DNA from: a virus
Lineage: Duplodnaviria; Caudoviricetes
DNA: 64,000 bases
IMG/VR virus record: IMGVR_UViG_3300026549_000895
Coordinates: 160,001 to 224,000 of that record
Strand: one strand, 5' to 3'
The position numbers and the translations under genes are program-made. How positions within the stretch are numbered: the first letter of the stretch is position 1; the number at the start of each line of letters is the position of its first letter. The notes under the pieces were generated by a model. That model made no database searches and was not told the DNA's origin. It worked only from the letters and a program-made list of their open reading frames with translations. Below, in pieces: positions 1 through 64,000 of the stretch.

Positions 1-51
1 ATATAAATTTTCCCAATCCATTTCATCTCACATCCTTCTCTTATTAATATT

Positions 52-1977
52 TTATAATGCTATCAGACGTGACATAGTCTGAGCACCGTATGTTTCTGGC
101 ATTACAAAATCAAACAAACCAGCAATCTGTTTATATGGTGAAAGTATCTTATCAATTGCAAATTGTTTATTGACACATTTACCTATGAAATCTGGTATTG
201 TTTTATATGACTCTGGTAATGATATATACGGATCCCTTTTCTTATTCTCATTTCCTTTCAGACACAATTGAAGCAGCCATGCTATCTTTGTATCATTTTG
301 AGCATTCTCTTCCATTAGTTGCCATGACAATGGAACAACATAAACTCGATCCATCGTCTGCATTTTCTCATCAGGGAACATGGTATTCCATATCATAGCA
401 CCATGAACATGTGCGGGTATGGATTTCTTATATGATGATGCTGGTTTAACTGAACCCTGTTTGAAATATGCCGTTGTATGACTTATCTCATTCATCAACT
501 TGTTCTGATAGAACATATAAGATTCATATATCTTTTCTGGTTGAATCTTTGAGCCAGTCAGAATATACTTATCATACAATTCTCTCATAACAGGTTCCAA
601 GAACTGAGCAGAATCTCTCTTCTTGAATGACAAACCTGTGAAGGAAATCTTGTGAGGATTACGAGGTTTACCTTCCTGAATCAATGTCGACATAGCATAC
701 ATTTTCTTCGAGTAAAGAGTCATTGCCAAGAACAGGAACTCATTCTTGAAGATGAATTTATCTCTGTAATATTTGTCCTTGATATTGCAATTCAAAGCCT
801 GATACTGAACGAACTTCGGAATTATGTTTTCAATATACAACATTCTTCCAAATGCAGATGCACACAAACATTTATCTCGGAAGGTAGGAACATCTTCCAC
901 AAACAGATACTTCAAGAAAGATGAGAAGTGAACCATAAGAGAATCAGTATCCGTTACACATACGATGCATCTCTTCATATAATCACATCGTACTTCATTA
1001 TCATCTATTAGATATGGATAGATACAATTATCCATTACTATATCGATGATTCTTGTCATAGGTGTCATTATTGGTTCAGGTATCTTTGTACCAGCACCCA
1101 TATTGTGAATTGTTTCTTCTGTCATGTTCTCAGTATCTATCATGTTCGCTTTTATATAATCCATTACTTGTTTTACTTCATTTGGAACAAGATGATGCAA
1201 AGCATATTTAACATTGAAAGCATACATCAATTTTGATAATTCTTCATGTGACAAAGTATCCAGATACATCTTCAAATACAATGAGTCATGGAAAGAAAAT
1301 TCATGAACCTTCTTTGACAGATAATTGTGAACCATATCTGGAGTGATTGAGTTCTCAACAACACGATTAGGTCTGTCTTCAGTATCATTTAATATATGAT
1401 GAATGAAGTCGTACAGCTGAGATATGTTCATCTGTATCCATTTATTAGTATTGCCCGAGCAAAGCTCCAGACAGCAAATTAATGTCGTTGTCAGGGCCTT
1501 AGCAGAGGCTGTCGTAGCGGCCGGAACATATTGATTGTAGAATGGTGATAGCGGGGTTCCAGCCCCACCATACTCGGCGTTCATAGCAATCTTAACGTTC
1601 AATTGTCCTGTATATTTCAATTTATATTCAATTGAACCTTCAGCACAATCAAACATTGCTTTCTTCTTAACTCCTCTCTTATGTTGTAGCGATTCCAACA
1701 TTTTAACTGTTGGAGCCAGAAGTTCGGCATGCTGTTTGACAAATGTTCCATTGCCGGTTATGATTGGCTGCCGTTGGTCAATGTATGACATCACATTGCT
1801 AACGGTCGTTTGTTTCTTTTTGTTTTTCGAATTATTGTGCATGACACATGGTATATCAACACCATGTTTCTCAGAGAATGCTTTTACATGTTTCATTATA
1901 TCATCCAGATTTAATTCCGGATGCATTCGATGATATAATTCCACTATCTGAGCATCATGTTTTTCGATTATATTCAT
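52..1977 (-). CDS. Family-B DNA polymerase, C-terminal (fingers/palm/thumb) subunit of a split polymerase
   Basis: Motif B KIAMNAEYG (KxxxNSxYG-like), motif C VTDTDS, and KKMYA; no exonuclease motifs and no motif A. Confidence 0.9.
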   Translation of the reverse strand: MNIIEKHDAQIVELYHRMHPELNLDDIMKHVKAFSEKHGVDIPCVMHNNSKNKKKQTTVSNVMSYIDQRQPIITGNGTFVKQHAELLAPTVKMLESLQHKRGVKKKAMFDCAEGSIEYKLKYTGQLNVKIAMNAEYGGAGTPLSPFYNQYVPAATTASAKALTTTLICCLELCSGNTNKWIQMNISQLYDFIHHILNDTEDRPNRVVENSITPDMVHNYLSKKVHEFSFHDSLYLKMYLDTLSHEELSKLMYAFNVKYALHHLVPNEVKQVMDYIKANMIDTENMTEETIHNMGAGTKIPEPIMTPMTRIIDIVMDNCIYPYLIDDNEVRCDYMKRCIVCVTDTDSLMVHFSSFLKYLFVEDVPTFRDKCLCASAFGRMLYIENIIPKFVQYQALNCNIKDKYYRDKFIFKNEFLFLAMTLYSKKMYAMSTLIQEGKPRNPHKISFTGLSFKKRDSAQFLEPVMRELYDKYILTGSKIQPEKIYESYMFYQNKLMNEISHTTAYFKQGSVKPASSYKKSIPAHVHGAMIWNTMFPDEKMQTMDRVYVVPLSWQLMEENAQNDTKIAWLLQLCLKGNENKKRDPYISLPESYKTIPDFIGKCVNKQFAIDKILSPYKQIAGLFDFVMPETYGAQTMSRLIAL

Positions 1978-2041
1978 ATAAACAAATCACCGTCCTGTAT
2001 TATTAATATTATGATTTCGAAACCGAAAGGAGTGTTCATTA

Positions 2042-2179
2042 ATGAATGACGAAAATAAGCCCTCCATCAATGGAGTTGAATTAACTTCAGGAATGTCTCT
2101 TGAAGACATTGGTATCATTGAGTTGACTCCTGAAATGGTCAACGAGTTAATCTTAGAAACCTTTGGAGTTATTCTCTGA
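2042..2179 (+). CDS. 45-aa small protein with a PSINGVEL..LEDIGI motif seen in Firmicute phage tail proteins (missed by the ORF track)
   Basis: RBS GAAAGGAG upstream of ATG at 2042; translates MNDENKPSINGVELTSGMSLEDIGIIELTPEMVNELILETFGVIL*. Confidence 0.6.
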   Translation: MNDENKPSINGVELTSGMSLEDIGIIELTPEMVNELILETFGVIL

Positions 2180-2270
2180 TCATATCATAAATGAAACACA
2201 TACTGTTGTCGTTTCGGAATAATGATATAAATATGAAAATTAAATTCACGAAGAAAGTGAGGAGTAAATA

Positions 2271-4331
2271 ATGCTTGATTTTATTAGAAAGCAACTCGGT
2301 GCTGAAGACCTTATTCAGGAAAGCAACATTGCTACTGATGCCATAGTTGATACCGATAATTCTCTTGTCGTTGAATATGCTCATCTTTTTCAGGAGTTGA
2401 GTGAAGTAAGCGAAGAAGGAAATGTGGATGAAGTTTCTGAGAGAGGTCGTATCGGTGGAGTTGATATTTCACTCGAAGATGATATCGATGTTGAAACTGA
2501 TATTTTCGAATATGATCCCACCAGAGGTAGCGTTGTTGATATTCCGAAGGATGCTACAAAGAATTCCATCGAAACCGAGAGTGCTGAGATGAAGACCTAC
2601 GATGAGTTCTTCACAGAGGCTTATGAGAACAGCCAAAGATTCGAAAGAGAATCTGAAGAGAATCATATCTCTCGTATTAGAAGAAAGGCAAGCAAGCTCT
2701 ATCAGGAATATGTTGATAAGTGCTACCAGGAAGGTCTCTTCGGTTTCGGTGAGATGGATATCAATGATGCCAGAGTTCCTGCCGCTATCGCATTTGATTT
2801 CGGTTCTGCTTGTGGCATGTCACCCACAATGGTTCAGGTGCCTTTCAAGTACATTACAACCGAAAGACGCGGTAAGAGAATGATTACAAAAGCTCAGTGT
2901 GAATGTGCTACATTGCTTGTTAATAATCCTGAACTTACAAATGCTATCATAGCTGACGCTGTAAATCAATTTAAACAGAACTTCTCTGAAAGATTCGGAG
3001 GAAAGAATGTCAATGAAATACTGATGTTCCAGTTCATCGGTATTCCTAAGCAGGAATCAAATGATGAATATAGAATTTACATTGCGGCAGATACTGGCAT
3101 TGCTGGTATGGCTAACTTCGATATGGTATATACGATTATAAAACCCGGACACAGAAGTTCTAATATTACGGCTTTCCCGGGTGCAGCTCCATATACAACA
3201 AACGATGGTCACACATTCACACTAATTAATCCTACAGAAACTGATTTCAGCAACAGATTCAACACAAAGGATTTCTTAACAAAGAACGAATGTGTTCAAC
3301 TTGAGTATGAAGTAAACCGTCCCAGAAGATTCGATGATTCTTTCTATGAGGAAGCTATCGACTTCGAAGAAGGTGGAAATGATGATGAAGGAAACGAAGA
3401 CACTTCTTCCTCTGATGATTCATCAGAATCAAATGATGATGAGAAGAAGAGTGTTGATACCAACGACGTATCTGATGAGATAGTCGAGAAGGTTTCTTCC
3501 AATGAGGAAGATGGAGCGGATGTTGACGAAGGCAATGATGATTCTTCAAATGATGAAGGCGACGAAGGAGCTTCTATCGATGACAGTGGAGATGAATCCA
3601 ATGGATCCAGCGAAGACGAAGGCGATGAATCAAACGTTGATGATGAACTCAATGAACTTGATGACACATTAGAAGACTCTGGTGATATGAATGTAGATGA
3701 TGACGATGATCTGAATACAGAAGGTTCATCTTCTATGGATATCGAAAAGATGACAGTTGCTGAACTTCTCGAGGAAGGTGAGAACAAGCTCAAGGGAATG
3801 ACTCTTGAACAGCTCAAGAAATTCATCTCTGGCGGAAATACTACATCCGAAGATGAAGGTGATGATTCATCTTTAAGTGATGAGACTTCTACCGAAGAAA
3901 GAGAAGGTGACGAAGAAGTTCCTGAGTCTGGTGATGATGCAGGTCTTCCTTCATCCGACAATCCTGATGATGACAAAACAGATGTTGAGTTAGAGGCTTT
4001 CGTTCTTACTCCCAAGAACATAAACTCTGAACTCGATATCAACATCAGAAACTGTCTGGGTATACTCAATGATTCAGACATTTCTTCTTCCGAAATATTC
4101 AGCAAATTCAGAAAGGCTTCCAAGAAACTCAACAAGGTTTCTGCAAAAGCAAGTAACATGAGCAAGGTTTATACTGATAATGAAAGAAAGACCATCGGCG
4201 ATATGAACAAAGCTCTTGTTAACTTAACACTTGAATTACGTTCAAAGGAAGTTGCTTCCGTTAAGGAAAAAATGAAAGCCTTTGTAAATGCGGCTGCAGC
4301 AGTCGGAAAGATTGTTGAATCTAAAAAGTAA
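2271..4331 (+). CDS. Highly acidic putative inner-head/scaffold protein
   Basis: Long D/E/S-rich tracts; several hydrophobic-X-E/[AS] sites (LIQES, IETES, FFTEA, FYEEA, VELEA); RBS GAGGAG. Confidence 0.55.
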   Translation: MLDFIRKQLGAEDLIQESNIATDAIVDTDNSLVVEYAHLFQELSEVSEEGNVDEVSERGRIGGVDISLEDDIDVETDIFEYDPTRGSVVDIPKDATKNSIETESAEMKTYDEFFTEAYENSQRFERESEENHISRIRRKASKLYQEYVDKCYQEGLFGFGEMDINDARVPAAIAFDFGSACGMSPTMVQVPFKYITTERRGKRMITKAQCECATLLVNNPELTNAIIADAVNQFKQNFSERFGGKNVNEILMFQFIGIPKQESNDEYRIYIAADTGIAGMANFDMVYTIIKPGHRSSNITAFPGAAPYTTNDGHTFTLINPTETDFSNRFNTKDFLTKNECVQLEYEVNRPRRFDDSFYEEAIDFEEGGNDDEGNEDTSSSDDSSESNDDEKKSVDTNDVSDEIVEKVSSNEEDGADVDEGNDDSSNDEGDEGASIDDSGDESNGSSEDEGDESNVDDELNELDDTLEDSGDMNVDDDDDLNTEGSSSMDIEKMTVAELLEEGENKLKGMTLEQLKKFISGGNTTSEDEGDDSSLSDETSTEEREGDEEVPESGDDAGLPSSDNPDDDKTDVELEAFVLTPKNINSELDINIRNCLGILNDSDISSSEIFSKFRKASKKLNKVSAKASNMSKVYTDNERKTIGDMNKALVNLTLELRSKEVASVKEKMKAFVNAAAAVGKIVESKK

Positions 4332-4349
4332 AAGAAAGGAGAATATACA

Positions 4350-5126
4350 ATGCCAGAGAATAATGATATCAAAGCCAAACTTCAGGCTATCATAAATAAC
4401 ACTTCAGATGGTGATTCATCTATTGTGAATCCTGATACTGGAGCTAATGGCTTTTCTACAGGTATGACCAAGAGAGCTGATAGGAATCTCATTAGAGAAA
4501 AGCTTTCTCTTGATGTACTGAGTGATCTCGTTCATGCTATGATGCATGATGAAACCAACGAAGATCTTGATAGAATGATAGATGACAGAATCATGGCTCA
4601 TATACACAATGACTATCAGGGTACTTGTTCTTCATATCTGTGTAAGGCTTACCAGAATACCAATGACGATATGATCGCAAATATCATTCAGGAAATCGAA
4701 GACGAAACTGAAACTATTGCAAATAAGCTTGATGATCCTAACGATAATTCTGAAATCGATACTTCTGCTTTGTTAGCAGGTGTTGATAATTATGAGGAAC
4801 TTCGTAAGCGTCTGAAAGAAGAGGTTTCTAAGAGAGTTGTCAATGACGTTGCAAAGGTAATAAAGAATCATGATGATTCTCCTACCTTTGAAGGTATTGA
4901 CGAGAAACTCAAGAAAGCTGATGAACCTGGTGATCCCGATGCTCTGAAGGAGTCTGCTATCATCACAATGAGCGGAGCAATCGTTGTTGAATATGCTCTT
5001 AAGGGTGAACAGATTTCGACAGAGGAATCTTTGAATATGGCAATCGTTGAGTATTGTATCAATCAGATGGACTGGTTGTTCAAACAAAAGTGTGTTGCTG
5101 ATATTCATTCAAAATACGGCGTATAA
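4350..5126 (+). CDS. Hypothetical protein, probably virion-associated
   Basis: RBS AAAGGAG; follows 2271..4331 on the same strand; ALKES site. Confidence 0.5.
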   Translation: MPENNDIKAKLQAIINNTSDGDSSIVNPDTGANGFSTGMTKRADRNLIREKLSLDVLSDLVHAMMHDETNEDLDRMIDDRIMAHIHNDYQGTCSSYLCKAYQNTNDDMIANIIQEIEDETETIANKLDDPNDNSEIDTSALLAGVDNYEELRKRLKEEVSKRVVNDVAKVIKNHDDSPTFEGIDEKLKKADEPGDPDALKESAIITMSGAIVVEYALKGEQISTEESLNMAIVEYCINQMDWLFKQKCVADIHSKYGV

Positions 5127-5151
5127 AAAGAAAAAATATTTTTGAAACAAA

Positions 5152-5175
5152 GTCACCCCGCATATGCGGGGTGAC
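5152..5175. terminator. GC hairpin between convergent genes
   Basis: Perfect palindrome GTCACCCCGCATATGCGGGGTGAC. Confidence 0.75.
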
Positions 5176-5185
5176 AATATTTCGT

Positions 5186-6292
5186 TTACTTCTTTTTCTT
5201 GAAGAGTCTTTTGAACCAAGACTCTTTCTTTTTCGGTTTGATATCACCAAACAGGAATTCTGTTGTATGGAATCCAGCAGCGCCCTTATGACCACCACCG
5301 CCATATTCCTCGGCAATCTTTGAAAGATCAATATCAGGATTTTTCTTAATATCAGCATAGATTGAATATACGAAATCAGTGCCATTATAAGACCATTTAC
5401 AAACAGCCTGATGATTATCATATTCTTCTCCAAAGATAGTAGAATTACCCAGAGCTTCGTTCATTACATAGAAATCAATTCCTCTGAATGTATACTGATA
5501 TCCAATACTTTCTCTGAGCTGTTGTGAACGATTATTCTCAATAGTCATAATACGTTCACCCTCAAGGCACATATCACTCAGTGACTTTCTTGAATTGAAA
5601 GCATCAAACCATATAAAGGAAAGAACTCCTTTAGAACCTTTGTCCGCCATAGCATAGTATGTAGCAAACTGTTTTGATTGATGGAACTTGTGTTCCCATA
5701 TATCATTATCGGATACATATCTAACAATGTCAGGAACTCTGTACTCATCAGCCTTTTCATACTCTTCCTCTGTTGCATAGATATTAAACTTGAAGAAACA
5801 TCTATCATCAGAGAAGTCCCATATATCCGGTATGTGATCATAGCCGACTTCATCAATCTTTTCCTGAACACCATTTGTTGAGAGAACATATGTCCATACC
5901 CAGCACAAGAATGCTGCAGATACTTTTGAATCCATGAACGGTGTATAATGACCATTACAATCATCAATGAATTCTTTGGCTTCTTTTGTTTCTATCCATG
6001 ACAAGGAAGTTGTATGATGATCGATGTGAATGATCTTGTCACACTCTTTCTTGACTAAGAACTTGATGAGTTCCTTGATTTCCTCGCAGATGGAAAGATC
6101 TGTGATGTATACAGTTGCATCCTTGATGACATCGTCTCCGAGATCATAGAGTTCCTGTGAGATGCCATGGTAACTATAATAGAATACCAATGGCTGTGTG
6201 AACGGATCTTTCGTTGTATAATTAGCAACGATGTGACCAGATAGGTGTCCATCAGCATCTGTATGAGTTAATATAATGAATGTATTTTTCAT
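5186..6292 (-). CDS. DHH/DHHA1 family phosphoesterase
   Basis: HTDADG, TDLS, IDHH and GGGGHKGAAG motifs; start placed at 6292 (ATGA overlap with the thyX stop). Confidence 0.9.
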   Translation of the reverse strand: MKNTFIILTHTDADGHLSGHIVANYTTKDPFTQPLVFYYSYHGISQELYDLGDDVIKDATVYITDLSICEEIKELIKFLVKKECDKIIHIDHHTTSLSWIETKEAKEFIDDCNGHYTPFMDSKVSAAFLCWVWTYVLSTNGVQEKIDEVGYDHIPDIWDFSDDRCFFKFNIYATEEEYEKADEYRVPDIVRYVSDNDIWEHKFHQSKQFATYYAMADKGSKGVLSFIWFDAFNSRKSLSDMCLEGERIMTIENNRSQQLRESIGYQYTFRGIDFYVMNEALGNSTIFGEEYDNHQAVCKWSYNGTDFVYSIYADIKKNPDIDLSKIAEEYGGGGHKGAAGFHTTEFLFGDIKPKKKESWFKRLFKKKK

Positions 6293-6999
6293 TGTATCTG
6301 CGGCTCCTTTATATATTTTCTCCATCTGCCATTATCAAGATGGGCTTTGTAGAATTCCTCATCATATTCAATCTTATCAAAGAATACAGGAAGCTTTTCT
6401 TTAAGATAGAACAGAATTGGAATCATTATTCTTTTCATATCAGGATGGGCTCCCTTTCCACATCTGAGCATAAGAGTCTCTATCCAGTTACGGATGTTCT
6501 TCGTAACTGCAATCTTTGAAGATAAACAGTTGGGAAGAATTGCTCTTGCATCTTCAGGTTTGCACTTCTTCTCAATAAGTGCACTGTAATTCTCGATATC
6601 CTGTTTACAAGACTCCAAGAATATCTTCTGGAACTCTTGCATCTGTTCAACTGAATATCTGCCAGGTTCATAGAAATTGATTGGCATGATAAAATCAGTA
6701 CACTTCGTATATCTTGTTGACTGAGCTGAATATGAACTGATTCTGTGACGAACCAACTCAAGCTGTATTGCTCTATCAATCTGAAGTATAAATGTGATAG
6801 AGCAATGCTCTGTTACTGACAGATGTCCTCTTGAAACGATTCCTCTCAAGAAAGTTTCGGGATCACCCTTTGACTCTGACAGATAACAAATCCTGCCCAT
6901 TGTTTCAAGTTTCTTCATGATTTTATATGGATCAAGTTCATCCATATCATATGGGGTTGCTGAAGGTAAATATAAATTAATTGTTTCTAATGACATCAA
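6289..6999 (-). CDS. thyX: FAD-dependent thymidylate synthase
   Basis: GHLSVTEH, RHRISSYSAQSTRY (RHRx7SxR signature), DARAILPN, NIRNW. Confidence 0.95.
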   Translation of the reverse strand: MMSLETINLYLPSATPYDMDELDPYKIMKKLETMGRICYLSESKGDPETFLRGIVSRGHLSVTEHCSITFILQIDRAIQLELVRHRISSYSAQSTRYTKCTDFIMPINFYEPGRYSVEQMQEFQKIFLESCKQDIENYSALIEKKCKPEDARAILPNCLSSKIAVTKNIRNWIETLMLRCGKGAHPDMKRIMIPILFYLKEKLPVFFDKIEYDEEFYKAHLDNGRWRKYIKEPQIQ

Positions 7000-7036
7000 G
7001 CATCATCGTCCTTTCAAAGTTAATATTTTATTGTAT

Positions 7037-7627
7037 TCAAGACCTTTCAAATTTACAATAGATGACATGATTAACCATGTTAACAAGTCTTGTTATTGTC
7101 AATATCGAAACTTTAAAGTCTTTCTTTTCCTCATCGGTTGCTGTCATATATTTGTTTATCAATGTATAGATATTAATGACGACCGTAGGCTTAAAGAACT
7201 CCGTCAGTTTTTCTTTAATCATCTGAGGAGTTATCTTAAAATAATCAAGAACGAAATCCAATATGTAGTTGAAATCCTTGTTCTTGGTATTATCAAATTC
7301 GAAACGCTGAATAAGCTTAGAACCATCTGGTTCATAAATCTCAAAATAACACTTTAACTTCTGAGATTCTTTGATTGTCTTCATAACACTTCTCAACTTA
7401 GAACATGAAATAGTTCTTGTTGAAGAATTCATCATGTTGACCAAACCATCATCCAGTGAAGAATGAAGGATGACACCATCGTTCATGATGGCATTAACGA
7501 GTGCCCACATAATGATGTCACACTGTTTCTTTTTAGAAACATCTATTTCTTTTAGCTCATTTGTTAAATCACGTAAATGATTAACTGCTTCTGGACTCAT
7601 CAATTTCGTAGCTTCCTCTATCGTCAT
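7037..7627 (-). CDS. Hypothetical protein
   Basis: 196-aa ORF with RBS AGGAGG. Confidence 0.6.
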   Translation of the reverse strand: MTIEEATKLMSPEAVNHLRDLTNELKEIDVSKKKQCDIIMWALVNAIMNDGVILHSSLDDGLVNMMNSSTRTISCSKLRSVMKTIKESQKLKCYFEIYEPDGSKLIQRFEFDNTKNKDFNYILDFVLDYFKITPQMIKEKLTEFFKPTVVINIYTLINKYMTATDEEKKDFKVSILTITRLVNMVNHVIYCKFERS

Positions 7628-7651
7628 AACTAAACCTCCTATCTAAAAAGT

Positions 7652-7674
7652 ATCCCCCGGAATATCCGGGGGAT
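7652..7674. terminator. GC hairpin (CCCCGG family)
   Basis: ATCCCCCGGA-ATA-TCCGGGGGAT. Confidence 0.7.
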
Positions 7675-7680
7675 TGTAAA

Positions 7681-7878
7681 TTACTTATCCGATGATATTG
7701 TTTTGAAATCATTCACGTCATCGTTGATACTTGGATAATCAACTCCAACTGTGAGTTTGCGATACTCATCCATCGATTTCGATTTCAGATACTTGTGCTT
7801 TTTAGATTCTCCAAGCTTCTCTGCGAAGGTACTTGCTTCTGATCTGTTTTCTGGAATATTAACTCCCATCGATATCAC
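7681..7878 (-). CDS. Small hypothetical protein
   Basis: Short ORF whose start overlaps the stop of the upstream gene; GGAGG upstream. Confidence 0.45.
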   Translation of the reverse strand: MISMGVNIPENRSEASTFAEKLGESKKHKYLKSKSMDEYRKLTVGVDYPSINDDVNDFKTISSDK

Positions 7879-8252
7879 CTCCGATCATTATGTGGTGGAT
7901 TGAACATTGCCATGTCAATCAACCATCCGAATTTATAGATATGCTCCATCTTGAAATCCTCGTATGATAAAAATTCGAGGAATCCAAGCATAGCATATAA
8001 CGCAATATACAAATCTCTGTCCTGATATGTTCCACTAATATCTGAGAGATTGCATATTGTTTCTGTCTGAAGATTGTAATTGATTTGAACATTCTCTTTT
8101 GATTTGTTTGAATAAATCAGAAAAGACATCACACCTTTTGGATCTTCTGACATATGACAATACATATCATGACCCAAATTGATTACTTTATTTTCATCAT
8201 CATAATCAAAATGAGCTTCATAGAACTTACGCATGAATTCTTTTTTCGTCAT
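7875..8252 (-). CDS. Hypothetical protein
   Basis: RBS GAAAGGAG before ATG at 8252; preceded by a candidate early promoter motif. Confidence 0.6.
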   Translation of the reverse strand: MTKKEFMRKFYEAHFDYDDENKVINLGHDMYCHMSEDPKGVMSFLIYSNKSKENVQINYNLQTETICNLSDISGTYQDRDLYIALYAMLGFLEFLSYEDFKMEHIYKFGWLIDMAMFNPPHNDRR

Positions 8253-8298
8253 ATTTGACACTCCTTTCAAGATATATTATCACACTAATGATATATAT

Positions 8299-9786
8299 TT
8301 AAAAGATATCAAATTGCAATTCGGACATGCTTAAAGCCAATGTCTTTATTGTCTTTGAACGAAGCTTGGCAAATATCACATCCATCTTTACAGAGTCATC
8401 TATAATATCATAGTAGCCGCAAGTCTTTCCATAGTAACGAAGTCGACCAAATACTTGCTCGGTCGTTATCTTTGATTTGAAAGGTGAGCAGCATATGATG
8501 TCTGTTAAGCCGGGGATATCTTTACCAGTTCCACACGATAAGATTGTGGAAATGATAACATCACATCTTCCTGTGTGTTCATTTTCCGCTTTTGAATTGT
8601 GTGAATTTATTGTGCCAATTCTCAAATCATAATCAAAGGATTGATCTTTGTTGAGATGAGTGTTTATGAAAAATCTTAAGTCTTCACATAATTCAATCAA
8701 AGGCATGAATATCAATACTTTAGCATGTTCATCTCTTGTGAATATCATACGCAATAATTCATTTATTGCATTGAAATGAACATGTCTTCTATCTCGTTTT
8801 ATAACAGCCTTTCCATACTTGGTTGCATTCATTCCACGACCATTTTCAAGTTGATACTTAGAGACATTGAATGGAACATGAGTGTTGACATGAATACAGC
8901 AATATTCAATCCATTTCCTTTTATGTTTTGCATTCTTTGTAAATTTTATGGCTTTTGTGAATACATGTCCGAATATAGCATTTTCATCTTTTGAAGAACG
9001 TCCATCAGTTGCAGTCAGATATAGATTTCTTTTTATATTCATGGACATGTCTATGAGTATGATATTGTGAAACTCCAAATGAGCTTCATCTATTATTTTC
9101 AAACCTATACCAAGATTCTCAATTGCTTTTGCTATTCGTTCAAAACAACCGCCGACGGCTTTTAATGCGAAACGAAATGTCTGATGTGATAACAAATATA
9201 CATCAGCCAAATCAAGTTCTAATTCCTCAGCAGCCAAAAAATCTTCTGTCGTTAAAGTATGAATATCAGAGTCTGCCATACCTATCTTCTCGATAAGTGT
9301 TGCTCTCCATTGTTTAAGCAATTCTGCTCTATGGCAAATGATGAGAGTTTTCTTTTTATATAAAACAGCTCCAACACATGATGTGTAGGTTTTACCAGTA
9401 CCAACAGCACTTACCATGAATATTTGGGGAGAGTTTTTAGTTCTTGCCCATTCATTTGAAGCTGATACAAAGTTAATCATTTCAACCTGTTCTTCATCAC
9501 GAGGAGGAATGATTTCTTCGTATTCAAATAACATATCAGCTGGTTCCGGAGCTTCATGCACTGTAACTTTGGCATCAACCAAAGTCTTTTTGATATATTC
9601 AACATCAACACCTTTGTTGAAATATAACATGTCTTGTTGCTCATTAATTACATATCCAAGCGTATTTATGACTTCTTCATATTCATCTTCATATTCAAAT
9701 AACTCAAGAAGCTTTCCTAATTTAATAGACGCTTCCTTTGCATTTGATACTGATATATGTGTTGGATATACATTTATCTCAAACAC
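8299..9786 (-). CDS. Superfamily 2 DNA helicase (UvsW/ResIII-like)
   Basis: Walker A VGTGKT, DEAH, LTAT, GTGKDIPGL, QVFGRLR. Confidence 0.9.
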   Translation of the reverse strand: MFEINVYPTHISVSNAKEASIKLGKLLELFEYEDEYEEVINTLGYVINEQQDMLYFNKGVDVEYIKKTLVDAKVTVHEAPEPADMLFEYEEIIPPRDEEQVEMINFVSASNEWARTKNSPQIFMVSAVGTGKTYTSCVGAVLYKKKTLIICHRAELLKQWRATLIEKIGMADSDIHTLTTEDFLAAEELELDLADVYLLSHQTFRFALKAVGGCFERIAKAIENLGIGLKIIDEAHLEFHNIILIDMSMNIKRNLYLTATDGRSSKDENAIFGHVFTKAIKFTKNAKHKRKWIEYCCIHVNTHVPFNVSKYQLENGRGMNATKYGKAVIKRDRRHVHFNAINELLRMIFTRDEHAKVLIFMPLIELCEDLRFFINTHLNKDQSFDYDLRIGTINSHNSKAENEHTGRCDVIISTILSCGTGKDIPGLTDIICCSPFKSKITTEQVFGRLRYYGKTCGYYDIIDDSVKMDVIFAKLRSKTIKTLALSMSELQFDIF

Positions 9787-9811
9787 GAAATTTCTCCTTT
9801 CGTATTATATT

Positions 9812-9835
9812 TCCCCGGAGAATATTCTCCGGGGA
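9812..9835. terminator. GC hairpin (CCCCGG family)
   Basis: Perfect palindrome TCCCCGGAGAATATTCTCCGGGGA. Confidence 0.7.
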
Positions 9836-9843
9836 TATTGAGT

Positions 9844-12147
9844 TTACTTTACAATTACTCTTACAACTGGAACACCCGGAACATGTTTCGGTTTCTTAAG
9901 AGGAGTTTGCATTGTAGATGGTTCAAGAGAGTCAACATTTATTGTTGATATTCTACCATCAGCATGATACAACTTTACCACTGAAGACTTATTGACACAT
10001 GCAACATCTGCCAATACATCTCTTTCGGATAATGTCAATATCGGGAATGGCTTACTGAACTTCTTTGATGTTGATAGATACTTAGCATGGTTGAGACGAA
10101 CTCTACCAGACTGAGCAATGTATAACAAGAACTGTTTATTCGGATTGATAATGAACATTCCACAAGTCAATCCATCGTTTATGATATACTGACCTGCCGA
10201 CTCAAGAGTCTTCTGAACATTCAGAGAATCAGCGGATATTTTCTTACCGTAACCATTCTTAGTATAGACAAGTATATCCTCCCTCATTGATATGAGTTCA
10301 AGTACAGATACAATTGTTTCATCGGCATTCAAAGGAAGTAATGGACGCTTTGAATTTCTGGTAGGTAATTCTGATATGGACATACATTTGATTCTACCTT
10401 CATTGGTTAACATAGCAAAGTTATGGTCAACCTGTGAAAGAACGTGTATGCATTTACTCATTGGAACTTTGCCGATTGATGTAAGTTTAATCTGTTGATC
10501 ATGAGGAACTTTGTTGACATTGACCCATAAGAATCTACCCTTGTCATCTATGAGGCAAACTTCTTCACCAGATATAGGAATTATATCAGATGATATATTG
10601 TTTGTATCATCAGTCTCTGAGAATATGACAGAACCATCATTCAGTATCTGAACATATCCTATCTTCTTATTCTCAGCATTTCCGTTTGTATTGAGTATCT
10701 TTGAACGACGAGGATATCCATACTTCTCTTTGATTTCCTGAAGTTCATCAATGATGATTTGTTTAATCTTCTCAGGGTCCGAAATGATTGCTCTTGTGGT
10801 TTCAATCTCTTCAACAACCTCTTGAAGCTTCACTATTGTTTTATGATACTGCTTCTTTGTCAATGTATAAAGCTTGGCATCAGCAATGCAATTTGCCTGA
10901 GAAGTTGATACATGCGGTTCGAAAGCTTTGTGTAATGCATCTATGATATCTTCTCTATCATCAACATGCGATATGATGTCAATGGTAGTTTGACGATTTT
11001 CATCCGATAGCATATATTTTTTACCTTCAAGCATGTTCTTTTCGGTATTCAAATCAACAAGCTTTCTCAGATAGAAACCACGCTTTTCGAATAATCTGTT
11101 TTGAATCCATGCAAGCAATATCTGACGAGGGTCATATTTACGTGCCTTGAAATGATTATCGACAACATGCATATTTCTTGCGGATATCGGTGAACGGAAA
11201 CCACCTACTCGTTTGAATAACTTATTGAGAACATCATACAAATTACAAGGTCTACACTTGATGACATATCTAACTTTGCCTTCCATCAAATCAGAGTCAT
11301 CATCAGCTGACAATATCTCAGGAATAGGATTTGGAGAAGTCTGTATTTCACACAAACGTTTATCAATATCATCAAGGAAGTTCATGTATGGAGTGTTCTT
11401 GATTGTTATGATATAATTCATGTTATCCAATTCGAATGAAGATTGGAAGCAGAATGTTTCCTTGTCAAGCACGATGACATCACAACCAGTTGGAGAATCT
11501 GGAATGAGATTGATTTTAGCATCAGGCTTCTTCATAAGCTTTATAGTAGCATCCGCTATCTCATTCAGATTGTAAGGAAGAATATCAGAAGATATCGTCC
11601 AACCAATACCTGATGTGCCATTTAATAACACAATCGGAAATTTCGATGGTAACGAGATTGGTTCAAGTTTCGGAGGACTTGCTGACATCTTCATATTTAC
11701 TTTTCCATCGAACTCTTTGAACAATATCTCATATGCAAATTCAGACATTCGCATATCCAAATATCTCGGAGATGCAAAGTCATCACCTGATGTAGCATTA
11801 CCTGAGTTACCTGTATCAGCAGTTGATAACAACGGAACGTTATTTGTGAATGGTTGAGCCATTCTTGCAAATACTCCACCAAGACCTTGCTCACCATGAG
11901 GATGTATCTTTGAAGTTTCACCTATCATGGAATTTACTTTGAACTTATCTCTTCCATATTCCTTATAGATGAGATATAAGATTCTTCTCATGACAGGTTT
12001 AAGTCCATCCGATATCATTGGGAAAGAACGTTCGAGATTTATGTTATATCCATAAATACACATATAGTCAGAAACCAGAGGACCACATTCAGCTTCTCGA
12101 ACATTTGGATTATTAGGATAATCTTCATCCGTTATTTTATACATCAT
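9844..12147 (-). CDS. Type IIA topoisomerase subunit A (GyrA/ParC-like)
   Basis: DGLKPVMRRILY, HPHGE, catalytic ASPRY, P..LLNG..GI; C-terminal beta-pinwheel-like repeats. Confidence 0.93.
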   Translation of the reverse strand: MMYKITDEDYPNNPNVREAECGPLVSDYMCIYGYNINLERSFPMISDGLKPVMRRILYLIYKEYGRDKFKVNSMIGETSKIHPHGEQGLGGVFARMAQPFTNNVPLLSTADTGNSGNATSGDDFASPRYLDMRMSEFAYEILFKEFDGKVNMKMSASPPKLEPISLPSKFPIVLLNGTSGIGWTISSDILPYNLNEIADATIKLMKKPDAKINLIPDSPTGCDVIVLDKETFCFQSSFELDNMNYIITIKNTPYMNFLDDIDKRLCEIQTSPNPIPEILSADDDSDLMEGKVRYVIKCRPCNLYDVLNKLFKRVGGFRSPISARNMHVVDNHFKARKYDPRQILLAWIQNRLFEKRGFYLRKLVDLNTEKNMLEGKKYMLSDENRQTTIDIISHVDDREDIIDALHKAFEPHVSTSQANCIADAKLYTLTKKQYHKTIVKLQEVVEEIETTRAIISDPEKIKQIIIDELQEIKEKYGYPRRSKILNTNGNAENKKIGYVQILNDGSVIFSETDDTNNISSDIIPISGEEVCLIDDKGRFLWVNVNKVPHDQQIKLTSIGKVPMSKCIHVLSQVDHNFAMLTNEGRIKCMSISELPTRNSKRPLLPLNADETIVSVLELISMREDILVYTKNGYGKKISADSLNVQKTLESAGQYIINDGLTCGMFIINPNKQFLLYIAQSGRVRLNHAKYLSTSKKFSKPFPILTLSERDVLADVACVNKSSVVKLYHADGRISTINVDSLEPSTMQTPLKKPKHVPGVPVVRVIVK

Positions 12148-12167
12148 TATTTATCGATTCTCCTTTA

Positions 12168-14066
12168 TTATGATTTTATACCGAACATCATATCCAGATA
12201 ACGGAAGTATTCAGTAACACTTGGTAGATTAAACCAATTGTATGTAACACCTTGTATATTTCCATTCTTGTAAGAATTGAAAATTGGTGTTGCCATATCC
12301 TTTGGATGTATTCCTCCATCAGAATCCTTCCATATATAGGTTTGATTGTATGATTTATTTATACACTGATTGTTGATGAACAGCTCATTTGAAATGTCAC
12401 ATTTGTAATCAACTGTCTCAGCATCAAGATTGTCACCCATTTTTGTCGATGGGTAGTATGCTTTTGCATCTGCATCCATAACAGCATAAATGATATTGTT
12501 AATCATCTTACCATTCAGAATTTGTCCGGTTGGTAAATTGTTTTCTGTAGGAGCAACATATGCACCTTCATAATGAGTATCAACATCAGGATCAACAACC
12601 TGTTTGCATCCTTGAATGAAACCTTGGTTTTCAAAATCAAGTTCGCGACAATTTCGAACAATGACAGTTTCCTTTGTTGCTTTTGAATATGGTGATGCAA
12701 ATTCATAACATCTTGAAACTAATGTCTGACAATCATTTACTATCGACTCAATTGCCAATTGAACAACAACATCACGAACATTGTACAGAATGAATTTTAA
12801 GAAATCTGTATATGCGAATTCTCGGAAAGTACCACTCTTGGTATCTGACAATTTGTGAATATCAGCAACTTCTCCACCAATATAAGTCAATGCATATGAT
12901 GGCATTTCCTTTTCGGCTTTTCTGATTTGCGCATATAATCTCATCTGACACATATAAACCGTGAATGATGAAGTGTGGAAGAAAGAGCCATCTGTCTTCA
13001 TTGCATAGTTATCAGACTTATCTTCAACGAAGTATATCTTGTTTGTAAGAATTTCTTCCGGTATGATAATCTCTTCTGGATCGTATCCCAAAGCCATAAT
13101 TCTGTTCCAAAGGTAATTATCATCAAAAGGTGCGTTCCAAGATAGACAGAACATCGGACGATATTTATTGATATAAGCAAATATAGTTCCAATCAATTCT
13201 ATCTCTTTATCAAAGTCATAGATATGTAATCGAACTTCATAATCAGATATCCATTTCTCATTGTCCTTATCATCGAACTTTATCATTTCAATGAACTTCT
13301 GTTGGTTCTCGGTTAACCAATTAAATTCTTCTTCCTGCTTTGCCAATAACTGATGGAACTTCTCATCTATCTTATCTTTAGGACGAGGACCCAATATGAA
13401 TACAGCACATATCTTTTGAGCTGGTAATATCAATGTAACAGCATTGATAGGTTGAGGTGCTGAATGATAATCATCCAAGTTGATTGGTCTGTCAAGAGTA
13501 TCGACCTCAATATCAAGGAATGCTGATGTAACACATCCGATATTAAACTCATCACCATGTTCCTGAACCCACTTCATTCTATACTGAGATTCTGGAATGA
13601 AGTCTCCTTTGAATACCCATGGATTCTCGCACATCAAAGCATTGATTTCTTTTTTCGAATATGAAGGGTCTTGTGACATCATTTCATATATCTGAGCATA
13701 TGTGACATTTCTACATTTCTTTCGATGGTCATAATATATAGCATCTCCAGCATGTTCATATATTTTCTTTGCAACTTGTGATGGTAAACAATGAACACAA
13801 TAACACAAGTCCCTATCAATCCAAGCATGTTGATAAATATACTTTGGATCTCCATCTTCATCAACATCATTTCGATGTTCCTTCTTGATAAACCAGATAT
13901 CTATTATTGGCTTCTCATAATTCACTTCAAGTCTCTGAGTAATAGGAGACCAATAGATTACTTCAAAACATTCTTTTGGTTTTCTATGGTATTTTACGTC
14001 AAATAATTGACTACCTTCTGGATATTGAAAGTAAGGATCAAACTTTATTTCTTTCTTAATAACCAA
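12168..14066 (-). CDS. Family-B DNA polymerase, N-terminal subunit (3'-5' exonuclease plus motif A)
   Basis: ExoI LDIEVD, ExoII WNAPFDDNY, ExoIII YNVRD, then YEGAYV and motif A DAKAYYPS. Confidence 0.88.
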   Translation of the reverse strand: MVIKKEIKFDPYFQYPEGSQLFDVKYHRKPKECFEVIYWSPITQRLEVNYEKPIIDIWFIKKEHRNDVDEDGDPKYIYQHAWIDRDLCYCVHCLPSQVAKKIYEHAGDAIYYDHRKKCRNVTYAQIYEMMSQDPSYSKKEINALMCENPWVFKGDFIPESQYRMKWVQEHGDEFNIGCVTSAFLDIEVDTLDRPINLDDYHSAPQPINAVTLILPAQKICAVFILGPRPKDKIDEKFHQLLAKQEEEFNWLTENQQKFIEMIKFDDKDNEKWISDYEVRLHIYDFDKEIELIGTIFAYINKYRPMFCLSWNAPFDDNYLWNRIMALGYDPEEIIIPEEILTNKIYFVEDKSDNYAMKTDGSFFHTSSFTVYMCQMRLYAQIRKAEKEMPSYALTYIGGEVADIHKLSDTKSGTFREFAYTDFLKFILYNVRDVVVQLAIESIVNDCQTLVSRCYEFASPYSKATKETVIVRNCRELDFENQGFIQGCKQVVDPDVDTHYEGAYVAPTENNLPTGQILNGKMINNIIYAVMDADAKAYYPSTKMGDNLDAETVDYKCDISNELFINNQCINKSYNQTYIWKDSDGGIHPKDMATPIFNSYKNGNIQGVTYNWFNLPSVTEYFRYLDMMFGIKS

Positions 14067-14163
14067 TTTAAACTCATCTCCTTATCGAAAATCAACATGT
14101 ATGAATTAGTATAATTCATCCATGTACAAAATAAGAATATATATCGAAGATTTAAAATTATAT

Positions 14164-14183
14164 TGCCCCGCCGAAGCGGGGCA
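14164..14183 (-). terminator. Hairpin with a UUCG tetraloop downstream of the endolysin
   Basis: Minus strand TGCCCCGC-TTCG-GCGGGGCA. Confidence 0.75.
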
Positions 14184-14188
14184 TATGT

Positions 14189-15490
14189 TTATCGAATTAA
14201 ATACTTCCAGTCATTTCCACCGAGATAGCCAACGCCAAGTCCATACTTTCTCTGGAAAGCATATATAGCATTCATTGTCTGATTACCTGCTATACCATCT
14301 GCGGAAATGCCGAGTCTCTTCTGAACCCACTTGATGAGGTTGCCAGTATCTCCTTTCTTAACAGTATACTTCTTGCAAGCTTGGAAAGTCTTGTCTCCAG
14401 CTATACCATCACAAACAAGTCCAGCTCCTCCAACATTCAGTATCTGCTGAAGTTCCTTGATTTGAGCGTCATATTTTCCACTCCACCAAGAAGTTTGTGC
14501 GGGCGCAGGAGTTGGCTTCGGAGGTTCGTTGTTCTTTACAACTACCCAACCTTTTCCACTCTTCAGTTTTCCATATACAATATTTCCAACTGTCTTCTCT
14601 TCAACAATAGTGAAGACACCATTTGCTCCGACAGAACCAATCATCTGCCCACCCGCATCTTTGTATACAGGTTCATTGGCTTTGAAAGATTTTGTATACA
14701 GATCCTTTTGAACCGGCTGAACAGGAGTATGCACAGCAGGTGTTTCATTCTTAATAACAACCCATCCAGCACCGGACTTAAGCTGACCATATGTGATGTA
14801 TCCAATCTTCTTATCTTTTATGATTGTATACTTTGCTGACTTTGTGATTTTGGAAACTTCCTTTCCACCAGCCGTATCATATATAGGAGCATTTGCTTCT
14901 AATGATACCAGATATCCACTGACATCAGGTGTAGAAGCTGTTTGTAATTGTGCATTTACATCATTACAAATCTGCTGTGCTCTGGCTTTGATATACGGTC
15001 CTGGGCAGCCTGTAGCTGCATACATGTAATGGAATGTAAGAGAACCATTCTCATCACCTGTGAATTCCAACTTAGGGATTCCATTTCTCTTACAGATATC
15101 AACACAAAGCTTAATCAATGCTTTATAAGAAGCATCCGATATAGGCCATCCTGTTGCATCTCCATAAGCAGAGTTTGATACTTCAATCGTGATGGCTCTG
15201 TTGTCGTTCCATTGAGATGAAGAACACCAGCTTCTATCTGCTTCAGGACAGAACAATCCGATGTCTCCCTTTACATCAATAGCATAGTTAGCCGACATCT
15301 CACGTTTCGGATTCATTACAATATTCTTGAATGTATCCAGATAACCAACTCCTGCCCAATGATGTATGGTTATTTTTGTTATCTTGGTAATGGGAGCAAC
15401 TTTTACTCCATTAACAATGTCATATCTACCAATGTTTCTATTGGGAGATATAGATATCATCGATACCAAGGGTGAATTAGTAAAAGCCAT
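14189..15490 (-). CDS. Endolysin: N-acetylmuramoyl-L-alanine amidase (Amidase_2) with two SH3-like repeats and peptidoglycan-binding repeats
   Basis: ITIHH, SANY, ITIE, TFH..ATGCPG; two YGxLKSGxGWV repeats; DGIAG repeats; RBS AAAGGAG before ATG at 15490. Confidence 0.9.
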   Translation of the reverse strand: MAFTNSPLVSMISISPNRNIGRYDIVNGVKVAPITKITKITIHHWAGVGYLDTFKNIVMNPKREMSANYAIDVKGDIGLFCPEADRSWCSSSQWNDNRAITIEVSNSAYGDATGWPISDASYKALIKLCVDICKRNGIPKLEFTGDENGSLTFHYMYAATGCPGPYIKARAQQICNDVNAQLQTASTPDVSGYLVSLEANAPIYDTAGGKEVSKITKSAKYTIIKDKKIGYITYGQLKSGAGWVVIKNETPAVHTPVQPVQKDLYTKSFKANEPVYKDAGGQMIGSVGANGVFTIVEEKTVGNIVYGKLKSGKGWVVVKNNEPPKPTPAPAQTSWWSGKYDAQIKELQQILNVGGAGLVCDGIAGDKTFQACKKYTVKKGDTGNLIKWVQKRLGISADGIAGNQTMNAIYAFQRKYGLGVGYLGGNDWKYLIR

Positions 15491-15591
15491 AAACGACTCT
15501 CCTTTCATAGTATGATATACTAAATCGTTCACGCAATAATAATTCACTTGTTCCGTGTGAAAATATATTAATTTGAAAGGAATGATATTTT

Positions 15592-16680
15592 ATGACAAAC
15601 GAAATATCTATCAATTGGAACAAAAACCAACGTACGGAAAGACCGATCTTTGAAGCTTTTGATGAAGCCGCACTTGAAGATCTTCAATATGAAGCAATGG
15701 CTTTGTATGGAGAAGCTTGTTATATTGAGGATTCTATTCAGGATTATATTATGGAAGCTGCATCAGAAACAAAAGGGAATGAACCCGGCGTTCTTACAAG
15801 TGTTGGTCGATTGATCAAGAACTTAGTGGGTAGATTTATTCGTGCAATTACAAGATTCATGACTAATCATCAATGCAAAAAGGCTGTTGAATTTTTCAAT
15901 GATGCCAAAAACCGTTCTATGGTTAAAGACTATATAAAAGCTAACTGGAAACTTGAAAAAACCGATCCCGGTTACGCTTTCATGCAAGCGGTAGTTGTTA
16001 TGAAAGTATTATTGAAACATGTTAGCTCATATGAAAAGATTTTTAAAGCAAAAAATAAAGATGAACTTATAGCATCTTTGGGTGATAACCCATTTGGTGG
16101 TATCAACGACACGACATACTTCGCAGTTACAGATGTGACTCCTCAAAAGATAGGTACTTTTATTGATAAAATGTTTGGTGGAAATGGTATTTATGGTTCA
16201 GATAAAACATTAAATGACATTATTCATCAACTTGAAACTTTCAATACACGTTGGACACCTTATGATTCAAAAGATTCTCCGGTTGTAAAAATGATTACAA
16301 GCGACATAAAGGCTTTTGCTACATTCCAAAGCAGGTTACTAACGGCATATAAATTCTTTTCAACTGTTGAGAAGGATTCTGTTTTGAAAGGTCTTCATGA
16401 AAACAATAAAAAATTATCGGATATAAAAGATCAAGCTCATGAGATGAATGAAAAGGCTGACAAATCTGCGAATAAAACGGAAAAAGACATTCCGATTGAT
16501 TACAAAAAAATGATGTCAAATCATCTTGATGATACTAATAAATCGGTCAAAAATGTTCAAAAGAACATTCGTAATCAGGATGAAAAACGATATGCTGAAT
16601 TAAAACGACAGCAGGAAGAAGACAGACGAAAAGAAGAGGAAGAAGAAGCCAGACTCAGAAAAGAACTTGGAATAGATTAA
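15592..16680 (+). CDS. Putative inner-head (ejection) protein
   Basis: Acidic N-terminal propeptide with IFEA, LQYEA and YIMEAA sites followed by a basic amphipathic helix. Confidence 0.5.
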   Translation: MTNEISINWNKNQRTERPIFEAFDEAALEDLQYEAMALYGEACYIEDSIQDYIMEAASETKGNEPGVLTSVGRLIKNLVGRFIRAITRFMTNHQCKKAVEFFNDAKNRSMVKDYIKANWKLEKTDPGYAFMQAVVVMKVLLKHVSSYEKIFKAKNKDELIASLGDNPFGGINDTTYFAVTDVTPQKIGTFIDKMFGGNGIYGSDKTLNDIIHQLETFNTRWTPYDSKDSPVVKMITSDIKAFATFQSRLLTAYKFFSTVEKDSVLKGLHENNKKLSDIKDQAHEMNEKADKSANKTEKDIPIDYKKMMSNHLDDTNKSVKNVQKNIRNQDEKRYAELKRQQEEDRRKEEEEEARLRKELGID

Positions 16681-16684
16681 TTTG

Positions 16685-16709
16685 TATCCCCGGGTTTATC
16701 CCGGGGATA
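16685..16709. terminator. GC hairpin (CCCCGG family)
   Basis: TATCCCCGGG-TTTAT-CCCGGGGATA immediately after a stop codon. Confidence 0.7.
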
Positions 16710-16756
16710 ATTTCTATGCTATGACAAAACAGGACTCGATTATTTTAACTTTTCAA

Positions 16757-16768
16757 ATATATATTATT
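16757..16768 (+). promoter_or_regulatory. Candidate early phage promoter motif AT[ATG]TATAT[CTG][ACT]TT (representative copy)
   Basis: Copies at 2221-2232(-), 8287-8298(-), 14133-14144(-), 16757-16768(+), 24540-24551(+), 47069-47080(-) and 59242-59253(-), each intergenic and oriented toward a downstream gene. Confidence 0.5.
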
Positions 16769-16956
16769 AATATGATAAGAAGATAATAAATGTCTCTTAA
16801 TCAGAATCAGATTCAGCCTATATGGCAATTATAAAATATGAGAATCTTAGATGTCTGAGTAATATATGAATTATCTATCTTACACATCACAGCCCACCAG
16901 AAGCTGAGATTCTGGGTAGGATGCAAAAGCCAATGCATCTAAAGAAAGGAAAATTT

Positions 16957-17313
16957 ATGGCTACCATGAAATTCAAACTCGACAAGCTTGAGCAGCGTTT
17001 CCAGGAAAGAAACATTGCAGTAGAAGGATGTGAGCTTGAAATAGAATTTGAACTCGCTGAACTGCCGGGAATAATCAAAGAAATCCCCACTGTAATTAAT
17101 TCAATTTCAGCAGCAGCCGAAAAGAGCAACTCCCGTGAATGGGAGAAAGTATGTAATGAAATAAACGAAGCTAATGACAAGCTTCGTGAGACAGAACGCA
17201 ATTTGCGCGGAGCCGAAGCGCGTGCTGAAGCTGCAGAGCGGAAAGCTCAGAGAAAGCAGGAAGAAGTTGAAGAACTTCGCAAGAAATGCTTCGGAACTCC
17301 TGCTGAAAAGTAA
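16957..17313 (+). CDS. Coiled-coil hypothetical protein in a stand-alone transcription unit
   Basis: RBS GAAAGGA before ATG at 16957; E/K/R/A-rich heptad C-terminus. Confidence 0.6.
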   Translation: MATMKFKLDKLEQRFQERNIAVEGCELEIEFELAELPGIIKEIPTVINSISAAAEKSNSREWEKVCNEINEANDKLRETERNLRGAEARAEAAERKAQRKQEEVEELRKKCFGTPAEK

Positions 17314-17320
17314 GAAAGAT

Positions 17321-17360
17321 AAACCCCACCTTTCGGTGGGGTTTTCTTTTTTCTTTTTTA
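17321..17360 (+). terminator. Intrinsic terminator, probably bidirectional
   Basis: AAACCCCACC-TTTC-GGTGGGGTTT followed by a long T tract; lies between convergent genes. Confidence 0.85.
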
Positions 17361-17456
17361 TTCGTCTTCTCCCTTACCATTGGAGAGTTCCTGAATCATC
17401 TCAGGAGTTTCCTCAGTTTCTTCAATTGTTGTTTTTTCTTTTTCGTCCATTTTGAT

Positions 17457-20400
17457 TCACCTCGCTTGCGGATTACTCCAAGTTTTGTCTTCGGCATTCG
17501 GATCCAACACTCCAACTTTTCCATCAATGATAGCAACAGTAGGACGCTCAGATTCAGAGATATTCTTTCTGCCGTGTCGAACAAGATTCTCAAATTCATC
17601 TTTTGTGATTAAATTTCGAATAAAGTCTCCAAACGATTCAGCGAGAAGTGTCACTTTGTAATTATCTTCCTGATCGATGCTTACAACAGGCGGGTCTGCA
17701 TTAGGTCCTGCTTCTCTATAATCGAGGAACACTTCCAAATGGCCACTTACCGGAGTATTGGCAATGTTAAGATAACCTTCGGGGTATCCCCATTCGGATT
17801 GAAGATATTCAGTTCCAAATATACTCGGCTTATTCTTATCGATACCAAGTATATCGGTTATCTCGATATGATCATTTGACCATCCTGTTTTATACCCACA
17901 TGGGAATATGCATCTGTTTACCATGCCACCATTTTGTTGTTTTATCAGCTCTTTGTATGCTGCTGGTAGTTGAACTCCCAATTCATTCTCAGCGCTTGTT
18001 ATATCATCATCTGACACTGGGTTTCCGATGAATTTCTGACCATATGTGGAACTATTGTCCCAGAAATCAGATTGTATAGAAAGCTGTTCGTTATAAATCA
18101 TATCTCTTCTGTCCATCAAATCATTGAAGTTGAAAGATTCAGTAATGTTGATATTCTTTCTACCGTGTTGAATAAGATTCTCGAGATGCTTATTCAAATC
18201 AGCTGTAGCATTAGGATCAAATACAGGAGACTCACCGAGAACGACATCATCAACAGAAGTATCTTCTATTGAATCAAATCCATTGACAAGCCATTCCAAA
18301 TATCTCTTCTGTGTAGGATCAATGAACTTTCCACCATCAGCAAGAATCTGCTTTGCAGCCTTAATACCCTGAGAAGCACGCTGATAATCCGTAGGATGAA
18401 CATCCATGATGAGAGTTCCAATTTCAGAGAACAACTTCACGAGCTTGTCAAGGTTAGTAGATAACATTTCATTGTACTTGAACTTTGTTTGATGATCTTC
18501 AGATGGTATGAAATGGAATACAACAGGAAGTTTGTACATTGCAGCGAATGCGTCTGCAAACTGCTCTTCCAAATCTTTACCAGATTTGAACTGTTGTGCC
18601 ATTTTTCTGAGCATTGCAGGATAAGCTGCAATACCAGTCTTGATGAGTGCTATGAATCCGGATACTGCTGCAAAGACACCGAAGGGTCCACTGACACAAC
18701 CCATAGCAGCACCTGCTGTGAACAATGCGGTGAAACACCAGCTAACAATAGCGGAAGCAACATGACCAGGTTTTGTCTTATACTGATCTTTCAGTTGAGG
18801 AATTACTTCATTGAGTTTGTCGATAAGAACAGTAGCATTCTCATCTGCAGTCTTACCAGTAGCACCATTTCCAGAAAACGTCTGAGAATCATCAGCGGTC
18901 TTCTTAATTTGTTTCGCCTTTACAAAAGCACTCTGAATCTGTTTAGAAGAACACAAAGCGAAGAGTTGTTTCTTAAGAGCAAGCTTCTTCAGCTTATTCA
19001 TTTTTCCGCCAGTCTCTTCAAGATATGTAACATACTTATCGATGAGGATCTTCTTTACCTTCGGAGAATTTACCTGAATAGCACGAGTGATTGTAGCTGA
19101 ATATGCGCCAACCCATGCCATATTATCCCATGCCAACAGAGTTGTTATATTATGGAATATTTCGTGAAGAAGAACAGATGTCAACATCTGACCAAAGTTC
19201 TTTTCTTCCTTAGGAGAAGCGAACTGTAACAAGCCAGTGGAAATACAAATATAGATAGTAAAACCATTCAGCTTGAAACCAGACTTCTTGGATATTGTGA
19301 CTTTGTGTCTCGGATTTACCATTCTATCCACCATGGTATATCCAACCACATCATCGGTATCTTCGAGAGTAAGTCTTATCCTACAATCGAATTGTTCAGC
19401 CAAAGCATCAATACCTTCTTTGAACTTCGGGTTCTTAATTATCTTCTGATAACTCAGAGCTCCATCTTCTTTTACATCAGACTGTTCAGATCTTACTTCA
19501 TTAAAGCATTTGATTGCTTTAACAATACCTGAATTATCAAATCTCATATACTTGATATCTTCCGGCTTGATATTGGATGCTGGAGTAGCTGACTCCTGAA
19601 CATAGTCATGCTTTTCAACGTTATAACCCATCTCTGAGAATGACGCAGTGCCAATATATGGAGTTCCATACAAATCATACAGATACTCAACATATTCATT
19701 TGCCTGCTGTTCATCAGGACCAAATGCTTGAGGTTCAGGATTCTCAGGAGGTTCATTATCAGAACCGAATTCCTGAGGCTTAGGTTCTTCCTGATCATTA
19801 ATGTATACTTTGCTCGGAACTGCAGCAAATGAAGGAGTTTCTTCAGGAGCAACTTCAAACTCTTTGTTCTTCGCAATGCAATCGGTCTGATACTGATCAA
19901 GTGCATTATCAACACGAAGTCCTATGTTATCCAACAGAGTTGCCATTGCACGAATGATGTTATCTTTGTTACCCTGAACATTTGTGTTCTCGGGAGCAAT
20001 GATAAAGTCTTCATGAACTTTAATGGACTTGAGAGAATTATCTCCCATTATATGATCTTCCGGAATATGATAAATATGAGCCAATGACTCAAGAGCACAT
20101 ACAACATCAGGAGCCTTTGCTATAGCTGCTTCGATAACAGCTTTGGCTTCTTCTGTCTTATTAGGATGCTCCCAAGTACTTTCCAGATCCTTTTCGGTTT
20201 CTTTGTTCTCCATATCATCAGATTCAGTCACCGTCTTTCGATTCTGAGCCAGGGACTTTTGCCAAGATGATTGATCTTGATTATTTTGTACTATATTATC
20301 TGATTCACCAAACGACTTTGAAGGTCCTCCAACCTTTGGCGACGCATTAAACGAACTTTGATAATGTTCTTCGGGTTGTTTGTTTGGTGCGGGAGGCGGT

Positions 20401-20630
20401 GAACTCATCGCAGCTTTATCCATACTTGTTGTTCTTTTTACATTTGCAGGAACTTCTGTTTCTTCTTGTATACTATTCTGAACAGTATCAACTACAGATG
20501 CTCCAAAAGGGGTACCATCTGCACTATTAGCAATCTTTGCTTTGTTTACAGCATTTTCTAAATTTGATGCATTGGATTTGATGTCAGGTTTAGGAAGCTT
20601 ATCAGTTTCCAGAGTTATATCGAATCCCAT
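17457..20630 (-). CDS. Multidomain virion protein: low-complexity propeptide, HEXXH zinc metallopeptidase with hydrophobic segments, and SMI1/KNR4 (SUKH) domain
   Basis: LLHEIFH, EEQFADAFA and HPTDYQR (M48-like arrangement); SUKH signature AENELGVQLPAAY..QQNGG..EWGYP..GHLEVFLDY..DQE..LAESFGDFIRNL. Confidence 0.75.
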   Translation of the reverse strand: MGFDITLETDKLPKPDIKSNASNLENAVNKAKIANSADGTPFGASVVDTVQNSIQEETEVPANVKRTTSMDKAAMSSPPPAPNKQPEEHYQSSFNASPKVGGPSKSFGESDNIVQNNQDQSSWQKSLAQNRKTVTESDDMENKETEKDLESTWEHPNKTEEAKAVIEAAIAKAPDVVCALESLAHIYHIPEDHIMGDNSLKSIKVHEDFIIAPENTNVQGNKDNIIRAMATLLDNIGLRVDNALDQYQTDCIAKNKEFEVAPEETPSFAAVPSKVYINDQEEPKPQEFGSDNEPPENPEPQAFGPDEQQANEYVEYLYDLYGTPYIGTASFSEMGYNVEKHDYVQESATPASNIKPEDIKYMRFDNSGIVKAIKCFNEVRSEQSDVKEDGALSYQKIIKNPKFKEGIDALAEQFDCRIRLTLEDTDDVVGYTMVDRMVNPRHKVTISKKSGFKLNGFTIYICISTGLLQFASPKEEKNFGQMLTSVLLHEIFHNITTLLAWDNMAWVGAYSATITRAIQVNSPKVKKILIDKYVTYLEETGGKMNKLKKLALKKQLFALCSSKQIQSAFVKAKQIKKTADDSQTFSGNGATGKTADENATVLIDKLNEVIPQLKDQYKTKPGHVASAIVSWCFTALFTAGAAMGCVSGPFGVFAAVSGFIALIKTGIAAYPAMLRKMAQQFKSGKDLEEQFADAFAAMYKLPVVFHFIPSEDHQTKFKYNEMLSTNLDKLVKLFSEIGTLIMDVHPTDYQRASQGIKAAKQILADGGKFIDPTQKRYLEWLVNGFDSIEDTSVDDVVLGESPVFDPNATADLNKHLENLIQHGRKNINITESFNFNDLMDRRDMIYNEQLSIQSDFWDNSSTYGQKFIGNPVSDDDITSAENELGVQLPAAYKELIKQQNGGMVNRCIFPCGYKTGWSNDHIEITDILGIDKNKPSIFGTEYLQSEWGYPEGYLNIANTPVSGHLEVFLDYREAGPNADPPVVSIDQEDNYKVTLLAESFGDFIRNLITKDEFENLVRHGRKNISESERPTVAIIDGKVGVLDPNAEDKTWSNPQAR
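17559..18182. repeat. 33-bp imperfect direct repeat flanking the SUKH cassette (17559-17591 and 18150-18182)
   Basis: GATATTCTTTCTGCCGTGTCGAACAAGATTCTC versus GATATTCTTTCTACCGTGTTGAATAAGATTCTC (3 mismatches). Confidence 0.9.
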
Positions 20631-20651
20631 TTATATCAAACTCCTTTCATA

Positions 20652-21851
20652 TTACTTATTTCTGATTTGATTCATTCGATTCATCATGAATGTTGCTATC
20701 AAACAAATATGAGCTTTTACAATTTCGCCATCATATCCATACTTTCTACGAAGCGGAATAACAACAGGCTTTCCAGGAACAGCTCTATCGACAGCTGTAG
20801 GAAATCCTTTTATTCGAGATATAAACTTTGTTGAGTTTATATCATCTAAAGTATTTCCTTCTTTCACTATAAACACATAAAAGATTCCATCTATTATCAT
20901 TCCGATATCAGAAATATCTATTGACTGTGCATATTTGTAAAGTTCATCTTTCTTAACGGATTTTAATTTGGCAATGCCTTCATAAAGTCCAGAAGTCTTC
21001 TTAGCATACAATTCATCTTTTCCGCGAATCAAACCCACAAGCTTATCTCTCAAATGAATGGTATTTCCGGTCAGAGTGAATTGATCAAAAACATCTCCAT
21101 CATTACCAACTTCTTTATTTTCCTCAATATTCTTATAATACATCTTGGCGAGTTGATACATGTTCTGATTGTATGAATTTCTCAATCTATTTAAGAAATC
21201 AACAACAACCTTTGGAGATGGTTTTAACAATAATGAATTTCTGTAAAAGTTCCAACAAGTATCAAGAGTAGAATCAATCCAATCTAATAATGAAGCGGAT
21301 TGAGTGATCTCATACTTATTGGACAAATGTGAATATGTATATTCCATTGCCTTTGGATTGAAATTCAATTTCTTCTGGAAATACTTAACGAACATTCTTG
21401 AATATTGTGTAACTGACAATTGTTCCTTTGCAGAATCTTTCAGCTTACGATAGCCTATCTGCTCTCCAAATACAATTACCAAAACATGAAGTACCGTAAT
21501 CGGTACTTCAGTTATGGTTTTAAAGTTATTTGTTGCATGAACTTCTTTTGTCAGTTGAACAATCTTTTCTTTGAGAGAAGCATTTGTAAAGTCGAATAAT
21601 GCCAAACAGTTATCAATGTATTTCTTCGGCCACTTAACAGGTCCTGTTGGATAATGCTTTGATAACATATCGGCATTTTCGGATAAGAAAGTAGCACCGT
21701 ATTCAATATATGCATTTCGCTTTTCCGTTATCTGCATATTTGTATATACAACTTCCATCAGCTCTTCCAACACCGGAGATGTTGAATATGCTTCTGTGAT
21801 TATATCCAGTGCTTCTTCTTCAGTGAATTCTTCCTCAAAAAAGTTAAACAT
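20652..21851 (-). CDS. Hypothetical virion-associated protein
   Basis: 399-aa ORF with a short acidic N-terminus ending IITEA; in the same gene run as the RNAP beta C-terminal subunit. Confidence 0.5.
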   Translation of the reverse strand: MFNFFEEEFTEEEALDIITEAYSTSPVLEELMEVVYTNMQITEKRNAYIEYGATFLSENADMLSKHYPTGPVKWPKKYIDNCLALFDFTNASLKEKIVQLTKEVHATNNFKTITEVPITVLHVLVIVFGEQIGYRKLKDSAKEQLSVTQYSRMFVKYFQKKLNFNPKAMEYTYSHLSNKYEITQSASLLDWIDSTLDTCWNFYRNSLLLKPSPKVVVDFLNRLRNSYNQNMYQLAKMYYKNIEENKEVGNDGDVFDQFTLTGNTIHLRDKLVGLIRGKDELYAKKTSGLYEGIAKLKSVKKDELYKYAQSIDISDIGMIIDGIFYVFIVKEGNTLDDINSTKFISRIKGFPTAVDRAVPGKPVVIPLRRKYGYDGEIVKAHICLIATFMMNRMNQIRNK

Positions 21852-21867
21852 GACAAATCACCTTTTC

Positions 21868-22416
21868 TTACTTATTATGGCGATTCTTCTTGTTCTTCTT
21901 CTTTGAATTCTGATTCTCTGTCGCAGTAGGAGTCTCCTCTACTTCCTCTTCAGATTCGTCCTCTGTAGTATCCTCGGTTTCATCAACCACTTCCTCTTCA
22001 ACAGCGGGAATAGCAGTCTTAGCTACCTCAAGTGCTTCATCAAGAAGACCCTCAGCAAGAGTGATGTCATCAACAGAAGCTTCTACAGGAGTTTCCTCTT
22101 CCTTGATAACTTCGGTCTCGATACCAGCTGATTCTGCCTTCTCAATCAAAGCTTCAACAGGAGCCTTCTCCTCTACCTTCTTCTCAGGAACATCCTTTTT
22201 CTTAATAGGAGCAGCTACCTTTACAGAACCCTGATTAGCGAAGATCTGAGCAATGTTGTTCATTGTGATAATATCAGGAGAATCAGCAAGAGTAACCTTG
22301 AGAGTTTTTACCTTAAGAATACGAGCAACCTGCTGCTGGTCAAGATCAACGTTTCTGACAGGAGCCAGCATTTTCAGTCCAGGGATAAGTCCCTTACCAA
22401 GAATATTTACATTCAT
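21868..22416 (-). CDS. Hypothetical protein with an acidic body and a basic C-terminal tail
   Basis: RBS GAGG; E-rich region; ends SKKKNKKNRHNK. Confidence 0.55.
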   Translation of the reverse strand: MNVNILGKGLIPGLKMLAPVRNVDLDQQQVARILKVKTLKVTLADSPDIITMNNIAQIFANQGSVKVAAPIKKKDVPEKKVEEKAPVEALIEKAESAGIETEVIKEEETPVEASVDDITLAEGLLDEALEVAKTAIPAVEEEVVDETEDTTEDESEEEVEETPTATENQNSKKKNKKNRHNK

Positions 22417-22438
22417 TATTAATTACCTCATCTTTCAT

Positions 22439-23188
22439 TTAATTTCGATTTTTGTTCATCATTTCACGAATCTTGTTAATTGCATAATAGGATTCTGAAA
22501 CCAAGTCTGTTTTCAATCCCATAGCAGCAAAGAACAAATCCGCCTGTAACAGTGTAGGTTTATCAAGAATACCAGTTTTGATATTTTCCAATTTAACGGA
22601 ACCTTTCTCCGAAATTTCTTCTACCATATTCTGATATTCATTAACATTATCTCCACGAGCACCAGTAAACTCAGAAAGGATTTCTTTTGCTCCAACTCCG
22701 GCAAGCAATTCGTTCTCCATTCCAGTCATAGTACCGCCCTTTGAATCACCCTTAGCTTCACCTGTCATCTCATCGACATCTGAATCTGACAAGATAAGAC
22801 CCTGCTTTTTGGTGACCAATTGCTGTGGTCTTTTTATGTTAAGATAAGCTACCAGTACAGGAGTTCGTGATCTTATTGGGCGGTTCGGGTCACTGGAGAT
22901 ATGTGGCATATAGATGTATTCAAACAATTTTAGATGTAACAAATCCGCAGCTTTCTCAACATTCTCAAATTTGATCTTTCTATTTTCAGGACCAAATTCT
23001 TCAATGTCAATTCTGAGATTACTTTTCTTATCTCCAAATAACTTTTGGAAATACTCATCGAACTGTTTGTCATTCATTGTCTGAAACATGTTTCGATATT
23101 TCTTTGCATTCACTCCAGATGGATCGATAGTACTGACAACATCATCAATTAATTTTTCCATCTTTTTTCGTTTGTCAGAAGTTATCAT
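22439..23188 (-). CDS. Multisubunit RNA polymerase, beta C-terminal subunit (probably virion RNAP)
   Basis: YLNIKRPQQ..KK..D..TGEAKGDSKGG..GMENELLAGVGAKEILSEFTGARGD corresponds to the RpoB C-terminal TQQP..GG..GEME..L...GA...L.E....KSD block; located among structural genes. Confidence 0.75.
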   Translation of the reverse strand: MITSDKRKKMEKLIDDVVSTIDPSGVNAKKYRNMFQTMNDKQFDEYFQKLFGDKKSNLRIDIEEFGPENRKIKFENVEKAADLLHLKLFEYIYMPHISSDPNRPIRSRTPVLVAYLNIKRPQQLVTKKQGLILSDSDVDEMTGEAKGDSKGGTMTGMENELLAGVGAKEILSEFTGARGDNVNEYQNMVEEISEKGSVKLENIKTGILDKPTLLQADLFFAAMGLKTDLVSESYYAINKIREMMNKNRN

Positions 23189-23205
23189 ATAACCACCTTC
23201 CTTTC

Positions 23206-23694
23206 TTATTCAACATATGCTTTCTGAATATATAATTCTTTGAGCTTATTATATGAGATACCTATGACAACTCTGTTTCCTTTAGTACCATATGTCGATC
23301 TTTCAGTTCCTGATATTTCAAGAACTAAAGCGTCAACACCATCTGATGTTTTATCAAAGTAAACATCAACTGTTACTCCAGCAATAGCAAGCATATCACA
23401 TTGCTCTGCTATTTTATCTTTTATCACAATTGGAGTATTTGGATCATCAGAATATTCCATCAAATATCCTTCGATATTAATTCCTAATTCAGGAATTGAA
23501 GGATACTGTCCAGGTTTCATCATAAGTAATGTGAGTATGACATTAACACACATCTCAAACGTTGAAATGACTTTTGGTTTATACATTGAATCAGTATCCA
23601 TTAAACAGTCATATCCAAGTGGTTGAAAAGAAGGCGGGTATTTATTCTTTATTTCATCCAATGTCATACCGATTATATTATCAGCATTTACCAT
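23206..23694 (-). CDS. Baseplate wedge protein, gp25-like
   Basis: LLMMKPGQYPSIPELG motif; size 162 aa. Confidence 0.6.
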   Translation of the reverse strand: MVNADNIIGMTLDEIKNKYPPSFQPLGYDCLMDTDSMYKPKVISTFEMCVNVILTLLMMKPGQYPSIPELGINIEGYLMEYSDDPNTPIVIKDKIAEQCDMLAIAGVTVDVYFDKTSDGVDALVLEISGTERSTYGTKGNRVVIGISYNKLKELYIQKAYVE

Positions 23695-23710
23695 TTAAAT
23701 CTCTCCTTTC

Positions 23711-24451
23711 TTAAGTTGGATGATTGTTATCAGTCTTCACATATTCAGATAAGAATTCATCATATTTCTTGTCAAGAATTTTGATGTAATAGTGTCCCAT
23801 CTTCCTACATTCATTTTCCATCATAGCATCTTTTCTTCTCTCAATATCCCTGAGATGTTCCATATAATTATCATTATAACCACCTTGCTTGATTTCAACA
23901 TGTAAACTCAAAGAAGGAATAAAGAAATCCGGAATGTAGAGATGTGTTGTACCATCTTTCCACTTGTACCAGAAGTCAGTTGGAGATGGAGCTATGATAT
24001 CATCCGGATCCCATTCCAATGACTTTAAGAACTTCAAGAAATCCTCTTCATAACTACCAATGATTCTGAAGGTATGTTTGTCATCCCATTTAAAGTCTTT
24101 GGCATCATGATGATTGTACAACATCTTTCGTTGCTGATCAGCTTCATTCAGAAGATGTTCTTTGCCGTATACTTTCACCATATTTGATTTGGCTTGTTTT
24201 GTATATTCTTCTTTACATTTTTCTGAACAGATTCGACCGTATTTCAGTGTCTCTTCATTGAACTTAACATTGTTCTTTTTACAAACAACACACAGTCTTC
24301 CAACCGGTTTCTTCACTAATAAAGAATATGCAAATTCCAAAGGTTCATATTCCTCTGGAACTTGGTCGTTATGCTTTTCTGCTATATGATGACAATACTT
24401 TTGTTTGTCATTAAATATTTTTGTACAGAACGGACATTTTGTATTACGCAA
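23711..24451 (-). CDS. Zinc-finger PD-(D/E)xK nuclease (TnsA-like / head-completion nuclease)
   Basis: CPFC..H....H and CVVC..CSEKC; YIPDF..VEIK. Confidence 0.7.
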   Translation of the reverse strand: MRNTKCPFCTKIFNDKQKYCHHIAEKHNDQVPEEYEPLEFAYSLLVKKPVGRLCVVCKKNNVKFNEETLKYGRICSEKCKEEYTKQAKSNMVKVYGKEHLLNEADQQRKMLYNHHDAKDFKWDDKHTFRIIGSYEEDFLKFLKSLEWDPDDIIAPSPTDFWYKWKDGTTHLYIPDFFIPSLSLHVEIKQGGYNDNYMEHLRDIERRKDAMMENECRKMGHYYIKILDKKYDEFLSEYVKTDNNHPT

Positions 24452-24603
24452 ATCATTTCACTCCTTTATCAAAATTAAATATAATAATAGTTTTATTAAA
24501 CCAAAATTACCCCAGCGTTCAACGATATTTCTTTTTTAGATATATATGATTAAAAAGAAATGGGATAAATACATTCTCAATATATAATTAATTTGAAGAA
24601 GGA

Positions 24604-24900
24604 GTGATGGTAAATATGGGGTCATTGATGTATTCGGATAATGATATTGATTCTCTTGAATATAGAATGAAAAATCATGTTCGAAGAATATCAATTAATG
24701 ATTTAAATATCTTAGGCTATGGATTAAAGCAATATATTGAACGATACAAAACATTGTTTGTTTATGATGAAGAAGAAGAAAAAATACTTAATGAATTGGA
24801 TACCATTTCCGATTTATTGATTACTCGTCAATATGATAAACTTATACATGACCCAAGATATATGATAACCACAGAAGACAACCGCGAAGATTATATTTGA
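24604..24900 (+). CDS. Hypothetical protein
   Basis: RBS AAGGAG; candidate early promoter at 24540. Confidence 0.55.
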   Translation: MMVNMGSLMYSDNDIDSLEYRMKNHVRRISINDLNILGYGLKQYIERYKTLFVYDEEEEKILNELDTISDLLITRQYDKLIHDPRYMITTEDNREDYI

Positions 24901-25127
24901 AAGGATTTGATTTTATGAAAAATAACAACCAACCCAAATTCATACATTTGACATCTACAAACGGAACTCAGTTCCGAATCAATTCATCTGAGATTGGTAT
25001 GTATGTCAAACCAGAAGGTTCAGAAAACACATCATTGTTTATGACTGGTGAGAATGGTACAAAGGTAATGGTTAAAGAAACACCAGATGAGATTGATAAG
25101 ATGTTAGGTATCAATTTCAATGTATGA
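24897..25127 (+). CDS. Small FlbD-like protein
   Basis: FIHLTSTNG..FRINSSEI..T......G.KVMVKETPDEI pattern; true start may be ATG at 24915. Confidence 0.45.
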   Translation: MKGFDFMKNNNQPKFIHLTSTNGTQFRINSSEIGMYVKPEGSENTSLFMTGENGTKVMVKETPDEIDKMLGINFNV

Positions 25128-25380
25128 TAATAATGAATACAGTAATCTCATTTATTGGGATTACTGTATTTTTTTATTTTTCTAATGAATATAACTCTTA
25201 TGTACTTCTTTTACTTCTGAACCAAAAACTTAGCAAATTTTTGGCTGTACTTGCTTTTCTTCGGGAGAAACTGACAACACAAGATTGCCAAGGCCACCAA
25301 CCTGAGATGAAAAAGAGCAAATAGAGAAAGTCAGATAAGGAATGTAACCCGAATCCGTTAATGTATGACCCCGCGCCAGC

Positions 25381-25414
25381 GGGGGAAAGGGGGAGGGGGC
25401 TATGGGGGAGGGGG
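25381..25414 (+). other. G-quadruplex-forming tract (five G5 runs)
   Basis: GGGGG AAA GGGGG A GGGGG CTAT GGGGG A GGGGG in a non-coding gap. Confidence 0.75.
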
Positions 25415-25458
25415 AATCCCTGGGAAGATTTTTATTTTTTGTAATGAAAGAATTCAAA

Positions 25459-25470
25459 AACGAGTGGATA
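25459..25470 (+). promoter_or_regulatory. Candidate late promoter AAC[AG]-N6-TA (representative copy)
   Basis: Copies upstream of structural gene runs: 24508-24519(-), 25459-25470(+), 51404-51415(-), 51429-51440(+); resembles the AR9 late promoter AACA-N6-TA. Confidence 0.35.
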
Positions 25471-25521
25471 ATTTGATTAATATACTATTATTATATTATT
25501 ATCAAAATTAAAATTTTAATT

Positions 25522-28500
25522 ATGAAAGGAATGAGTTTAATGTCAGACACAAAGTTTGTTTTTTCTGGGAACTTTGAGAAGCAAATAGATTTATTGTGTA
25601 AAGCATATGATAAATTGTATACTGCTTTGAATGGTTTGAAGAATGAAAAGTTTGGGAATTATGGTTTGTGTTGTGTTGACTATGGTTTCCGAATTATCAG
25701 ACCTTCTGATGTTGCTACTTATGTAGATTATCTTCTGAAGATGATGCAGAGTAGACAGTTGGATTTTGGCAGTCCTACTGATTTGAATGTGTTCAATGTA
25801 TCTTTTGTTAAGAAGGTACTGAAAGAGAACGGTTCTGATTCATTAGAGAAAGCAATGGAAAATGCTTGTGGTTTGAGTTGGATTAATCCTAAGAGAACGA
25901 ATCTTGATAATGTACGTAGTATGCTTGAGAGAGAATGCTTTAGGACGATGATTTATTCAAACTGGGAAATGATGAAGAGAGTTCGTAGTGATCAGTTTGA
26001 GAGTGATTTGAAACTGATTTCGGATATGGGTTTTGTTCGTACAATGAAGAACGTTGTGAATGCAATACCTGGAATCCTGAATGGAGACGATTACTTCAAG
26101 GGAATTGGTAATTCACACTTGGTGGATCTGGTTCGTGTTAATATTGAAGAAATGATTATCTTCGTATTTGCTTTGAATATTCGAACAATGATGAGCATGA
26201 AGAGATATGGCTCACCTCGTTCTTCTTATGATGTACCTTCTTCATCTCACGAGGTACTGAATTTCAATGAGAGTGTTGATGTGTCGAAATGCAGACCTGT
26301 ATTCATTGTTCTGACTGAAGGCAAGACTCCTTTGATGTCAGCTGGTATTCGTCATATTACCCATTCGAACTTCACTCATGTTTCAATTGGATTTGATCCT
26401 TCTTTGAACAAAATGTATTCTTTCGGCGGTCCTTATCAGGGTGATGAGTATTCATCTGATTCTTTCGGTTGTAGAATAGAATCAATGGGAGACGGTGTAC
26501 TGGCTGACAAATACGTCAAAGTGTTTGTTTGTTGGATATCTGCTGATTCGGTTTATAAGATGATGGAAACTTGCGAAGATTTCATCAATAACCAATCTGA
26601 TACTCGTTTCAATTGGAGTATGATTCGTAACTTCGTACTCGGTATCGATAAGGACATGGGAAGTGATAAGTATCATCAGATCTGTTCTTCTTTCGTGAAC
26701 TTGCTGTTCAAGAACGTCGGAATTCAATTGTTCGATGATAAGAATGTACCTTCGCCTGTTGACTATGAAAACATGGTTGATGATAACAAAGATAAGTTTG
26801 TTCAGATCTACTATGGTAAGGCATCGGGTTATTCCGACAAATACTTCGTGATCGCGGATAAGTTCGCAACAAAGAAGAAGTCACAACAGTTCGATGATGT
26901 AGTGACCGAGTGTTGTTTGTTGAAGACGAACAGATTCGTATTTTCCAACAAGATTCCGTATAACTGCAACTTCCGTGATATCGTGTGCAACGATATGCAT
27001 CCTCACTTCAAAGATACCAAGTCGGCTTTGATGTACATTCTCGGAAATGTTGATTCTCCAATTTGTATGCTGTTGACTGAATATGCTTCTCAACAGGCAA
27101 TGGATATACTGATGAATGGCAATGCGGTGGATTCTTCATTCTTGAAGATGATAACAAGAGTGTGTCCTTATGATTCTTCATATGTTGATCATCATGAATT
27201 CAAGAAATACACAACAACCGATACCGAGGATGACTACTATAAGAAGTGGCACAATATCGGTATGCAGACTGATCCGAACTGGCTCGACAAGATTGCATAT
27301 GGCAACAACTTTCTTGACGGTAATTACCGTCGCGATGCTATGGGCACTGGTAATTCAATGCCCATTGCGAATACACTCGATATGATCTGGAAGATGTATT
27401 CTGTGGATTCTTGCGACAATAAGACTCTTGCTGATAACATTTGCAAGATAGGTGGTTTGATGCTGAACATCATAAAGGTATATTCCCAAAACAGACTTCC
27501 CAACTGGGAATTCGTTCGTGATGTTCTGAGTGTTCTTGGTGAATTGTTGACTCGTTCAATGCTTCATTTGTATGCTAATAACACCGAAATCATTTCGCTG
27601 TCTGATACAATGGAAGATACCAATGATCCTGGTTATATGTATTCTGAAGCATTCTATATTATGGAAGCTGACGATAACAATCAACAACAACAATCCAATG
27701 GTGGTAAAGTTCAAGGTGCAACCATTGCTGGTGACACTTCTAAACCTGGTGCTGTTGGTGGTGCATTAGCCAGTGCGAAAGCCGCTGCTAAATCATTCCT
27801 TAAGTGGGTTATAAAGGCATTCGGTCATATCGTTGAAGATTTCAAAAATCGTCATGTCAATGAAATGAACGCTGTCTTGAAGGATAACGCTGAAATCAAC
27901 GATAAAATCTCTGCGGCCGTTGGAAAGGATTATACTGTAACATTGAACGGTTTCCGCAATTATGATTTCAAACCCGACGTTGTTAAGGGATTATTCTCAT
28001 CGGTTGCTGAATTCATGGATCCCAAGAGATTTGGTGATAAGGAATATTCAGCTGCAAATGTGCTTGCAGAAGCATATTCGAAAACACTTAGTCAAGCAAC
28101 AATTTCTCCGGATGAAATGAAGGATGATAAGAAGCGTGCTGAAGCATTGGTAACTTGGGCACTGCACGGAAAGTATCCTTATAAACCCGATCAGGATAAT
28201 TCGAGTAAAAGGCTTGATAATGAAACATGGAATAATATTGTTAACAGTCTGAAAGATTTCTCCAATAACCAGAAGCTTGTAGCTGACCAGTTCAAGAATG
28301 ATCTTGATAATGTCGGTAAGAAGGTTGAGGCTCAAACAACCGATGAGAAGAATTCCGCTAATGTAAATAAGGAAATTCTTACAAAACTCTCATTGGATTC
28401 TGCGGCTATTCAGACTGCATTGATGAAACAGTTCTTCAAGTTCAATTACGAGACTTATTCGAATATTGTAAACAACTTCAAGTCCAAGGGTGAGTCTTCA

Positions 28501-28614
28501 TCTTCTGATAACAACAATAATGAACAACCTAAGACGGAAGGTACTGATGAAGTTTCTGCTGATACAGGTGCTGATGCTTCTAATAACAATAATGCTCAGC
28601 CTAAGGAACAATAA
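25522..28614 (+). CDS. Large inner-head protein with an embedded permuted papain-like (NlpC/P60, YiiX/C92-type) domain
   Basis: PVFIVL..FTHVSI (His) precedes QICSSFV (Cys) and PSPVDY; flanking FNES and VVTEC sites, plus IMEA. Confidence 0.65.
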   Translation: MKGMSLMSDTKFVFSGNFEKQIDLLCKAYDKLYTALNGLKNEKFGNYGLCCVDYGFRIIRPSDVATYVDYLLKMMQSRQLDFGSPTDLNVFNVSFVKKVLKENGSDSLEKAMENACGLSWINPKRTNLDNVRSMLERECFRTMIYSNWEMMKRVRSDQFESDLKLISDMGFVRTMKNVVNAIPGILNGDDYFKGIGNSHLVDLVRVNIEEMIIFVFALNIRTMMSMKRYGSPRSSYDVPSSSHEVLNFNESVDVSKCRPVFIVLTEGKTPLMSAGIRHITHSNFTHVSIGFDPSLNKMYSFGGPYQGDEYSSDSFGCRIESMGDGVLADKYVKVFVCWISADSVYKMMETCEDFINNQSDTRFNWSMIRNFVLGIDKDMGSDKYHQICSSFVNLLFKNVGIQLFDDKNVPSPVDYENMVDDNKDKFVQIYYGKASGYSDKYFVIADKFATKKKSQQFDDVVTECCLLKTNRFVFSNKIPYNCNFRDIVCNDMHPHFKDTKSALMYILGNVDSPICMLLTEYASQQAMDILMNGNAVDSSFLKMITRVCPYDSSYVDHHEFKKYTTTDTEDDYYKKWHNIGMQTDPNWLDKIAYGNNFLDGNYRRDAMGTGNSMPIANTLDMIWKMYSVDSCDNKTLADNICKIGGLMLNIIKVYSQNRLPNWEFVRDVLSVLGELLTRSMLHLYANNTEIISLSDTMEDTNDPGYMYSEAFYIMEADDNNQQQQSNGGKVQGATIAGDTSKPGAVGGALASAKAAAKSFLKWVIKAFGHIVEDFKNRHVNEMNAVLKDNAEINDKISAAVGKDYTVTLNGFRNYDFKPDVVKGLFSSVAEFMDPKRFGDKEYSAANVLAEAYSKTLSQATISPDEMKDDKKRAEALVTWALHGKYPYKPDQDNSSKRLDNETWNNIVNSLKDFSNNQKLVADQFKNDLDNVGKKVEAQTTDEKNSANVNKEILTKLSLDSAAIQTALMKQFFKFNYETYSNIVNNFKSKGESSSSDNNNNEQPKTEGTDEVSADTGADASNNNNAQPKEQ

Positions 28615-28635
28615 AAAAGAAAGGAGTTAAAGAAT

Positions 28636-29493
28636 ATGCCACTTAAGTCAACTCAAACAAACAAATACGAAACCGCATGTTTCGTACAGGAAGCTGGAGT
28701 AGGAGCAAACATGGACAGAGGAACTCTTAAGATTCTTAAGAATAAATCTGATGGCCGTCCATATTGTAAATTCGATTCCGTACTGTGGTCATTCGCTGGT
28801 AAGAATAGAATGGGAAGATTCTATGATATCAATAATGCAAAGGCATGTATTAATAACGACACCAGAATCCAGAAGTTGAAATCCATCAACAAATGGAGAG
28901 GAGAACTGAATCATCCTAATCCGGACATCAAAGGACAGGAATTCAACTCTATCAGAATGACTATTCCTGAGCAGACCAGAACCTCTCACTTCATAAACAA
29001 GGATAGATTCGATGGTCTTCAGTACAAGGCTGAGATTACTACAAATGGTGCTAATACCGAATGTGGCAATCAGGTAAACTGGGAAATCATTGATAATGGT
29101 TCAGTACCGGATTTCTCTGTACGCCTTATGGGAATTATGATTCCTAATGCTCCTATGGGTAGACCGAATATGAGAGTCAACAGAGTCATTACTTTTGACA
29201 TGGTTGATTTCCCTTCACACGAAGATGCTGAAGCAGATATCAAACCTGTTCAGGAATCAGCTGACATTTGTAAGATTATATTCCTTCAGGATCTGGCAAA
29301 GTACTGTGTTGAACAGTCTGAGAATCTCAGATGTGTATGTGAATCATTTGAAATTACTCCTGAGGAAGTATATGGAATCAGAGATGGTTCTATTGAAATT
29401 CATCAACGCGACTCTTCTAAGATTCTGATTCCTATGGAGAAGCAGATCAGAAGAGAAGCTATCTCAATTATTCTTGGAAAGGGGATTCTGTAA
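28636..29493 (+). CDS. Prohead core protease (T4 gp21-like)
   Basis: GELNHP, FSVR..G and TFDMVDFPS motifs; upstream of the capsid gene. Confidence 0.85.
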   Translation: MPLKSTQTNKYETACFVQEAGVGANMDRGTLKILKNKSDGRPYCKFDSVLWSFAGKNRMGRFYDINNAKACINNDTRIQKLKSINKWRGELNHPNPDIKGQEFNSIRMTIPEQTRTSHFINKDRFDGLQYKAEITTNGANTECGNQVNWEIIDNGSVPDFSVRLMGIMIPNAPMGRPNMRVNRVITFDMVDFPSHEDAEADIKPVQESADICKIIFLQDLAKYCVEQSENLRCVCESFEITPEEVYGIRDGSIEIHQRDSSKILIPMEKQIRREAISIILGKGIL

Positions 29494-29496
29494 TTT

Positions 29497-32448
29497 ATGA
29501 AGATTTATGATATGCTTTCATACCATCAGAACGAGGTCCCTGAAATTGCAAAGACAAGACTGTCTGGAATCATTTCCTTCTTAAAAGAAAAGAATCTTCT
29601 TGTGAATGATAACGTCAATCTGGCCTCGAGTCAGATTGACGAAACCATTCTGAATGAGAAGGGTAAAGCTTTTCTTGATACTGCAATGGAAGTTGTCAGA
29701 AATATAAAGGTTGACGAGTTAAGATCAACTCTTGACAAACTCTATGATCAGTTCCAGCGTGCATATGGTAAGAACATTATGGAGAATGCAATCGTTGCCG
29801 AAGCTTCTTATTTTTCTAATATAGAAACTGCCATCAAATCAATCAACGATTATTTCTCTTCTGATTTTAAGAATCAGAACTTTCCGATGCTGAATGATGA
29901 CTTTGAACTTGATTCAAATATTCAATCATTCATCAATACATTCAAGAAGATTCCTCCGACTTGGATATCCAATCCGGATGAAATCGAGAACGCTATAAGT
30001 GTAATTCTTGAAGAGCATGAAAAGAATACATCTGAGCAGTCTACTTATTCAAAGCTCGTTGCTGAGAATAAGACTGAGATTGTTGATCTGATTGAATCTT
30101 TCATTGCTTATAAGAAGCTTCAGTTCATAGCTGATAACTTCGATGACTTCCAGAATATAATTCAGGGAATTTATTCACTTAAGATTTTCACAAATCCTAT
30201 GGATTTCAAAGAAGCTATTCAGAAGATGCAGACAGTTAGCATTGATGAAATATCTGATATATTCGAAGAGGATGAGATAGATCCTTCTATCATAACTCCT
30301 ACAAGAATTGCAAATTCTGTATTCGATAATAACAATCAGATTACTCTTCCTTCTTCTCTTATCAAGGAAGATGAAATCAAACGTATGAATGATTTCCGTC
30401 CTCTTCAGATGGATATCGTAATAAACGATGTTCCTGTTGATGAATACTATGTTCAGGAAGCAGCGGAAGTCAATTACTTCAAGGAAATAAAACCTGTCGA
30501 CATCAAGTACAACGCTGGTTCAGACAGATTTGAAATTTCCAAACAACTCAAATCTCAAATCAAGAATTTGATTTCCGGAATCGAAGCTTGCAATACAACA
30601 GAGGATCTTAATAAATTCTTCTCTGAATATGGAGATCCTTCTGATATGATTAAGACCAATTTCCCATTCCTCCTCAGTAAAGTATTCTGGAATAAGAAGA
30701 AATACACTAAGGAGATTGAGGAAAAGAAGATTCTTCAGGATTACATTGGATCTTATTCATCTATCGCAAACAAGAACAAGGGTGCAAGAAGATTCATTTC
30801 ATATGATCTTTACACATTATTCAAGACAGACAAGGAAGGAACAATTCAGTTCTTGAAGGATTTCCTGTATCTTGATCTGTATAACAACAAGGAAGTTGTT
30901 ATCTCTAATAATGTAGCTCTTGCTATATTCAACATCTTCGATTCTCATATCTATTTCGATATTCTTTATAATGTATCCGGAAAGTCTGATGTGACTAATT
31001 CCGAATTCATCAAAGAATCCAGAAAGAGAATCAATAAGAATTCTCATGAAGCGAAGCCTTACGACAACGGCGAGAATGAAACAAAACCGAAGAAGGAAAC
31101 TTCCAAAGAGATTCATGAATACGCTGTTGCACGTTTCAATGCAATGGGAGATATTGACATTGCAGATATGCAATACTGCGAAGGATACAGAGACATCCTC
31201 ATGGATGAAATTCTTTGCTTTGAAGATGCTGCTTACAATGCAAATCTGTCACAGCAGGCTATTACAAAATACATCGGTGAATCATATGACGTTGTACAGG
31301 AAGTAATTCAGGGAGTTATTCCTGATTACATGCAGAACAGAATAGCTGTTTCTGATGAAGAGAATGGTGGTCATAATGAACCTAACATTCAGCCTGTAGA
31401 TCTTCCTCCGGATATTCCTACAAATCCGATTGATGAACTTGCTGGTTCAATCAATGCTAAACTCGATATCGATGGTGACATCGAACAGAAGCTTGGTACT
31501 GGATATGAGAATAATCCGAACAGAGACAGGAATGCTTCTCACGTTGTTTACAATATTACGAACAACTACAACAATTCCTTCAATAAACATTCGGATTCTC
31601 ATAATACAACTTCTTACGATCTTTCTTCTAATAAGAGAGATTCACACAACACTGTATATGATCTTTCGTCAAAAACTAATGCGAAGGATTCATACAATAA
31701 AAATGTTCCGATTCGTCGAACAAAGAACAACACTAAAGGTAATGTATCATCATCTGGAATAAACAGTGAAAAGAACGGTGGACACGATGATTTAGTCAAA
31801 CTCGAATCAGGTTTGTCTGTTCAGGAAATGTTCGCTTTTCTCGAAGCTGCAGAGCCCCAAACCAATGAAGATACATCAGCGACACCGAACAAAGCAAAAC
31901 CTCCAAAGGATGATGCTTTGACAAAAGCTATGGACAAAGATCGTGAAACTCTGGCTAAGCAAGAGGAAGCGAAAAAGAAAGTCCAGAAGGCTGTCAACAC
32001 AGGACGCGCTATCAAGAAACCTTTCACTCGCACAAAGAAGTGGTTGATCAAAATGGTTGACTCGTGCATTGAAAGAGATGAGAATGCTGTTAAGGCACAA
32101 ATCATCGAAAGTAAATCTTATCGCACAGCTCTTTACAAAGCAACACGCTTGGCATTGAAGCTTGGTCTTACAGCTATAGCATTTACTATTTCAGGATATC
32201 TTGGAGCGGCTTACCTCGTAATTCAAGGTGCAAAACTTGCCGACCGCGAAAGACTTCGCAAAGAAGTTGGAGAAGAGTTCGGTACTGAGATCGAAATTCT
32301 CAATAAGAAGATCGAGCAAGCTGAAAGAGAGAATACTCCTGAATCTCGTAAGCAAATGTATCAGATGATAAGAATGCGTAATAAGATGATTCGAATAGCA
32401 AGTTCGGCATCAAAGAGCCATTTCGCAAGACCTAACAATGTTTCGTAA
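29497..32448 (+). CDS. Large inner-head/ejection protein
   Basis: Sites VAEAS, YVQEA, IGES and FLEAA; DSHN repeats; hydrophobic hairpin near the C-terminus; lies between the protease and capsid genes. Confidence 0.55.
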   Translation: MKIYDMLSYHQNEVPEIAKTRLSGIISFLKEKNLLVNDNVNLASSQIDETILNEKGKAFLDTAMEVVRNIKVDELRSTLDKLYDQFQRAYGKNIMENAIVAEASYFSNIETAIKSINDYFSSDFKNQNFPMLNDDFELDSNIQSFINTFKKIPPTWISNPDEIENAISVILEEHEKNTSEQSTYSKLVAENKTEIVDLIESFIAYKKLQFIADNFDDFQNIIQGIYSLKIFTNPMDFKEAIQKMQTVSIDEISDIFEEDEIDPSIITPTRIANSVFDNNNQITLPSSLIKEDEIKRMNDFRPLQMDIVINDVPVDEYYVQEAAEVNYFKEIKPVDIKYNAGSDRFEISKQLKSQIKNLISGIEACNTTEDLNKFFSEYGDPSDMIKTNFPFLLSKVFWNKKKYTKEIEEKKILQDYIGSYSSIANKNKGARRFISYDLYTLFKTDKEGTIQFLKDFLYLDLYNNKEVVISNNVALAIFNIFDSHIYFDILYNVSGKSDVTNSEFIKESRKRINKNSHEAKPYDNGENETKPKKETSKEIHEYAVARFNAMGDIDIADMQYCEGYRDILMDEILCFEDAAYNANLSQQAITKYIGESYDVVQEVIQGVIPDYMQNRIAVSDEENGGHNEPNIQPVDLPPDIPTNPIDELAGSINAKLDIDGDIEQKLGTGYENNPNRDRNASHVVYNITNNYNNSFNKHSDSHNTTSYDLSSNKRDSHNTVYDLSSKTNAKDSYNKNVPIRRTKNNTKGNVSSSGINSEKNGGHDDLVKLESGLSVQEMFAFLEAAEPQTNEDTSATPNKAKPPKDDALTKAMDKDRETLAKQEEAKKKVQKAVNTGRAIKKPFTRTKKWLIKMVDSCIERDENAVKAQIIESKSYRTALYKATRLALKLGLTAIAFTISGYLGAAYLVIQGAKLADRERLRKEVGEEFGTEIEILNKKIEQAERENTPESRKQMYQMIRMRNKMIRIASSASKSHFARPNNVS

Positions 32449-32465
32449 TAGAAAGGACGATTGTT

Positions 32466-33050
32466 ATGGATGACATTTTCCATTTCATTATGGAAGCAGA
32501 GGGTGATGACGAAGTAGCTTCGTTTGATGTTGGGGGCGAGGATACTTCTTCGCCACAAGTAGATGCATCTGGCGAAGAACAATCACCCGATGCTGACAGT
32601 CCACCACCTATGGCTGACGGAGGGGATGAAATTCCTGCCTTCGATGATTCTCAGGATATGGGTGGTGAAGAAGATTCCCTTGGTGATGGGGATCAAGAAA
32701 CGGAAGAAGAGAATCCTGATAAAAAGGATGGTAAACTTTCAGAGAAGGTAAGTAATATTCTGAATCAACAGTTATATTCTACTTTACTGAACAAAAATCT
32801 TGAAATTGAGAATACTATTAATAGTATAAACGATCTCAATTCAGCGCTTCCGTATGATATAATTAATAAAAATGAAGAGCCTCTTCGAAAGTTAAAAGCA
32901 GCTTTGTCCAGAGGACAGACATATGCAATCGATTCTTTCATCGATAATAAGTACGGAGAAAATAGAATGTTCTATCAAAAGTTAGATGCAGTCTATACTC
33001 TGTTACTGGATGAATTGAATACTAACTTGAAGAAGGTTCAGACAAATTAA
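32466..33050 (+). CDS. Acidic scaffold-like head protein
   Basis: FIMEA site, D/E-rich N-half and helical C-half; immediately upstream of the capsid gene. Confidence 0.5.
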   Translation: MDDIFHFIMEAEGDDEVASFDVGGEDTSSPQVDASGEEQSPDADSPPPMADGGDEIPAFDDSQDMGGEEDSLGDGDQETEEENPDKKDGKLSEKVSNILNQQLYSTLLNKNLEIENTINSINDLNSALPYDIINKNEEPLRKLKAALSRGQTYAIDSFIDNKYGENRMFYQKLDAVYTLLLDELNTNLKKVQTN

Positions 33051-33069
33051 ATCGAAAGGAATGATTTGA

Positions 33070-35166
33070 ATGGCATACAGCCGTACAAGAAATGGTGCTC
33101 CTTCATGGTATCAGGAAACTGCCGAGATACTCGACAAGTTCCCGAAGGAAGAGTACGAAGGTCTCAACTCCAATGAATTCGATCAGCGACTCGAAGACAC
33201 AGGAAAGTTCATCAAGGAACATTATGACATCGACATTCGTCAGGACTTCGGACGAATGATAAAGAACAAGCCTCTTATGGCCGACTACAAGCAGCAGTTC
33301 CTCAATCCTGTTCTTGATGCATACAGAAACTATCCTACTGACAATGCGGACGTTAAGTGTCACCTTGAGCAGGTTGCTAAGGAGCTCGAAGAGGCTTGGG
33401 ATCAGACTGTTGAAACCGGAGTTGTACAGGAGGCTTATACAACAGCTCAGTACCTCCCGCTTACTACAATGGACTATCCTGCTCTCGTAAAGCAGTTCAT
33501 CCGCTTCCTCGGTAAGGATCTTATTCCGATTCAGACTGCTAACAACACTACACTTGAGCAGCGTATCTTCACAAAGTACCTTGTAAACAATCAGACTGGT
33601 GAGGAGTACGAGGTTCCCCGTATTTACTTCGAGACTGATCCCGACGGCACTCCTGCTTGGAGAAAGATCTGGAATGCAGGTAAGGGCTGGAGATTCAACA
33701 ACCATACTGTTCTTCCTGTTGCTACTATTCAGGCTGCTACAAACAAGCAGTACAGCGTATACAACTGGATCCTCAACGATGCAGGTGAAGCTTCTACTCT
33801 TGCAACTGTATCAAAGCTTCCTGAGTTCAGAGCACGTGTTGCTTATGACTTCAAGATCAAGTATGTTCAGGTTACAACCGGCTCTGGTGCTTCTGCTGCG
33901 ACTAAGAAGGTTCGTCTCCCTGGCAACGGTGTTGAGATCGACATTCAGTCTGGTGGTAACTTCATCGGCGCCGTAATTACAGAGAACATGGTTCTTCCTG
34001 TAGTTACTGAGTGGATCGCTCCTACAAAGGAAGCTCCTAACCCTGACAACAGCAAGTTCAATATGCCTACTGGTGAGACCGTTACAGGTATCTCTGATAA
34101 GGTATCTGGTTTCATCGACTACACAAAAGGCAAGCTCACTGTTTCTACTTGTGGCGTAATCACAGGTGTATACATTGAGGGTCACGTATCTAACGAAACT
34201 AACACAAGAACAATCGGCTTCCGTGAGTATCCTGAAATCAGAAAGTTCACAATTTCTGATGGATGCCGCTTCCAGCTCCCGTTCACTGTAGAGGACTTCG
34301 CTGAGGCAAACAAGAACCTCAACTTCAACCTCTACAATCGTCAGGTTCAGCAGCTCGTTATGAACTCTGAGTTCTTCGAGGATCAGTCTATCCTTGATTA
34401 CCTCGATGCTAACTTCAAGGAGTACGACGGTTATGCTTCTGATGCATTCAACCTCGAGAGCTACAACCACACTGAGTTCGCTGATCTCGATCCTACTGCT
34501 ATTTCTCCTACATTCAGCGGTAACCCGTTCGAGTACAGAAGCGATGCTATTTACAACGCTACAGATTCTGTAATCTACGAGCTTTGCGACAGAGGCAAGC
34601 TTGACAACCTCGGATTCGTTGTATATGCAAATCCGAAGGCTTGCAGACTTCTCCAGAAGTATGTTTCTTGGACAACTACTAAGGGAACAGACATCGGCGG
34701 CGTTCAGATGAACCATGCATTCGGCATGATCAAGGATTCTTCTGTTCCGATCCGTGTTGTATCTTCTAACAGAGTACCTGCTTACATCACTCTTGATGCT
34801 ACAAAGGTATATGATGATGCTACAGCTGGTCAGCTTACAAAGGAATACTTCTTCAAGATCGTTGCTTACCCGATGGATAAGCACCACATCACATTCAAGC
34901 ACCTCCGTTTCGCTCGTCACCTTACTAACTCTCCTGAGAACGCTGCATATGCAGATGCTCAGAATCCGGGCGGCGCAGCTGTAATGGTTACAGTATCCAG
35001 CCAGTATGAGACAATCTCTATTCAGGGTATCCAGGGTCGTGTTATCTGCAAGAACACTAAGCTCGTTCCTGATACTCTTGCTGGTGTGTATACACCTACT
35101 AACAACAATCAGCAGAGCAGCGGCGGCCAGAACCAGGGTACCGACACAGGTAACGGTGGTAACTAA
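33070..35166 (+). CDS. Major capsid protein precursor
   Basis: 698 aa; strong high-expression-type codon bias; downstream of protease and scaffold-like genes; predicted maturation site VVQE/A; followed by a hairpin. Confidence 0.75.
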   Translation: MAYSRTRNGAPSWYQETAEILDKFPKEEYEGLNSNEFDQRLEDTGKFIKEHYDIDIRQDFGRMIKNKPLMADYKQQFLNPVLDAYRNYPTDNADVKCHLEQVAKELEEAWDQTVETGVVQEAYTTAQYLPLTTMDYPALVKQFIRFLGKDLIPIQTANNTTLEQRIFTKYLVNNQTGEEYEVPRIYFETDPDGTPAWRKIWNAGKGWRFNNHTVLPVATIQAATNKQYSVYNWILNDAGEASTLATVSKLPEFRARVAYDFKIKYVQVTTGSGASAATKKVRLPGNGVEIDIQSGGNFIGAVITENMVLPVVTEWIAPTKEAPNPDNSKFNMPTGETVTGISDKVSGFIDYTKGKLTVSTCGVITGVYIEGHVSNETNTRTIGFREYPEIRKFTISDGCRFQLPFTVEDFAEANKNLNFNLYNRQVQQLVMNSEFFEDQSILDYLDANFKEYDGYASDAFNLESYNHTEFADLDPTAISPTFSGNPFEYRSDAIYNATDSVIYELCDRGKLDNLGFVVYANPKACRLLQKYVSWTTTKGTDIGGVQMNHAFGMIKDSSVPIRVVSSNRVPAYITLDATKVYDDATAGQLTKEYFFKIVAYPMDKHHITFKHLRFARHLTNSPENAAYADAQNPGGAAVMVTVSSQYETISIQGIQGRVICKNTKLVPDTLAGVYTPTNNNQQSSGGQNQGTDTGNGGN

Positions 35167-35244
35167 CAACGGCGGTACAGGCTGATGAGTCTGAAATAAT
35201 ACAATAATAAATATTGTGTCTCTCTTTCTGTCTATTAATTACAT

Positions 35245-35270
35245 TATCCCCCGGCTTAAGCCGGGGGATA
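35245..35270. terminator. GC hairpin between convergent genes
   Basis: Perfect palindrome TATCCCCCGGCTTAAGCCGGGGGATA. Confidence 0.75.
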
Positions 35271-35278
35271 CTTGTAAT

Positions 35279-35740
35279 TTACTGTACAACAAAATCCATG
35301 CTTTCTATGACAGCTGCTACTTTCATGATGATATATTTACGATCAACATTTGGATATGTCATGCAAACTGCAATAACGATTTCATCAAATTCTGTTTTTG
35401 GAACTATATTTCTATCTTGATTCATTTTTATATGCAAATTAACATGTTCCGCAATTGTTTCTGTTATCATCTTTGAAAGCTGTGGTAATGGCATAATTTG
35501 TTCCTTAGATTTTTCTTCAATGTATTCTAAGGATTTAGTCACACTCGTTTGTAATGTTTCGGCACAGTCGGTGATACTTAACGTATTCTCATCAACTTCG
35601 TTTTTCATCAGATGAATATTATAACTCATTTGACTGATTTTGATTGTCAATACATTCAATCTCCAGATGAAAGTAATAAGAAGGATTGAGAAGAATGCAA
35701 AGACAGCGATTGCAATACATAATAGGGTAAATAAATTCAT
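35279..35740 (-). CDS. Membrane-anchored hypothetical protein
   Basis: N-terminal hydrophobic helix followed by a coiled-coil-like region; RBS AAGGAG. Confidence 0.6.
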   Translation of the reverse strand: MNLFTLLCIAIAVFAFFSILLITFIWRLNVLTIKISQMSYNIHLMKNEVDENTLSITDCAETLQTSVTKSLEYIEEKSKEQIMPLPQLSKMITETIAEHVNLHIKMNQDRNIVPKTEFDEIVIAVCMTYPNVDRKYIIMKVAAVIESMDFVVQ

Positions 35741-35779
35741 AACAAAGACTCCTTTAAATAAAAATTTATGTACGAATAG

Positions 35780-36799
35780 GTGGTATGTATTATGTCTTTA
35801 ATGAAGAATATTATAACAAACATACTTTCCCAAAGGAAGTATGATTTCTTGACAGAGTTCTGTCACAAATGTTTTGAAGATAAAAAGGAATCTATCTTCG
35901 CATGTGAATATGCTGGAGAAGATATCAGAGTTTTCGTTGATAAGGAAGACAACATTCATATGATGATGCCTTCTGTATATAATGAAAGTGCTGTATCTGA
36001 ATTCATCAGTTCTGAAAACATTTTCTCTTTCGCAAATGAATTGAATAACAAGGCTCGTTACATTGTCGAAACATGCGTACCTTGTAAAGCAATGATGAAC
36101 AAACATGGACATCATCCGAAGTCCTTGCAGGTAATACTTACTCTGAATCTTGGTAAGTGTGATAAGGAATGCAATCCTTGTTGTGGAGACATTGATGAAA
36201 CAGATGTTGGTAATTTCTGTTCAATGAAGGATGCATTGGTTGATGCATACAACAATTGCGAAGTCAAGGATAACTACTACAAGGATATCAATTCTATCGT
36301 TGGTCAACATTCCGGAATAGAACGTAAAGACATGATAGACAATGATTTGAGAATGAACATGCATAATCTTCAGGATGATATTTCAAAACTTGTTGATCTT
36401 GAGATGGATGACGCTCTTGACGACGATGATGTTTATCCGGATGAAGAAATCGATGATGTTGATAAAGATGTCAAACTCGAGTTCTTCTCAAAGCGTCCTA
36501 AGAAGTTGAAACCTTTCCCTGCTGATTTGATTCCGTATATCACTGTGGAAATGAATGATATAAAGGATGCAAATGATCAGGCTATGTTGTGTGGTTACAC
36601 ATCTTCAAAGATTGAGCTATGCGATTTCTATATAACATGCATCGATACAAATGATTCACGTTACATAGTACCTCACACTCGTCAATATCTTGTTAACTTG
36701 AATAAACAACTGAACGATTTGCTGACTCGTATTTTACAGATAAAGCCAGTCAATAGAACTGCAACAATGTGGAAAGTCAACTATCCAGATGCAACATAA
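35780..36799 (+). CDS. Putative head protein
   Basis: Cys-rich N-part, acidic linker, VKLE site before a basic C-terminal domain. Confidence 0.45.
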   Translation: MVCIMSLMKNIITNILSQRKYDFLTEFCHKCFEDKKESIFACEYAGEDIRVFVDKEDNIHMMMPSVYNESAVSEFISSENIFSFANELNNKARYIVETCVPCKAMMNKHGHHPKSLQVILTLNLGKCDKECNPCCGDIDETDVGNFCSMKDALVDAYNNCEVKDNYYKDINSIVGQHSGIERKDMIDNDLRMNMHNLQDDISKLVDLEMDDALDDDDVYPDEEIDDVDKDVKLEFFSKRPKKLKPFPADLIPYITVEMNDIKDANDQAMLCGYTSSKIELCDFYITCIDTNDSRYIVPHTRQYLVNLNKQLNDLLTRILQIKPVNRTATMWKVNYPDAT

Positions 36800-36817
36800 T
36801 AAAAGGAGGATATTATC

Positions 36818-37399
36818 ATGAAATACAAATCTGATGAAATAAGTGAATTCATTGCTGCTATGCAGGATGAAATTATAGCCGCTTCTGATGCATATGTCAA
36901 TATCGCTGACAAATACAACAAGAAGTTCAAGATTCTTGACTATACCAAGATTCTTAATTTGATTACTCAGTATATGCGTCAATACGTTACTTATCTTCAT
37001 ACTGAAAAGGATAAGTATAAGGATAGAATCCTTGGCTTGACTCAGGCTTTCTATGATTCATTATTCAAGAAAGAAGAGTATAAGAAGGAAGTATCTATTC
37101 AGGAATTCAAAGATGAAATAGATGCTTTCATCGATGGCACTAAGGGATTTCAGACTGTCATAAAGGAAATTGAACATCAATGTTGTTGTGATTGTGCAAT
37201 GGCTAAAGAATGCGAACACATGGTGACTATTTCCGTTAATGAATATCTCAAGATTGGAAGGGTGTTCCGTACTGATTTGAATCTTTACAATTCCATTCGT
37301 AAATCAGGTTCCAAAGTTTACAACGAACCTTTCACTTCTGAACAATCTTATGTATTCTCTAATGAAGAGACTCCTTGTATGCATATTGTGAAAGGATGA
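36818..37399 (+). CDS. Hypothetical protein
   Basis: RBS AAGGAG; 193 aa. Confidence 0.6.
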   Translation: MKYKSDEISEFIAAMQDEIIAASDAYVNIADKYNKKFKILDYTKILNLITQYMRQYVTYLHTEKDKYKDRILGLTQAFYDSLFKKEEYKKEVSIQEFKDEIDAFIDGTKGFQTVIKEIEHQCCCDCAMAKECEHMVTISVNEYLKIGRVFRTDLNLYNSIRKSGSKVYNEPFTSEQSYVFSNEETPCMHIVKG

Positions 37400-37405
37400 T
37401 GACAT

Positions 37406-38167
37406 ATGAATTTGTCAACAGCTGTAACTGATATCAAGAATGAACTCGGCTTACAAACAATTGCATTACCTTTCAAAGAACCTGTTGAAAATGTCATTCG
37501 TGACTATATGCAACGTTCAATCAGAACATGGTCACGTCTGAAACCTTGTCTGAAGGATGGCTATCAGATAAGACAGAATCTTCGTCCAGCGGGTTCTGAT
37601 GGTGAGTTGTTAGGAATCTATTACATTCCTGAATTCTTATTGACCACTAAAGTATCATATGCTGATGCATATTTAGCGGAAGCATATGTGACTGATGGTA
37701 ACAAATCTAATCTTAACACTTTCACAGTTGGTTCACCTTTTGTTGGATTCGGTTCATATTATCCTCAGGATATTATAAATGCACAAATGACAGGTACTGC
37801 AATAAGCAAGTACATTTCCGAAACTTCAAGATTCCCTACCAGTGAATGGTTAGGATATAATAAGGTAATGTTGCATGACTTCCCTGACAACTGTCGTATT
37901 CGATTCGTTGTTAAATGTGAACATGAATTGAATGGAGAATCAATACCTGAATCACAAGTTGAATCTTTTATGAAACTTGCAAAACTTGATGTTCAAGTCT
38001 CTCTTTATAATACTATAAAGAACATGACTGGACTTGGTTCTGGTTTTAAAGAGATCCAAATGAAAATTGAAGAGTGGTCTGGTTGTTCTGACAAACTTGA
38101 TCAATTGTTGGAAAAGTGGGAAGGTAGATTCCATTTAGATGATCATGACTTGATTCAATTCTTTTAA
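37406..38167 (+). CDS. Putative neck/head-completion structural protein
   Basis: Position between the head genes and tape measure; IKNELG N-terminal pattern. Confidence 0.35.
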   Translation: MNLSTAVTDIKNELGLQTIALPFKEPVENVIRDYMQRSIRTWSRLKPCLKDGYQIRQNLRPAGSDGELLGIYYIPEFLLTTKVSYADAYLAEAYVTDGNKSNLNTFTVGSPFVGFGSYYPQDIINAQMTGTAISKYISETSRFPTSEWLGYNKVMLHDFPDNCRIRFVVKCEHELNGESIPESQVESFMKLAKLDVQVSLYNTIKNMTGLGSGFKEIQMKIEEWSGCSDKLDQLLEKWEGRFHLDDHDLIQFF

Positions 38168-38181
38168 TTGATTATCCACAA

Positions 38182-38209
38182 AACACACGGGGTATCAACC
38201 CCGTGTGTT
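38182..38209. terminator. Hairpin between genes
   Basis: AACACACGGGGT-ATCA-ACCCCGTGTGTT. Confidence 0.65.
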
Positions 38210-38235
38210 AATTATTAATACGAAAGGAGAGATGC

Positions 38236-41200
38236 TTGATGTCAATGTTTGATTTTGTGAAAAGATCAAATCAATTAATGTTCGGAGCTGCAAAAGAATC
38301 ACTGACTGACTATACTCGTGATTTGTCCGAATTGGGTAATGCAGCAAATCAGGTTCGTGAGAAGTTATCTTCTGGAACACGATCTGCTCGTGATACCATG
38401 AACAATTACAAATCAACGGGTATCGTTTCTGGAATATCGAACTGGTTCTATGGTAAAGAATTCGAACTTGGTGATTCAGATGAAATGTTATTTGATAGCC
38501 ACGAGTTCAATTCCGGTAATCCTGAATGGCAAGATAATGACTCAGAAGAAGCTCCTTCACCATTGACAAATTCATCTATGAAGGAACTCGTAAAAGGACA
38601 AGTTTCTTCAATGTATAAAATAGGCAGTAAACAAACAGAGGCTGGTATTGCAAATACAGCTGAGATTGTTTCTACTATGACAAAATCATCTGCAGAAATA
38701 ATAGCATCTATTAACAATGTAAATTCATCCTTGATTACCATTTCAGGAAAGCTTGATAGTCTCGTTGAGGCTATAAGACCTCCTCAGCAATCTCAATCTG
38801 GTTCAAACGACGGATGGTTTGATTCTAATGGTAGATTTACTGTCAGATCAATGATGCAAGGTTTAATGAACCCGAGTAATCTGAGTGGTAATGCTGGAAT
38901 GATTGGTTCTGTGGCTTCGATGTTGGCAGATCCCAATATGCGTAAAATGTTCTTGACTCCAGAGAATCTAATGTCAATGTTTGTCATGGATAATTTGAAG
39001 AAAAAGGACTTTGATGTTTTAGGCGGCCATAGTGTTGATTACTATGGAAAGAAATTCCAGACGACGATGCATAACATGATAGAAGAAACCATCGAGAAGC
39101 TTATGGAGAAAACTCCACTTGGTGATATGATGGGCAAAGAAAAATATAGAGGTAATCTTGGTAAGGTTGATAATCAATATACCAAAGAAGCCGCTGTATT
39201 TGATAAAGCTACTCGTCATTCTATCGTATCCATTATTCCTGAATATCTCAAGAAGATGACTGAAGCTATTACTGGTCAAAAGTGGAATATCAATGAGAGA
39301 GGTTATCTAACAACTAAAGAGCAAGCTAACCCATATTCTCGAATCGGAAATGTTCTACATAATGCTTCTTTGGATTATGAAGATTACAAACACTTATCAA
39401 AGATTGCTGAAGACAAAGGCTCCAAAATAAGTTCGTCTGAAATGGATGATGCACAGCGTGCATGGATTTGGGTTATTGTTCAATATGTAATCTATGACGA
39501 GGGTAGAGACAACATAACCGGAAAGGATATTCGTGACATGTTGATGTCTCCAAAATTAGATATGTATCTGGAACAAGCCGCTCAGATATATAATATTTCT
39601 TCTGGAAATAAATCCAAAAAGAAAGCAAAGAAAATCCTTAGAGATGTTCTCATGATGATATGCGAAGATCGACAATCTGCAACTTCACTGGCTGCGGCTG
39701 GTAACAAATACATGAAACAGGTTGAGCAAACGGCTCGAGATATATCTAATAATGATCCAACAGCTGGACAATATGTCGGTCAGTCATCGTTGAACTTTGA
39801 TACTACACTCAATAATTTCTTATCGAATCAGAAAGAAATCAATTATGCTCGTGAAAGAGCACGTTATGAACAAAAGCAGAGAGAAGAACTTAAAATCGAT
39901 GAACTTACCAAACTCAATAAGCATGCAGCAGAAGTTGAACTTAATAAAAGGATGAAAGCTTGGGAGAAAGCTAATCCATCATCCGAAAAGGAAGAAGAGG
40001 TTACTTCCAGAATCGGTCTTGGTGGTGGAAATGCCAAAGGAGGTTTTAATGATTTCATAAAAGAAATGAATCAATTCTCCAAAGGCATTTATGACATTCT
40101 CAAGAGCGGAGTTATCAATGTTAAAATTGTAACTGATGCAAATCCTCAAAACAACAATAATCAACAACGTTCAAAGAAAAAGCGTAGACGTCGCAAGAAG
40201 AAGACAAATAACAAAGGTTCTTCTGATGATAGTGGTGGTGACGCTGACGTCATAGAAGATGACGATGTCGTTGAAGAGGAAGAAACAACTTCCTCGACAA
40301 TAGATGGTATAGCATCTATTGTTCAAGCAAGAAATGAAGCAAATCCAATTCAGACATTTACAAACAACTTCGTTTCTGATGTTAAATCCAACGGTCTTGT
40401 TTCTACTGTTAAGAATAGACTTAACACTGGAAAAGAGATTGCAAAGGATAAATACGAAACTACTAAGAACACTTTGAAATTAGAATCTATTTCTGATAAG
40501 GTGAACGCTGAAGGTTCAAAAGTTTCAGAAATGGATAAACAAAGAGTTCAGATGGTAAACACTGCCTTACAGACTGCTATGCAGGATGGAGACGGTGTTG
40601 AGGATAAGTCCAAGATTCGTCGGTTGATTTCCAATATCGAAAATCAAGACTTGAAACAGGAAATGTCAAAAACAGCTGATTCTATTTTGACAAAGGAATC
40701 ATCTGATGATGACGAAAATGGTGGAAAACCTAAGTCTTTTATTGGAAGACTCATTGGCGGTATGGGTGGAAAACTTAAGACTGCATTTTCTTTTGTTTTG
40801 AAACCTGTAACAGCTCTTCTTTCTACAATCGGAAAGGGTCTTAAGGCTTATTGGGATTGGACTAAGAAGACATGGAAGTCCGGTCTTGAAGATGGTAAAC
40901 GTGGTGCTGGAAAAATAAAGAATGCTTTGTTCGGAGGAAAATCCGACAAGGGTTCTGAAGAAGGCACTGCAGAAGCATCATCTGGTGAGAAGAAATCTTC
41001 ATCTGGTGGATCTATGATGGATGACATTTCATCCATAAAGAAAACTTCATCTGATCTGGGTGGTAAATCAGAAGCTACCAAGAGCGGTGTGAAAACCAGT
41101 GGAGATAAAGCCGGTACTAAATCCGATGGCGGTGGAGGTAAAGCAAAACAACTTTTGAGTGGTGGTTTTGACATAGCTTCGATGGTAATGAAACTTGTCG

Positions 41201-44200
41201 GACCTATTCTCGCAGGTATGGCCGGAGTCCAGATGCTTGTAAAACTTGTGCAAGGTACACTCAAGAAAATTCTTGAGCCGCTTAATAAACTCTTCAAAGC
41301 ATTGTTTAAATCTTTATCGCCTATACTCGATATATTGGCTGAATCTCTAACTCCTTTCATCGAGCATGTTGTCGATACAATGGTCAATATTATAACACCA
41401 TTAATGCCGATATTAAAATCGATTTTTGAGTGTGTGGGTCCGATTCTTGATATTATCACAGTAATGCTTGATTCAATAATGGTACCATTAATGGTTATAT
41501 TTGACACTGTAATCGTGCCTGTACTTGATGTTGTAACCGGTTGTTTGAAGGTCGTTATCGGTACTCTTCAAATTGGTTTTGGCGTTGTTGAGGGTGTACT
41601 TGGATCCATACTTTCTGGAATTGGTACGGCAATAACATGGATATCATTGGGAGCTTCTTCAGCTGGTAGAAAAGTTAAAGACAAAGGAAACGAGATGTCT
41701 GAAAAGGGCGAAGAGATGATGTCGTCCGGTGCAGCATTATGGACAGAAGGTATGAAAGAAGCCGGTCTCGGTTTATTAAAATTAACAGGTCCGGGAATGA
41801 TCGCTAATGCTCTTTCAGACGATGAAAAACCTGAGAAAGAAGAAAATGAATCCGTTCAATATCAATCAAAAGTCGAAGTTCCTGAAGGCGGTTCTGCTAT
41901 GGATGGTATTGTTGGTAGTGGTGATGTTGTAAACAATTACTACTACCAGAATATGTATGGTTCAGGTAATAACACTTATAACCAGAATTCATATCATAAC
42001 GGAATGAATATGTCTCAGCATGGTTGTGGTCCTATTGCGTTGGCTGATAGAGCTAATAGAATGGGTGGTGGAATTAATCCGTATTCTTTGACACAAGCTA
42101 TGATGGCAAACGGAAATTATTCTCCGAATGCTGGTACAAGTGTTGCTGGAATGATTTCTACTGGTCATACACTTGGTATGAATCTCGTTCCCGGTGGTGT
42201 TACAGCTGCTTCACTCAGAGGAGCATCTCCAAACAATCCTATCACAGTCATTGGTTCCGGAATGGGCTTTGGTACTCGTTCGGGAGCTAATCACTATGTC
42301 AATGTAGTAGGTACCGATTCTGCTGGAGGAGCATACGTTTCTAATCCTATGACCGGACGAGTTGGTCGTGTTAAAGCGAATGAACTTGTTGCAAATTCTA
42401 AACTTGGACTGTATGGTTCAGGTGACGATGTTTCGTATAAGGAAGTATTTGGAGACAAGGTTGCTTCTGCATTCGGTGAGTTGACAAATATCTGGTCGAA
42501 TATTTCCAACATCTTCAATTTCAAAGACAATGAAACAGTTGCCGAGAAAACTCAGAAGAAAATAGACACTGAAAAGAATAAGCGTTATATAGACAATGTT
42601 AAATCTAAATATTCTGATGAAGAATGGAATGCCAAATATAATGAACTCAAAAACAAGAATCCTATCAAAGACGGAGAGTCAAAAGAGGATTATGAATATC
42701 GATTATCCTTGCTTGTCGCTAAAGAACTTGGAAGTGAGTATAATAAAAATAACAGTATCACCACTTACAAAGACTTTGGTGAGAACTTTACTAAAGATTT
42801 CGATGAATTCATGAAAACTGTCAGAACAACTATGGATGAATCTGTACAGTCTGATGGTGGAGGTAATCAATATGGTTCTTCTGGTGGATTTTATAGTAGT
42901 TCCGGTAATGTTAAACTTGCTACAGATGGCTATACTCCAGAATTTACAGACACAAATATGTCAGAATCGGTCAATGGTCGTTATATACATTCACCAATTC
43001 ATGAGTTCTTTGCAAAGATGGGTGGTCTTGATTTTGCAGAATCAAATAATAACTGGTATGGTCATTATAATGATGCACACTCAAAGGAAGGTGAAGGTTC
43101 AAACGGTAACTCGCACCAGGGTATCGATATTAACCTCGTCGGTGGTATTCGAGGAAAAACACCTGTATACGCAACAACGGACGGCGTTCTTGTAAGACAT
43201 CAACCTGAAGCTTTGGCAGACGGCGGCGGTAACTATGTAGAATGGACCGATAACGATGGAATGCACCATAGAATCATGCATCTTGATCATTTCTCTGAAG
43301 AAATGGAAGCTATGAATCCAGGCGATAAGATCATTGGAGGAAAAACCCTTCTCGGTTATTATGGTTCGACAGGACATTCAACAGGTGATCACATTCACTA
43401 TGATATTTCCCCAAATGGATATGGATCATCAGAATGGTATAATCCTTTGACCTACTTCAATTTCAAACCATCGGCAACAGGCGACGATTCTTCATCAATA
43501 GTTGGTGATACACCAGACGAACAGATGTGGCAGTGGCTTAGATACAAAGGCATGAAACTTCCTGAAGCATCAGTTGCTGGTATCATGGGCGTTTGGAAAG
43601 CAGAAGGCGTTCGTCCGAAGATGATCGAAGGTGCTTATTCAGAACCCGAAACTTCTCTTGCTGAACCGATATATGATGCAATTGTTGGCGATCCTGATAA
43701 TAATGAAGCGGGCTTGAAACAATTATGGGATTATACACCAGAGCATGCAGCAGGAAAGAATGGTGGATATTTACCAAATTATATGTATAATGGTCATCCT
43801 TGGGCTGGTATAGGTTTAGCTCAATGGACTGCCGGAAGAGCATATAAACTATTGAAGCATGCTTGGGAAGACAGACGTAATTGGTACGAATTATTACCTC
43901 AGCTTCAATTCTTTGAGAAAGAACTTCAAACGACACATACAAAAGCCGGTAACGAACTTCTCAATGGTGAAGGACATACACCTGAGGAAATGGCTGAGAT
44001 GTTCTGGACTGATTTCGAAGGATTTACGTGGGGACCTGAATCTGCATATGAAAAGAGACGACAGAACGCAAGAAATGTATATGAACAATTCAAAGGTGTT
44101 TCTGAAATTAATCCTTCAAACTTTGGATCTATCAATTCAAACTGGGATGCATATAAGGCTGGTAAGATAACATATGAACAATATCTTGCAAGTGGCGGAA

Positions 44201-45432
44201 CTCCAATCGAAGGTCCAAAAGGTGAAAAGCTTACTAAAGACGGTCCGATATGGGTTGGTAATACTTCATTCAAGAATATTGCGGAATATGTTGAATGGAA
44301 GAAGAAACAGGAAGCACAAGCTGATTATAATAGTTTCTATATTAATAATCTGAAAAAGAAATATGATAAGCCTACTCCTGATGGAAGCAATTATCGAGGT
44401 TATCCTAATATTGTTCTTCAAGATTATAAGAGAGCTGTTTTGACACCTTGGTCAGCTTACCTTGATCCGGATAGAAACGGTGTAAATGGCCTTTACATAT
44501 CTCACAATGGTGCTGAAAAGGTTCCTCATTTCGATAAGAACAAACCTGCTGATATCTATTCCGATATTAGAGAGAATGGTATGTTTGCTAACAATACAGA
44601 GGCTTTCCAATCGGCTGTTGAAGACATTATAGATTCTGACCCATCACTCGGTAATGTAAAGACATATTTGGAGTATGTTAAAAATTCAAGCAACTTGCCA
44701 ACGACCCAAGGAGGAAAAGCTACTCCTTCTCAAACAAAAACAGACCATATGAATATGCTGTATGACTATGCATTGGATAAACTTATTGGAAGAGAAAATC
44801 CTGGTTATGTTCTTAAAGATGGAAATAAGGTAATACTTGATCACATGAGTATGAAGAATAAATTCTCAGATTTAAAATATTCTTCACCTGTTCCAATCGG
44901 ATTCCAATCATATATTGGAATACATGGAAATGATTATGATGTCAAAGCCTTAAACGAATATTACAAAGGCGCTGATTCTGATGCTAAGGCACACATGACA
45001 TCGATACCAGCGATCTTCACTACCAAGGGTGTTCAAGGTATGAAGAAACTTCGTGATGCATATGGTTCTGGTGACGAGATTGCAACTGACATTGTTGACA
45101 TTCCACCAATTGATTATTCTAAATTCACTGATGAAGATTGGAATAATACTATCTGGAATTCAATGAGTAATCAAACTCCTACTCAGCAATATGTTCAGAC
45201 AGAAGATACAGCAAAGAATGATCAGATTGACAGAATACTTGCAAACGAGTTTAAGACATCAGACAAACGTACTCATGATCTTCTCGAGAAAATCTGTGAT
45301 TATCTCGAAAAAGAAAAAGAAGAAAGGCAGGGTAAACCTGATCCGAATTCTCCTAATTCTACACCACAAGGATCACAGGATATGTTTGAAAACGAAATAC
45401 CAAACTCGGTATATCGTTTGGCTCGTGGCTAA
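38236..45432 (+). CDS. Tape-measure-like tail protein with C39-like peptidase, M23 peptidase and phage tail lysozyme domains
   Basis: Amphipathic P-I/L repeats with about 11-residue period; HGCGP..NHYV..SNP; HQGID..GGGNYV..HLD..GSTGHSTGDHIH; AGIMGVWKAE..GIGLAQWT. Confidence 0.8.
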   Translation: MMSMFDFVKRSNQLMFGAAKESLTDYTRDLSELGNAANQVREKLSSGTRSARDTMNNYKSTGIVSGISNWFYGKEFELGDSDEMLFDSHEFNSGNPEWQDNDSEEAPSPLTNSSMKELVKGQVSSMYKIGSKQTEAGIANTAEIVSTMTKSSAEIIASINNVNSSLITISGKLDSLVEAIRPPQQSQSGSNDGWFDSNGRFTVRSMMQGLMNPSNLSGNAGMIGSVASMLADPNMRKMFLTPENLMSMFVMDNLKKKDFDVLGGHSVDYYGKKFQTTMHNMIEETIEKLMEKTPLGDMMGKEKYRGNLGKVDNQYTKEAAVFDKATRHSIVSIIPEYLKKMTEAITGQKWNINERGYLTTKEQANPYSRIGNVLHNASLDYEDYKHLSKIAEDKGSKISSSEMDDAQRAWIWVIVQYVIYDEGRDNITGKDIRDMLMSPKLDMYLEQAAQIYNISSGNKSKKKAKKILRDVLMMICEDRQSATSLAAAGNKYMKQVEQTARDISNNDPTAGQYVGQSSLNFDTTLNNFLSNQKEINYARERARYEQKQREELKIDELTKLNKHAAEVELNKRMKAWEKANPSSEKEEEVTSRIGLGGGNAKGGFNDFIKEMNQFSKGIYDILKSGVINVKIVTDANPQNNNNQQRSKKKRRRRKKKTNNKGSSDDSGGDADVIEDDDVVEEEETTSSTIDGIASIVQARNEANPIQTFTNNFVSDVKSNGLVSTVKNRLNTGKEIAKDKYETTKNTLKLESISDKVNAEGSKVSEMDKQRVQMVNTALQTAMQDGDGVEDKSKIRRLISNIENQDLKQEMSKTADSILTKESSDDDENGGKPKSFIGRLIGGMGGKLKTAFSFVLKPVTALLSTIGKGLKAYWDWTKKTWKSGLEDGKRGAGKIKNALFGGKSDKGSEEGTAEASSGEKKSSSGGSMMDDISSIKKTSSDLGGKSEATKSGVKTSGDKAGTKSDGGGGKAKQLLSGGFDIASMVMKLVGPILAGMAGVQMLVKLVQGTLKKILEPLNKLFKALFKSLSPILDILAESLTPFIEHVVDTMVNIITPLMPILKSIFECVGPILDIITVMLDSIMVPLMVIFDTVIVPVLDVVTGCLKVVIGTLQIGFGVVEGVLGSILSGIGTAITWISLGASSAGRKVKDKGNEMSEKGEEMMSSGAALWTEGMKEAGLGLLKLTGPGMIANALSDDEKPEKEENESVQYQSKVEVPEGGSAMDGIVGSGDVVNNYYYQNMYGSGNNTYNQNSYHNGMNMSQHGCGPIALADRANRMGGGINPYSLTQAMMANGNYSPNAGTSVAGMISTGHTLGMNLVPGGVTAASLRGASPNNPITVIGSGMGFGTRSGANHYVNVVGTDSAGGAYVSNPMTGRVGRVKANELVANSKLGLYGSGDDVSYKEVFGDKVASAFGELTNIWSNISNIFNFKDNETVAEKTQKKIDTEKNKRYIDNVKSKYSDEEWNAKYNELKNKNPIKDGESKEDYEYRLSLLVAKELGSEYNKNNSITTYKDFGENFTKDFDEFMKTVRTTMDESVQSDGGGNQYGSSGGFYSSSGNVKLATDGYTPEFTDTNMSESVNGRYIHSPIHEFFAKMGGLDFAESNNNWYGHYNDAHSKEGEGSNGNSHQGIDINLVGGIRGKTPVYATTDGVLVRHQPEALADGGGNYVEWTDNDGMHHRIMHLDHFSEEMEAMNPGDKIIGGKTLLGYYGSTGHSTGDHIHYDISPNGYGSSEWYNPLTYFNFKPSATGDDSSSIVGDTPDEQMWQWLRYKGMKLPEASVAGIMGVWKAEGVRPKMIEGAYSEPETSLAEPIYDAIVGDPDNNEAGLKQLWDYTPEHAAGKNGGYLPNYMYNGHPWAGIGLAQWTAGRAYKLLKHAWEDRRNWYELLPQLQFFEKELQTTHTKAGNELLNGEGHTPEEMAEMFWTDFEGFTWGPESAYEKRRQNARNVYEQFKGVSEINPSNFGSINSNWDAYKAGKITYEQYLASGGTPIEGPKGEKLTKDGPIWVGNTSFKNIAEYVEWKKKQEAQADYNSFYINNLKKKYDKPTPDGSNYRGYPNIVLQDYKRAVLTPWSAYLDPDRNGVNGLYISHNGAEKVPHFDKNKPADIYSDIRENGMFANNTEAFQSAVEDIIDSDPSLGNVKTYLEYVKNSSNLPTTQGGKATPSQTKTDHMNMLYDYALDKLIGRENPGYVLKDGNKVILDHMSMKNKFSDLKYSSPVPIGFQSYIGIHGNDYDVKALNEYYKGADSDAKAHMTSIPAIFTTKGVQGMKKLRDAYGSGDEIATDIVDIPPIDYSKFTDEDWNNTIWNSMSNQTPTQQYVQTEDTAKNDQIDRILANEFKTSDKRTHDLLEKICDYLEKEKEERQGKPDPNSPNSTPQGSQDMFENEIPNSVYRLARG

Positions 45433-45450
45433 TCAACAATATGCAGAGAG

Positions 45451-45474
45451 ATACCCCGCCGTATGGCGGGGTAT
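45451..45474. terminator. GC hairpin between convergent genes
   Basis: ATACCCCGCC-GTAT-GGCGGGGTAT. Confidence 0.75.
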
Positions 45475-46187
45475 TATTTGCATACATCCATTGCAATTTT
45501 CATTATATGTCCAAATAGATACATATTTTCCAATTTATATTTACCACTCTTTCCGAATGGAATATAATAATACTCAGCAAGTTTGTCTCGCAGATATTGC
45601 TGTTGGAAATGATTCAAATAATAGAACACCTCACTGGTTGGTTCATAACTTTCCAGCATAGAAAATACCTTCATCAAATATTTATGGATTCCAAACCTGT
45701 GAGCAGACAGCATATCCTTAGGGATTCCCTTATAGTCAAGGACCCCATCGGTGCTATAAAACATCTCAATTTTGCCGTACTTGATGTACGAATCATAACT
45801 GTTCCTATGTGAGAATAAAACACCATCTATATCACACTTTATTTCGGAATGATGTTTCTTGGTTATGAAGAATAAAGAATCAGAATGACACGCAATAACG
45901 TCATTGACATCTATTCCATTTTCTTCAAGAAACTGTTTTCTCAGTTTTAATTCATAAGACAGGAATGCATTTGAGAATTCTTTATCATCTCTTTGTTTCT
46001 TTCCTATTTGAACAACTCTTTCTTGTTTTGGTAAGAGTTTCAAATGTTCAATGAATTCTTTTGGTAACAGTTTATATCTTTCTGATATTGCCAATGATGC
46101 TGATATCATATCAAACTCATATATTTGTTTATGAAACGAATGAGTTATGTCATCATTGATATACAATAATTTTTCAAATATGTCCAT
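45474..46187 (-). CDS. Small divergent DNA polymerase palm-like protein
   Basis: YEFDMISAS (motif A-like) and IACHSDSLFF (motif C-like); start moved to ATG at 46187 behind RBS AAGGAG. Confidence 0.5.
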   Translation of the reverse strand: MDIFEKLLYINDDITHSFHKQIYEFDMISASLAISERYKLLPKEFIEHLKLLPKQERVVQIGKKQRDDKEFSNAFLSYELKLRKQFLEENGIDVNDVIACHSDSLFFITKKHHSEIKCDIDGVLFSHRNSYDSYIKYGKIEMFYSTDGVLDYKGIPKDMLSAHRFGIHKYLMKVFSMLESYEPTSEVFYYLNHFQQQYLRDKLAEYYYIPFGKSGKYKLENMYLFGHIMKIAMDVCK

Positions 46188-46219
46188 TGACATTTCTCCT
46201 TTGAACATAATGAATTGAA

Positions 46220-46243
46220 TGTGTGCGGGTTGCCCCGCACACA
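46220..46243 (-). terminator. Hairpin with a GCAA tetraloop
   Basis: Minus strand TGTGTGCGGG-GCAA-CCCGCACACA just downstream of 46256..46672. Confidence 0.7.
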
Positions 46244-46255
46244 CCCGTTGTTTCA

Positions 46256-46672
46256 TTACTTCTTGAATGCGTCTCTGTTTGACTCGAGCTTGAACTCCTT
46301 GTGAGCAGCTGTTGTAGAAGTGTAAGTCTCGCCCTTTCTGGAGCCCATCTGAATGATACCAGTGTGAGTCTTCTCCTCAACATCTTCAAGCTTGATTGTT
46401 GCAGGACAGCTCTTTGCATCAACTGCGGGAAGCTTGAATGCTCTGTCTTCATCCTTTACATAGTTTGCAACAAGGTCGGGAACCTTGGACAGAGTTGCAG
46501 ACATGTCGAAGTCGTCGATAGTATCAACTACATCGATCTCCTGCTTTGACGGATAACCTGCACGTGCGATAGCCTTCTTGAGATCAGTCTTGAAAGCTGT
46601 CTTGAGATCACCCTTGTTGATCTGCTCATTGCCATACTTGACGAATGCTGATAATGATGCTACTTTTGCCAT
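46256..46672 (-). CDS. Probably abundant small protein, possible divergent HU/IHF-like DNA-binding protein
   Basis: Capsid-like codon bias; helical N-part followed by the beta-arm-like EKTHTGIIQMGSRKGETYTSTTAAHKEFKL. Confidence 0.4.
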   Translation of the reverse strand: MAKVASLSAFVKYGNEQINKGDLKTAFKTDLKKAIARAGYPSKQEIDVVDTIDDFDMSATLSKVPDLVANYVKDEDRAFKLPAVDAKSCPATIKLEDVEEKTHTGIIQMGSRKGETYTSTTAAHKEFKLESNRDAFKK

Positions 46673-46759
46673 TGTTAATTACCTCCATTTTGGAATTTGT
46701 TTTTATTTTCAATTGTATGTTACAATTGAATTACGTTTTGTTATTTGTCTATGTATCTT

Positions 46760-46951
46760 TTATGCTTTAATAACACATTCAGACACACCGACGGTTTTGT
46801 TTAGATCTTCTTCCGTAATATGGTTTCCAGTTTCCGTATTGATAATCGTATAACCCTTTTTCAAAAACTTACGGATTTGATCTTCAGTTGCAGTAGGTAA
46901 CGAACCAATTAGATCGTTATCTTTGTCTGTGATCTTGATGCTGTACTCCAT
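46760..46951 (-). CDS. Small hypothetical protein
   Basis: RBS GGAGG; 63 aa. Confidence 0.5.
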   Translation of the reverse strand: MEYSIKITDKDNDLIGSLPTATEDQIRKFLKKGYTIINTETGNHITEEDLNKTVGVSECVIKA

Positions 46952-47090
46952 TTTGTTCCCTCCATTCTTAGATTGTTGGATTTGTTCTTAATTATGTATG
47001 GCATGAACATAATTAAATATTAAGTATATAATACTCGTAGGTGTTCACAGCATCTTTTATATCAATAGAATGATATAAATACATATTAAA

Positions 47091-47119
47091 TATTTCCCCC
47101 GGATATTCCGGGGGAAATA
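47091..47119. terminator. GC hairpin (CCCCGG family)
   Basis: TATTTCCCCCGGA-TAT-TCCGGGGGAAATA. Confidence 0.7.
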
Positions 47120-47130
47120 AATAACATAAA

Positions 47131-47361
47131 TTATTCTTTCAAATTCATTTCTTTATCAATCAGAGCTTTTCCTTCTTCAGCAGATTTACAAATCTTCTTT
47201 AAAGAATATGAAGTTCCGGTTATTTGTGAACGAAAGTTTCTGTCGATGTCTTGTTTGCATGCATTCCAAGACAGATTCAAATGACGTTTTGCTTCTGCTA
47301 ACTCTTCCTCAAGAGCTTCTATCTTTGCCAAGGTTCTTGCATACAGTTCATAGTTATTCAT
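47131..47361 (-). CDS. Small coiled-coil hypothetical protein
   Basis: RBS AAGGAGG; 76 aa. Confidence 0.55.
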   Translation of the reverse strand: MNNYELYARTLAKIEALEEELAEAKRHLNLSWNACKQDIDRNFRSQITGTSYSLKKICKSAEEGKALIDKEMNLKE

Positions 47362-47375
47362 AAAAGATTTCCTCC

Positions 47376-50300
47376 TTATAGAATATTGATTACGATATTA
47401 TCATCTTCAAGAATGAATAACTCAGGAACGAATCTCTCGAGTTCTTGTTTCGGAAAGTCTTCTATCTTCTTCCAACATTGAACAATCGATTGGGTATTCG
47501 CATCCATGTAGTTTCCATTAGAAGCTGATTTCTCATTAGTATACCAACCTTTGAATTTCATATACTCAACATTTGCATGAGATTCCATTTGTTGAATTAC
47601 ATGCGAAATGTAAATGTTATTGTTTGAACTGAGTATATCTGTAGCAGTATGAATCTTTGTCAAACGATTGAAATATTCTTTTACAATTGTTCGAAGTTCA
47701 TTGATTGTGTTTGTCTTAAGATTCAGATTATACAACTTGACATCGAATTCAATTTGAATATTGAGATCTGGCCAGAATATAGGAAGTGGCAATTGCTGAT
47801 TGATACCTGCTGTGTATGAATGAGGTTTTCCATATGTTGCAATCAACTTACAATCCAGATAGTTATTACCTTCCAATCTCTCAAAGATTACCGGTTCGAT
47901 AGCTGTATGAACCTGAGTAAATGCAGAAACGAATTCAGCAAACTCATCGTTCATCATGAGAGAATATTCGGTTAATGGGAACAATTGAATTTCCACACCA
48001 CCATTTACGTTGGTTGATCTGAAAGCATTGTTCAGATTTATATCGTATGAATACAGAGCAGTCCAAATAGATTCCCAATCGATATCATTTCCATCGACTG
48101 AATCTACAATCGGCTGTAAGCCAATATCGATAGTATTCCTCAATGCAATAGGAACTGGCTTTCCTACATAATCATCTGATTCATATCTATTAAAGAAATT
48201 ATTAAGAATGCCAATCAGTTCTGCTGCAATCGTTTTATAAGATGTGAATGGTAATGAGAATTCTCCAGAAGGAACAACGATATTCATCATTCTGTTATAA
48301 GCGTACTTTGTAACAGTGTAAAGATTCAACTCATTAGGATTGTAATCATCAATTGTCTTCATGTTGTTATACAGGGATTTCTGATTTTCAGTTGGTTTTG
48401 AAGATTCTCCGAAGTTAACAACTGAACGCATTTCCTTCATTTCCTGTACAAGTGACAAGTTATCGATTGTGTATTCATCAACAAGACGGAATCCTTGAAG
48501 AGAAGGTATGTTACTATAATCAGATGCTCTACCAGGATCGACAGACCTGAAGAAGATTGAAAGTTTCAATTCAGTATCTGTTGCATCAAGAGAAACGTTT
48601 GTACCAGGAGTTGTTGGAGTCCAGCTACCACCACCGTATTCAGTAGATGCTATCTTTACCATATTATCAACATCAACCATTTCTGTCAATGGTTGCATAA
48701 TGGTTTCAAATCTGATGGTACCATCATCCTCATTTGATACTGGTTCCATTTCGATGAAACCTGTTTCGGAACCATTGAGATATGCGTGAAGTACAACTCG
48801 CATATTGTTATCTTCAACAGGTAATGAATTCGTTGTAACATATACAAATGCTGTATTTGTAGGAATCAGATTGAAAGGAATTTTGTAATATGCTATAGCA
48901 CCTGCATCAGGCAAAGGTTTCATTTCAGCATACAGAACAATTGCTCCATCTCCCAAATTAGCAAGATTGAATTCATACTGTCCATTCTCATATGTTGGCG
49001 TATAAGGAGTATAAACACCAGCCGCGTTCTTAATGGTAATCTGCTTAACTGGACGACCATCCTCGTATTCAATATTTATATAGACATTCGTGAATGGTGT
49101 TCCTAAACGATAGAGTTGTGATTCTGAGAACTTGCTGTCGGGATATTCAGATGCAAGTGATACAGTCATCTTCTTAATTAATCCAACAGGAAGATTCTCA
49201 TCAAGTCTGAGTTCATAATAATATCTGTCAGTTTTTCTGTTGAATGTTAACAGATCAACGCTTGGATCAAGATCAGGATATGTTGTAATTTCAACATCAC
49301 CGGTTTCGTGCACTTCATATCCATGCCATAAACCTTGTTCACCCCAGATTTCATCAGTACCAATAACTTGAAGATTTGAACCAGACATTGGTAATGCAAC
49401 AGTTTTTGGGTTTGCTGATGAATTATCCTGAATCCATAAACCATCGAGAATCCAATCACCAGAACCATCGGTCTTTTGTGTCATTTTTCCAGTACATAAA
49501 AATGTATCAGCTGGCTTAAAAGGTAATGCTGAATCTTCTGAATTGAGAGGCAGCATAGGAATCTTTGGTGAATACAAATCAACTGGTTTGTTGAAATAAG
49601 CCCACATGTCTTCTGTGAAAACAGGAGGGTTTATATTTCCACGAGTATATTTTGCAAATGCTTCATTCTTATCTCCCCATCCAGAATCTGTAGGAGAAAT
49701 GAAAGTTGTTAAAGCATAATAATTGTCTTTATATGTTCTCTTTATATTTGTGAGAATTGGAGTTGCATGATACAACTTTGATTCATCATCAATGTTATCA
49801 TCAAGCTTTAAGTCAATGGATACTTGTGTAGAAGACAGATAGTCATTTATCCAAGGATTAAAATATCCTATTGCAAATGGTTCTTTCTGAATTCTAACAC
49901 CGAATGGATTTGCAAAGATATACTTTTCATCGATATCAATAACAGTGTTTGCAGTTTCAACAATGTTATTTGTTGACGAATCAACATATGGAGTTACTGT
50001 ATAATCATTTTCACCATACACCCAAATCCATCCCGGAGGAATAATGATTTCATTATCGGTTACAGTGTTATCATTATTACTATACAAGATATCATATGGA
50101 ATCTTTGCATGTAAAGTATTCGTCTTATAGATTTCATTATCTGAATTCTTCAATGCTAAGAAGCCACTCCATAATCTTCCCCAAGGATCATCTCTACGTT
50201 TGAAGAAGAATGGATAAAGAACATTCTTGAAGTTGAATGTTTTGAACCATTCATCTATATCATGATCAGATGAAATAACATTTGCTGTGTTATACATCTC

Positions 50301-51377
50301 GATTGTTTCACGACGAACAGTTTCCATTGTTCCGATATTAGTTCCACCCATACTTCCTGAAATGATGAAAGCTGCTTTAGTTACATTTGCATTATTGGAA
50401 TACTTGTTAGCATTCGTAAGAACATAAGGTTGTTCATCATCCTTGAAAGCTGTGAAATTAGCAGAATCACCATGACATGTATAAACCGTTATCTCATATG
50501 AAGAATTCAGTTCAGGTACGAAATAACGAGTACCATTCAATTGGAACATGAATCGAATGGTTTGTGAGTCATCCATTATATAGTGAATATACGGCTCATT
50601 GTCTTTTACCGTTGAATTTATCTGAAGAATATGATCAGCAGGTAAGTATTCATCTCGTGTTTGAGAAATGTATCGAACATCAAAACCACAAATATGATCA
50701 ACGCAACGAATCAACTTGTCAGCATTTGGCAATCCATTAGTCATGTTATTTGTAATGATATGAACTTCACGAGTATATTCAGAAGCCTGTACGAACAAAC
50801 ACAACCAGATAGGACTTACTCTATACATTATATATGTTCCTTTATTCTTCGCAACTCTGTTTGATACATCTTTATTTATGTATTGAACATTCCATGTTGT
50901 CGCTTCATTCTTATTCTTTTTCTTATGATACTGAATAAGAATATCATAATCGAGAGAATAAACAGAACCGTTTGAAAGATTGAACTTTGTATCTTTATCA
51001 AGAACGAATTCCATTATGCTCGAATCAGCATCGTTCGGAGTTGCATTATTATACAAATCTTCAATCTTCAATTCGAGTAAGAAGTTACAAGCTGATGGAG
51101 TGGCGAAAGCATATCCTAAATCAAATATTGCAGCTTCTGCATATACTGAATCAGGAAGTACTGCTTTTGTTATGAAATTCTCATTCAAGTAAAAAGCAGA
51201 AGTAAATGCCATATCCTGCATTGCTTGTGACATTGTTTCGTTCATCATACCGAGAGAACCGGTATTCAAAACATTAATTGGTATATCTTTGAACACCTTG
51301 GGTGCCAATACATATTGTATGTATTGTTTTATATTGGCATCATCTGAATAGTTGTTCAAGATGGTAACATCTGCCAT
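47376..51377 (-). CDS. Large baseplate wedge subunit (T4 gp6-like)
   Basis: ENFITKAVLPDSVYAEA..GY N-terminal pattern; ITVYTCHG..ANF and SMGG..ETVRR blocks; start placed at ATG 51377. Confidence 0.6.
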   Translation of the reverse strand: MADVTILNNYSDDANIKQYIQYVLAPKVFKDIPINVLNTGSLGMMNETMSQAMQDMAFTSAFYLNENFITKAVLPDSVYAEAAIFDLGYAFATPSACNFLLELKIEDLYNNATPNDADSSIMEFVLDKDTKFNLSNGSVYSLDYDILIQYHKKKNKNEATTWNVQYINKDVSNRVAKNKGTYIMYRVSPIWLCLFVQASEYTREVHIITNNMTNGLPNADKLIRCVDHICGFDVRYISQTRDEYLPADHILQINSTVKDNEPYIHYIMDDSQTIRFMFQLNGTRYFVPELNSSYEITVYTCHGDSANFTAFKDDEQPYVLTNANKYSNNANVTKAAFIISGSMGGTNIGTMETVRRETIEMYNTANVISSDHDIDEWFKTFNFKNVLYPFFFKRRDDPWGRLWSGFLALKNSDNEIYKTNTLHAKIPYDILYSNNDNTVTDNEIIIPPGWIWVYGENDYTVTPYVDSSTNNIVETANTVIDIDEKYIFANPFGVRIQKEPFAIGYFNPWINDYLSSTQVSIDLKLDDNIDDESKLYHATPILTNIKRTYKDNYYALTTFISPTDSGWGDKNEAFAKYTRGNINPPVFTEDMWAYFNKPVDLYSPKIPMLPLNSEDSALPFKPADTFLCTGKMTQKTDGSGDWILDGLWIQDNSSANPKTVALPMSGSNLQVIGTDEIWGEQGLWHGYEVHETGDVEITTYPDLDPSVDLLTFNRKTDRYYYELRLDENLPVGLIKKMTVSLASEYPDSKFSESQLYRLGTPFTNVYINIEYEDGRPVKQITIKNAAGVYTPYTPTYENGQYEFNLANLGDGAIVLYAEMKPLPDAGAIAYYKIPFNLIPTNTAFVYVTTNSLPVEDNNMRVVLHAYLNGSETGFIEMEPVSNEDDGTIRFETIMQPLTEMVDVDNMVKIASTEYGGGSWTPTTPGTNVSLDATDTELKLSIFFRSVDPGRASDYSNIPSLQGFRLVDEYTIDNLSLVQEMKEMRSVVNFGESSKPTENQKSLYNNMKTIDDYNPNELNLYTVTKYAYNRMMNIVVPSGEFSLPFTSYKTIAAELIGILNNFFNRYESDDYVGKPVPIALRNTIDIGLQPIVDSVDGNDIDWESIWTALYSYDINLNNAFRSTNVNGGVEIQLFPLTEYSLMMNDEFAEFVSAFTQVHTAIEPVIFERLEGNNYLDCKLIATYGKPHSYTAGINQQLPLPIFWPDLNIQIEFDVKLYNLNLKTNTINELRTIVKEYFNRLTKIHTATDILSSNNNIYISHVIQQMESHANVEYMKFKGWYTNEKSASNGNYMDANTQSIVQCWKKIEDFPKQELERFVPELFILEDDNIVINIL

Positions 51378-51515
51378 GTATATCAATCCTTTCATCAAAT
51401 AAATATAATGTTGTTATATCCGTGGCAGAACGCCACGGTAATCTTTTGATGCAATTACAAAGGTTATTTTTGCGTCTGAATAGATAGTACATTATACAGA
51501 AAGGAAGATTAAAAG

Positions 51516-53936
51516 ATGGCAACATCAAATGAAAAACAAGTACAACTCAAACGTGAAACGTTATTAAACGATGAAGCTGTACTTGAAGAAGTATTTCCAA
51601 AAACCATGACCGACGCTGTCATTGATACAAACAGTGGCCTCAAGTTGTCTGAAGTTATTGATACCATACTCACTGCAATAAATAATAAAGTGTCAAGAAA
51701 TGTTAACTCTGTCAATGGACGCTCGGGAGTTGTATTACTGGATGCTTCAGATGTGGGACTTGGAAACGTTGATAACGTTTCAACAGCGGACATCAAAGCA
51801 TGGATCATCAATTATGTAGCCGATCAATTTCATGGTAAACGATTGATACTTAAAGATTACTTTTCGGAGATTCAGCCACTCATCAATTCCAAAAATGATA
51901 AGTATGACGGTGTACCTTTCGTTTGTGAGCATTTAGATGAATCCAATCCCAATGACCAAACGATGGTAATTGGATGCATCTATAAAGAAAGTGACCGATT
52001 AGTTGAAGAACACAAAGCCTTTGATTTCGGAGGTGGTACTGGAGTAGGTCGTATAGAGTATGATCAGAATAATCAGCCGCTTGGCGAATACTTTAATATC
52101 TACAGCGGACCCAATCGAAATCAAGCTTTAGGACTTTATTCAACTGCCAAAGGAAATGGTAATACAACATCCGGTGAGTCATCAATGGTCATTGGTAGAT
52201 CAAATAGAATTGGATCAACGGGTGCAGCTACTTTTGTTTCCGGAACTCAAAACACCGTAAATGGATATGAATCAGGAATTGTTTTTGGATCAAACAACAC
52301 TGTTGCTGGCGGACATCAATCGATAATGGGTGGTTATGATAATGAAGATACCAGTAATGGTGACAATAATATCATATCTGGTACTTCGAATAAATTAATA
52401 CGAGTTAACCCTGAGAATGATCCTTCATCATGTAATATAATCACTGGAAAAAACAATATTTGTGATAGTGTAGATTTTTCAATCATATCTGGACAAAGAA
52501 ATGAAGTTAGGTCAAATGGATCCTCAGATGAACGGTTCGCAATATCATCATGCATAACAGGTGCCCATAATACAATTTTCCAATCATTCAATAATTTGGT
52601 TTCGGGTTATAAAAATGACATAGATACAAGCTCGGACGGTTTTGTGTGTGGTGATCTCAATAAATGTTCTGACTGTCAAATGAGTTACATTGGTGGAGAT
52701 CGCAATACAGCTCTTGATACAGATAAATCATTTGTTGGAGGAGAACAAACAGTTTCTACTGCTGTAAACAATGGCTTTGTATTAGGCTATAAAGTTGAAG
52801 GTCATGGAGACAATGTATTTATTATCGGAACATCTTCAAATGGTTTCAATCCAGAAACTCTCCCTGATGGTTCTGTCAGATACAATGGCATTGGAAATAT
52901 GACCGTTCGTGAAATGATCATTACTCACAAAGATACTCCGTTCTCAATCGCATATGGTGCAAATTCCTTTGTTGCAGGAAAAGATAATCTTGGTCTTGGC
53001 ACAGGTTCTTTTACAATCGGCGAAAAGAACATCAACCAATCAGAGACATCGTTTGTTTGTGGTAAGAATAACAGAACATATGATGCAGAAGGCATCGTAG
53101 TGATGGGTACTAACAATGACATTTGTGGCAAATGGTCGCAAGGAAGTGGTATTAGAAATTGTACTTCTGGACATGTTGCAACTGTATTGGGTGCGTTTAA
53201 TAATGCGGAGAATTATACAACAGCCGTTGGTATAGGTTCCTCTGCTGAATATGATTTTCCAAACAGCAAAGATGATAGTTATTCTGATCTCGATTTATAT
53301 TTCCCATCGGCAATAGATATTGAACATTCTGAAGCTCAAACTCCGCAGAGTTATATAATCAGAGAAGAAACTTATATCGAGCTTCCTCTTCCTCTAATAT
53401 TCAGCCCTATTCGGGTTAGAAACATGATTATCCGTATTGAATATGCAGGTAATGTGTGGGCACAAAATGCGTTGACCGAAAAATACATTGATCAAACTCA
53501 ATCATCAGAGTTTATGCTGTGGAAATATGACCGAAAAGTTTTGTATATTTCACGAAAAGCTCTGAACGAACAATTCGGATTTGTGCACTCTCATGAACAA
53601 AGTGCCGAAGATCTCGACTTGGAAGTTGTTGATTTGAGAGATGCAAACATATCAGTGCGCTTGACAGTTGATCCAAATCCTGCTGAGAAGATAGGTAGAC
53701 ATGCTTTCAAAGTTGGTAATGGTCCTTTTGCTGATGCAATATACCGTGATGCTGCTTGGAGAGCGAATGCTTTCGAAGTACACTGGGATGGTACAACATT
53801 AACGCAAAAGGATATTCAGCTCAGATATAAGGCTAATCCAAACACTTCGGATCCGCCTGTTAATATATCTTTTAAGAAAGTAATAGACGCACTTATATCA
53901 AGCGGAGCAATAAATCTTAATAATATTTTAGCTTAA
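51516..53936 (+). CDS. Tail fibre / receptor-binding protein with beta-roll repeats
   Basis: VNSVNGRSGVV.LDASDVGLGNVDN; many G..N repeats; FKVGNG..RANAF.V..DG. Confidence 0.75.
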   Translation: MATSNEKQVQLKRETLLNDEAVLEEVFPKTMTDAVIDTNSGLKLSEVIDTILTAINNKVSRNVNSVNGRSGVVLLDASDVGLGNVDNVSTADIKAWIINYVADQFHGKRLILKDYFSEIQPLINSKNDKYDGVPFVCEHLDESNPNDQTMVIGCIYKESDRLVEEHKAFDFGGGTGVGRIEYDQNNQPLGEYFNIYSGPNRNQALGLYSTAKGNGNTTSGESSMVIGRSNRIGSTGAATFVSGTQNTVNGYESGIVFGSNNTVAGGHQSIMGGYDNEDTSNGDNNIISGTSNKLIRVNPENDPSSCNIITGKNNICDSVDFSIISGQRNEVRSNGSSDERFAISSCITGAHNTIFQSFNNLVSGYKNDIDTSSDGFVCGDLNKCSDCQMSYIGGDRNTALDTDKSFVGGEQTVSTAVNNGFVLGYKVEGHGDNVFIIGTSSNGFNPETLPDGSVRYNGIGNMTVREMIITHKDTPFSIAYGANSFVAGKDNLGLGTGSFTIGEKNINQSETSFVCGKNNRTYDAEGIVVMGTNNDICGKWSQGSGIRNCTSGHVATVLGAFNNAENYTTAVGIGSSAEYDFPNSKDDSYSDLDLYFPSAIDIEHSEAQTPQSYIIREETYIELPLPLIFSPIRVRNMIIRIEYAGNVWAQNALTEKYIDQTQSSEFMLWKYDRKVLYISRKALNEQFGFVHSHEQSAEDLDLEVVDLRDANISVRLTVDPNPAEKIGRHAFKVGNGPFADAIYRDAAWRANAFEVHWDGTTLTQKDIQLRYKANPNTSDPPVNISFKKVIDALISSGAINLNNILA

Positions 53937-53954
53937 AAGGAGGAATAATTAATT

Positions 53955-55226
53955 ATGAAAATTAAAGATAATGCGTACGGTCTGCATGGACATGTACAGG
54001 TATTCGTCAGAAATAGGAAAACTGGCAAGAAGACATTGTGGAGTGAATCTGATAACGTGATTACAATTTCAGGTTATCAGAATATTCTTCTTCGTTCATT
54101 CGGTTTGAGATTGGACTCAATCCACAAGGCTCCATATATCGATGGTAACATTGGTAAAGATACAAATCTTATTACACCCGATCTGAATGATACTATGGGA
54201 ATCGGTGAAGTTCCTGCTAATTATACAACTATGAGTGAAGAGTTCTCTTCTTCTCATATCATTCAGGGGTTCATGGTTGGTAATGGCGGTGCTGGTGAGG
54301 ATAACATCACCACAAAGAATACCAATTATTCTTTCATCAATCTCAGACGTCCTATTCCATTCCGTCAGACAACTACAGTTCTTCCTTCAAGTGTCGCTGG
54401 TCAATATCTCGGTGTGTATAATAAGTCTACAGCTGAGGAAGAGATGGGATACGCTAAATCATACTTCATCAAGAAATTTGATGATACTCCTCACATCTAT
54501 CACACATGGTGGGAAGAAGGTCAGAAGTGGTCTTATGTAGATCCTATTTCTCAGGATAATCTTGGACCCAATCAGTCATCCGCTCCAAAGACAAACAGAA
54601 TTGCATCATATGTAGAATGTGAGATGTCAATCTCTCCTGAGGATTGTATTGACTATTTCTCCCATGCCGGTAGTACACAGACTCCGGTTATCAATGAAAT
54701 CGGTCTCGTTGCATTTGATGCAGAACCTGGTATGCGTTCTGTATTCGAGTCTGCTTACAGAAACTATATCAGAGAATTTATAGAAGTTCTGTATAGCAAA
54801 GATGAGTCTGCTGATACTCTTGAAAGACTTGTAGGAATAGCTCTTACAATCTATCAGATTCTCGTTAACAACGGGGAAGTTGATATCACATCATTTGGAA
54901 ATACTCATATCAATGCATTCGTTGATGTTATTTCCGAAATTCAGAGAATAGAAGATCCTTCTACAATCACTCATTCACAGCTCGTTGGTTGGATGGATGC
55001 TTTAAGTAGTTCTGAAAATATCAATGTAGAAGCATACTACAATCAGAACGGTACATATGTTTATGAGACTGATGAGTTCTTGAATTGTCTCCATGACAGT
55101 GTTTTTGATACACTGACAAATGATGAGGCTCAGAGAATTAAGCTCATTACATATTATACATTCAATTCAATCCCTCTCAGTGATGAAGTAGATATTCTCA
55201 TCAATTACAGAATCTACACAAACTGA
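53955..55226 (+). CDS. Baseplate/tail-fibre attachment structural protein
   Basis: LHGHVQV..DNVITISG, INEIGL and C-terminal YRIY patterns. Confidence 0.5.
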   Translation: MKIKDNAYGLHGHVQVFVRNRKTGKKTLWSESDNVITISGYQNILLRSFGLRLDSIHKAPYIDGNIGKDTNLITPDLNDTMGIGEVPANYTTMSEEFSSSHIIQGFMVGNGGAGEDNITTKNTNYSFINLRRPIPFRQTTTVLPSSVAGQYLGVYNKSTAEEEMGYAKSYFIKKFDDTPHIYHTWWEEGQKWSYVDPISQDNLGPNQSSAPKTNRIASYVECEMSISPEDCIDYFSHAGSTQTPVINEIGLVAFDAEPGMRSVFESAYRNYIREFIEVLYSKDESADTLERLVGIALTIYQILVNNGEVDITSFGNTHINAFVDVISEIQRIEDPSTITHSQLVGWMDALSSSENINVEAYYNQNGTYVYETDEFLNCLHDSVFDTLTNDEAQRIKLITYYTFNSIPLSDEVDILINYRIYTN

Positions 55227-55241
55227 TGACAGGAGGACACA

Positions 55242-55838
55242 ATGAAAGAAGAATGCAATGTTGGACTCGAAAATGAGAAGAACTATACGGAACTGCTGAA
55301 AACGTTAAACAACTCCAAACTCAATGAGCTTGGGGTTGCTATACGTACATATCGCAAGGGTATAAAGTGGAAGAGTGTTTCTTTCACAATACCAACAGCT
55401 CCAGTTCCTTCTCATAGACCTCGATTGTCAAATAACAGAATATATGTTCCTGGTGCTGCTAAGAATGCAACATTTTTCAATAGGTATGTATTACCGACTT
55501 TGCAAGGTTTGATGATATCAACTCCTTGCAAAGTTGATGCAAGATTTTACACAAAGACCCCTTCGTCCTTTAGCAAAATTCAAACGCTTTTAGCGGAGTT
55601 GGGTTTTATACGTCCATGGGGTAGAAACGGAGATGTTGATAATTTTTCTAAAACCGTACTGGATCAAATACAACCAAACGAGAAGAGAGGACATGTTGGA
55701 ATATTAAAAGATGATGCTCTCGTATTCGAAATGAATTCAAGAAAATTTTATTCAGTTACACCACGTACAGAAGTAACAATAACTTTCATGGATTCAATTC
55801 CTAAGCCCTTGTTACATATACTGAGACTTGACAAATAA
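55242..55838 (+). CDS. rusA: RusA-family Holliday junction resolvase
   Basis: PVPSHRPR, DVDNFSK..LD, DDALV. Confidence 0.85.
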   Translation: MKEECNVGLENEKNYTELLKTLNNSKLNELGVAIRTYRKGIKWKSVSFTIPTAPVPSHRPRLSNNRIYVPGAAKNATFFNRYVLPTLQGLMISTPCKVDARFYTKTPSSFSKIQTLLAELGFIRPWGRNGDVDNFSKTVLDQIQPNEKRGHVGILKDDALVFEMNSRKFYSVTPRTEVTITFMDSIPKPLLHILRLDK

Positions 55839-55898
55839 TGAGGAGAACACATTATTTATTAACCTAATCAAAATTAAATCGAAAGGAATGAAATTTCA

Positions 55899-57443
55899 AT
55901 GGCAAAAAAGGCATATGATAAGGATAAACTTTTTTCCATTCCGAGAACGCCGGAGGATAAAGAAGCCTTTAATAAAGAGCTTAAAGATTTCGAGAAAAAG
56001 TATGGCAAGGTACTTTCCACCGGTACTGAATTATTCGGTAAACTGAAATATGGTAAAAACAAATCAATTGTTCAGAATGCTAAAAAGAACATCTTCGAGT
56101 TCCCTGTGTTCGTAGCATCTTCTGTACCTCTCACTTATGCAACAGCAACAGCAACTCTTCTTGAACAGATGTATGCATCGTTTGTTCAGATGACTCTGTC
56201 TCAGACACCGGTTGTAGATGCAAAGGATATTGCAAGAGGAGAGAAGAGTGGATTGGATCCCTTCAGATATCTCAGATCTACTGATGTCAACGACTTCCTC
56301 GAAAGTTATGAACTTGAATTCCAGAAGGATTCTGTTCACAATATCATTGTAAATGAGCAGACCGGAAATACTTTTGATTTCCAGCTTGTTACATATTCTA
56401 ACAATGATGCTGAATTAATTCTCGAAGCAGTTGAGAATATGAATATTGATCATTATTCTCACTTCTTTACCGAAGCTGCTGGTGAACTGACCGAACAGGA
56501 AAAGAAAGATCTTGAGGCGGCTGATGCAGCGGCTGCTGCAGCCGGCGCGGAGTATGACAAGAAGAAAGAAGAACAATACAAAGATAATGAAGAAGAACGT
56601 AAACAGGCTAAGGCTGCATATGATAAACAGAAATCCCGTGATGATCATTTAAAGTTTTCAATGGATATGTCCAAGAATCTGTTTGATGTTCCTCCTAAGA
56701 TGCTTAAGGAAGGCGAAATCAATAAGCTGAATACTATGAAGCCTCTTATGATGGAAGCCCATTTTGGTGCTTACACACTAAACGACGATAAGGACATAAA
56801 ATCTATTGAACAGACTTCGATGATTATCGGTGTTCGTTCTTACTGCAGACTTGTTAACTCTGAAGATCTTCCGGAGATGGCAAGGTACTCTGATTCAAAG
56901 AACATTCTCATGAAGCGTGCTAAGTATCGTGCTGGCGAGATGAAGTATTGGTCTGACTTCAAGTTCGATATTAAGGGTAAGAAGAATGATGTTTATGAGA
57001 ACATTACTTCACCTGAAAAGAAATGGTATAAGAGACTCCATCAGCTTGCTCATATGAGAGATGATGCTATCGCTCCTCTCGTTGCAAAGAGTGGTGTATT
57101 GGGAGCACTCAATACTATTTCAAAGGCTTCCAATGGAATGATTCCGAACTGTTCTCTTGTTATCTCACAGGCTGATGTTGACTACATCAAGGCAGTTACT
57201 TCAAAGGATGGAAGAACTGGAATCAATCTTCTTAGTCCTTCCGCAGCAAGAAAGCTTTGTCGTGACATGTTCCTGATCTGTCTCGTTGTTATTGATCCTG
57301 ATAGAGAGTCGGTAAAGATGTTTATTCCTGATCTCAACTCTGATTGGGAAGTTCAGTCTATCGATGCAATCAATCGTCAGATTTCAACAATGAATGCTGC
57401 TGGTATCAAGTCCAACGAAATATTCAAGGCACTTGCACGCTAA
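55899..57443 (+). CDS. Putative virion (head) structural protein
   Basis: FLES, ILEA and FFTEAA sites; charged central linker. Confidence 0.5.
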   Translation: MAKKAYDKDKLFSIPRTPEDKEAFNKELKDFEKKYGKVLSTGTELFGKLKYGKNKSIVQNAKKNIFEFPVFVASSVPLTYATATATLLEQMYASFVQMTLSQTPVVDAKDIARGEKSGLDPFRYLRSTDVNDFLESYELEFQKDSVHNIIVNEQTGNTFDFQLVTYSNNDAELILEAVENMNIDHYSHFFTEAAGELTEQEKKDLEAADAAAAAAGAEYDKKKEEQYKDNEEERKQAKAAYDKQKSRDDHLKFSMDMSKNLFDVPPKMLKEGEINKLNTMKPLMMEAHFGAYTLNDDKDIKSIEQTSMIIGVRSYCRLVNSEDLPEMARYSDSKNILMKRAKYRAGEMKYWSDFKFDIKGKKNDVYENITSPEKKWYKRLHQLAHMRDDAIAPLVAKSGVLGALNTISKASNGMIPNCSLVISQADVDYIKAVTSKDGRTGINLLSPSAARKLCRDMFLICLVVIDPDRESVKMFIPDLNSDWEVQSIDAINRQISTMNAAGIKSNEIFKALAR

Positions 57444-57464
57444 ACAAAAGAGAGGTGATATTAA

Positions 57465-58457
57465 ATGGCTAAAAAGGTAACAGCTGATGCTGCAGAAAAA
57501 CAAATGATCGAACTCATGTTAGCATCTCTTGATAAGATATATTCTGATAAAACATCAGAAGAGTATAAGACAAAAGGAGATATAACAAAGCTTCGCATCT
57601 ATAAAGATCTTGACAGAATGATTACTGATCTCAAGACTCTTAAGAAGTTTCCTGGTCAGTATGCAAAGGATATTCGTACAACATTCGATGAGCTTCATCG
57701 TCCTATATGGAAATCAAATGTTGAGAAGTATATCAGACAGCCTAATGAGGAGAACGCTTTGTATACCGCTGTCTACACAGTCGGTGTTCGTGTAACTATC
57801 GATGAAGTTTCACGTATCTATTCTTCAACAAAAGCAACTGTTGATGGCGGTTTGGAATTCAATCCTGACAAGCTCATGAAGAGAAACGACCTTCGTCCTT
57901 TCTTCGCTAACTTCAACCGGTCTCTTGAGAAGTACATCGATGACTACATTAAGAAGCATGGTTCTGAAGTGACACAGGAAGCTCTTATTCCTGTGGCTGT
58001 GAAAAACTTCTTTTCAAAGACTCTTGGAAAATGGATCGGTCGTGAAATCATAACTAATACTATAGGCATTTTCAAGAGAGCTTTCCACAGTATCAGAAAT
58101 CTCAATCCTATGACACTTGCAAATGCTTTCCTCATTCGTAAGTATGAGAATATCGAGAATGCTTTCAATGCAACACTCGCAAACTATCAGGCTACCAAGG
58201 AAGCATATGAAGAGTATATGAGACTTCCTACAGCAAAAAGAAATCCTGCAGTAATTGCTAAGTATGAGAAGAACTTGAAGAATCTTCAGAACAGCATCGA
58301 CAACCAGTGGGCTAAGATTGAACATTTCAATCAGCGTGCTAAAGAAGATGCTGAAGAGAAAGCTGAGAATACAGAAGTTCCAGATGAAGCACCAAATCAA
58401 TCTTCTTCAAGCAATGACAATTCATCATCTTCCGATAATGATGGATTTGATTTCTAA
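57465..58457 (+). CDS. Putative virion (head) protein
   Basis: VTQEA site followed by an amphipathic helix and coiled coil. Confidence 0.5.
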   Translation: MAKKVTADAAEKQMIELMLASLDKIYSDKTSEEYKTKGDITKLRIYKDLDRMITDLKTLKKFPGQYAKDIRTTFDELHRPIWKSNVEKYIRQPNEENALYTAVYTVGVRVTIDEVSRIYSSTKATVDGGLEFNPDKLMKRNDLRPFFANFNRSLEKYIDDYIKKHGSEVTQEALIPVAVKNFFSKTLGKWIGREIITNTIGIFKRAFHSIRNLNPMTLANAFLIRKYENIENAFNATLANYQATKEAYEEYMRLPTAKRNPAVIAKYEKNLKNLQNSIDNQWAKIEHFNQRAKEDAEEKAENTEVPDEAPNQSSSSNDNSSSSDNDGFDF

Positions 58458-58476
58458 AAAAGAAATACATTATTTT

Positions 58477-58499
58477 ATCCCCCGGGTTACCCGGGGGAT
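58477..58499. terminator. GC hairpin (CCCCGG family)
   Basis: ATCCCCCGGG-TTA-CCCGGGGGAT. Confidence 0.7.
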
Positions 58500-58591
58500 T
58501 TGTAATGTATTTTTGGGAAAAACAATACACCCACATGACGCCTGATTCATGGGATGTATTGCTTTTGAAAGGAAAGCATAAAAATGCCTGT

Positions 58592-58715
58592 GGTAACGAT
58601 CGCCATACACAATGCTCGTTTACTCATTGCTGAACGGATTAGCAAAGGTTCATGTAAAAATGTCTTAAAACCATGAGCCTTCAATTCACCAATGGAACGA
58701 ATGGCGAAAGTTACC
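58592..58715. ncRNA. Candidate structured non-coding RNA abutting the tRNA 3' end
   Basis: Five nested complementary blocks: GGTAAC/GTTACC, CGCCAT/ATGGCG, TCGTT/AACGA, CATTGCTGAA/TTCACCAATG, AAGGTTCATG/CATGAGCCTT. Confidence 0.5.
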
Positions 58716-58717
58716 GT

Positions 58718-58792
58718 TGGTTGGGGCAATGGGATTCGAACCCATGATGACGGTGTCAAAGACCGCTACCTTCACCACTTGGTCATGCCCCA
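58718..58792 (-). tRNA. tRNA-Gln (anticodon UUG) with encoded CCA
   Basis: TGGGGCA..CCAAGTGGTGAAGG..GCGGT-CTTTGAC-ACCGT..ATGGGTTCGAATCCCAT-TGCCCCA-A-CCA cloverleaf. Confidence 0.95.
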
Positions 58793-59003
58793 ATAGGATA
58801 GCACCGACACGATTATTACCGTGCCGGTGCCGTTTAAGGTAGGAGGTTCATTCCCAGAGCATGAACTGGGTTATGAACATAATTTGAGAATCTATAAAAA
58901 GTCGATTCTCGTTAAATGAAATAATGTGATCGTAGAACACGTCCAAAATATAGGAAAGTATCATCATAAAAAGGAGACATTACAATGATACATACTTGTG
59001 TAA

Positions 59004-59183
59004 TTAAAAGAAGTTAAATAATGCATCGGTTATAAAACCAAATAGATTGAATTCTTCTCTAAAGTTACTTCGTTCTGTGTTATCATTTGAATCATATGAC
59101 TCAAAGAATGAATCATTCTTTTCCATCCATTCTTCGCCCATTGATTCTTTGAATATAGATTCATTTTCGTTAGATTGCTTCAT
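59004..59183 (-). CDS. 59-aa acidic/aromatic peptide (missed by the ORF track)
   Basis: RBS GAGAGG; MKQSNENESIFKESMGEEWMEKNDSFFESYDSNDNTERSNFREEFNLFGFITDALFNFF*. Confidence 0.5.
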   Translation of the reverse strand: MKQSNENESIFKESMGEEWMEKNDSFFESYDSNDNTERSNFREEFNLFGFITDALFNFF

Positions 59184-59279
59184 AGTTAAATACCTCTCTT
59201 ATGCATTGTTATTGTGGATACGATGCTCTCATATCCACAATAAAGATATACATATATAAAAGGAAATATTTTTCTATGA

Positions 59280-60332
59280 TTACAAAAGTTCGATGAGATT
59301 CAGACCTTTTACCGAAAGTTGAGATAGTGAATCTATATCATATTTATCAACCATCTTCTCTTGAACTTTGTGACGAAGTGATGGTGATACCAGATTCAAA
59401 TGAGATTGAATATCGATGAGTGTGAATGATTTCTTTATATAATCATGCATTGTAGGTGGAATAACTCTCAATACAGAATCAACTGATTTTGGATTGATTG
59501 GAATTTCCCTACGTTCAACTCCTCTAAGAATATCAGTAGATAACTTTGAGATTCCAGCATTTACAACTCCAATCAAACCACGATTGAAATCACCAATGAT
59601 TGCATTCAATACTGCATAGAATACTGAAGACTTACAGAACTCAGCCATTACCTCTTCATTGATATGAGTAATAGCTTGTGTTATCATTATTGGATCTGCA
59701 AGTTGCTGAATACCAGTATGAATGTATCGAGTATATATTACTTTCGTATCTGGCTCGAACATATACTGAGTATACAGAGGACTTCCAGAAACAATGATTC
59801 GTCGTCTGGGAGTCTCTGTAATTGAACGAATAATTTCAGGTACGATATATGCATCCATTCGTTGACAATGGATCAAATATGAGTTTGGAACAAAGTTGAG
59901 TATCTTTTCAATGATTTTCAAACATTCATTCCAGTAATAAGTTATCTGTTTATATCTATCTTCATTATATTTGTTTTGCCATGGTACCAGATATGTTTTC
60001 TGGATTTCTCTTTCTGGTGCACACATAAGTTCGAACTTATTGCATATCAGAAAGATTCTTGAATTCTCTCTACGACGCATATAGTTCTTCCAGTGCAATA
60101 ATGTAGTAAGGATAGTTTCAGCCATATCACTTTCTACACCTTCTGAGAATGGAAGTTCTGTCATGTATTTCTTACTACCTGCAGCGGCGGTAAACAATGT
60201 GTCCAAATCAATGAACACATCGAAACCTCCATTCCATTCATCAAGGAATTCTTCACCAAGTATAGCATTGATAGTTTTGTATTTAACTTTCAATGAACCT
60301 GATAATCTTCCCATTGAATATTTCATATCCAT
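59280..60332 (-). CDS. FEN/5'-3' exonuclease (T4 RNase H-like) fold protein, apparently degenerate
   Basis: VFIDLDT, RMDAYI, IIVSG...TQ and AIIGD..RG blocks in the order of the FEN motifs. Confidence 0.5.
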   Translation of the reverse strand: MDMKYSMGRLSGSLKVKYKTINAILGEEFLDEWNGGFDVFIDLDTLFTAAAGSKKYMTELPFSEGVESDMAETILTTLLHWKNYMRRRENSRIFLICNKFELMCAPEREIQKTYLVPWQNKYNEDRYKQITYYWNECLKIIEKILNFVPNSYLIHCQRMDAYIVPEIIRSITETPRRRIIVSGSPLYTQYMFEPDTKVIYTRYIHTGIQQLADPIMITQAITHINEEVMAEFCKSSVFYAVLNAIIGDFNRGLIGVVNAGISKLSTDILRGVERREIPINPKSVDSVLRVIPPTMHDYIKKSFTLIDIQSHLNLVSPSLRHKVQEKMVDKYDIDSLSQLSVKGLNLIELL

Positions 60333-60351
60333 AAATTATCACCTTCCTTGA

Positions 60352-62370
60352 TTATAACATTTCTTCACCCAGCATGTAATCGATAAACGAACGAGGACCA
60401 ACTGTCTTGATGTTCTCACGAGTTTCTGCAATTGATTGCATGAGTTGAGCCTTTGTATGTTCAGAAGCAAGACCTGTTGCAACGCTCTCTGAATTCTGCA
60501 ATGCGAGTTTCAGATTCAGCATCTGATACAATGGATCCGGTTTTCTCCAATCAGGACGAAGCATTCTGTTCTCACGAGCACGAATATGATTTGATATCAT
60601 AATCTCTCCATGTACCGAAGGAAGCGGAATTGTTTCAACAAACAGATCATTCAAATCATTTACAACATCCTCAATCTTATCATATGAAGACATTCTATTC
60701 TCGAACAGCTGTAAGATAGCCATGTAGTTTGCTGTCATCATGATATTGATCGGAATTACATCACACAGCGGTTTTCCGGAATTAACAACTGCAGATGATG
60801 AAATCTTGTAGTAACGATTATCATCATCTTCATACATTTTGGATACATCAAGGAATGAATCATCAAGGTGTAACGATGCATAATTCGAAATTCGTACATG
60901 AAGCATCTTCTTAGTTACGTACAAATCAAGATACTCAGAAATGTTTTCTGTGTAATTATCCTTGATGAATATGTCGAATCTCTTCTCTTCATCTGCAACA
61001 AACAGTTCAGAGTTTTCGAGGTTGAAGTAATCCTTACCCTCACCTTCGATATTTATCATCTCAGCATCAGTCTTCAGAAGATGCTTAGCTGACAAAATAT
61101 TCTGAGAAACACGAGATGTACAGATTTCTGTTGTATAGATAAAGCCACCTTTAAGATGTCCAACCTTGAGATGTTTTGTACCATAACAAAGATGACAAAC
61201 ATCCTGCTTGAGGTTACATGTACATGGTGATCTGAACCAGAGTGATTGACCAATAAGATGAGTATCTGTTGACTTAAGGATTCTCTCCTTACCCATATTC
61301 TTGGATGTGTAATAGAATCTACCCTCAAACTGTTTAAAGTTCTTCTCAGTAAGTTTGATATGGATAGGATTAACAGAACCACAATCCCATACTGTAGGAG
61401 ACAATGTACCATATGTCAGCATCATCAGATTGTGATTGAAGTAACCTGCCTTACCCATGTAATCCTTGTTCATCAAGTCAGGAACACGAGCTGCAATAGC
61501 TGCAATGTAAACAGCCTGCTTAGTCTTATATCCTCCAGAGAATCCGTTTCCATTTACTGTATACGGAACAATCTCTTGTCCATCAGGAGATTGACAAAGA
61601 TGAATATACAGTTCTTCCATCTGTTTTGGTTTCAGAATCTTGATATACTTATTACATTTGAAGAAAGGATTGTTTCGTTCAGTCATAATCTTTTCAAGTT
61701 CCTGATACTTCTCTTTGTTCTTTGCAACAATCTCAGCGGTCTGCATTGATTGAGGATATGTTGTATTATTGAGATCTCTGAATTCTTTGCATTCACGATA
61801 GTGATCCAACATCAGATTCTCTGCTGTAAAGACTGGCATTACTGCTTCGCCGAATATTTTAGTATATAACTTTATATCGAGAGAAACATCTGCCATGGTA
61901 TTCAACATCTCTATTTGAGAATATCCATATGATGCCAAAGTTTCAGTAATATTGTTGACGATTTCTTTACGACGTTTATCGGTTAATGCTTCGATAACTA
62001 AGAAATTATTTATATCTACGAATTCAATCCACTTGATGATTGGTCTGAGAAATGCCAATGAGAACATGAATCTGTTCAGAGGCAATGTATAAACAACTTC
62101 ATCATCAACGTCACATTTGAACTGAACGGGATGTTTATGAAGATATCTACCTTTCTGATCACGGAAGCCCCAACACATAACGGCAATATCAGTTATTCGC
62201 TGTTGTAGCATAGAAAATTTGTCGCCCGGATATCTATTGAGAATGATAGTTCCACCAATCTTTTCTTCCAAGGTTTCGACATCTTCAATGGTATCCAAAT
62301 ATTTTAAATCTTCAAATTCCGATTCGTTGTGTTCACAATCACAGTTTAATCTTAATCTCACAGAAATCAA
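60352..62370 (-). CDS. Multisubunit RNA polymerase, beta' C-terminal subunit
   Basis: Bridge-helix-like KAGYFNHNL, DCGS, zinc site RSPCTC..VCHLCYG, trigger loop SQNILSAKH. Confidence 0.88.
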   Translation of the reverse strand: MISVRLRLNCDCEHNESEFEDLKYLDTIEDVETLEEKIGGTIILNRYPGDKFSMLQQRITDIAVMCWGFRDQKGRYLHKHPVQFKCDVDDEVVYTLPLNRFMFSLAFLRPIIKWIEFVDINNFLVIEALTDKRRKEIVNNITETLASYGYSQIEMLNTMADVSLDIKLYTKIFGEAVMPVFTAENLMLDHYRECKEFRDLNNTTYPQSMQTAEIVAKNKEKYQELEKIMTERNNPFFKCNKYIKILKPKQMEELYIHLCQSPDGQEIVPYTVNGNGFSGGYKTKQAVYIAAIAARVPDLMNKDYMGKAGYFNHNLMMLTYGTLSPTVWDCGSVNPIHIKLTEKNFKQFEGRFYYTSKNMGKERILKSTDTHLIGQSLWFRSPCTCNLKQDVCHLCYGTKHLKVGHLKGGFIYTTEICTSRVSQNILSAKHLLKTDAEMINIEGEGKDYFNLENSELFVADEEKRFDIFIKDNYTENISEYLDLYVTKKMLHVRISNYASLHLDDSFLDVSKMYEDDDNRYYKISSSAVVNSGKPLCDVIPINIMMTANYMAILQLFENRMSSYDKIEDVVNDLNDLFVETIPLPSVHGEIMISNHIRARENRMLRPDWRKPDPLYQMLNLKLALQNSESVATGLASEHTKAQLMQSIAETRENIKTVGPRSFIDYMLGEEML

Positions 62371-62450
62371 CCTCCTATAGTTTATTTTTGAAATTAGAGT
62401 GTTAATATAAATTAGTAATTGAAGTTAAACTATTTATACGATTTAATTGT

Positions 62451-62476
62451 TACTCCCCGGATTAATCCGGGGAGTA
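62451..62476. terminator. GC hairpin (CCCCGG family)
   Basis: Perfect palindrome TACTCCCCGGATTAATCCGGGGAGTA. Confidence 0.7.
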
Positions 62477-62485
62477 TAACAGTTA

Positions 62486-64000
62486 TTAGTTATCAAGCAT
62501 TTCCTTGGTGAACTCGAAGTCGTCCAATAACTTCTTTCTTCCAAGAATGTCTTGCTTTGTCTTACCCGAAATGATATCAAGTTCTTTAGCAAGAGCATAT
62601 GCATCTGAAACATTGATTCTGATGAGTCTTCTTGTATTCGGATCCATCATCATTTCCTTTGTAGCGATAGCAGGATTTGAACCCAGACCTTTGTATCTGT
62701 CCTTTATTGCAGGATATCTCTTCTCTGTGAAGTTAAAGAATTCTGATAACAATGAAGCATATTCATCTCCATTGTATTTGTATTTAACAATCAGACCAAA
62801 CTTCTTCTGAGCATCGATAACATATTTGAGTTCATGAATTAATGAGTCATCTATAACAACAACGAAGTCTATCAGATTATGAACGCCATAAACCTGATTG
62901 TTGGATTCATCAAATCCAATTTCCTTGAAAGTACCAGAAGCCATGTTCAACCATTTCTTCCAATGCTTTCTGAAATCTTCAACAGATTCTCCATACTTTG
63001 CAAATCCAAAAGCTATTAATTCCAATAACTCTGGATTGGAACTTCTGGAGATTGCAACTTCGTGAAGCACATTGTTATATTCAAATGCATCTGTTATCAA
63101 TTCACGAGAAGTGAACTTGTCATCAACAATCTTGATGTTTCCAACGGACTCCAAGCATTTCTCAAGATATTCTGTCTTGTTTGCGATATACTGATAATTT
63201 TTCTTACCAGTTTTACCAGTTTCAATCTTATACAGAGGAGCTTCTGAAATATACAGTTTTCCTTCTGTAATGATTTCTGGCATCCATCTCCAGAAGAACA
63301 GAATAACCAGAACTCTAATCTGGAAACCATCAATATCCGCATCAGTCTGTATGATGATTCTTGAATACTTCAAGTTCTTAATATTGAATGTTGGTCCAAT
63401 ACCACATCCGAGAACTTTAATCAAATCTCTCCATATACGTGATTGAAGAACTCTATCAAGACTTTCGCTCCAAGCATTCAGAGGTTTACCCTGCAACAGA
63501 TATATTGCCTGGGTCTTTGGATCTCTGGCTGTACGAACACCACCTGATGCTGATTTTCCCTCACAAAGAGATATCTCGATAATGCGTTTATCATTCGATG
63601 AACACGAAATAAAGTTAGCAGGTTTCTCCCATGACTTGATAGCTTTGGTTTCCTTTGAAACATTTCGAGCTTGCTCTCCAGCTTTACGAACTCGATTGTT
63701 CTGAATAACTATTTCAACTAAATCATTGATATGAGAAGGATGAGCGCATATCTCTTCATATACAGCTTTCTCGATAGCATGTAACAGAGGACGAGGGAAC
63801 ACATAACTCTTTTCCTGCGAATTGAATATGTTAGCACAGTCAGTTTCACACTTAAGAACTACCTGAAGATGTGAGAGAACATCCTTCTTTAAATCATCAT
63901 CTTTCAAAGCCGGTTTCTTCTGAATAACCTTCTCTGTCAGATATTGAGTTAATCCATTGATAAGTCCATTCATATGCATTCCATTGTTGAATGTTGAAAT
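62486..64000 (-). CDS. Type IIA topoisomerase subunit B (GyrB/ParE-like), 5' end outside the window
   Basis: TOPRIM motifs EGKSA, LQGKPLN, TDADIDG and RYKGLG; the frame stays open to position 64000. Confidence 0.93.
   Translation of the reverse strand: MSTFNNGMHMNGLINGLTQYLTEKVIQKKPALKDDDLKKDVLSHLQVVLKCETDCANIFNSQEKSYVFPRPLLHAIEKAVYEEICAHPSHINDLVEIVIQNNRVRKAGEQARNVSKETKAIKSWEKPANFISCSSNDKRIIEISLCEGKSASGGVRTARDPKTQAIYLLQGKPLNAWSESLDRVLQSRIWRDLIKVLGCGIGPTFNIKNLKYSRIIIQTDADIDGFQIRVLVILFFWRWMPEIITEGKLYISEAPLYKIETGKTGKKNYQYIANKTEYLEKCLESVGNIKIVDDKFTSRELITDAFEYNNVLHEVAISRSSNPELLELIAFGFAKYGESVEDFRKHWKKWLNMASGTFKEIGFDESNNQVYGVHNLIDFVVVIDDSLIHELKYVIDAQKKFGLIVKYKYNGDEYASLLSEFFNFTEKRYPAIKDRYKGLGSNPAIATKEMMMDPNTRRLIRINVSDAYALAKELDIISGKTKQDILGRKKLLDDFEFTKEMLDN

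Follow-up and report, generated by a model that had tools for sequence, protein, structure and literature searches.

An optional SUKH domain in a predicted head protein of a cattle-gut jumbo phage

Injected phage proteins, head proteases and SUKH proteins

In phage T4, IPI*, along with IPII, IPIII and Alt, carries a capsid-targeting leader and is cleaved by gp21. According to Bair, Rifat and Black (2007), IPI* is injected and inhibits the restriction enzyme GmrSD. The locus described here resembles IPI* in outline, with a precursor that would be loaded into the prohead, trimmed after glutamate and injected as a counter-defence protein. Unlike IPI*, a small separate protein, the cargo here forms one module of a large carrier, is optional, is swapped between strains and belongs to the SUKH superfamily.

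In phages of the same type as ours, namely phiKZ, 201phi2-1 and SPN3US, head and ejection proteins are processed by the prohead protease (gp175/gp245), and the Glu-ending three-residue motif followed by Ser or Ala is common to them and to our phage (PMC10052503). The SPN3US enzyme cleaves behind A-x-E, prefers Ser at P1' and has ejection proteins among the proteins that it cuts; all known substrates save the protease itself lose N-terminal, not C-terminal, pieces (PMC10052503). In our phage the motif is [V/I]-Q-E as opposed to A-x-E; the prohead protease of those phages loses a C-terminal piece, and the 285-residue protease found here has V-Q-E|S at residues 206-209 (the bar marks the bond after the glutamate). 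AR9-type phages likewise trim a multi-domain precursor and keep one part of it in the virion: the non-polymerase domain of AR9 g078 (KU878088) is the part reported as not found in virions. An orthologue of g078 lies in the gene string of our carrier, but g078 is a protein other than the carrier.

Polyvalent proteins have multiple domains, often with a zincin-like peptidase among them, and are thought to be delivered with the DNA and processed into units (PMC5512222). Our carrier, which may be of their kind, has an HExxH core, optional modules and synteny with the head module; it differs from them in joints that may match the head protease's own motif, and has no LPD-type Pfam match; the text of Iyer et al. 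2017 makes no mention of SUKH or immunity proteins (PMC5512222). Imm-SUKH proteins (YobK 2prv; PMC3482391) are of the same domain family and fold as our cassette, and SUKH domains are known fused to other immunity domains in polyimmunity proteins (Zhang et al. 2012, PMC3482391). Here, however, no toxin gene adjoins the domain, which is embedded in a protein of a phage structural module. Nowhere does the literature searched describe SUKH domains as cargo of phage heads.

The SUKH cassette, its insertion and its exchange

The window, that is, the whole 64-kb stretch of DNA that was analysed, comes from an uncultured cattle-gut phage of 240 kb, a jumbo phage of the AR9/phiKZ type. Its RNA polymerases are split, and it encodes a prohead protease as well as a large capsid protein; scans of IMG/VR and of genome contigs returned no relatives of it. 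The carrier gene (17457..20630, minus strand, 1057 aa) encodes an acidic, variable N-terminus, a predicted zincin-like core and a C-terminal tail with the SUKH cassette. The domain at its C-terminal end is a complete SUKH/SMI1_KNR4 domain: residues 871-1005 align with Pfam SMI1_KNR4 (PF09346) from position 1 to 124 of its 125 (E 4.6e-20; 72.9 bits, curated cut-off 25.4), and SUKH_6 (PF14568) matches as well (E 4.5e-19; 69.6 bits, cut-off 27). The folded domain covers about residues 852-1021 (17568..18077, minus strand; Pfam part 17616-18020). In an AlphaFold2 model of residues 832-1057, pLDDT is 94-98 across about residues 852-1011, and model confidence is low on either side of the fold. It has the alpha+beta SUKH fold, and its best fold matches in the PDB by Foldseek are SUKH proteins: YobK (2prv), which leads, 2icg, 3d5p, Knr4 and FBXO3, each with a probability of 1.00. 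By profile and by fold, the domain belongs to the SUKH/SMI1_KNR4 superfamily, and the sequence-only reading of an apparently complete SUKH domain was correct.

That reading had also proposed the capture of a bacterial immunity gene, and here the relatives of the domain point elsewhere. The closest of them, at 51-56% identity, are modules of a second phage protein family that is without a peptidase, where they sit between Glu motifs; together with the cassette they form one clade (SH-aLRT 99 in a quick-version tree search). Bacterial stand-alone SUKH genes reach 43-48% identity to the cassette at most. We rejected direct, recent capture from bacteria, and because the nearest relatives are phage-borne, module shuffling among phage proteins fits better. 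The domain is part of a phage ORF with no toxin gene beside it, and no nuclease or deaminase toxin was found adjoining it; genes for an RNA polymerase subunit and an endolysin, along with ORFs of unknown function, surround the carrier gene.

The domain is an exact in-frame insertion of 534 nt, as was suspected (17562..18095, minus strand; Y846-N1023). An empty allele, L001, is 95% identical and exactly 534 nt shorter at 17562-18095, and homologues without the cassette are 95-97% identical to ours. In four cattle-gut runs (X2, X3, X6 and X11) contigs likewise run past the insertion, with the same net gap of 534 nt. One X2 contig joins 17561 to 18096 and another bears SUKH, X6 has both a skipping contig and a SUKH contig, and the two forms are thus found together in 2 of the 4 runs; for X3, X6 and X11 absence was read from joints only, and uncovered stretches were not counted as absence. 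Of 31 close protein clusters, 8 contain SUKH. The cassette is missing from about nine-tenths of the sequences sampled and is therefore dispensable. On either side of the insertion, the spacer of residues 833-845 (18096..18134, minus strand), modelled as flexible, and the C-terminal tail S1027-R1057 (17460..17552, minus strand), missing in some lineages, are common to the empty allele.

The distribution of the cassette also bears on whether it might be a form of self-immunity, with SUKH neutralising a toxin-type enzyme packaged by the phage itself and so protecting the producer cell or silencing the enzyme in the capsid. Such an enzyme could be sought in a 996-aa multi-domain protein with a near-threshold match to the papain-fold toxin family Gln_amidase (22.7 vs 24.1 bits). 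However, SUKH is absent from most alleles, including those 95-97% identical, and so is not needed to survive the phage's own cargo; with no nuclease or deaminase toxin adjoining SUKH either, we regard self-immunity as very improbable. The 996-aa protein also has GNAT and transglutaminase-like domains.

The cassette had further been described as bracketed by a 33-bp direct repeat with 3 mismatches, and the repeat is real: 17559-17591 and 18150-18182 match at 30 of 33 nt and are the only two copies in the window (search with up to 3 mismatches), against a chance expectation, from 100 shuffles, of 0.00. They encode E-N-L-V-R-H-G-R-K-N-I and E-N-L-I-Q-H-G-R-K-N-I and are followed by S-E|S and N-I-T-E|S, respectively, and the similarity therefore runs on across a 6-nt indel. 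H-G-R-K-N, considered as a motif shared with other phage proteins, is present in the carrier ORF only.

Where the two copies lie does not fit the duplicated target site that had been postulated, since they do not directly flank the insert. Copy 1 (residues 817-827; 18150..18182, minus strand) is a carrier motif that stays invariant even where homologues are just 40% identical; in the model it forms a helix end and a strand of the core, and it ends 21 codons before the left joint. Copy 2 (residues 1014-1024; 17559..17591, minus strand) lies at the 3' end of the insert, with all but its last codon inside; it continues beyond the point where stand-alone SUKH proteins naturally end, and model confidence drops across it. 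The SUKH alleles P0003, P0014 and P0010 stop right after the domain, which, as regards copy 2, may be a deletion or the ancestral form. At the joints of the insertion, only A-T-G-A-T-T and A-A-G-A-A-T resemble each other. Target-site duplication was rejected, and the idea that a cleavage signal was duplicated along with the target is not supported: even without the insert, a second Glu motif, I-I-T-E|S, stands at the joint of the empty allele, so this signal needed no duplication to exist.

The cassette is 85-99% identical between carriers that are themselves 70-82% identical, and has therefore been exchanged between phage lineages; P0001 and P0015, for instance, are 74% identical in the core and 98% in SUKH. 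It is under purifying selection, and most of its changes are synonymous. Of 22 differences listed for the X2 SUKH contig, 17 are of this kind and 16 fall at third codon positions (p = 2e-4), and the reading frame is intact in every SUKH allele. Could the cassette nonetheless be a neutral passenger, a tolerated in-frame insertion that recombination has spread to no benefit? It is carried by a minority of sequences, in a C-terminal tail that is variable and tolerant. Yet a passenger of this kind is scarcely credible when allele differences are mostly synonymous, fold and frame are kept, the cassette has spread over carriers differing by 20-30% and related SUKH modules are kept in a second carrier.

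The carrier, its Glu motifs and the phage head

The conserved core of the carrier (residues 349-831; 18138..19586, minus strand) has three elements that are invariant in 60 homologues, HExxH (H-E-I-F-H at 19152-19166), E-E..D..A and H-P....R, as well as a hydrophobic helical hairpin at about residues 621-683. Its motifs predict a zincin-like metallopeptidase. Foldseek with the core returned weak rows for peptidase family M48 (HtpX/Ste24/BepA; here BepA and 3c37 at E 0.15-0.5), a wide structural search was dominated by helical hairpins, and protein-atlas matches of the carrier to LPD1 and IrrE-like clusters (0.75-0.78) were at noise level. The M48 profile PF01435 found no match at E up to 1 in the carrier or up to 10 in the genome, whereas control genomes were matched. 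Nor did the carrier match an LPD or MPTase Pfam domain, and its profile met nothing meaningful among PDB sequences.

The Glu motif of this genome is of the type [V/I]-Q-E-[A/S], with Ile (z 3.3) and Val (z 2.2) enriched at P3, Gln (z 9.3) at P2, Ser mildly enriched at P2 (z 2.3) and Thr not. V-Q-E-[A/S] was observed 12 times in the genome against 1 expected. The prohead protease (28636..29493, plus strand), which matches the head maturation protease families phrog_3014 and phrog_207, has it twice, at residues 18-21 and 206-209; it is also found in the major capsid protein (33070..35166, plus strand; near residue 120 as V-V-Q-E|A), in the proteins of 983 and 996 aa, and in the carrier. The carrier's canonical copy, Y-V-Q-E|S (residues 345-349; 19584..19598, minus strand), lies just before the core, and nearly all of the 60 homologues have hydrophobic-x-Glu-[A/S] at this N-border.

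The motifs around the cassette are of another make. Site 1, N-I-T-E|S (E831|S832; 18135..18149, minus strand), has a Glu that is invariant in 27/27 and 60/60 family members, even in homologues with just 3-18 residues of tail beyond it, and model confidence collapses right after E831. Site 2a, I-Y-N-E|Q at the left joint (18084..18098, minus strand), aligns with the I-I-T-E|S of the empty allele; in other alleles it reads V-V-M-E|Q or V-I-Q-E|H, and its P1' is Gln or His, not Ala or Ser. Site 2b, I-S-E|S at the right joint (E1026|S1027; 17550..17561, minus strand), is in a low-confidence (flexible) stretch. Genome-wide, [V/I]-T-E-[A/S] was observed 5 times against 5.3 expected and [L/I/V]-[T/S]-E-S 12 times against 9.8. 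The flanking I-T-E|S and I-S-E|S would be non-canonical versions of the enriched motif and are predicted protease sites; of the proposal that both are cut by the head protease, the placing of Glu motifs in flexible linkers at both ends is borne out, but I-T-E|S is not enriched.

Other family members carry other modules at the place of the cassette, the different cargo that the sequence-only reading had suggested looking for beside the empty allele. In L023, L008, L007 and P0058 these follow the same conserved site, with Y-V-Q-E|S-type linkers, and neither their long tails nor the N-terminal module gave a Pfam match above cut-off. L001:8499-9029 and P0004/6/16/27 have a second optional module, 177 aa long; its site is empty in our carrier (V165|I166; 20133..20138, minus strand), and where it is filled, V-L-E|S and V-I-E|A are retained at its two joints.

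These observations help to weigh a reading in which SUKH is never cut off and acts as a tethered adaptor, bringing a bound toxin or host protein to the zincin-like core or to the membrane. The core keeps its invariant HExxH, downstream Glu/Asp and H-P....R, FBXO3 is among the fold matches, and neither I-T-E|S nor I-S-E|S in the flanks belongs to the enriched type. In FBXO3, a SUKH domain lies within a ubiquitin ligase. Against an adaptor, the site-1 Glu is invariant where the tail beyond it is a mere 3-18 residues, as one would expect of a processing site rather than of a hinge; modules unrelated to SUKH take up this position; and the same SUKH clade occurs on a carrier that has no peptidase. 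We consider the adaptor unlikely.

The carrier is a predicted head protein, judging by synteny, by the virion RNA polymerase subunit in its operon and by the common Glu motif. Its N-terminal leader reads M-G-F-D-I-T-L-E|T (20607..20630, minus strand) and relatives have short leaders that end in hydrophobic-x-Glu, such as M-K-T-I-Q-E|A; leaders of this family appear to resemble the T4-type capsid-targeting leader. The gene upstream (22439..23188, minus strand) is the orthologue of phiKZ gp149, AR9 g078 and phiR1-37 g203, of which phiKZ gp149 is a structural head protein and AR9 g078 a virion RNA polymerase subunit annotated as proteolysed; it belongs with the carrier to one minus-strand gene string, which ends with the carrier and is read here as an operon. 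The 1030-aa head-module protein (25522..28614, plus strand) has homologues in distant relatives directly upstream of the carrier homologue and on the same strand. This order, with the carrier homologue just after the 1030-aa head gene, is seen at more than 30 distant loci; in those that reach far enough the carrier homologue is upstream of the prohead protease, and in most relatives the carrier gene is within the head module. A profile search detected no carrier homologue in AR9 or phiKZ and the phage is uncultured, so the head location rests on gene context.

In our phage, the carrier gene is opposite in strand to the capsid operon and beside replication and lysis genes. This arrangement, together with the hydrophobic helical hairpin and HExxH core, would suit a membrane protein that is not packaged, with SUKH guarding the infected cell against the polymorphic toxins of its neighbours and the Glu motifs being structural or cut by the zincin itself, much as has been suggested for polyvalent proteins and their zincin domains (PMC5512222). 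The gene string, however, includes the virion RNA polymerase subunit, the gene is inside the head module in most relatives, Y-V-Q-E|S is common to carrier, capsid protein and protease, and the short leaders of relatives end in Glu. A non-virion membrane protein is thus an improbable account of the carrier.

Proposed release and injection of SUKH

The reading that we tentatively prefer, at a little short of an even chance, is that the optional SUKH cassette is freed by the head protease, injected with the DNA and blocks a toxin-type effector, as a swappable module of this phage group. The carrier would be loaded into the prohead, where the protease would cut after the Glu of hydrophobic-x-Glu motifs, on the N-side at E831|S832 and/or E848|Q849 and on the C-side at E1026|S1027. 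A folded SUKH protein of about 20 kDa, too large to exit the shell, would be freed and later ejected with the DNA. In the new host it would bind and block a toxin-type effector of the nuclease or deaminase class, which might stem from a host defence system or from competing bacteria. The cassette would be one of several alternative modules plugged into head proteins at Glu joints and exchanged by recombination. We infer packaging, cutting, ejection and target alike. Against this reading count the lack of enrichment of I-T-E-[A/S], the Gln or His at P1' of site 2a, the N-terminal rather than C-terminal pieces that SPN3US substrates lose and the dispensability of the cassette, and a core with hairpin and HExxH could act in the membrane or cut itself.

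A broader extension is possible but doubtful: that gut jumbo phages share a pool of swappable cargo modules, toxin-immunity domains such as SUKH among them, which fit into several head proteins at joints with protease sites, that the injected kit varies by allele and that SUKH is an injected inhibitor of a host anti-phage effector of the nuclease type. Immunity to polymorphic toxins would then be tied to phage counter-defence.

Should SUKH indeed be released inside the capsid and injected, the new host would receive a ready inhibitor, active ahead of all phage gene expression, as T4 IPI* is. It would stem from a large superfamily of toxin-immunity proteins that has hardly been looked at in phages. 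Alleles with and without SUKH, 95-97% identical and found together in one sample, are a natural experiment for finding the target. Modules bounded by predicted head-protease motifs and exchanged between carriers suggest how jumbo phages diversify the proteins that they inject, and this logic of the joints could also guide the loading of chosen proteins into phage capsids in laboratory strains.

A SUKH cassette with a filled and an empty allele

The carrier is a 1057-residue ORF (17457..20630, minus strand) of a phage whose virus record, of which the window is one piece, comprises 239,830 bp. Its genes include those for a family-B DNA polymerase in split form, RNA polymerase beta fragments of the phiKZ type, a prohead protease (28636..29493, 285 residues), a 698-aa capsid protein (33070..35166) and an amidase-type endolysin with matches to many endolysin families of phages; the public runs containing the window stretch are nearly all cattle-gut or gut metagenomes. 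A complete SUKH domain had been proposed for the C-terminal end of the carrier, and both profile and fold bear this out. The Pfam SMI1_KNR4 match is full-length, covering model positions 1-124 of 125 (E = 4.6e-20; residues 871-1005), SUKH_6 matches with E = 4.5e-19, and a structure model of residues 832-1057, computed with 85 sequences as input, has a pLDDT of 94-98 over approximately residues 852-1011. The top solved structures resembling the model are exclusively SUKH proteins: B. subtilis YobK, 2icg, BF1740, yeast Knr4 and human FBXO3.

The domain is an insertion, as had been suggested, and its empty allele exists. Using the carrier core as a query we found 77 relatives; SUKH is present in 8 of the 31 close clusters and missing from the rest, among them proteins 95-97% identical. 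The empty-form locus L001 (contig JAEEGK010000545.1) aligns to both sides of the domain, and codon-by-codon reading sets the difference from the window at exactly 534 nt, in frame (17562-18095, residues Y846-N1023). Contigs of four public runs provide independent confirmation: in run X2 one contig joins 17561 to 18096 and another has the SUKH domain, and the identical net 534 nt are skipped in runs X3, X6 and X11, X6 additionally having a SUKH-bearing contig. X2 and X6 thus each contain both alleles within one sample.

Cross-lineage pairs of SUKH-bearing alleles share 70-82% identity in the core and 85-99% in the SUKH part (74% and 98%, respectively, for homologues P0001 and P0015); that the SUKH parts are far more alike than the cores is the mark of recombination between diverged phages. 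When the X2 SUKH contig is compared with the window, 17 of the 22 best-supported differences are synonymous and 16 fall at third codon positions (p = 2e-4). The cassette is mobile and preserved intact, and we regard it, its polymorphism and its exchange as established. One of the main rivals to the reading of release and injection is that the cassette is a neutral passenger; the mostly synonymous differences and the spread across diverged carriers speak against it.

The direct repeat and the joints of the insert

The sequence-only reading took a 33-nt direct repeat around the cassette for a target-site duplication that included the cleavage signal. The repeat itself is real: its copies (17559-17591 and 18150-18182) agree at 30/33 nt, with zero such matches expected by chance within the window. 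Copy 1 is part of the carrier. Homologues with as little as 40% identity keep the motif around H-G-R-K-N unchanged, and no other ORF of this phage genome has it; the copy is modelled as the final helix and strand of the core, and it ends 21 codons ahead of the left joint. Copy 2 is internal to the insert, at its 3' end, right beyond the usual terminus of stand-alone SUKH proteins. We therefore reject a target-site duplication. Nor need a cleavage signal have been duplicated, since the joint of the empty allele already carries a second Glu motif, I-I-T-E/S (slash, putative head-protease cut), the aligned counterpart of the left-joint motif in filled alleles. Copy 2 may be a later addition, made when recombination with the gene's own motif joined the tail on again, because the SUKH alleles P0003, P0014 and P0010 end shortly after the domain, without copy 2 and without the tail, and P0010 is the outgroup to the carrier family's SUKH sequences in a quick tree.

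Other strains carry an additional codon behind window position 17540, the tail reading R-D instead of T, and at 17457-17468 they stop three codons sooner, the window allele continuing through Q-A-R. A second variable spot (17078-17322) adjoins the 3' end of the carrier: some 120-240 nt towards the 3' end of the convergent ORF 16921..17313 are either swapped for other sequence or left out in contigs from several runs.

A probable phage pool of modules

Distant carrier relatives have other, unrecognised modules behind the conserved Glu site (E831), with linkers including Y-V-Q-E/S and V-L-Q-E/G, in keeping with the expectation that homologues would hold a different cargo at this place. The N-terminal region of other alleles has a second optional module of 177 aa with no Pfam match (filled form L001:8499-9029; empty site at window 20133-20138). 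It is inserted between V and I of A-V-I-E-A, both joints read V-[L/I]-E/[S/A], and they share a 5-nt direct repeat, C-T-G-T-T. The module occurs in 0 of the 8 SUKH-bearing clusters, numbers too few to infer exclusion.

A full-library search placed the closest SUKH sequences outside the carrier family, 51-56% identical, within the large proteins P0104-P0108, the conserved C-terminal part of which matches another gene of this phage, G000:C1:63525-65237 (coordinates of its genome outside the window). This second carrier family combines a strongly acidic N-terminus with a weak match to Coat_F, and in the relatives the SUKH module sits between acidic linkers ending I-Q-E/G or V-Q-E/G. A quick tree unites the two phage SUKH groups in one clade (SH-aLRT 99), and stand-alone bacterial relatives, including those of Bacteroides and Phocaeicola, do not exceed 48% identity. 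Module shuffling has a second example in a small four-cysteine zinc-ribbon common to the phage's 996-aa multi-domain protein (G000:C1:59769-59936), P0104 (residues 34-89) and the tail of the L007 protein, a distant carrier homologue (L007:4235-4453). Since the nearest SUKH sequences lie in a phage clade, the bacterial ones are more distant and the zinc-ribbon is likewise shared, the cassette was most likely drawn from a phage module pool and not, as first thought, captured directly as a bacterial immunity gene.

The 996-aa protein (G000:C1:58908-61898) has a GNAT match above the Pfam cut-off, a transglutaminase-like core just above it and a near-threshold match to the papain-fold toxin family Gln_amidase (22.7 bits vs a cut-off of 24.1); its N-terminus is M-E-Y-I-F-E/A.

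Probable head location of the carrier and proposed release of SUKH

The carrier core has invariant HExxH, distal E-E..D..A and H-P....R motifs, with a hydrophobic helical hairpin modelled between them. The motif order recalls M48/M56 peptidases; the core has no match to the Pfam M48 profile, and its structural matches to BepA are weak. We call it a predicted zincin-like peptidase and assign it to no family. A main rival assigns the carrier a membrane role outside the virion. That it is a head protein has four indirect lines of support: motif, borders, gene context and a gene-string partner.

V-Q-E-[A/S] occurs 12 times in the phage genome against 1 expected: twice in the prohead protease (residues 18-21 and 206-209, the latter at a position comparable to that of the SPN3US gp245 self-cleavage site), and also near residue 120 of the capsid protein, in adjacent large proteins and at carrier residues 345-349. 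Across x-?-E-[A/S] patterns P3 is enriched for Ile and Val, and P2 by far for Gln. Relatives of the carrier start with short Glu-ending leaders, such as M-K-T-I-Q-E/A, and nearly all 60 homologues have a hydrophobic-x-Glu-[A/S] site ahead of the conserved core. E831, the Glu of N-I-T-E/S, is invariant among aligned homologues and followed by short unconserved tails, model confidence falling directly past it. At more than 30 distant loci the carrier homologue follows a 1030-aa head gene on the same strand; loci long enough to include the prohead protease have the homologue upstream of it. In this phage the carrier gene is the last of a closely spaced minus-strand string, read as one operon; in the same string is the gene orthologous to phiKZ gp149 and to AR9 g078, a virion RNA polymerase subunit marked as proteolysed by AR9's annotators. 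We detected no carrier homologue in AR9 or phiKZ.

Gene order varies by lineage (loci L009-L051 vs window 17457-29493). In most relatives the carrier shares a strand with the 1030-aa head gene and follows it. The window has the carrier on the other strand, behind the virion RNA polymerase subunit, an arrangement that implies inversion or relocation. The string ending with the carrier is headed by an endonuclease gene (23711-24451, minus strand; phrog_15137, with a weaker HNH-endonuclease match), the homologues of which take varying places and strands in related loci.

Of I-T-E/S and I-S-E/S (E1026, right joint), proposed to flank the cassette as head-protease sites, the first has the invariant E831, and both are non-canonical relative to the enriched motif. 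This genome shows no enrichment of [V/I]-T-E-[A/S] and only a mild one of [V/I]-S-E-[A/S], and at the left-joint site Gln or His follows the Glu. In a further main rival SUKH would act as a tethered adaptor; another gives it a role in self-immunity. SUKH cargo is not mentioned in the literature searched. Among published systems the closest are T4 IPI*, the head proteins that phiKZ-type phages process (PMC10052503) and polyvalent proteins (PMC5512222). The best-supported reading, to which we give not quite an even chance, is that SUKH would be released by the head protease and injected.

Follow-up and report, generated by a model that had tools for sequence, protein, structure and literature searches.

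A unique G-quadruplex-competent tract upstream of the head operon of an uncultured giant phage: possible 3' module of a clade-specific non-coding cassette

Introduction

The late promoters of phage AR9 have the layout AACA-N6-T-A/G (PMC7598289, PMC5312081), and the non-virion RNA polymerase (nvRNAP) that serves them recognises promoters on the template strand and is able to initiate on single-stranded DNA (PMC7598289). The locus described here, in the genome of an uncultured giant phage, resembles the AR9 late units in that its head operon is preceded by a sequence of the same layout, AAAC-N7-TAA, with a candidate start further upstream that looks like a weaker version of it. The resemblance ends at a G-rich element: none of the AR9 late units is described with one adjoining, and the genome of the AR9-like phage Goe21 carries no G cluster.

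A counterpart for the G-rich element itself may be sought in mitochondria. At CSB II, which belongs to the leading-strand origin, a GnAGn tract acts through a hybrid G-quadruplex (G4), and a G4 formed by the nascent RNA or by the hybrid stops transcription (PMC3488243, PMC4176368). There, as here, G runs on the non-template strand are split by a single A, with a promoter upstream, here a candidate one, and T/A-rich DNA next to them. CSB II has two runs, however, where the phage tract has five to six, and the phage has multisubunit polymerases. Moreover, replication skew does not support an origin at the phage locus, and conservation is limited to one subclade. The replication origins directed by ColE1 RNA II and by T4 oriF and oriG offer another comparison: their promoter, structured RNA, persistent hybrid, and easily unwound region may each have a counterpart at this locus. 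The T4 origins lack a G tract, however, ColE1 requires RNase H processing at a defined site, and the AT-rich region of the phage locus holds promoters.

In Neisseria, the pilE G4 and its cis-acting small RNA constitute a recombination element for antigenic variation. Like the tract considered here, the pilE element is a single intergenic G4 motif, and its formation depends on an adjoining small non-coding transcript, but no donor and recipient loci are evident in the phage. The tract has some wider interest. Termination signals of the non-canonical multisubunit phage polymerases are poorly known, and because G4 motifs are essentially absent from the AT-rich 240-kb genome, its one maintained extreme provides a clean natural test case in a phage.

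Results

The contig (239,830 bp, 36% G+C) represents an uncultured rumen-type giant phage, and its ends overlap by 130 bp, so that the assembly closes on itself. The window, i.e., the whole stretch of 64,000 nucleotides that was analysed, comprises bases 160,001-224,000 of the contig, and coordinates below are those of the window unless they are called genomic. Its genes include an S80 (phiKZ gp175-type) prohead protease, a split RNA polymerase beta subunit, and a major head protein. For the polymerase fragment, the closest relatives in culture come from phiR1-37, Staphylococcus jumbo phages, and AR9-like Bacillus phages, all at about 33% identity. The G-rich element lies in a gap between a small two-gene unit and the head operon, which encodes a 1030-aa head protein, the S80 prohead protease, and the major head protein. 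The genes bordering the gap are:

24897..25127, + strand: ORF of 76 aa, last gene of the small two-gene unit (partner at 24604-24900)
25541..28614, + strand: head-module gene, ATG at 25541 (MSDTKF...), with AAAGGA before it

The true start of the head gene is probably this ATG, rather than the mechanical ORF start at 25522, since homologues begin at MSDTKF and AAAGGA precedes it. The two-gene unit is itself preceded by an early-type promoter motif near 24540. Its 76-aa ORF gave a weak, borderline match to PF06289 (FlbD), at 24.4 bits just under the cut-off of 24.7. FlbD is a flagellar protein family, which makes the match a curious one in a distant relative of the flagellum-binding PBS1/AR9 phages. 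Annotation of the neighbourhood placed no replication or terminase gene next to the tract, and the Terminase_6N profile found no match anywhere in the 239,830-bp genome. The main switch in gene orientation lies about 700 bp from the tract, genes from 72 to 184 kb of the genome being mostly on the minus strand and those from 185 to 240 kb mostly on the plus strand.

An earlier note, made from the sequence alone, had drawn attention to five runs of five G's in this gap. The runs are present exactly as described, G5-AAA-G5-A-G5-CTAT-G5-A-G5 at 25381-25414, and are followed by a shorter one:

25369..25384, + strand: GC-clamp hairpin H3, CCCCGC-GCCA-GCGGGG, whose 3' arm uses the first G run
25381..25424, + strand: G tract, with G5 at 25381-85, 25389-93, 25395-99, 25404-08, and 25410-14, and G3 at 25422-25424

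The tract had been taken for the only one of its kind in the window, and so it is: no other part of the window has even three G5 runs spaced 1-7 nt apart, and none of 100 dinucleotide shuffles contained such a cluster. Its singularity extends to the genome, for the motif of four runs of three or more G's with loops of 1-7 nt (G3+N1-7 x4), sought on both strands of all 239,830 bp, occurs once, in the tract. G4Hunter peaks there at 3.0, and the sole other genomic segment reaching 1.5 is one marginal site at 1.52. With five G5 runs and loops of 3/1/4/1, the tract falls within the canonical class of G4-forming sequences (at least four runs of at least three G's, loops of 1-7 nt).

The earlier note had further proposed that the first G run may pair in a hairpin instead, so that hairpin and G4 would act as a switch. 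The hairpin is real, but four runs stay free when it forms, and hairpin and G4 can coexist. The G4-aware fold of ViennaRNA places a G4 adjoining H3, with five layers in the window (runs 2-5, predicted loops 1/4/1) and four layers in the lineage of a relative (L108, introduced below). Since this fold yields both elements as one module in both lineages, they need not compete, and a switch becomes unnecessary. H3 itself is one of about 40 C4-5/G4-5 hairpins in the genome, placed at gene ends. It is not an intrinsic terminator, as G runs follow it and the T run comes 44 nt later without a proper hairpin before it. The tract also contains a homopurine mirror repeat at 25387-25416 (AA-G5-A-G5 / CTAT / G5-A-G5-AA), with arms of 13 nt and a spacer of 4 nt, within the range described for H-DNA (homopurine mirror arms of about 10 nt or more, short spacer).

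Relatives were found by a homologue search with the downstream 1030-aa protein, which led to two metagenome contigs, L107 and L108. Four further homologues (P0002-P0005) have 61-69% identity. In L107 (94% protein identity) the tract is identical. In L108 (67% protein identity, and 78% DNA identity over 15 kb) the same position reads G5-AGC-G6-A-G4-CTT-G4-A-G6-AGA-G3, so that its runs measure 5/6/4/4/6/3, and the stem of the GC hairpin is retained with a 3-nt loop. Thus over about 22% DNA divergence run lengths went from 5-5-5-5-5 to 5-6-4-4-6, with at least four runs of at least four G's, loops of 1/3-4/1, and the hairpin all kept. The mirror layout is 5-1-5/5-1-5 in the window and 6-1-4/4-1-6 in L108, whose arms are perfect over 11 nt (17 nt with one mismatch) about a 3-nt spacer, which allows H-DNA, so far as sequence can tell, in both lineages. 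By our estimate, run lengths would be symmetric by chance in roughly one outcome in four to one in nine. G4Hunter scores are 3.0 in the window and L107 and 3.16 in L108. The concern that the tract might be an assembly or poly-G artefact can be set aside, because it is identical in L107 and present in altered form in L108, the three assemblies being independent. We consider it, on these comparisons, a genuine, unique, and evolutionarily retained G4-competent sequence that is G-rich on the sense strand.

Conservation at the syntenic position, which the earlier note had asked about, holds for L107 and L108 but not for relatives at 34-40% protein identity (L104-L106, L109-L111). These have kept the downstream gene and its promoter and have no G cluster; only about 180 bp separate a divergent upstream gene from the homologous head gene. 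Scans of the whole records of three cultured phages, AR9-like Goe21, phiR1-37, and Staphylococcus SA1, found no comparable G cluster, neither conserved 20-mers nor the hairpin+G pattern had a true match in IMG/VR or GTDB genomes, and GenBank phages yielded no match to the locus by either blastn or tblastn. Chance hits of the element searches to a GC-rich phage and to a Pirellulaceae coding region were discarded, as were more than 100 hits of a fixed-spacing G5 scan of IMG/VR, mostly at contig ends and taken as poly-G artefacts. Judged by the records searched, then, the element is a novelty of one subclade.

Immediately beyond the tract, G+C drops from 74.6% (25366-25424) to 13.5% (25425-25520), as expected from the very AT-rich DNA that had been remarked on there. 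This DNA can be read as the promoter region of the head operon, because two promoter motifs are located in it:

25458..25471, + strand: late promoter AAAC-GAGTGGA-TAA of the head operon, by motif and conservation (AR9-type, non-virion RNA polymerase)
25492..25501, + strand: promoter-like motif of early type, TATATTATTA, located after the late promoter and before the head-gene start codon

The head operon may therefore have two promoter classes. The upstream sequence has the marks of AR9-type promoters (AAC at -11 to -9, T at -1, A/G at +1). In the genome, AAC-N7-TAA occurs 12 times, compared with 36-196 times at other spacings, and AAC-N7-TAG likewise 12 times, compared with 28-75. In all, the 240 kb hold 24 copies of AAC-N7-TA[A/G] where several hundred would be expected, and it is only with the 7-nt spacing that the motif is depleted. 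Of the 24, nine are intergenic, usually with a GC-rich N7 and with T next, and eight of these nine lie 27-75 nt upstream of gene starts (the ninth, at genome position 52100, is about 1.1 kb from one). From its distribution, AAC-N7-TA[A/G] looks like the late promoter of this phage, stray copies of which would be strongly selected against. If so, AAC-N7-TAA and its genome-wide avoidance could provide a simple map of late transcription units in such uncultured phages. The phiKZ-type TATG and the AR9 form AACA-N6-T[A/G] are neither depleted nor enriched in the genome. ATACTAT was considered as a general promoter motif and rejected, its 70 copies being mostly coding.

Copies of AAC-N7-TA[A/G] in the window include:

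24507-24519, - strand
25458-25471, + strand (head operon)
51429-51441, + strand

The minus-strand copy, AAC-GCTGGGG-TAA, is a strong one and lies 55 nt from the start of a zinc-finger/HNH-type endonuclease gene (23711-24451, minus strand). L107 and L108 both keep the head-operon copy, and distant relatives have it as GAAC-N7-TAA. The C of the AAAC in this copy follows the last long G run at a distance of 47 nt in the window and L108 lineages alike, and the spacer, though 48% identical, has no indel.

On the other side of the tract, the gap has the following parts, together with one that lies between the tract and the late promoter:

25135..25189, + strand: terminator T1, a 15-16-bp hairpin (25135-25171) and T tail
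25193..25205, + strand: candidate weak late-type start AAC-TCTTATG-TAC, putative +1 at A25204, by motif match
25196..25284, + strand: conserved 5' domain, by fold and comparison with L108
25285..25368, + strand: purine-rich central region, 54-59% identical to L108 and poorly conserved
25429..25448, + strand: T-rich stretch, second copy of a 20-nt repeat, by repeat search

The further inverted repeats mentioned in the earlier note proved to be real, CCAAAAA/TTTTTGG at 25222-25228/25238-25244 and a repeat of 15-16 bp at 25135-25171. The latter, a GC hairpin followed by what would be a run of U, constitutes an intrinsic terminator-like site after the 76-aa ORF. Its tail (25170-25189) recurs with 85% identity over 20 nt, as a direct repeat, at 25429-25448, and the two copies bracket about 260 bp. 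Since the terminator-tail repeat brackets a non-coding insert, the arrangement suggests a cassette gained by recombination at T-rich terminator tails. The second copy is possibly the 3' end of a non-coding RNA or else a leftover terminator tail.

The candidate start just inside T1 matches the late core save at +2, where it lacks the A common to nine strong late promoters. Its motif, AAC-N7-TAC, is about three-fold depleted, with 39 copies genome-wide compared with 103-167 at other spacings. L108 has TAC-N7-TAC at the aligned 5' edge (T for the first A); thus AC-N7-TAC, a motif avoided by the genome, stands at this edge in the window, L107, and L108.

The 89-nt 5' domain is the best-conserved part of the gap and folds alike in the window and L108 lineages, into a closing stem (25196-25203/25277-25284), a long stem (25207-25221/25260-25274), and hairpin H1 (25222-25228/25238-25244), with a 17-nt direct repeat inside (25201-25217/25246-25262). 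In the structure comparison of this domain 94.9% of cells are paired. Two compensatory pair changes separate it from L108 (C-G to A-U, and A-U to C-G), a level of covariation that 57 of 500 shuffles reached and that comes from two independent lineages only and is thus weak. Fold energies and z-scores of the gap were not better than those of shuffles. RNAalifold on three sequences gave a long-range structure that was unconvincing and was rejected. The central region holds short conserved islands, AGTCAGA and GTAACCCGAA. By block, the gap is 48-88% identical between the window and L108, not above the genomic background of 78%. Between the window and L107, zero changes fall in 25316-25462 and eight in 25174-25315. 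The best match of the gap to an Rfam covariance model scored 13-19 bits, against cut-offs of 48-50.

We judge the gap to be non-coding because its indels relative to the relatives are not multiples of three, breaking every frame, because the ATG at 25365 lacks a Shine-Dalgarno sequence, and because the ORFs of the gap had no hit in Pfam.

The earlier note had called for the GC skew of the whole genome. The raw cumulative curve has its genome minimum at 184-185 kb, near the tract. Sense-strand skew, however, is about +0.025 for plus-strand genes and about -0.03 for minus-strand genes on both sides of the locus, and the cumulative curve corrected for gene orientation has no extremum there. Since the minimum is lost once the coding-strand term is removed, coding-strand bias explains it fully, and skew adds nothing beyond gene orientation.

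Discussion

The best explanation of the locus, though one that we put forward tentatively, is that a non-coding segment is transcribed as an autonomous unit and that its transcript ends in a hairpin+G4 module. The segment would be a cassette peculiar to this clade, about 240-260 bp long (roughly 25190-25448) and with the G tract as its 3' module, that had been inserted after the small early operon's terminator and ahead of the late promoter that serves the head operon. Starting from the anatomy, the uniqueness of the tract, its conserved layout, the neighbouring promoters, and the cassette-like boundaries, we infer transcription, G4 formation, and a role for the RNA. In outline, rightward transcription of the cassette would begin at a weak late-type start within it (AAC-N7-TA, +1 near 25204), and the transcript would fold its conserved 5' domain. 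As polymerase crossed the G-rich sense strand, the nascent RNA would form H3 and then a very stable parallel G4 from runs 2-5 (loops 1/3-4/1), and perhaps also a G-rich RNA:DNA hybrid. Hairpin and G4 together would stall or end transcription in the U-rich stretch beyond. The product would be an RNA of about 230 nt with an exonuclease-resistant 3' end, and cassette transcription would not run on into the late promoter, which lies 47 nt downstream.

Several observations point to such a cassette. The tract is non-random and unique and is present in three independent assemblies. G4 layout and hairpin were kept while run lengths and loops changed, and against L107 the invariant stretch of 25316-25462 contrasts with the eight differences in 25174-25315. 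The gap is non-coding, a 20-nt repeat stands on both sides of it, and distant relatives hold the late promoter block only. The avoided AC-N7-TAC occurs at the 5' edge in all three sequences, two pair changes in the 5' domain are compensatory, and H3 is of the GC-clamp type found at about 40 gene ends of the phage. Other observations speak against the cassette. An RNA starting at 25204 would leave out the 5' arm of the covarying closing stem. The candidate start is without the +2 A, and L108 has T in place of its first A. H3 lacks a U tract, and the T run lacks a proper hairpin. Fold z-scores are no better than those of shuffles, the covariation comes from two independent lineages, conservation of the gap does not exceed background, and Rfam offers no match. 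G4-driven termination is, to our knowledge, unproven for multisubunit phage polymerases. If the tract does end or stabilise a non-coding RNA, then it would exemplify a hairpin+G4 3' module for transcripts of these non-canonical enzymes.

Perhaps instead the tract acts at the level of DNA. A non-B device, either a G4 that primes from an R-loop (a counterpart of CSB II or of herpesvirus lytic origins) or a G4/H-DNA 'door-stop' that opens the template strand at the head promoter, seems rather doubtful to us. It would supply, for AR9/phiKZ-type phages, a first defined origin in the one case and a novel mode of promoter control in the other. Under the first form, a transcription-primed origin, RNA would remain hybridised to the C-rich template with the help of a G4 on the displaced strand, and its 3' end would prime rightward synthesis into the AT-rich DNA. 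The order of parts is appropriate (a candidate start with a weak motif match, a structured 5' region, G runs on the non-template strand, and then DNA of 13.5% G+C), and an element found once per genome, about 700 bp from the main orientation switch and at the raw skew minimum, is where one might look for an origin. But the minimum vanishes after orientation correction, sense-strand skew being equal on both sides; the element is absent from the 34-40% relatives, whose local gene order is equal, and from three cultured relatives; it sits in the head module rather than beside replication genes; the conserved late and early-type promoter motifs already explain the AT-rich DNA downstream; and the 20-nt repeat gives the whole the look of a cassette-like insert. 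For these reasons we rate an origin at the tract as unlikely. The second form, in which G4 and/or purine-mirror H-DNA tunes the late promoter of the head operon in cis, supposes that extrusion under negative supercoiling holds the upstream duplex open beside a readily melted spacer, aiding a polymerase that reads the template strand, or else insulates the promoter against transcription from upstream. It would take advantage of the ability of AR9 nvRNAP to read that strand and to start on single-stranded DNA (PMC7598289), and it would account for the 47-nt spacing to AAAC, fixed in both lineages without an indel despite 48% identity, for the mirror symmetry kept while run lengths changed, and for a tract exclusive to the lineage with a co-directional early operon ahead of the late operon. 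Yet no G tract accompanies any of the other eight intergenic late promoters, distant relatives run the promoter without one, the symmetry has an estimated chance of one in four to one in nine, an indel-free stretch of 47 nt is unremarkable, and some 190 nt of conserved sequence upstream would be left unexplained, so that this too, though a serious alternative, is unlikely, and a little harder to credit than the origin. A pac site recognised by terminase, for which we see very little chance, would suit an element found once per genome where the head module begins, and the 130-bp overlap of contig ends fits a permuted or terminally redundant genome. No terminase gene was detected nearby, however, Terminase_6N matches nowhere in the genome, the tract is not conserved past the subclade, and the PBS1/AR9 relatives are generalised transducers with loose headful packaging. 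Both proposals of the earlier note, origin and packaging signal, are thus weakened: the unique G4 tract, the AT-rich DNA after it, and its place just upstream of the head operon stand, but skew, narrow conservation, and the absence of an adjoining replication or terminase gene tell against them.

A cluster of G runs might also have grown by slippage within a decaying insert, with no function at all. Run lengths do drift, and conservation is at genomic background, but G4 motifs are otherwise absent from 240 kb, and these slippage-prone runs are identical in the window and L107 and G4-competent in L108, which makes this improbable. Less credible than any other reading is a translated micro-ORF, whether 25365-25511 (48 aa, Gly-rich) or 25402-25476 (24 codons, with GGAGG within the G runs before it). 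The shorter frame has the same length and stop in L108, with a TTG start, but its conserved ends are the G runs and the late promoter, its middle is unconserved, and it has no family hit; the longer lacks a ribosome-binding site and does not persist in L108. Another role, that of an RNA anti-CRISPR in which H3, as the mimic of a solitary repeat, traps a Cas6-type protein, has a precedent in Racrs of the solitary-repeat kind (PMC10651486), and all 16 nt of H3, CCCCGCGCCAGCGGGG, agree with the stem-loop of the type I-E repeat of enterobacteria; this string appears in CRISPR papers on E. coli, Salmonella, and Klebsiella. The likeness is confined to the stem-loop and does not extend to the whole repeat, Rfam gave no CRISPR-DR hit, the loop differs in L108, and the G runs would be unexplained. 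The flanks of H3 differ from those of the type I-E repeat. Since H3 belongs to a family of about 40 generic hairpins, the 16-nt identity is most likely incidental, and we regard the anti-CRISPR role as highly improbable. A CsrA sponge, or mimicry of Shine-Dalgarno or anti-Shine-Dalgarno sequences, based on GGA/GGAGG (CCUCC on the minus strand), was considered and dropped, there being no minus-strand promoter or terminator and a G4 being expected to hide the motifs. The non-coding cassette ending in hairpin and G4 thus remains the reading that we prefer.

Apart from H3, some hairpins at gene ends have the form AACCCC(A/G)CC-loop-GG(T/C)GGGGTT (window 17324-17345; genome 57-78 and 39179-39200). 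They closely resemble the direct-repeat stem-loop of Ruminococcus flavefaciens Cas13d, and the core string of that repeat, CCCCTACCAACTGGTCGGGG, is given in CasRx papers. They could be repeat mimics, or the resemblance could be mere coincidence.
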